Below are positions 1 through 64,000 of a DNA stretch of 64,000 bases, piece after piece. Each line of letters begins with the position of its first letter. Position 1 is the first letter of the stretch. The notes under the pieces were generated by a model that was not told the origin of the DNA, ran no database searches, and saw only the letters and a list, made by a program, of their open reading frames with translations. The translations under genes were made by a program, and so were the position numbers. Origin of the DNA: Eledone cirrhosa (taxonomy: Eukaryota); NCBI GenBank assembly GCA_964016885.1, contig OZ024741.1, positions 155,930,001 through 155,994,000 of the forward strand, written 5' to 3'.

Positions 1-19
1 AAAACAAAGAAAAGAATCC

Positions 20-367
<348 letters not shown>

Positions 368-368
<1 letters not shown>

Positions 369-495
369 TTAATATACCAATGGCTTCTACAGGACTAGAA
401 CTATTTCATTCAAAAGAAATCACCAGGGAATTTTTCCCAATGATTTATTTTGAATGAAACAGTTCTAGTCCCATAGAAGTGTTTTCTATATTAAA
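368..495. repeat. Imperfect inverted repeat related to the 11403-11502 palindrome
   Basis: ttctacaggactagaactatttcattc ... gaatgaaacagttctagtcccatagaa. Confidence 0.8.
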
Positions 496-582
496 GATAA
501 TGTTCACACTCCACGAATGTTTCGAGTACCTTACTAACTGTGGTTAGCCCAATCGAACCGGGACACATTTATATATATATAA

Positions 583-643
<61 letters not shown>

Positions 644-864
644 GATGAGGAAAGCACGATCCAGAGAGGAATGGAATATATATATATATAAACATGGATG
701 AGAAAAGCACGATCCAGGGATTAATGGACGGCGTGCTGTGACCAGCGGCTCTGAATGGACGCCCGACAGACTGGTCCGTCAAGGTGATCAAGGTGATATA
801 TATATATATAGGTATGTATGTATGTATTATATATATTTATATATGTATGTAAATCTATATACAC

Positions 865-912
<48 letters not shown>

Positions 913-1077
913 TCACTGGCTGACAAGATTGCTCTTTTTGCTTCCAACTACTGTCCGCGTCGAGTGCTTCATATACACAGTATTTTAAATAGACAGTGTA
1001 TTGCATATAAATTGTATATAAATTGTATATAAATTGAATTTATAATCATAAACGTCGTGCTAATAACATTATAATAT

Positions 1078-1260
1078 AATTGTTTCTACTTTAGGCACAA
1101 GGCCAGCAATTAACCAGTACATTACTGGTACTTTATTTTATCGACCCCGTAAGGATGAAAGGCAAAGTCAACCTCGGCGGGATTTGAACTCAGATCGTAA
1201 AGGGACGTAACTATGCTGGAAAACATGGTGTCCGACCCTCTACCGATACTGCCAATCCAC
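1078..1260 (-). mobile_element. tRNA-derived SINE (family A), near full length
   Basis: Minus strand: A-box-like TGGCAGTATCGG, B-box GAGTTCAAATCCC, body GAGGTTGACTTTGCCTTTCATCCTTACGGGGTCGATAAAATAAAGTACC, tail GCCTTGTGCCTAAAGTAGAAAC(AAT/ATT)n; more than 10 copies in the window. Confidence 0.9.
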
Positions 1261-2379
1261 AATGATCTACTTCTATCTCTTGCCCGCTCTGTTTTGTTGC
1301 AATCGTTTCTAATTTTTAGCTTTAGGCCAGAAAGCTTGGTAGTGGGAAGGAAAGTCATCTCCAGTTCTTGACTTGTTCTTGATTTAAATTACCCTAGAAG
1401 GTTTAAAGGTTTAAAGATCTCAGTGGGAATTTTACCCAGAATGTAAACAAACGGTTTAAATACTGCAAAGTTTTCTCTGGTTTTTATCAATAGAAAAGTC
1501 AATGTATAACAGAATTTATAGGAATTAAACGTGAAAAGAAAATACATATAGAAGGAGGATACAAATATTTACTAATACAGGCCCAAGTACAAACATTTGT
1601 GTTAAAGGAGGAATCGATTAAATCGACGACAGTATTTGGCAAGTAATTTATTGTATCGACCCAGAAAGGTTTAAAGGCTGAGTTGATCTCTGCGGGATTT
1701 GAACTCCAGTAACTGTAACTAAATAGCACAAAACCTTATTGCTCGAAGCTCTAACGATTCTGCTCATATACTACTCCTAATTCTGACCTCGGCAGGGTAG
1801 AACTCAGAGGAAAGAAAGCTGGAACGAGAATATAACTAGGCTTTCTAACACAACTCTGTTACTTTGTCGCATTTAGTGAAAGAGAAGTATTAACGCCAGT
1901 GGTGTAAGAAAGAGAGAATGAATGAAATAATGCTGGGAGGATGAGAGATCAAAGATCGTGAAGGTGTGAGAGGAACAGAAAACTAAGATGGTTGAAGTGA
2001 ACGATTCAATGTTTGTCTAAATACGTTTCTCTAATTGGAATTCTAATTAGAGAAATAATTATTTCTTTTGTTTCAGATATTATATTTTAACAAAATTATA
2101 ATTGAAATTTCTCTTTTTTCTGCAGTCTCGTGTAGTTTATATAATTATTGTTGTTGATGTTGTTGTTGTTATTGTTCATGGTGTTTAGCACCACGTCAAG
2201 TCTGGTCTATTATATCTCCGATTAAAAGCATTCCAGTAGTGACAGTTCCTTAACTTTTTCATAGAATTTACATTACCCAACGTATCTTTTTCTAAGAAGG
2301 TGGCTTATGATCTGAAGGGGTTTTGGCTAGTACTTCAAGCATTTCGAACGATTTAGTTGACTTGTTGCAAACATGTCTG

Positions 2380-2640
2380 TGCAATTAAAGAATACACCTC
2401 ACAATCACATAATTTCAGGTTCAGTTTCACTACATGGCACTTTGGGCAAGCGTTTTATACTTTAGCCTCTCATTTATCAATACCTTGTAAGTGAACTTTG
2501 ATTGACGGAATCGTTTTGGATACCCGTGGTTTTAATGTAGCTATATAAGCATTACCACCAACCCCAGTCAGTCCGCCACTAAAGTCGTGCCCCAGCATGG
2601 TCTCATCATAAATATTGAAATCAGTAATAGAATAAAGAAA
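2380..2640 (+). mobile_element. Degenerate tRNA-derived SINE (family B-like)
   Basis: ggttcagtttcactacatggcactttgggcaagcgttttatac, similar to the GTCCTTGGGCAA central motif of 43555-43675. Confidence 0.5.
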
Positions 2641-2868
2641 TATGTTATTGAAGCTCACCTAGTATTTGAAAATGGAAGTCTGGGCCAGTTAGCCAGGATA
2701 GACAGAGTTGAAGATTTCAATATAAGATTAGGAAATAAATATACAACTTAACTGTCTCTCTCCCTTCTGTGTTCTCCCTTCTTCCCCTCACCCCTACAAA
2801 AATCCAGCATAAACAATATCAAAAACAACAACGACAACTATTAGCAACATAGAGGCATATGCAATAAG

Positions 2869-4176
2869 TGTATGTATAATAACTGTTTCTACTTTAGGCA
2901 CAAGGCCAGCAATTACCCAGTTCATTACTGGGTAATTGCTGGACTTGTGCCTAAAGTAGAAATAATTAATGAAAATGCTGATGATGATAATGGGGAAAAT
3001 AGTAATAATAGAGATATAAATAATAATAACAGTAAAAATGGCAATAATAGTAATTATAATATTAGGAATAATAATTTCTTTATATTAGTAATAGTACAAA
3101 TAAATAACAACAACTATAAAATATCAATAATATTAATAATTGTTTCTAATTTTAGGCACAAGTGTATTACTGGTACTTTATTTTATCGACCCCGTAAGGA
3201 TGAAAGGCAAAGTCAACCTCGGCGGGATTTGAACTCAGATCGTAATGGGACGTAACTATGCTGGACAGCATGGCGTCCAGCATAGTTACGTGTATGTATA
3301 ATAACTGTTTCTACTTTAGGCACAAGGCCAGCAATTAACCAGTGCATTACTGGTACTTTATTTTATCGACCCCGTAAGGATGAAAGGCAAAGTCAACCTC
3401 GGCGGGATTTGAACTCAGATCATAAAGGGACGTATGTATAATAACATTATCCTATATGCTTTCCGGTAAATATTTCAAGGAAACGTCACTGAAGATGGAA
3501 CAAAATTGTGAAATACTAGTATTTCACGATTGGTGTAGCTTACTCACCGCGAGACTTATGTCTGTTTATTATACGTGAACATATATATGTTTTTATAAAC
3601 ACTTCAAACATCAAATCAGTAATATAATTAGGCTTGCAATAGTTAATAGTTGCTTTACATCTATTGAGGATTATTACGGTGGATTGGCAGTATCGGTAGA
3701 GGCTCGGACGCCATGCTTTCCAGCATAGAGTTACGGGCCTTGCCATTCTGAGTTCAAATCCCACCAAAGTTAACTTTACCTTTCATCCTTACGGGGTCGA
3801 TAAAATAAAGTACCAGTAATACACTTGTGCCAAAATTAGAAACAATTATTAATATTATTGATATTTTATAGTTGTTGTTATTTATTTGTACTAATATAAA
3901 GAAATTATTTTTCCTAATATTATAATTACTATTATTGCCATTTTTACTGTTATTATTATTTATATCTCTATTATTACTATTTTCCCTATTATCATCATAA
4001 GCATTTTCATTAATTGTTTCTACTTTAGGCACAAGGCCAGCAATTAACCAGTTCATTACTGGTACTTTATTTTATCGACCCCGTAAGGATGAAAGGCAAA
4101 GTCAACCTCGGCGGGATTTGAACTCAGATCGTAAAGGGACGTAACTATGCTGGAAAGCATGGCGTCCGACCCTCTA
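2869..4176. mobile_element. Cluster of nested/rearranged family A SINE copies (about 2884, 3140, 3305 on -, 3677 on +, 4012 on -)
   Basis: Repeated ttctactttaggcacaaggccagc and ttttatcgaccccgtaaggatgaaaggc; gtatgtataataac recurs at about 2870, 3292 and 3432 like a TSD. Confidence 0.85.
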
Positions 4177-4249
4177 CATCTGCGTCACATATGTTATCTG
4201 AAGCGGATGCGTCATAATGTTTTTCAAATTGAAATGTACCAAGTTTGGA

Positions 4250-5530
4250 ATATTTGAGTTTTGTAATCAATTTGTTGTGTTTGTTGTTTGCCTTTTAATG
4301 TTGGCTTTTAGTACTTCGTATGTTGTTTCATGTTGTTTGCGTGTTAATATTTTCCTTACTATATCATCGTAGATTGCTAACTATTGCAATTGTCTCGGAA
4401 GTTATGTTTTGGCGATTACACCGCCATATAATTTTTTACGTTTCAATTGCTTGTTTGTTTAGGTTTTTTCTTTTATTATTCTATTATCCTGTTCTGTTTA
4501 ATATTTCTGTTGTTTGTCTTTATACGTCATTGCTGTTACATCTGTGTGTGTTGTTTTATTTCAGACGTGTTAGTATGTTTGTGAAAATCCAATAAAGTGA
4601 TGATAAAGTAATTGGTGTTTGTGTGTACTCTATGCTGTGAATGTTTTGCAATTGAAAGAAATTTGTCTTGCCATCAATAGTATCTAGTTAGTATTCTTTG
4701 TAAAAAGGTACAAGTCTTCGTATGGTATTTATGATTAATTGTTGTTCATCGTGTATCTTTAACATATCTAAAGCACCGATCATTATCATTATAAATATTA
4801 TTGGTTCTATCTCTTTTAAGTCTTGAGTTCAAACCCCAACACCCCGCTATGAAAGAACAAAAGGAAATTATAGCTCACCCCTATGCAGATTTAGGTGACT
4901 TTCTATGAAGTTTATATATTATTGTTTATTGTTTGTTGTTGTGTGTTGCTGTTTGCGTTTAGTACTTCCTGTTTTCTTTCATGCTGTCTGTGTGTTGTTT
5001 ATTAATGTTTTCCCTACAAATCCTCTTGTATTTGCTAATGTTTCGGAAGTTATATTTTGGCTGTTTGACTGTCGTGTGTTGTTTTACAATACTTTTGCTT
5101 GTTTGTTTGTTTTTGTTACTCTATTATTAGGTGGTGGTATATGTGTCTGTTGTTTGGCTGGGTAAGTCGCTTTTGTCACATCTCCGTGTGTTAGTTTCAC
5201 TACAAACTTGTTAGTTCATTTGTCAAAAACCAATAAAGTGATAATGTAATTTGTGTTGAATGTGTATTTTTTTCTGTTCTCAATGCTGTAAATGTTTTAC
5301 AATCGAAATAAATTAGTGTTGCAATCAATGCTATTTAGTTAGTATTCTCTGAAAAGTGTTACGAGTCTTATTTAATTTTCAATTTTTATCAAGGATACGA
5401 CACCAATCATTGTCAGTATGAATATTATTTGTTCCATCTTTTTAAAGTCCTGAGTTCAAATCCCCACACCCCATCAGGAAATGTTAAAAGGAAATTACAG
5501 TTCACGACTGTACAACTTTAGGTGGCCTTC
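4250..5530 (-). repeat. Diverged tandem duplication (period about 650 bp), possibly old RLE-LINE 3' ends
   Basis: Blocks ccaataaagtgat.at, gttagtattct, tgagttcaaa.ccc and aaaaggaa occur twice; minus-strand IMIGALDML and CKTF resemble the C-terminus at 25900-26060. Confidence 0.55.
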
Positions 5531-8044
5531 GAAATTATATATCAAAGGAGGTTTCTTGGGTGTTTTAATGAGCGGGGTCTTAGTATAATGAAATTTAACG
5601 AGAAATGGAACACCGCACTCAAGAACACAATGTGCTACCCAGTCCAAGATTCAAATCCTTGACCATATGGTCGTGAATAATATATCAAAACCACTAGGCC
5701 ACTTACCTTCAGCCTCAGGACTTATGAATATATAGAAGCTGCGATTTAATGTAGAACGGATCTCTTTTTTTAGCAGAGAGAAGTTTTTTCTGACATTAGT
5801 CTCATTCAGCTACATAGAACATATCTGAAGAGAGGCTCGGCCTTTACCAGATATCGAGTTTTAGTCGACTATATACGGTATAACTATCCATCCATGGACC
5901 CTGATCACCTAATGAACTCATAGGAGGCGCTGTCATGACACACACCGTGTCTTACGCATTTAAACATGTCGTCCAGAATAATATTACAAACGTGGGGGAG
6001 AAAGTAATACAGAGAACGCTATAGTTGACTTCGATAGCATTTAAACTCAAAGTGCAGAGGTGGAACGTAGACCGTAGAGCATTTTTGCAGACCCTCTATA
6101 AACTCTGCCAATTCGTCACATATTGATGGTATCCATTATTTATAGATCATTAATTATCGTATATATCACGATACAGAATCTATAGTTTATTATAACACAG
6201 ATGAATAGAGTGCCATTGACCTCTCTTTCAGTAATGAATTAATTTTACCATTATTAGTTTAACTCTCATATTATTTTCTGTATCTTATCAGTTTCATCGA
6301 CTGCGGAGAGAATTGTTTAGCGAGTTCTGCAATAATTATCCGATTTCAATGAATAAATCACACTGAATATTTTATAATTTTCGTAAATTGCATTTACTGA
6401 CAGTAGCATTGACAAATCTATTTAATTCCCAAGTGATTATCATATCCCTACTGATCTTATGTGCGGTTTCCTAGTTAACTCCAATAAAAAGCTGGGGAAT
6501 GGCTTCCTACATACAATTTTAACACATCTATATATGGTCTTATGTTTAGAGTGTTGGATTGACGATAATAAACTCCTAAAATCGATTCTTGGACTGGTTG
6601 GTGTGTTGTACTGTTGAGCAAGATGCTTCCTTTCACGCTGCTTTCTATGGTAAGACTGGAGATCTCTTATTAAAACGTTCTAGAAACCTCATGAGATAAA
6701 ACGCCGGAGAAGACCAGCAAACCTTCATAGATGTGAGCTGTGAATATCAGATTAGGTAGTGAATTGGCAGAGTGGTTAGAGCGTCAGTATCTGTTCTGGC
6801 TCTGCCTTCCGAATTAAAATCTTACCTCGGTGAACTTTGTGTTTTATTATTTCGGTGTCGATAAATAAAGTACCACCTCCGAGGGCGATAAAATGTTTTG
6901 AAGCATTAAATCTGGCTCTAAGCGTTCTGATTCCAAATCCCACTTGGTCTTTAAAAGAGTTGTCACCGACAGATAGTATCAGAAATGGAAACTCCAACAT
7001 AACACATCTTTTCCTTGTTCCGATCTGTCACAGGGAACCCATACTTCATTTCCTTATGTAGAGAAGATTCATAGGCGGTGAAATGGCGTAATCATATTGG
7101 TATATATTCCGGTTTTCTGCCTTCAAATAGTAGATTTATCATATTGTTGAATGGAAGATATAATTCCACATTTTGTCACATGCGTAGATATAATCTATCA
7201 TAATTAGCATGGGTAGCTAGAATATTAATGATCAATTCTTTTTTTTTTTTGTGCTGATTGCATATTTTAAATTAAATTTGTTATTATTTAATTTGGAGGG
7301 ACGATTGATCGGCAGAATCGTTAGGGTCATCAGGCCGTACGGCATTTAGTTACAGGTTTTATATACTGAATTGAAAATTCAACGAATATCACCTTTGCTT
7401 TTCATCTTTTCGGGGTCATTAAATAACGTACTAGTTCGTGGGCCTTAGATTCGCTCAAAAATTGTTAAAAACGCGGAAGCAATGTTTTGCGGTATCTGTT
7501 TCCGCTAGGTGCGTTCTCAGTTCAAATCCAGTCTACTATCGAACAAGAAAAGTATTAGCAATATACTCTTACTGCAGTATTTCGAGTACTTCTGAGGGAG
7601 TTTACCCCAACTGGACCAGAAACTTCGGGTTGGTTCGTTGCTCTGTACCCATCGCTCGACGATCAAAAATTGAGGAGCTGTTAACGACAGCTCATGGAAA
7701 AACATACAATGGCTTCAGAGTGCTGAGATCGCAGTTATATACTCACTGGATATTACGCCAGACAGAGAAAAGAAGGAAAGTAATGCAAACAATTGTACGG
7801 TGGAGGGACTATCACCAACATAACAAACATGGAAGAATTCTTCAGAAACGTAGAAGCTATAACATAAGACGATAGTACTTTTTCCTCTTTTATCTATAGA
7901 AGATAAGGGTATTTAAAACTTGATATATATACCATAGACGTAGAACAACAATGCATCCGCTTTACGCATGGTATAGGATACAGTTTAACATCTAGATATA
8001 TTTTGCAGACAGAACAGCCATACATCAATTTTATATAGAGTGTA

Positions 8045-8383
8045 CAAGGTGGTCCGAGAGTCTTGCCACCTCTTGTCACATATTATTTTAACTTTCATTA
8101 TTTTTTGTTTTAATAATATAATATATAATATCATTAATTATTATGTATAATAATAATAATATAATTTTCTATTTCAGTGCTTCTATAGTTTGGAAGAGAG
8201 GCTGCTTGCAAGTATATGGGCACATGATCGTGTGCATTCTGGCAAGAGCATGGAAGATGTGCAACATGACCACTGCAAGATTCGGCTAACCAGCTCCTCC
8301 GAAGAGGACGATACTGCGATGGCAACATAAACTGTTTCTCATTACCTTTTGGTAGGGGGTGACAAGACTTTCGGACCACACTG
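8045..8383 (+). mobile_element. Tc1/mariner-type non-autonomous DNA transposon
   Basis: About 26-bp TIRs caaggtggtccgagagtcttgccacc / ggtgacaagactttcggaccacactg, flanked by TA on both sides. Confidence 0.8.
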
Positions 8384-8834
8384 TAGAATAAAGTTTGAAA
8401 TGTATATGTAAGACAGAAGGAATTAGAAAAAGTGGGCGTATACTATAAAACATTTGTTAGTTACCGTTAATACTCTTGTGATGTCTGTGTATGTGTAATT
8501 AATATATATAAGTTGTGACCTAAGCAGCCGAAGTTATATCATAACGTTATATGTTATATGTACATATTTGGCATCTTTATATATGTACTTAAAATGAGTA
8601 AATCTATATATCCATTTATACTGTTTCGTTTACTTCTATTCTGAATATATACAACTTTATCATATTTTTCAGCTGCTTACGTCACAAATTAATATACAAT
8701 TATCTTAATTCATTACTCATATGTGCGCTAATATACAACGCAGTATGTCAATTTCAGAATACTATTATAAGTTATCAGGTATATAAGAGTCTCGATTACG
8801 TAATTCCCTGGGGTTGTTTAGATAATATACATGA

Positions 8835-8873
8835 TTTCTGATGAGAACCCAACTTCGCTTGAAACAGGTTAAA
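8835..8873 (+). ncRNA. Degenerate hammerhead motif
   Basis: TTT-CTGATGA-gaacccaacttcgctt-GAAAC ag GTT-AAA; core intact, stem II poor. Confidence 0.4.
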
Positions 8874-9030
8874 AGTGTTTATCAGTTTCTTCAATTTAGT
8901 GGGAAATACGTATATTTGGCATGTTTACAATTCTATATAGTAAACACAATCTTCGTTAATTCTATTCTATTTATATATAGATATAACTTTATTATTCTTC
9001 GGCTGTTATCACACGGCCTATACACATACT

Positions 9031-9128
<98 letters not shown>

Positions 9129-9151
9129 CATATATATACATATATATATAC

Positions 9152-9188
<37 letters not shown>

Positions 9189-9195
9189 TACATAC

Positions 9196-9274
<79 letters not shown>

Positions 9275-9360
9275 GAAAAATTTGAACAGGGACAGAACAG
9301 AGAGGCAGTACAATAAATGTTTATTAAATTCACGCTCAGGAGAGTGGGGGGTAGGTGGGG

Positions 9361-9394
9361 GACGACGTTTCGGGCATAAGCCCTTCCTCAGGTG
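9361..9394 (-). ncRNA. Minimal type I hammerhead ribozyme
   Basis: Reverse complement: cac-CTGAGGA-a-GGGC ttat GCCC-GAAA-CG-TC-gt. Confidence 0.75.
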
Positions 9395-10564
9395 AGAAGT
9401 GTGTGGGAACAGAGTTCAAAAGGTGTGTAGGGGAGTGGTGGAGAGACATATAGCGAAAGGAAACGGTGCGAATGAAAAATTAACAAATGAAGACAAAAAA
9501 TATAAAAAATAAAAATAAAGCATGATCAAAATACAAGGAATGAGAAAATTTAAAAATAAAGGCATGATCAAAATAAACTGAAATTAAAAGGGGGGTAAAC
9601 AGGTGGTGGAAGGGTGTGGGGTGAGTAGGGGTGGTGGCGGGTGGAGTGGGGAGAGGGAGACGGGGTGTCCGAGCGGGGAGGGCTGAAGGTGGTGTGTGTG
9701 TGTAGGTGTGCGTGTGTGTGTGTGTGTGTGTATGTGAAAGTGAGGGTTGGGGGAAGAACGGGGTTGCATGTTCAGGAAGAGGTGTGTGTGGGGGGGGGGT
9801 CGGAGTGTCTGTGCGTGTGTGGATAGGGGTGGGGGGAGAGGAATCAGGAGGCTGAGGGTGTAAATATGTGGTGGGAAGCACGTGTGTGTGGGGTTTAAGC
9901 GTGTTGTGGGTGTGGGTGGCGTGTGGAGAAAAACATTTTTTGGGGGTGTGTGTGTGGGTGAGTTATATAGGTGATGGCGTAAGAGGATGGTTGAAAAGTT
10001 GGTAAGTTCCACGGATGTTTGGAGATTTGGTTATAAGTCAATTTCGCGTGTGGGTAATCCAAGAAGCGGTGGTCGGAAGAGGAGAGATGTGGGGTGCGCG
10101 CGCAACAGGAAGTGGTCAGCAGTGGGAGTGCTGTGGTCAGTCGGTGCTGGAAGGTCATAGCAGCAGTCGGTGGAATGGTAGGGAGGCGAGGATGGGTAGG
10201 TGTGAGAGTTGGAGTGAGGAGGGTGTGTGTGTGTGTGTGTGTGTGTATTAGTAGGGGCATTAGTGGGATGAGTGAGTGTGGAGCGGGGGTGTGGGTGGAG
10301 CGGGGAGAGAAGGGTGTGTGTGGTTCTATGGAGGGAACGGGGTAACAAATAATAGTTATATGCAGTCCACTTAGGTGTAGTCCAGTTATGGTACTCCGGG
10401 TAGTGGATGATATCAACGTTTAGCTAAGTTTGACTCAACAAGGCGTTTCCATATTGATGCTGCGAGTACGCTGTGATTCCTATGTTGTAAACACTTGGAG
10501 TAATAATAAATCAGGAAAGAAGGTTGACATGGTTTGCTATACAAAAAAGGTTTTTAATCTCATT

Positions 10565-10670
10565 GCTGACAATTGTTTCTCTGAACTGGTAGGTCTAGAG
10601 ATCGCTATCCGCTTATTTTCGCGTTACTCGATCGCCAATACAAAATTATAACCAGTCAGTTCATCGGAGC
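10565..10670 (-). ncRNA. Hammerhead with long stem II (U4>C variant)
   Basis: Reverse complement: GCT-CCGATGA-aCTGACTGGT...ACCAGtTCAGa-GAAA-CAATTG-TC-AGC; paralog at 54803-54910. Confidence 0.6.
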
Positions 10671-11254
10671 TTGCGAGAATGAAGAGAATATACAGGCATG
10701 AAAAGAATATACAGGCTACTATATGTAGAAGTAATGGTATTCAGGTAGAACAATAAAAACAATATCAACAATGCTAGCAATAAATTATTGGAAATAATCA
10801 CAACATCAATCTAGGTGGGAAGTATAGTATACCTATAATTTTAGCGTGTAAAACTAGCTGACATGAGGCAGATGTATAAAATTGACATGTAAAGACTGTA
10901 GGGTGTATTATATCAAGTGTAAAGATAAGCTGGTGTTTTTAAATAATGTAGGACAGGTGGCCGTAATAGTCGGTTTTTATCTGACCGATGAATATATATG
11001 TATACGTCTCCCTCTCCCCACTCCACCCGCCACCACCCCTACACACCCCACACCCTTCCACCACCTGTTTTACCCCTTTTTAATTTCAGTTTATTTTGAT
11101 CATGCTTTTATATTTATTTTTATTTCATTCCTTTTATTTTGATCATGCTTTATTTTTATTTTTATTTTTAATTTCATTCGCACCGTTTCCTTTCGCTATA
11201 TGTCTCTCCACCACTCCCCTACACACCCTTTGAACGCTGTTCCCACACATTTCT

Positions 11255-11288
11255 CACCTGAGGAAGGGCTTATGCCCGAAACGTCGTT
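11255..11288 (+). ncRNA. Minimal type I hammerhead ribozyme
   Basis: cac-CTGAGGA-a-GGGC ttat GCCC-GAAA-CG-TC-gt; same core as the 9361 copy. Confidence 0.75.
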
Positions 11289-11402
11289 CCCCACCACCAC
11301 CCCACTCTCCAGAGCGTGAAATTAATAAACATTCGTTGTACTGAGTCTCTGTTTTGTTCCTGTTCAAATTTTTCCATTATATATATATATATATATATAT
11401 AT

Positions 11403-11502
11403 AAGTTTTAATATAGATGAGATTCTACAGGACTAGAACTGTTTCATTCTTTAAAGAATGAAACAGTTCTAGTCCTGTAGAATCTCATCTATATTAAAAC
11501 TT
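11403..11502. repeat. Perfect 100-bp palindrome with no spacer
   Basis: aagttttaatatagatgagattctacaggactagaactgtttcattcttt|aaagaatgaaacagttctagtcctgtagaatctcatctatattaaaactt. Confidence 0.95.
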
Positions 11503-11851
11503 TTATACTCTGCTATGTATTGAGTACCTTACTTACTGTGGTTACCTCCGATTCAACTTTGAATTATTTTTCCCACATCTTACGTTAACTTTTTTTCAAA
11601 TTTTGACGCTATAGTCACTTATATATCATGGGATACTGTTGGCTTCTTGCTATAATGTTTTCTATACCTTTCATTTATATATATATATATATATATATAT
11701 AAATTTTGAGTATATGTTGGTTGTATACCAACACCTCAGTATGCAGATTAGAGCAATCGACGAAGTGCGGAGGTTGGTTTGGTTACTCCGGAGTAATGTA
11801 AAATAAAATAAAATAAATAAGTCAAATGTTTAAAATTTGGCTTCGTTTATT

Positions 11852-11906
11852 AGTGCTATATATATTTCGGTGACAGCCATCTTTGGCTGTGACCTCTTCA
11901 GGCAGT
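11852..11906 (-). ncRNA. Type I hammerhead ribozyme
   Basis: Reverse complement: acTGC-CTGAAGA-GGTcACAGCCA aaga TGGCTGTcACC-GAAA-TATATA-TA-GCAct; intact core, 10-bp stem II. Confidence 0.8.
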
Positions 11907-12268
11907 CCGAATTAGTGTGGTAGAGACGAGTACACATGTTGTTGAGGTGTATAACTTTGTCAATACTCTGATTTGCCCAGTTTCTCGTTGGGTTGTTATT
12001 TCACTGAGGAACTGGAATCATATGAATTCAAACAAACGAATTTCAGCGTCAAAGGGCCTCTTCTCCACTCATTTGTCAGTTTTTAGAACATTCCGCAGTC
12101 AAAAGTCTATAGAAATTCGTGCTGAGGCCAGCCAATCTGTAGTTGTTGTTATTGTTATTGTTAGGTACATCTGACCTCTATCCTTGTGTTGGTAGTGGTG
12201 TCATTGTTGGAGTCAGCTAAAAAAAAGTGATAAAGTGGTAGAAGGAATAAGATGGTAAATATATGTAA

Positions 12269-12337
<69 letters not shown>

Positions 12338-12370
12338 AATAAGGGCGCTGCGGAGTTGCAAATGGGTTAC

Positions 12371-12645
12371 ATATGAAAAAGTAAGTCCTTCATCAGTGAT
12401 CTTCCAACTATCATAGGCATTTCATCGCTTTAAAGACCATATACCTCAGGTTGGTGCGAGCAACGGCTAAAAAAAGTCGTTGGGACACGTAAATAAAGGG
12501 GACACGAGGGTAACCTCGTGTCCCCTTTATTTACGTGTCCCAACGACTTTTTTTAGCCGTTGCTCGCACCAACCGGAAGTATATGGTCTTTAAAGCGATG
12601 AAATGCCTATGATAGTTGGAAGATCACTGATGAAGGACAAACTTT

Positions 12646-12653
<8 letters not shown>
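12371..12653. repeat. About 280-bp near-perfect hairpin (fold-back) element
   Basis: Arms of about 140 bp around loop GTAA (12510-12513); each arm end carries CTGATGAAGGAC facing outward. Confidence 0.95.
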
Positions 12654-12725
<72 letters not shown>

Positions 12726-13539
12726 GGGCGTCTGTCTGTGCGTGCATGTGGCTAAGTGTTTGTACATGTGTGTATATGTAACTATCTATGTAAGAATTAT
12801 AATTAAATATATTTTCAACGTCCTATTTTTCTGAGAACTCATAGCTTTAAGATATTTCTCTCTGTTTATTATTCCACTGCTCTTAAAACAACCAAAATTA
12901 CAATTTCATCTCAAGCATGGATCAGGCTGGGACGAAGAGAAAATGCTTTACAATTTATCATATTTTACCGTGATTGAATTAGGTTGGTTTATACACCCAT
13001 CCGTCTTACGACGAGTGTTTCAGCCTGCTCATCCATCGACACTGGTACGATTACCGTAGTTCCCAGAAAACATTAAGTGGGCAGTGTATGAATATAAGGT
13101 ACCGTTCATCTTGTATTATGCTGCAAGTCGCTGAGCATTCCACTATTTGTACTATCAACTTATTTTACAATGTATTTCGATGCGACTTTGTGAGATAAAT
13201 CTGCCACATGGGCAGCAGAAAATTAGTATCATAATTTTCCCGGGCTGTGTTGTTGCTGACGCTGTCACTGATTTTTACAAAATTGTTCTGTTCTGCGGAC
13301 GAACATCCTTCCTCCGCCATCGTTTTTTAAAAAGGAATTGAGGGGCGTGCTGGCTAATCAAACCACGTTTTACCTGCTAAGGGCTATAGATTAAGAAAAG
13401 GTGACGAGTTTCCTAAAGTCCTGGTTAGTTTATCCATAAAATGCTAACAAATGTTCAACCAGTAATGAACTGGGTAATTTGCTGGCCCTGTGCCTAAAGT
13501 AGAAACAAATATATAGCTTTGCATAACAACAGAAATAAT

Positions 13540-41769: not shown

Positions 41770-42240
41770 GTTATGTCAGATATGGTGCGTTGAAGCATAA
41801 CATCAATGATACTTAGCCGATAAACTATATCCGAATTGGTGAGAGCAAAGTAGTGTTTCTGTAGTACCTCACCAATGGTTGTAGCATCCTCGTAGAGAAT
41901 GTTATCTTCCTCAACCAGAGGGCCAACAATAGAGACAACGACCTTGCGTTCTTTTTTTTTTTTTTTGCATATCAAACGAGCAATTTCAGATTGAGTTCAA
42001 TTTTCTCAATGGTCTGTGTCTCCTGAGCTTTTATTTGGTTATTGATGACGGTCACCAAGTAGTTTTCAATGTCAAGATTTTTTATTCGAAGAATGCAATA
42101 GTAATTGAATGGTTGTGTTGTCTCTGGCAGTATTCTAGTGAGTTGATTATTTTTGTTGATTATTTTTTATTTTCCTAATAATAGCTGTTCTATTTCTAGG
42201 GATAAGGTACTTACTTTTGTTCACAGATCTTGATGGGGTA
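41770..42240 (-). mobile_element. Degraded CR1/L2/Jockey-type LINE fragment
   Basis: SIVGPLVEEDNILYEDATTIGEVLQKHY resembles the EN-RT linker of these LINEs. Confidence 0.4.
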
Positions 42241-43554
42241 TATATGTGTGTGTGTGTGTGTGTGGATTAGCAAAGTAAGGAGCATGAAATGAAATAAGAG
42301 ATATAGATTACATTCCAAGTACGCGGCAAGTCATATCAATGGTGGGAAAACGTTTAGGAAGAATCTATAGATATGCTCTAAAAAATGTTAATCCTCCATG
42401 AACTAAGCCAGATCTGAAATTGTTTAAATCGTATCAGATCCTCAATTATATTAATAAACAAAGAGTATGTCGTCTTCGCACAGACCATATGCCGTGAACT
42501 ACATTTCCTTACGAACAGGTTGCACAGCATCATTTCTAGACTTTTGGAGACCATCCAGAAACTCGATGTCCCTATTTGTTTTAATATAGAAACTATTAAT
42601 CTAAGAGAGTGGATAAATTGATGCTAGTTTTTAAAACACTACCAAAGTCGGACGTTCAAAATGTCAAAGTCCTACCAACAGTGAACAAGATCTTTCAGTA
42701 CATAAAACAGTTGAAAGGTTTCAACAGCGAATAGATTCAATTGATTTCATAGTCAATATTGATATTTAGAGACCTTTTACCTCCAATTGTTCTTTATGTC
42801 TCTAGGTTTCTCTCACTGTCCCCCCTCTCTCTCTCTCGTTTTTGTTTCTTAATTGTAAGCTGTACTAGATAAAGATATTCTTATAGTCTCTCATTCCTTA
42901 CCAGCTGTTTATGAACATTTAAACTTATTAATAAAATAAACACACACACACATTCACACACAAACACACATACATACATGCTTGAATATATATATATGTG
43001 TGTGTGTGTGTATGTGTGTATACACCCGTATTATGGTGAATGTTATTTTAGTGCTGCAGCAAATTAATTATAGCAAGCGAAGTTCGCACCACATACTAAT
43101 ATGTATTACCAGCCGATGCTTTCTATTTGCTATATAGAGATGAACATCGCCAGCAAATGTTCATCTACATAGACACTATTCTATTTCAATATCAGTATCG
43201 ATTGAATGAATGTCAATGAGGAGAAATTAACTAATCTTGAAACACCGCTACCTGGCATTCTCGACTGCTACTGACATTCTGTGACGTGTTTACGAAACAT
43301 AAGATAGAGAAATATTTTTTCGTAACGAAGGAATATATTTTTTTCTAGTAGCTTCCACGTGTCTATGTTATATTAACATGTAGTATACACTCCTATTGCG
43401 TTTAACACTATCTTAGCGGTACTGCCATATATATATATATATATATATTATTTTTTAGTCGATTGACTTTCGTCAAATCGGACCGAGGAAACAATATTTC
43501 CATTGGTCTTTCCAATTGCTAATACTATCTATCGGTCGCAACTCCAGGTAGAAG

Positions 43555-43675
43555 GAGCAACGTGAAATAAAGTGTTTTGCCCAAGGACATAACGCATCGC
43601 CCGGTCCAGGAATCGAACTCACGACCTGACGATTAAGAGTTCAATTCTCTTACCACTCAGCCACGCGCCTTCACC
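43555..43675 (-). mobile_element. tRNA-derived SINE (family B)
   Basis: GGTGAAGGCGCGTGGCTGAGTGGTAAG..GAGTTCGATTCCTGG, then GTTATGTCCTTGGGCAAAACACTTTATTTCACGTTGCTCC; relatives near 5600, 6600, 25380, 51560. Confidence 0.8.
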
Positions 43676-43715
43676 ACCATATATATATATATGTATGTAT
43701 ATACACACACACTCA

Positions 43716-43847
<132 letters not shown>

Positions 43848-44860
43848 ATTGAAACATATGACGCTTCACATTTGAAATGTGAAAATTAGAATATGCCAGT
43901 TGATTGCTAACTTATAGAATAGATACAGCGTTTTATGCTTTTAAACCCTTAATTCCTAGATAAACGTTGTATCACGATATTTACTTGTTTGTCATCGAGC
44001 AACTGTCGAAATTCCATGCGATTCAAGCCACAAGGGAAATGTGTTCCATTAACCAATGAAGTTAACTACCAGATACCTTAAAGCATTCTTTTATTTATAT
44101 ACCATTGTTAGACTGCTGTCATGCAGGGTCGCTGCCTTGCGTTAGTTGATCTTATCAATTCGGTCAGATATATTTCCAAGTCTTGTTTTATCCTTTTTCT
44201 TTTTGCCTAACCGCTAGTTTCGTGGGAATATGAACAGAACAAACGGAGATCTTGATAAAATCCCTACTCACACACGTTTATATATTTTGAATATACGTTA
44301 GATTAAAGTAAACTTCTTCAACGCATGTTTTTTTACTATGAAACATAGTCGAACAAGTTGTTCATATCAGCCCTTAGAATGAGGAAAAAGTGGACAGTAT
44401 CGTTAACATGCATTCAAAATTTACTCAACACTTTGAAAATACGATTGCTTCAATATTTACGTACAAACGACGGGTAAGTGACCAGTCTCGTTATAGTAAA
44501 GTGGCAGCACATGTGCGAGTTCTGACCACTATTTTTGTCTACACGGACTTATATGACAAACCTGTTCAACCATTTTGGATAGTAAAAAAACACCTTTATT
44601 GAAGCAGCTTACTTTAAGCAACATGCATTCAAATTTGTTCACCCTAGCGTGGTATATCATAGAGATGTATAGAAAAGTAGATACGATATGTATATATGTT
44701 ATAAACATATAAGAGTCTCGCTATGATATTATTTAAAGCAGTATATTTATATATATATATATATATATAACGAAGGAAATGAGGTAAGGAACCAAGTGGA
44801 CCATAACGCACCAAAGTACTCAATACTTAGGGTAGTAGAGTGTGTAATAGGAAAGGTAGG

Positions 44861-44950
44861 ACCCCGACGGCTGAGCTCAAGCCGTTTCGACGGCTAATTC
44901 TGGACTAAATGAACATTTTTATCCTGGAATAGCCGAGTTTCTCAGGGGAT
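44861..44950 (-). ncRNA. Type I hammerhead in Penelope pLTR (G8>A)
   Basis: Reverse complement: ATCCC-CTGAGAA-actCGGCTA...TAGCCGtc-GAAA-CGGCT tgagctc AGCCG-TC-GGGGT. Confidence 0.75.
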
Positions 44951-46097
44951 AATTCCATATATGGTAAAAGTGATTGTCACAAGGATTGGTCAAAAGTTTG
45001 TTGTTAAGACACATAATTCTATCATGGCAATTTGTGGAAGGAAGGGGTATCTGAACCTGCCAGTAGAAGAAAGAGGGAGAGGGAGAGGGAGTGGAGGAAA
45101 CCCAGTCGTGCGTTGATAGTGCCAACTACAGCAGGGCAGGAGGTCAAGCAAGTATACTAGGGAGGGGGAGAGGGAGGAAGTCGAAACAATAAGTAAATCA
45201 ATATGGTGTAAATATATAGAAGAATACCAAGAAAGTTAAAAATATAAAAATAAAAAAAATAAAAAAAAAAATTTCTGGTTACTATTCCCTAACGACAGTC
45301 ATCAAGTCTCTCACTGGTACTGCTAAACTATAGAAAAGTTTACTAGGTGGGACGGAATTGTAATGAGACCCTTTTAAGAGTTAGTAGTAATCAACCGAGT
45401 ATATCTTACGGTGACAGATCAACAAGTGGGGGGCCAAAATACTAAAGAAACTATCACGAAATAATAATTCAGAGTCTCGAAACTAATACGAAATAAATGT
45501 TTCTACCCTAGGCACAAGGCCAGCAACCACCCAGTGCAAAAAATAAACTAATACGAAATAATAATTCAGAATCCCGAAAATGAATACTAATACTATCTCT
45601 AAGGGTGCCGCTACGATACAAAAATTCTAGTGCAAACTACATAAATGCTCGTACGAGGTATAAGAAAAATTTGATACGGAAAATTAATTCAGAATATCCC
45701 CCCCCCCCCAAAAAAAAAAATACTGATATACGAGAAATTAAAGCCGAGATACCACTAACAAATGTAGAAAGCACGGAAATGGGGCAGCCATCGGATAAGA
45801 AAGCAAGTATCTGGGGTCTATCACATCTGCTATAAAAATCGGAGTCGGCCAATTCTATCATAGAATAGGGGATGGGGGTGGGGGTACTGAGGCTACAAAG
45901 GACCGAGGGGCTGCCTCGGGTGGGCGAGAAAATGAAAAGGACGACTACAAAGAGGAGGACTGGGGAGAAAGGACTAGGAAGGGATGGGGGGAAGAAGGAA
46001 ATATAGAGGAAACGATAAAAAGATATAAAAGATCTTACGTCTACCTTTGCAAGCAGGGTTACCCATTACAAAGTCGGCAAGTGGGGTGTTACAGCTC

Positions 46098-46490
46098 TTA
46101 TCTACCCCCCCCCCCCGGGTCATTATGGGGTTTGAGGGCGAGGTAAGTCCTACGCAATCTGTGTTTGCATACAGTTACCAGTTCGTCTTTCTTGTTTAGG
46201 AGTTGGTCCGTCGAAAACAGCATTTGTAAAGTTTCCTCCGAGCATAAATTGCACGGACAGCGTCTTCCCGTGTAAGAGTTGGCTCTGGAGAGTAAGCTCC
46301 AAGTGAGATCATAGGTAAAATTATTATCTTTGAGGTCCCAGATGTGGCCCGAATGTGTGGTGGCGTGACGCCGGGCCGGGTTCCGGAAAGTATGTCTGTG
46401 TTGGTATAGCCGTGTCTTGAAGTCACATGCGGTTAATCCTATATAAGCTTTGTTGGAGGTGTCCGTCCTCACGTTGCACTGGTAGATCAC
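46098..46490 (-). pseudogene. GIY-YIG endonuclease domain of a Penelope-like element
   Basis: VIYQCNV..AYIGLT..FKTRLYQH..HIWDLKD..CNLCSEE..LLNKKDEL..CKHR. Confidence 0.9.
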
Positions 46491-47380
46491 ATTACGATCT
46501 CTGCATCTGTTGTCGAGGGGGAAATCGATCCCTCAGGACAGTTGCACATCCTGGCCGGCTCTCCACTGCTATTTAGGTTATTTCTTCCATAGGGGTTGAG
46601 TTTTTTGTTGTTAGAGGAGACGATGTTTTGTGCAAAGTTTGGTGTGGTGCTGTCGAGAGGTTGATTATGTTGTGGTAGCGGTGTTGTAGTGGGAAGTGTT
46701 TTTCGATGAGCCTAAAGAAGATTTTCCCGATAGGAGTTGTCAGCTCGGCGTTGTGGGGAGGTTGAACCATGTTACATTGCATGAACGGCGGTGTCGCCTG
46801 CTGGTTCCACTAATGGAAGCTGGACAGTAGGATATTTCCTCCCGGAAACCACTCCGCTTGAGGGCCTGGTTGTAATAAGGCGCATGTTCCTCGAATATCT
46901 GCTCATTAGCGGACAAACGAGATATGCGGAGGAAGATGTTTTTTACAAGATTATTGGTGATGTTGCTAGGATGGTTTGACCGGCGGTAGATGTAGTGCAG
47001 GTTGTCGTTGGGTTTCCGGTATGGGTAGTACAGATCATTATCGAGGTCAACGGTGAGAAAGCTAATAGCGATACTCCGGCCAAATATGGATTTCTTAATA
47101 TATAGATCCCAATTTTTAATATATTGATCTCAATTTTTAAATGATTAACTAAACATTTAATCATATTTAAACAATGGTTAATTTCTCATATTATATATGT
47201 ATATTCCATTCATGATTATTAACATTTCTAATTTTATTTATTCATTTCATCCCAATCGTTAAGTTAAATCAACAAGATATGACTTAGAGTTTTTCGTTCT
47301 CTCCCCTTCTCTCTGTCTCCTCTCTCTATATATATATATCTTTCTCTCTCTGTTGTTTTGGTCTCTCTCTCTCACTCTTT

Positions 47381-47456
<76 letters not shown>

Positions 47457-47633
47457 CTTCTTTATCTTTATCTTTCTCCGTAACCCAACGGCTTATTTTA
47501 AAAATAAAAATATCCAATACTAATAATAATATAATTAAGCTTCAACTCCACTATCTGGGAGCTTCCAACAGTAATGGTTGCATTTTTTAAGGGTATGCCA
47601 ATATTTATTCATAAAACTGATCTATATTATATT

Positions 47634-47688
47634 TTATCTGATGAAAGCACACCATAATTTAACTTGGTGTCCTTGAAGTATGTATAAT
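47634..47688 (+). ncRNA. Degenerate hammerhead motif
   Basis: ttat-CTGATGA-AAGcACACCA..TGGTGTcCTT-GAAG-tatgta-taa; 9 of 10 bp in stem II, GAAA>GAAG. Confidence 0.5.
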
Positions 47689-47734
47689 GAAATAAATATG
47701 GTTTTATAAATATAGTTTCCATTTGTTAATATCG

Positions 47735-47766
<32 letters not shown>

Positions 47767-48291
47767 TGTATGTATGTATGTATGTATGTATGTATGTATG
47801 TATGTATGTATCTGTGTGTGTGTGTGGGGGGGGTTCTGTGTGTGAGTGTGTATACATGTACACATATGCATAGTATTCTAGCCCGACATTTCGATTAATA
47901 AATTGTCCGTTTTATACATGATATCTCTATTGCTCTCAATAGTGACCAAATAAATAATTCACTTTGTTACTGTAATAGATATAAAATATACAACACATTA
48001 ATTATTCTATTTTTAATTAGTACCAAATATAATTACATATAATTCCATATTCGTCCCAGCTGCAATTAATTCAAACATAGGTGAAGACATGGTTGTGTGG
48101 TGTAGATGTTCTCTTTGCAACCAGGTGGCTCTGTGTTTAATACTGCTGTGCGGTACCATGACCATCTGTCTCGTAGACACTCGGGTTAACCATGATTTCT
48201 AGGTGAAATTTGCTGGAGGGAAACATGAGAAGCCTGGTATAATTATATACACACACACACACACACACCCACCCACACACACACCCACCCC

Positions 48292-48384
<93 letters not shown>

Positions 48385-48550
48385 GCCTTTGTATCACTAG
48401 GTATTTCTCTCTAAATATATTTTTTTTTAAAGAATCCCCATTCTTTAAATCCATCAGCCAATGACCTCCATCCAACCCAAACATCACCCTCCGCTACGAC
48501 CAGAAAATGTATAAATGCCACCCTATTACATTGACAGTAGGCTTGCCTGA

Positions 48551-48608
<58 letters not shown>

Positions 48609-48701
48609 CCAAAAGTTAAACAAGGTTCATTGACTAATCAATGAATAAAGTTTTACAATAGATTAGAAGAACTCAACATTGAGGTTTTCTGGAGTTATTA
48701 A

Positions 48702-48974
48702 TATTAATTCATAATATTAATAAATATAGACATTCATGTGATCAAATATATTTTATTATATATATTTCAGAGGTACTGTGCTGTTTCCTCAGTACGTCCT
48801 CATTAGATGGAAGTGCCAAGACTGGAATTGAACCATCAGCACAGTTGAGGTATGTCAGACATCAATTTATTTTATCTGATGAGGACGTACTAAGGAAACA
48901 GCCCAGTCCCTCTGAAATATATATAATAAAATATATTTCATCACATGAATGTCTATATTTTTCTATATTTTGAA

Positions 48975-48980
<6 letters not shown>
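48702..48980. repeat. Inverted repeat (arms about 105 bp, spacer about 65 bp)
   Basis: atatagacattcatgtgat..tttcagagg..gtacgtcctcattagat / atctgatgaggacgtac..cctctgaaa..atcacatgaatgtctatat. Confidence 0.9.
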
Positions 48981-49049
<69 letters not shown>

Positions 49050-49177
49050 CCAATATATTGAGAAACACACAGATACATGCGGACACACACATATACATGA
49101 ATATATCCACATCCATCCTTGAGTTAATGGTGCCTACCTTAACCGAGACGTGTTCTTGAAGCTAGTAAAATGAGGTA

Positions 49178-49267
49178 TCCTCTTGATAAGTTGGCAGACC
49201 TCACAAAAGCTCTATATCTCTATGATGTATTGTTTTTGATTATGCCACGAAACTACGTAGTCGAGGA
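49178..49267 (+). ncRNA. Type I hammerhead, U3-A8 core variant, copy 1
   Basis: TCCTC-TTGATAA-GTtGGCA...TGCCAC-GAAA-CTACGTAG-TC-GAGGA. Confidence 0.8.
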
Positions 49268-49770
49268 ATCTAGAATCATTTTAGGTATGATACATCTTAT
49301 TACTAATTATATCTAAATGTTTCTACTCTCTTCATAATGTACTTTTAGCTCTGATACTGTTTCAGTCTAATCCATTCGGATTGGTTTGTCCCAGTTATTC
49401 ATAGAGCAACATCGGTTAAGGTTGGCACCATTAACTCAAGGATGGATGTGGATATATTCATGTATATGTGTGTGTCCGCATGTATCTGTGTGTTTCTCAA
49501 TATATTGTTTATAACTCCCCCTGGTCGAGTAATCTTTGAAGTGTAGTGACTGCTGAAAAGCTGCCATTACTCATACTTCTCGCCCCCTTAACCACCTCTT
49601 CTACGGCCTCGATATAAATACCCCCTCCGCCTCCGTGGTATTTTTTCAGGGTTATAAAGGGCTTAGCTCTGTTTCTTGACCGTTGTATCACGTGACTGAC
49701 TCCCCCTCCGCCTTTTGGGATTCTATCTCACATCTTATAGACGTGTTCTTGAAGCTAGTAAAATGAGGTA

Positions 49771-49860
49771 TCCTCTTGATAAGTCGGCAGACCTGACAAA
49801 AGCTCTATATCTCTATGATGTATTGTCTTTGATTATGCCACGAAACTACGTAGTCGAGGA
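49771..49860 (+). ncRNA. Type I hammerhead, U3-A8 core variant, copy 2
   Basis: TCCTC-TTGATAA-GTcGGCA...TGCCAC-GAAA-CTACGTAG-TC-GAGGA. Confidence 0.8.
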
Positions 49861-49929
49861 ATCTAGAAGCAGTTTAGGTATGATACAACTTATTACTAAT
49901 TATATCTAAATGTTTCTTCTCTCTTCATA

Positions 49930-49965
<36 letters not shown>

Positions 49966-50184
49966 GTGAGAATATATATATATATACATATATATAGAGA
50001 GAGAGAGAATTAGTATATCTACCAACATATGCGTACAGATGTACACTAATGTTAGCAAATACATAAGTTATGTCATAGTACCTAGGTGGTTCAATGCAGG
50101 AGGATGCAGAACAATAATATGAAAGACGTAAAATAAGAAAAATAAAAAAAAAAATTAAAAATTAACTTACTTACTAAAATTTTC

Positions 50185-50266
50185 ACTCCAACTAATTAGT
50201 TTCTGTAATGGGATAAAGATAGTTACGTAATATAACTATCGAGAATTCATTACGTCATCAGGGAGT
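50185..50266 (-). ncRNA. Type I hammerhead ribozyme with extended stem II
   Basis: Reverse complement: ACTCC-CTGATGA-cGTAATG..GATAGTTA tattacg TAACTATC..CATTACa-GAAA-CTAATTAG-TT-GGAGT. Confidence 0.85.
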
Positions 50267-50589
50267 CTATTCTCAGCTAAGTCTCCAGGCAATGCGCGGA
50301 CACTAGGGACTCATATAAAATATATATATATATATATGTGAGAACATATATATATATATCGTTTTTTTCCCGTTCTTTGCCAGCGAACGTTACCACGAAC
50401 CAAAGTATCGTCTTCTTGTCTTCCTCCGGTTGCAACGTTTTTTGAAATATCCAGTTCTGCGTTTACAGATTGACTTTGTTAGTTTCAGAAGATCCCGTTA
50501 AGGGTGAAAGCAGCGATTCTTTGCTTAAATTTTAATCTGTTATTTTAATAAATATGTGTGTATATATATATATATGTGTGTGTATATAT

Positions 50590-50780
50590 ATGTGAGAATT
50601 ACCACAAACCCTTCATCTCAATTCTATTTTTGAATAGCACAAGAACTGCTAAACCGGTAAAGGAACCAAATAAGTATATTAAAAAAAAGACTCCAGTCGC
50701 ATTTTCGATTTCATCTTTTTCCTTATACTTTCACTCGTGTAGGACACCTCACTCTTATTTTCATTTTGTAAAAAAAAACT
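50590..50780 (+). repeat. Dispersed repeat, opposite-orientation paralog of 57780-57965, with decayed HHR at 50627-50662
   Basis: catctcaattcta.ttttgaa.agca.aagaactgc.aaaccggtaaaggaaccaaataa shared. Confidence 0.8.
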
Positions 50781-50827
50781 TACTTTCTAATATATATATA
50801 CATATATGTATGTATGCATGCATGTAT

Positions 50828-51282
<455 letters not shown>

Positions 51283-51724
51283 TTATGCACTTGACATTAC
51301 GTATTTCAAAAAGAGATCAATGTTATAAGCACTAACCTTGTATTAGTAAACACAACAGAATAATGATTGAACGAAAGAACACAGAAGGCCCTGAAATATA
51401 AATATTTGTTAATAATTAATATATGGAAGTGCTTCAAGACGCCATTGATATTTTATTAACGTACTTCTAAGATATAATTATATTAATATTCAGCATATAC
51501 GTGTACTAATGATATACGCGATGAACTGAATGAATAGTTTTCTATAAAAAATTATTGCCTGGGACAAATGTAGGGTTAAGTTCCAGGATCTAGTGATTGG
51601 AAAGCGAACTTCATGTTGTAGCAACGTGACTGCATTGTGTGTGTAAAGTTTTAGAAGTTACAATGATTATACATGCATACATAATATACATATAAAATGT
51701 ATATAATATATTTAATACACATAC

Positions 51725-52140
51725 AGACCAAAGGAGCTCATGGATGTTATCCAATGATCTTGCTCAGGGTCTACCCCTGGGTCTCTTGCCGGTTTGATTT
51801 GCGCGTAAAATATGTTCCACAATTCCTTCTAGAGGCATTCTCACCACAACTCAATTGTATCGGAGCTGTGCTCCCTCAATTTGGAGAAGTAGTTACAGTG
51901 GAGCAAACCTCTGATCTCCGAGCTACGGACTCTATAGAATAACGTTACGCCAAAGACCCTATGGAGAAATTCCGTTTCGGCCACATGTATTCCCGATTAT
52001 GTTCTTCCGGTCATATCAGAAGGTTCATGGCTATAGGAAAGTGTTGGCGCGAATACCGAATTGAGATTAGCAAGTTTGGCTTTTACATCTACCTCCCTTA
52101 TTCCAATAACCGAATGCTGAAGCTGGCACATTATTTCACT
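51725..52140 (-). mobile_element. RTE LINE 3' fragment, similar to 19200-19670
   Basis: LLQIEGAQLRY..VRMP..ILRANQTGKRPRGRP*ARSLDNIHEL. Confidence 0.75.
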
Positions 52141-52145
52141 AGCTT

Positions 52146-52333
52146 CGGTGGATTGGCAGTATAGGTAGAGAGTCGGACGCCATGCTTTCCAGCATAGTTA
52201 CGTCCCTTTACGATCTGAATTCAAATCCCGCCGAGGTTAACTTTGCCTTTCATCCTTACGTGGTCGATAAAATAAAGTACCAGTAATGTACTGGATAATT
52301 GCTGGCCATGTGCCAAATATAGAAACAATTATT
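52146..52333 (+). mobile_element. Full-length family A SINE
   Basis: CGGTGGATTGGCAGTATAGG..GAATTCAAATCCCGCC..GGCCATGTGCCAAATATAGAAACAATTATT. Confidence 0.9.
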
Positions 52334-53604
52334 TCCCTAGCTTCTGCAATCTTGCATTTAATTCAGTCTCTTGCATTCATCACTCATAATCATGGCCCCG
52401 AGATACTTCTGTACTTGCTTCAATGGAACTCCACTCGTAAATTCTGATGTTCTGATAGATACATCAATTTTATATATCTGAAATTACTTCGAAATATTTT
52501 TTTAAAATATATTATTTAGGAGCAAAGGAGACATCCTATTCGTGGTCACTTGAAGTGATAGAAATATTAGCGTAATATTTCTCATATTTTGAAAGAATAA
52601 ATTCGTTAATTTACGCTACGGCATTTGTGCCTTGAATAAATCTAAAACAAACATGGGATAGTCTTTGCTAGAGCGACAGGTAATATGTGTTTGTTTAGAA
52701 CCTCCTTGAGCGAAACAACAACAGCTAAGATAACATTACGAGATAAATTAACTAAACCTACTGTATCCGAATTAATCCTAGGATGGTTATGGTTGAATTG
52801 TAATTGATCAGAAGTTTACTGGTTTACATCCGACCTACGTATGAACGACATGAAAAATAAAGGGACAAGATACATTAATTCTACACACAAGTTCTTAGGA
52901 GGTCCACATAGGAGGTCCATGGGTGGAATGTCTTTGATCGTAGATCTGCTGAATCGGAGGAGATTAGTTGCAAGTTACACTAAAACAACATAAAATGTAA
53001 TGTGCTTATCAGGTTAATGAACTTTACTAACTTGGTTTTGAGAACAATTTAGCTAAATTCATTATGATTAACGCTCTTTTCCGATCTTCCAAAATGTTAT
53101 AATTAGAAACATCTATTAGTTTGACGGCTGCGCTGATGTTAGGTATAAAGTTAGGTAAGACATTCTGAAACTTTACTCTTTTCTCGGACGTCGCCATTCT
53201 TTAACCACAAAGCCATACTTGCTGCTATTGAGTTATGAGAAAAAACGATTTCGATTAGATGTATCTCTAACCATATTTCATGCTGAAGACACATTAGTGA
53301 CAAATGAGAACATTTATATAGGAATGGCTATATTACCGGAATTGAATATTTTACTGATTCATCTAAACGAATTGCGTGAGATGAATGTGAGTTGATATAA
53401 CTGGAAAAATAGTTACAAAATGAAAGAGAGACGCGACAGGTGATATAGTCTGCGATGGTTTTCAGAGAAGGGTATAGTATTGATTTACCTGTATTGAGCA
53501 TCACAGACAGACACACACACACACACACGCACACGCACGCACACACTCACACTCACGCACACGCACACACACGCACACACACACACGAACACACACACAC
53601 ACAC

Positions 53605-53729
<125 letters not shown>

Positions 53730-53914
53730 ATTATAATAGAATATAAAAGAAAAAAGAAAACACAACACAGATATATAGATATATGTGTTCAAATCGTAAG
53801 GGACCAGATTCGCTAAGGTGAAGAGAATACTAACTATAGACAATTGGGTTCGCTTGTCTCAATTTAAGAAAAAATTAAGAAAATTAATACAAACCGGAAT
53901 TGTGGTAACTACCA

Positions 53915-53992
53915 ATCACCAAGACAACTTGTTGTTGTTTCGCAAAGTTAATTGTGAACAGATATACTAATCCAAGCTCATCAGTGGGTGAT
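53915..53992 (-). ncRNA. Type I hammerhead ribozyme, canonical core
   Basis: Reverse complement: ATCACCcA-CTGATGA-GC...GC-GAAA-CAAC aacaa GTTG-TC-TtGGTGAT; GUC site, 5-bp stem III. Confidence 0.85.
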
Positions 53993-54156
53993 GAATTAGT
54001 ATCCTAGACACATCTATGTATGCTTTATATAAAATATAAAACAGCGCACATGGCATCCTAGCGAGTCTCAAAAACCCACAGCACTAAAAATAGCAGCCAG
54101 GTTTACTCGACATTTGAATCAATATATACCTTTTATATATATATATATATATATAT

Positions 54157-54277
<121 letters not shown>

Positions 54278-54453
54278 GAGAGAGAATGAGAGTAAGAGAG
54301 GGAAAGCGAGAGATAGACAAATGTAATGAAATATGCATACATGCGTGTATATATTAGAATATTGCATCTGTCTATATATACTCATTACTAGCTACAATAA
54401 AATCTGCATGAAATACATACATATGTAAAAACGTACATACAAACATACATACG

Positions 54454-54489
<36 letters not shown>

Positions 54490-54577
54490 TACATACATAC
54501 ATACATATATATACATATACAGATATACATAAATGTATACATATATAATAGTATATATATATATATATATATATATA

Positions 54578-55130
54578 CGGGATAACAGGTTATCGTTATA
54601 GGCAGTCCACTTAGATGTAGTCCAGATGGAGTAGTTCGTGTAGTGGATAGTATTAACATGTGGCTTAGTTTGATTCAACAAGACGTTTCCATAGTGATGC
54701 TGCGAGTTCGCGGTGATTTCTATGTAGTTTATACTTGGAGTAATAATAATTCAAGAAAGAAGAGTGACATGGTTCGCTATACAATAAGGGCTTTATTCAC
54801 ATTGCTGACAATTGTTTCTTTGATCTGGCAGGTCTAGAGTTCGCTATACGCCTGATTATGCGCCAATCGATCTCCAATACCTTGTCATACCAGTCCTTTT
54901 CATCAGAGCAGGTGAAATGAAGAAAATACATAAGGCAAGGTTTTTATATAAGTGTGGTATTAAACCAGAACAATAATATCAATAATAAAATAAAATAACT
55001 AAATAGCAAATAGTTAAAATAATAACATCAATATAAGTAAGAGATAGAGTATAATGGAGAATCTAGCATGTTAAACAGACTGATATGATACAGAGGTATG
55101 GAATTGACATGTGAAAACTGCTATAGGGTA
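54578..55130 (-). repeat. Dispersed repeat homologous to about 10338-10910 (probable Penelope pLTR family)
   Basis: Shared gcagtccacttag.tgtagtccag, caacaag.cgtttccata.tgatgctgcgagt, cattgctgacaattgtttct, attgacatgt. Confidence 0.8.
54803..54910 (-). ncRNA. Type I hammerhead with very long stem II
   Basis: Reverse complement: TGCT-CTGATGA-[about 80-nt hairpin]-GAAA-CAATTG-TC-AGCA. Confidence 0.7.
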
Positions 55131-55907
55131 CATTAGATGTAGTGATGGGGTGGCGACAAGATAACAGTAACCACTTAAATGTACTTGGAGACAGAATGTA
55201 TGAGGTATCTACTATGCTGTAGGTATTCTGGCAATAAACCGGGGATTTGCTTATTATTTGACAGATAAACATTTTCGTTTTATTAATTTATTTAGTGAGC
55301 ATGATAGTTTTTATGTGGTGTTAAATGGAGTTTTAGATTCGTTATTTAAGTGGCCTATACTAAAGGTAGGGATTGTTAGTTCGAATTGTGGGGGTTTAGT
55401 TTTCACAAATCGTATATAAATAAGACAGTAATAATAACAATAATAGAAACAATGAAGGTAATAAAATAGTGAAATGTGCATGGTAGGTATATAGAACATG
55501 ATGAATAATATTAGGGATACATTGAGATGTTCATAATAATAATAAGAATAATAAGAGGAAAGTAAGATTTCAAGGAGTGTAGGAGTAATAAGATAATGTA
55601 CTTAGATTTAGGTTCATCTGTTAGAGATCATGAGTGCTAATGAGAGATGTAATTGTTTGGTCCGACGGAGTGAATAACAGCAAAGATGGGATTGATTTAT
55701 GGGCTGATAAGATAGTTGTAGACATATTCCAGTGGAATAGAATTCGGAAGGCTATAAAACATTATAGTTCCGTATTGGGCTGTGTGAGAAGGCAGATTTC
55801 ATATGTTAAAAGCTAAGTGGTATTGGTTCGAATCACGGTGGTTTAAATCTCGCGAATAGGAAGGTCAATTTTCTGCAGACATAGGATTGCTGCAAAATTC
55901 GCGAAAT

Positions 55908-56858
55908 TTGCATTTTAGACTTAACTCCGTTTAATTAATTATTTGTCTAATTAATTTCTACGGGCTAAGAGGGAAGACTAGATAAATTTTTATCAGACTG
56001 TTCCTCACAGAGGATAGATAGTCTGTGACATTTATCTGTTATTTCTTCAAAGTTACATTTTAAACTTAGCTCCGTTTAAATGATTATTTATCTAGCGAAT
56101 TTCTACGGACTAACGAAAAGAAAAATTGAATATATTTTCTCTGACTGTTCTTCAAACTTATAATTTTCTATAGCTCTGATTAATAATTATTTGCTTAATC
56201 TTTTCATAGAGCCACACGGTGGAAGGTAGCCACACTCATATATGTATCTGTGACTATGTCTAAATATATACATATATATCCTTATGAATTTATTCTATAC
56301 TCGCTTTCGGTTGAGTAAAGCTTAGGCGGTAACTAACTGCTCCTTCTAGCAGTGAACCTACCTGCCATCCGGCCTACCCTTCACACCCTTCTACTTTGAC
56401 CGCTAGCCACGTGATGCTTCTCAACCATATTGAATTCATTTCTAGCGGCGATCACTGTAAACATGTTAGTCCTACTGAAGGGAGTCTCTTGAGAAGCTCG
56501 AAGCCTCATGGATAATACAAGGATTGGACATATCCATAAAGTACGAGAGATACTATCGATAGTCGGGACTAGAAGAACTTTGGTTTATATACATATTTTC
56601 TTCAAACTTGCATTTTAGACTTAGCCCCGTTTAATTGATTATTTGTCTAGTTAATCTCTACGGGCTAGGAGGAAAGACTAGGTAAATTTTATCTGACTGT
56701 TCCTCACAGAGGATAGTATGTGACATTTATCTGTTATTTCTTCAAAGTTACATTTTAAACTTAGCTCCGTTTAAATGACTATTTATCTAGTTAATTTCTA
56801 CGGACTAAGGAGAAAAATTGGATATATTTTGTCTGACTATTCTTCAAACTTATAATTT

Positions 56859-56859
<1 letters not shown>
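55908..56859. repeat. About 255-bp direct repeats (55908-56167, 56608-56859; offset 700 bp), each internally dimeric
   Basis: ttgcattttagactta..ccgtttaatt..tctacggg..ctgttcctcacagaggatag..ttcttcaaacttataatttt occurs twice. Confidence 0.9.
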
Positions 56860-56943
<84 letters not shown>

Positions 56944-56946
<3 letters not shown>

Positions 56947-57415
56947 CAAGAGGTGTGTCGGAAAAGTAACAGGATTTAGTGTTCTGTGTGAACTATGAGA
57001 GTGTTAATGTTTAGTGGGTTATGTCACCATGTGACATACTATCTGAGGAGTATGTAACTGCAATCTCAAATTACTGCAGCCATTGTATATTTTTTTCCAC
57101 ATGCTTTTGTTAAAAGATCCTCAATTTTAAGCGAGGATGTATAAAACGATCCCAGGAGTGGAAGGCCTTTAACATGCAAGACTGGGGATAACGTTTAGAG
57201 TTGTGGCAGCTGGTGCGTGGTGATTGTCGGCTGAGTGTTCGATGGATCGCAAGTGAACTTGGAATGAACCGCGACTGTCTTTGGAAAATGTTTAACGAAG
57301 ATATAGGGATGTAGAAAATGGTGCCGACGCTGCTAAACAATGACCAGAAGGAGCGGTGTATGACAGTGTGTCAGGACATCCTCGAGCATCATGAAGCCGA
57401 AGCAGGCTTTCTTTT
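56944..57415 (+). mobile_element. Mariner transposon 5' fragment
   Basis: TA-caagaggtgtgtcggaaaagt TIR-like start; LVRGDCRLSVRWIASELGM..LWKM..EDIGM*K MVPTLLNNDQKERCMTVCQDILE (HTH and WVPxxL linker). Confidence 0.8.
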
Positions 57416-57544
57416 TTCCCCAAGCTCAAGTGGGTCATCAAGCAGACAGGCTTTTCCGGGAGTGAAAGCCATCAACCTGACAGCGGACTCCATACTCACA
57501 CATACACACACACTCACACACACAGAGACACACAGAGACACACA

Positions 57545-57600
<56 letters not shown>

Positions 57601-57644
57601 TATATATATAGTAATAATAATAAATTTGAAGACTAAAATCCAAA

Positions 57645-57728
57645 GATTGACTTTGTTAGTTTCAGAAGATCCCGTTAAGGGTGAAAGCAGCGATTCATTG
57701 CTTAAACTTTAATCTGTTATTTTAATAA

Positions 57729-57730
<2 letters not shown>
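57645..57730 (+). repeat. Short dispersed repeat (also at 50467-50552 on +, 23606-23680 on -)
   Basis: ttagtttcagaagatcccgttaagggtgaaagca.cgattc.ttgcttaaa in three places. Confidence 0.85.
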
Positions 57731-57777
<47 letters not shown>

Positions 57778-57890
57778 GAGGTTTTTTTTACAAAATGAAA
57801 AATAACCGAGGTGTCCTACACGAGTGAAATTATAAGGAAAAAAAGATGAAATCGAAAATGTTTTTTTAAATATATATATTTATTTGGTTC

Positions 57891-57926
57891 CTTTACCGGT
57901 TTCGCAGTTCTTCTGCTTTTCAAAAG
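57891..57926 (-). ncRNA. Minimal type I hammerhead, U3-A8 core variant (second family)
   Basis: Reverse complement: CTT-TTGAAAA-GCAG aagaa CTGC-GAAA-CCGG-TA-AAG. Confidence 0.75.
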
Positions 57927-57967
57927 TAGAATTGAGATGGAGGATCTGTGGTTTTTCTCACATCTGA

Positions 57968-58320
<353 letters not shown>

Positions 58321-60053
58321 GACAAGTGCAGAGAAATCTCCATATATATATATATACATACACACATTTATGGATAATTATTTTGACGGAAAACATTACA
58401 AACAAAAAATTGAAACGAAAAACCAACAGACTGAATTTTTGAAAACAAAAATCATACTTCGAAAACAAATTAGATGCACTCTGATAATGTTTTACATAAA
58501 AACTTGGAGCGGAAACAGTACTCTTTCGCTAGACTTGTCAGCCATTTTAAGTAAATTACAGTGATTTACGTCTCTCCATTACTTGCTATCCACAGTTTAT
58601 TATTTGTTATGAGAATTTTCCGGAAATAAGTGATATGTTATGATATATTTTAGTACAATGTTGTATTTAATCATATACTTTATTAGTTGTTATATCTTTC
58701 TCTCTTTGAAAATAGATTATATATGTTTTGCTGTTAACACTATGGCATTCGTACATTTTCATTAATTTTATTTTCATGAGCCTGAAGATAAGTATCAGCG
58801 CTATACCAGATTAAATCGAATCGATGAAATAACTTCTCTCCTTTCGTGGCCTCATAAACATTGGTATCATGCACTGATATAAATTACACCAGATATGCAT
58901 TGCCTCGACCGTCCTACTACAAATAGTAGCCAAATCACCCAAATAACGATATAAATATAACATAAATATATTGTCTGTTTGCTTGGTGACTTTTCATTTA
59001 CAAATAAACCTATTAACACAGAACCCTTTACATATTATAGTGTACAATATAGTTGGGTATATTGGCATTTCGTTTGATATATTCACCTCATACTATATTC
59101 TTTCCAAGTTTAGACTCAGCCCAAATATACTGTATATTGTGTATATATATCAAACGAAATACTCAATACACCCAACTACATGGGTGATAAAGAAATAAAA
59201 ATTTCACAAAAAGCTCCTGTTCCTGATTTAATCCCATTAATCCCGCAATTATTGAGGTTTTAAAAGATGCTAATGTTTTTATGGGGCTCGGTGAAAAATT
59301 CAAACTTAATAATTCAAAATTGGTATAAAATGAAGAAACCTGAAATTAAAAGGGGTCAAATATGGCTTGGATCTCTGAGGACCGCTGATTTAGTGCCAAT
59401 TAATTCGAATATAAAGACGTTCCTTCCAATGTTTGAAGTCAAGGATTATAAGTCAGTTATTTTGAGGAATGGAGACTACATTTTGTACTCCCCCCCCCCC
59501 CCCCCGCTTTCTTTAACGGGGACGGAGATTCGAGAAAAGATAAAATAAGATTTCACCTAGGATACTTTTTATCATATCGATCTTTCTCTTGTCAATATTT
59601 ATGTGGTGTTGTGTAGAAATGTTAAAAATCGATTATCACAAGGATCATTCGTATCAGCACGTCTTTGATTAAATCGTCATTGTGTGTGTGTGTGTGGGGG
59701 GGGGGGGGGGGTGTGTTTAAAGAAAAGAGAAAACAAACTATGGACCACCCCATTGCTGTTAGGTATTAAACATATTTTAGATTAAACTCTAAAGGGGCTG
59801 CTGAACGATAAGGTGAGATACGATACTAAATCTAGCAACCACCACATTGTTCTTAGGAATTGAACATATATTTTAGATTATAATCTCTTGAGGGCAGCTA
59901 GATGATGGGGTGAGATAGAATTCTAATCATATTCGATGGCGGGAAAGAGAAGTTGCAATGATTAATCATGAATAAAAACACAAGAACATCATCATCAACA
60001 ACAACAACAACAACAACAAAAACAACAACAACAACAACAACATCAACAACAGC

Positions 60054-60093
<40 letters not shown>

Positions 60094-60094
<1 letters not shown>

Positions 60095-63000
60095 TTTCTT
60101 TATTAACCACAAGGGTTTACATAAAGTAGACATTAAGGACAGTGCAGGACAATGCAGGACGGTACAAATGGGCATTTCTGCGTGTAAAAAAACAAAAACA
60201 GAGGATGTAACAAAAATAACAATGAAAATAACAATGAAAAATTCCCCAATAGGGGGGAGACTTCGGAGGGACATTTGTGGAGAAAGCCCAGTAAAAAGCC
60301 ACAATGACCCTGACCACCAAGGCAAGTGCCCTCTCCCAGTTTTCCACCTTTAGTTTACAGATATATACTCAGAGTCGGCCCATTCACTCGGGCCATTCTT
60401 GCTTCTCTCACCCATCTTTCAACAAAATGCTGGGAAGAGAGCACTTCCTTCTCTACTCTGATTTTCCTTTTCAAATGAAATTTGAAAAAGTCAATCAGAG
60501 CATCACCGAAGAGGTAAGTGCTCGTCTTCAGCCCTTTCAAACGTGTCCACCATACTATCTCTTTCGCCATGGCCACCAGACAGATAAAAACTGCCTGCCC
60601 TTCCCGGCTAAAGGAGGAGGGCGGGGCAATCCTCACGATAGACTCAGATGATAGCTGGATCCGTCCTAAACGCGACAGCAGGTGTTCGACATAAACCCAC
60701 AAGTCAGCAATTTTCGGACACTGGACGAGTGCGTGCAGGACGGTTTCGTCGCCCTGCGCGCATCTCGGACATGCCCGGCTGACGGCACCTCCATGCCTGT
60801 AGAGTTTATCCCGAACTGGCAAGGCTCCTCGGTAGCACTGCCAGGCCAGAGATTTCTGGAAGTTGTCCATAGGCCCTGGCCCGAAAGTTCTTCCGAAGAG
60901 ATTGGCTAGTTGATTTTCGTCGACGCCTAGAGTTTCCCCAAGTACGTCGTCGCTCTTCCCCTCCACTAATCCTCTATAGAACGCCGAGGTGGAGTTTCCA
61001 CCGATCACATTGCCCGATTGGTCGAGGGCTGTGAGCGCCTGAAGACATTCCAGTCTCCAGGCGCTCCCTCTCGGTCTTCGCTTGACCCAGGACTGCAGCT
61101 CCGTCAAGGAAACGAGCTGGGGAAAAACGCGTCTAGCAAACGGCGACCACACCTGATCACCGTCGAGGAAGAGGTGGAGATGTCGTAGCCTGAGCGCGTG
61201 CCTGCGCATCATCAGCCACGGCATGCCCAGCCCTCCACGTAGCGGGTGTTGACAACAGATGGACCGCCTGACCATCGGAGCACGTCCCTTCCACAAAAAG
61301 CGAAAGAGCAAACGCTCCAGCGCAGTCAGGCGAGGCTTAGGACAAGGTACGACGGTTAGGCGGTAGCAGATGACAGACGCGATGTACGCGTTAGCCACCT
61401 CCGCTCGACCTTTCAGGGATAGCTTCCTCTCCGCCCATTTCTGGGTGAGAGAAGCCACCCTGCTCGTCACCTCGTCCCAGTTTTTGTCCGTCTGGAGGTC
61501 CGGACCGAACCAGACCCCTAGCAATTTAACCGGTCCGTCCGTCCAGCGCCCGACGACGCTGTTGGACGGCATGGACCTGCCTCTCCAGGTGCCGAGCTGC
61601 AGGCCCACTGACTTTTCCGGGTTGATCATTGCTCCTGTCACCGCTTCGTATTCTCTTAGTGTAGTGCCGATCGCCTCGATGTGTTTGGCGTTCGACACCA
61701 CTACGGTGACATCGTCCGCATATGCTGACACGGATCTTCCGCATCCTAGTTCGCGCGGGACCCCCCTCAACGTCTCCAGTTTGTGCAGTAATGGCTCGAG
61801 AGTCAATACGTACAAGAGGGACGAGAGGGGACATCCTTGGCGGACCGAGCGCATGATGTTGAACGGTTCCGACAGGTGACCGTTCACTCTCACCACAGAG
61901 CAGATGTCGCTGTGCATGGCAGCGATCCAGCCTCTGAAGACGGGCCCAAAGCCAGCCGCCCTCAGGACTGCCGCTAGGTAACGATGGTCGACCCTATCGA
62001 AAGCTTTCGACTGATCTAAATTGATCAAGGACCCACCCGTGCCAGGTTCCCTAGCTACCCTCTCTACGATGTATCGCATGAGGTGGAGGTTGTCGTGGAT
62101 GGATCTGTCGGGAATGGCGCATGTCTGCGCCTCTCCCACCAGACCACCAACGACAAGCGCCAACCTCTTTGCTAGCACCTTGGCCAAAATCTTAAACTCT
62201 GTGTTTAGCAGAGTTATGGGCCGGAAATTTTCTATGTTATCCCCCTTGTTCGGATCCTTTCTCAGCAGTGCCACCGCTCCTCGGCTCACAGAACTGGGAA
62301 TTCTCCCGTTCTGTTGCCAGTTGCAGTAGACGTCCGCCAAGAGGCCTCCGAACAAGTCTGGCATCTGTACGTAAAGTTCATAGGGCAGACCATCCAAACC
62401 AGGCGATTTACCCCTTGTGCAGCCAGTCATTGCCTCCCGTACTTCAGCGGCTGTTATCGGCTTTTCGCAACACTTCGCCTCAGTGGCCGAGAGCCGCGGC
62501 AGTCCGTCGAGGTAGACACTAAAGTCCATCCCTCTACCCGGCCCCCCGCTGCCCCCGAACAGCTGAGCGAAGTGTCGCTGAAAAGCTTCACACATTTGCC
62601 CGGGATCGAGTAGCATGCGCCCGTCGTGGTCCACCAAAGACCGGATCGTGGCTTTGTTGCCACGACGCGCCTCCGCCACTCGGGCCCATTGAACGGCTTT
62701 CGTCCCCTCGTGTCTGAGAGCACGCACCCTAGCTCTGACAACGCAGCCTTCGTGCTTTGCATTGAAGAATTGGTCAAGGGCTAATTTCGCCGCAAGCACG
62801 TCGGTCGCAATGCCTTTGCTAAGCGCCTCGTCTAATTTTCTAACTAGTTCTCCCTCTGCTCTATTTTTCTCTATTGCTAAAGCCTTGCTAAACCTAATCG
62901 ATTCTATTCTAATCGCTCTTTTCAGAGCAAACCACCACTTGTTGTTGACGATGGCCCCCGTCAACGCCCGCTTAACTAGTTCGCTAATCCGGTCTCTGTA

Positions 63001-64000
63001 GGCCTTGCGCGCTGGTAAGGACGCGTTTAGCTTCCAGTAGCCGGGTCCTCGTCTATGAAGCCTATCTAAGTCAAGCACACAGATCACGAATTTGTGGTCC
63101 GTGTAGCTGACTATCTTGAATTGTGGACAGCCTATACTAGACCTATCTATTTCCCTACAAAATACTCTATCTAGATATGATCTGGATGACCCTATGCGGT
63201 TTGTCCAAGTCCACATTGGCACATTCGGGAAATCCAATCGGTACCTGTCAGACAGTTCAAAACGCCTGAGCAGGTTGGTGAGGCTCTTGCACCCTCCACC
63301 CCTATCCGCTAATCCCACACAGTCCCAGCGTGCATCTAAGATCCCGTTCCAGTCGCCCACTAACACTAAAGAGCGGGACGTTCCAAGAAAGGTCTCCAGA
63401 CGCCGGAAGAAATCAGACCGCCCTGCTCCTGTCGGGGCATAGACGGCCACTAGCCTGAAAGCTTGCCCGTCTCCGCTGGTCACGTCCAGCACCACCAGCT
63501 TACCCTCTGGGTCCAGGAAGATGGCCCGTATGGCGAGATCCAAACCTCTCCGAAAAAGCACAGCAACTCCTCCACCCGATCCAGGACGGCTGGGAGATGC
63601 GTACACATCGTAGCCGCCGAAGATCGGTGCGAAGGCCCGTGCTTCGGAGATTCTGGTCTCGCTGATGGCCACTACATCTATGTTTAGTGACCTGAGGTCG
63701 TTGAGCAGGTGACCCTGCTTCCATGACGACCCCAAGCCACGCGCATTTATGCTGCCTATTCTGAGTGAGGTCATGTTTAAAATAGAGTGGAAAAGATGGG
63801 AAAGACCACTTACCGTACTTTTGGTAGAGGAGGGATGGTTTTTACATCCCTTTTCACTTGATCGTCTGGTGAAGGGACCGTTGAATCGTCCCTTCGGCTG
63901 GTCGTCGGCTCTTCTAAGAGAATGTCTGAGTATACTCTTCGATTGATGGTTCCTCCTAGGTCCCTGAAATCACCAACTGCGTTGGGGAATTTCGTTTTAA
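60094..64000 (-). mobile_element. Tx1/L1-clade LINE with (ATT)n tail, 5' part runs off the window
   Basis: Intact ORF2; 3' end cccttgtggttaataaagaaatc(att)n abutting an (AAC)n(AAT)n tract. Confidence 0.95.
60355..63774 (-). CDS. Intact ORF2p: APE endonuclease, reverse transcriptase, C-terminal CCHC (1139 aa)
   Basis: INARG, ISET, GDWN, YLDR, YTDH, PGYWKLN, KSPGLDG, NFRPITLLN, LDQSKAFD, RQGCPLS, YADD, GGLG, CPRC-x8-H-x4-C; no stops. Confidence 0.96.
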   Translation of the reverse strand: MTSLRIGSINARGLGSSWKQGHLLNDLRSLNIDVVAISETRISEARAFAPIFGGYDVYASPSRPGSGGGVAVLFRRGLDLAIRAIFLDPEGKLVVLDVTSGDGQAFRLVAVYAPTGAGRSDFFRRLETFLGTSRSLVLVGDWNGILDARWDCVGLADRGGGCKSLTNLLRRFELSDRYRLDFPNVPMWTWTNRIGSSRSYLDRVFCREIDRSSIGCPQFKIVSYTDHKFVICVLDLDRLHRRGPGYWKLNASLPARKAYRDRISELVKRALTGAIVNNKWWFALKRAIRIESIRFSKALAIEKNRAEGELVRKLDEALSKGIATDVLAAKLALDQFFNAKHEGCVVRARVRALRHEGTKAVQWARVAEARRGNKATIRSLVDHDGRMLLDPGQMCEAFQRHFAQLFGGSGGPGRGMDFSVYLDGLPRLSATEAKCCEKPITAAEVREAMTGCTRGKSPGLDGLPYELYVQMPDLFGGLLADVYCNWQQNGRIPSSVSRGAVALLRKDPNKGDNIENFRPITLLNTEFKILAKVLAKRLALVVGGLVGEAQTCAIPDRSIHDNLHLMRYIVERVAREPGTGGSLINLDQSKAFDRVDHRYLAAVLRAAGFGPVFRGWIAAMHSDICSVVRVNGHLSEPFNIMRSVRQGCPLSSLLYVLTLEPLLHKLETLRGVPRELGCGRSVSAYADDVTVVVSNAKHIEAIGTTLREYEAVTGAMINPEKSVGLQLGTWRGRSMPSNSVVGRWTDGPVKLLGVWFGPDLQTDKNWDEVTSRVASLTQKWAERKLSLKGRAEVANAYIASVICYRLTVVPCPKPRLTALERLLFRFLWKGRAPMVRRSICCQHPLRGGLGMPWLMMRRHALRLRHLHLFLDGDQVWSPFARRVFPQLVSLTELQSWVKRRPRGSAWRLECLQALTALDQSGNVIGGNSTSAFYRGLVEGKSDDVLGETLGVDENQLANLFGRTFGPGPMDNFQKSLAWQCYRGALPVRDKLYRHGGAVSRACPRCAQGDETVLHALVQCPKIADLWVYVEHLLSRLGRIQLSSESIVRIAPPSSFSREGQAVFICLVAMAKEIVWWTRLKGLKTSTYLFGDALIDFFKFHLKRKIRVEKEVLSSQHFVERWVREARMARVNGPTLSIYL

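Follow-up and report, generated by a model that had tools for sequence, protein, structure and literature searches.

A stretch of Eledone cirrhosa DNA of 64,000 nt (the window) contains, near position 49,500, two copies of a hammerhead-like motif in direct repeats with no long reading frame between them. This arrangement raises the question of what kind of element was inserted here, by which enzyme and from what form of RNA. We propose that it is one insertion of a high-copy, protein-free non-LTR retrozyme with a unit of ~590 nt and a predicted U3-A8 hammerhead, which was likely mobilised in trans by the reverse transcriptase (RT)/endonuclease of a Penelope-type element (PLE), a reading that we regard as probable. 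The further proposal, that each insertion is the fossil of a single monomeric RNA circle copied at once by the two RTs of a PLE dimer, is put forward more tentatively.

Architecture of the element

The direct repeat is formed by 49146-49341 and 49739-49934, two copies of 196 nt that are 96% identical, with a spacing of 593 and 8 differences, all of them private to the window's copies. The first-pass annotation had described two direct repeats of about 190 bp with hammerhead motifs 593 nt apart, and this description is confirmed. Each copy contains TCCTC (49178/49771), TTGATAA (49183/49776), stem II, GAAACTACGTAGTC (49249/49842) and GAGGA, and after GAAA the palindrome ACTACGTAGT provides stem III; the predicted cuts fall at a GTC site, after C49262 and C49855.

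The same annotation took the element for a candidate non-autonomous retrozyme. This stands, and the 196-bp repeats are the overlap of a 1.33-unit head-to-tail copy, that is, a partial tandem and not LTRs, in an insertion of Penelope-type anatomy. This direct arm (49146-49934, plus strand) ends at an inferred RT start site, A, and runs into (TA)n. Although the direct repeats had been recognised, the inverted arm, the (TA)n ends, the palindromic stem III and a possible pseudoknot had been missed. The inverted, 5'-truncated arm (49051-49146, minus strand) covers unit positions ~151-246, is 99% complementary to 49412-49507, and ends at a second inferred start site, B, followed again by (TA)n. The outer ends thus lie in (TA)n microsatellites at 48978-49048 on the left and 49930-49996 on the right, the flanks and presumed target of the insertion.

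The cut-to-cut monomer (49263-49855, plus strand; 593 nt), which is predicted to form a circle, has a GC content of 40% and a folding z of -3.65, better than 100/100 shuffles. Read as a circle its longest ATG frame is 48 aa, in agreement with the earlier statement that there is no ORF, and the RT + GIY-YIG ORF of an autonomous PLE is lacking. Directly upstream, at 48608-48975, there is another (TA)n-embedded inverted element with two unequal ends, which carries a decayed canonical CTGATGA hammerhead-like motif and has related pieces in 8 other loci.

Predicted fold of the ribozyme

The two predicted type I hammerheads (49178-49267, with U3 at 49183 and A8 at 49188, and 49771-49860; both plus strand) share the TTGATAA core, and the previously predicted cuts after C49262 and C49855 are compatible with a fold containing UUGAUAA in both repeats. 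Stem I is TCCTC/GAGGA; then come the core, a bulged stem II whose loop II forms a long hairpin, GAAA and the palindromic stem III. A relaxed descriptor, allowing any Watson-Crick 3-8 pair and scanned over the 64-kb window and 3,000 shuffled 593-mers, returned 2 sites in the window, both in this element, and 0 in the shuffles. The core agrees with the pattern N3-U4-G5-A6-N7-N8-A9 ... G12-A13-A14, A15.1-U16.1, H17, its Watson-Crick 3-8 pair being U3-A8, and the three helices stand in type I order, the proposed fold being paired in 98.4% of the cells of an alignment of 13 hand-picked rows vs 36-51% in slid controls; covariation of the ribozyme in the same 13 rows is not above that of shuffles (76-203 of 500).

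Rfam reports no hammerhead here, neither at the gathering threshold nor at E<=10. The core is less of a novelty than the first-pass annotation implied, since U3-A8 is, in the available text of PMC3088659, a natural covariation active in vitro, and, in that of PMC4209133, PLE hammerheads of Schistosoma contain it ~1,300 times. That searches overlook the motif may be due in part to the long loop II, the stem II/loop II region amounting to 58 nt. A pattern with the same stem III and a shorter loop II gave only 6 matches, all of them rearranged or deleted family copies, and the likeness of loop II to that of another PLE hammerhead (L152, window ~38,000) was not above shuffles.

Upstream of stem I the sequence TGAGGT (49171-49176, plus strand) can pair with ACCTCA in loop II (49198-49203), forming a conserved 6-bp predicted pseudoknot whose covariation is not significant. 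Its first pair is UA in 75 copies, UG in 86 and CG in 3; this change from U-A to C-G, the sole double change in the ribozyme, is confined to 3 loci, where a single event may account for it. In the second copy of the window G49795 breaks one of the pairs. Hammerhead pseudoknots of this kind are described as common elsewhere and needed for speed in the accessible part of PMC3088659.

Within one copy stem III has 3 bp and is unstable (+1.5 kcal/mol), while between two copies it has 10 bp and is stable (-12.9 kcal/mol); such a double-hammerhead arrangement appears in the available text of PMC4209133. For the monomer as a circle, folding predicts that stem I stays largely open (p<0.01), its GAGGA strand being paired instead with a site ~70 nt downstream (p~0.8), within a predicted long hairpin (49263-49333, plus strand) that precedes site A. 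This sequestration would shield a circle against renewed cleavage. With the pseudoknot left out of the energy, the active fold is 1.6-6.3 kcal/mol less stable than the minimum-energy fold.

Copies and subfamilies in the genome

A 19-mer spanning the cut has 7,681 exact matches in the 3.0-Gb genome and its reversed control 0. The matches often occur in runs spaced 587-595 bp, and the loci consist of tandem head-to-tail units, each with a predicted type I hammerhead and with up to five ribozymes in one arm; the tandem arrangement is therefore genome-wide and not unique to this locus. With regard to the conservation of TTGATAA, which the first-pass annotation had proposed to check, the 5' half-core with T3 has 7,013 matches genome-wide against 14 with another letter at position 3, of which 12 are single changes within the family and 2 (CTGATGA) come from a different family. 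A8 is present in 99 of the first 100 T3 matches listed. The full TTGATAA is found in 162/167 copies of the fetched loci, a count that leaves out 8 loci fetched for deviating at position 3, and in 36/39 copies of an older subfamily whose loci were chosen through the interior of the unit. The family core is thus TTGATAA and not CTGATGA, and since U3 is family-wide the variant core is not a product of decay. The two CTGATGA matches come from another family, whose hammerhead is canonical and minimal, and homology does not show them to be ancestors. In an older family (L157-L176; ~85% identity) the minimal hammerhead has the canonical C3-G8 pair; its stem I leader resembles that of the window family, and the two also share a short motif downstream.

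Three subfamilies can be distinguished, 75-88% identical to each other, whose loci are alike at 98%, 97% (the window's) and 92%. Between the subfamily majorities only 1/53 ribozyme columns differ vs 156/540 elsewhere (p=1e-6), a figure to be taken with caution as most copies were found via ribozyme motifs; the single differing column keeps its pair as U-G. Within the family no selection signal at U3 was detected beyond that at the unconstrained N7, rare variants numbering 12 and 14, respectively. Variants at both positions being about equally common, the conservation is a between-subfamily signal only.

The family was also found, together with the A and B ends, in independently assembled public contigs (one sample, library kind unrecorded), which answers the concern about an assembly artefact.

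Two fixed ends of the insertions

We mapped 112 insertions, drawn from the 30 best window matches, the first 100 motif matches on one contig, the 8 position-3 variants, 29 old-subfamily loci and L131, taking one locus per insertion from the contig matches and removing five duplicate loci. The arms stop at two fixed places, A ~80 nt and B ~246 nt past the cut, ~166 nt apart, and TA-rich DNA lies beyond 143/162 arm ends. The 5' ends are scattered, in the manner of 5' truncation, and the length of the repeat varies from insertion to insertion. In the window A corresponds to 49334-49341 (plus strand), which is read through at this position and terminal at 49934, and B to 49500-49513 (plus strand), after the second predicted hairpin, where the direct arm again reads through. 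Each of the two ends follows a predicted hairpin, and the 3' strands of these hairpins share a 15-mer (80% alike).

Single arms end at A in 25 cases, at B in 21 and at neither in 6. Among 61 head-to-head pairs both ends could be classed in 49, giving 48 A/B and 1 B/B (p=2e-13), and the insertion in the window obeys this rule of one A and one B. A motif-based recount of the inverted pairs gave A/B in 50/52, one of the two exceptions being probably a separate older insertion and the other having a non-TA flank. The two fixed ends and the A/B inversion are the Penelope 'tail' signature, and the further traits of a non-autonomous PLE, namely 5' truncation, an inverted arm, a tail at one end and a microsatellite target, are all present; the (TA)n context makes target-site duplications unreadable. 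The mutual exclusion of A and B supports an enzyme with two sites (a dimer), and by itself it does not support the circle.

Penelope-type elements and a possible partner

PLEs with RT + GIY-YIG domains are abundant in the genome (10,597 and 76,125 first-look candidates). In a small sample of 90 PLE loci (GIY-YIG 30 + 20, Hydra 30 + 10) no sequence in common with the element was found, any remaining matches being microsatellite-like only. At L131 the resemblance is due to an inserted copy of the family.

A young autonomous PLE of the Hydra type, whose 713-aa frames are intact and contain the linker CxCX5C of that clade, shows A/B-type ends in 9/9 head-to-head pairs, one convergent pair being left out, with a tail of ~86 nt. 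Only its age and behaviour make this family a candidate for the partner. It (L238-L277) accounts for the 76,125 first-look candidates, with 96-99% aa identity among the top matches, and the hammerhead-like motif of its pLTR appears to be CAGAAGA, with A at position 4. Fragments of its 3' end lie in the window at ~50361-50555 (plus), ~57668 (plus) and ~23665 (minus). A broken 3' part of a Hydra-type PLE occupies 37990-40100 (minus strand; frame 39012-39623) and has, near 38,000, a decayed canonical hammerhead-like motif with a long stem II. The window also contains LINE-type reverse transcriptase frames of two kinds, at 13916-17920 (plus), 31557-36450 (minus) and 60355-63969 (minus), recognised by eye in the translations.

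Template and mechanism

The arms cross the cut site precisely and reach ~2.9 kb (five ribozymes). Their 5' ends show no pile-up at the cut, with 3/176 vs 3.0 expected, and therefore the cleaved linear monomer was not the template. Units are 99.8% alike within one insertion vs 98.2% between loci. In 26 young multi-unit loci we found 78 non-majority letters fixed in all units of their insertion, 32 of which occur in fewer than two other young loci. Variants arising within an insertion were mirrored between the arms in 0/45 cases, the mirror unit being present for 23 and ~8 of the 45 looking like alignment-edge noise in one locus. From these patterns we infer a bottleneck of one unit, which would be best explained by a circular template. 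In one tandem insertion (L211-L212) a loop II deletion is common to both units, which is consistent with one template for both. A circular template has been proposed for PLEs in the accessible part of PMC4209133, and circles are reported for coral, mussel and axolotl retrozymes in that of PMC7229834.

Thus, we propose that a multimeric transcript would cleave itself, probably as a double hammerhead through the palindromic stem III and with the help of the loop II pseudoknot, and that a host ligase would join the monomer into a circle, in which the downstream hairpin would keep the ribozyme inactive. A PLE protein, probably a dimer, would then cut (TA)n DNA and use each of the two ends as a primer, once at A and once at B; by going round the template beyond a full unit it would generate the tandem and inverted arms. 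A PLE with two RT start sites, a tail and a predicted dimer is described in PMC11167929. That two RTs acted at once on one monomeric circle, starting at the hairpins A and B and making up to five turns each, is plausible on these grounds and is offered as a tentative proposal.

The same element and PLE enzyme could also have used an uncleaved linear multimeric transcript, with a hammerhead that is slow, protein-dependent or employed in another step, and with tandems that derive from tandem parents or from re-insertion into the element's own end. For the PLE of PMC11167929 unprocessed RNA was the main substrate in vitro and no RNA-seq reads ended at the cut, observations which favour a linear template, as does the mostly unformed stem I of the folded monomer; hammerhead mutants of that PLE were without effect on insertion in vitro, which speaks against a required ribozyme step. 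Moreover, a dimer bound to one A+B module explains the exclusion on any template. We nevertheless judge this route rather unlikely, as variants that are fixed in every unit and both arms and are rare elsewhere need a one-unit bottleneck, none of the 45 variants is mirrored even where a mirror unit exists, and the ribozyme has been kept through ~25% divergence. The bottleneck and mirror tests lose power if the source arrays were very young, and the same patterns could have arisen through local homogenisation, or from a linear multimer if its parents were very young.

Amplification at the DNA level, in which a satellite spreads by unequal exchange, slippage or circular DNA and bears a fossil hammerhead from a PLE end, would account for homogeneous arrays, as proposed in the available text of 10.64898/2026.07.22.740005, and for the lack of a within-family selection signal at U3; it seems very improbable for short dispersed insertions that have fixed 3' ends, scattered 5' ends and the A/B inversion seen in the autonomous PLE, and in which the ribozyme is conserved at the subfamily level. 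As for a decayed canonical hammerhead duplicated locally, or an artefact of assembly, we found nothing in its favour, the window's copies differing by their 8 private changes, and it is hardly credible when the 7,013 T3 copies stand against 0 family CTGATGA copies among the matches to the stem I pattern and when the family recurs in independent assemblies.

If the circle proposal is correct, the family would provide genome-scale evidence for the origin of Penelope-type tandem and inverted structures, and the mechanism could be examined in vitro on a 590-nt ribozyme substrate whose two start modules lie well apart.

Relation to known systems

Like the metazoan non-LTR retrozymes in the accessible text of Cervera and de la Pena 2020 (PMC7229834) and of Li et al. 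2026 (10.64898/2026.07.22.740005), the window family consists of protein-free tandems, from dimers to multimers, with one type I hammerhead per unit, GC <45% and co-occurring PLEs, and its unit length falls in the 51-972 bp range of the latter. It departs from them in U3-A8, in the 58-nt stem II/loop II and in a predicted pseudoknot replacing the loop-loop contacts, and its unit is longer than the experimentally shown retrozyme circles of 170-400 nt; (TA)n targeting, inversions and two fixed ends are not found for metazoan retrozymes in those portions of the two sources. In the available text of 10.64898/2026.07.22.740005, 8/9 Xenopus retrozyme dimers did not cleave, which, like the mutant result of PMC11167929, speaks against a required ribozyme step.

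With PLEs (Craig et al. 2021, PMC8557442; Frangieh et al. 2024, PMC11167929), whose pLTRs carry hammerheads and a 30-40 bp tail at one end, the family shares partial tandems, an inverted 5'-truncated arm, two fixed ends downstream of the cut and (TA)n targeting as in Hydra/Neptune/Naiad. In contrast to PLEs it has no ORF, its tail is ~166 nt vs 30-40 bp, and it shows no homology to the PLEs sampled. The hammerheads of the Schistosoma mansoni Cercyon PLE (PMC4209133) and the natural U3-A8 examples (PMC3088659) contain the same compensated 3-8 pair; as far as these source texts are available, the motifs of S. mansoni are of the minimal kind, differ among themselves and mostly occur singly, whereas the window family is homogeneous, young and tandem, and its stem III palindrome is complete. 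Plant LTR retrozymes resemble the window in having two hammerheads ~600-700 nt apart in direct repeats. In the accessible part of PMC7229834, however, they have type III hammerheads, true LTRs, PBS/PPT, 4-bp TSDs and GC >55%, as opposed to the type I fold, insertion-dependent repeat length and 40% GC found here, so that the element is not of the plant type.

The U3-A8 core and the view of non-LTR retrozymes as non-autonomous PLE sequences are already published, and the known core limits the surprise. In the literature searched (main texts, few subscription journals) we found neither a U3-A8 retrozyme of high copy number that combines a pseudoknot with a 166-nt tail, nor a count of the one-A-one-B kind, nor an octopus or cephalopod hammerhead or retrozyme family of this kind; among annotated repeats (Repbase/Dfam) the family may already have an entry. 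The available texts of PMC7229834, PMC11167929 and PMC8557442 leave open by which enzymes retrozymes of animals are moved and whether a circle serves as template for PLE-type elements. The present family ties a retrozyme to the PLE signature of two start sites with hard counts, its young near-identical copies make it directly testable, and it shows that, in a genome of animal size, Rfam overlooks putative ribozymes by the thousand.

A second U3-A8 family

A second, unrelated tandem family with a 322-nt unit has the TTGATAA core framed by different stems (29 TTGATAA vs 1 TTGATGA in 25 loci). The presence of the same core in unrelated stems argues that it is a real hammerhead variant, and with at least two families here U3-A8 retrozymes would, if the proposal is correct, be a large class overlooked by CUGANGA searches. 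The A/B rule is obeyed in 7/8 pairs, the ends being ~28 nt apart, and the family offers a simpler test case than the window's. It (L213-L237; first seen at L100:150-400, minus strand) has a compact predicted type I hammerhead with a palindromic stem III, (TA)n targeting and 3,318 first-look candidates.
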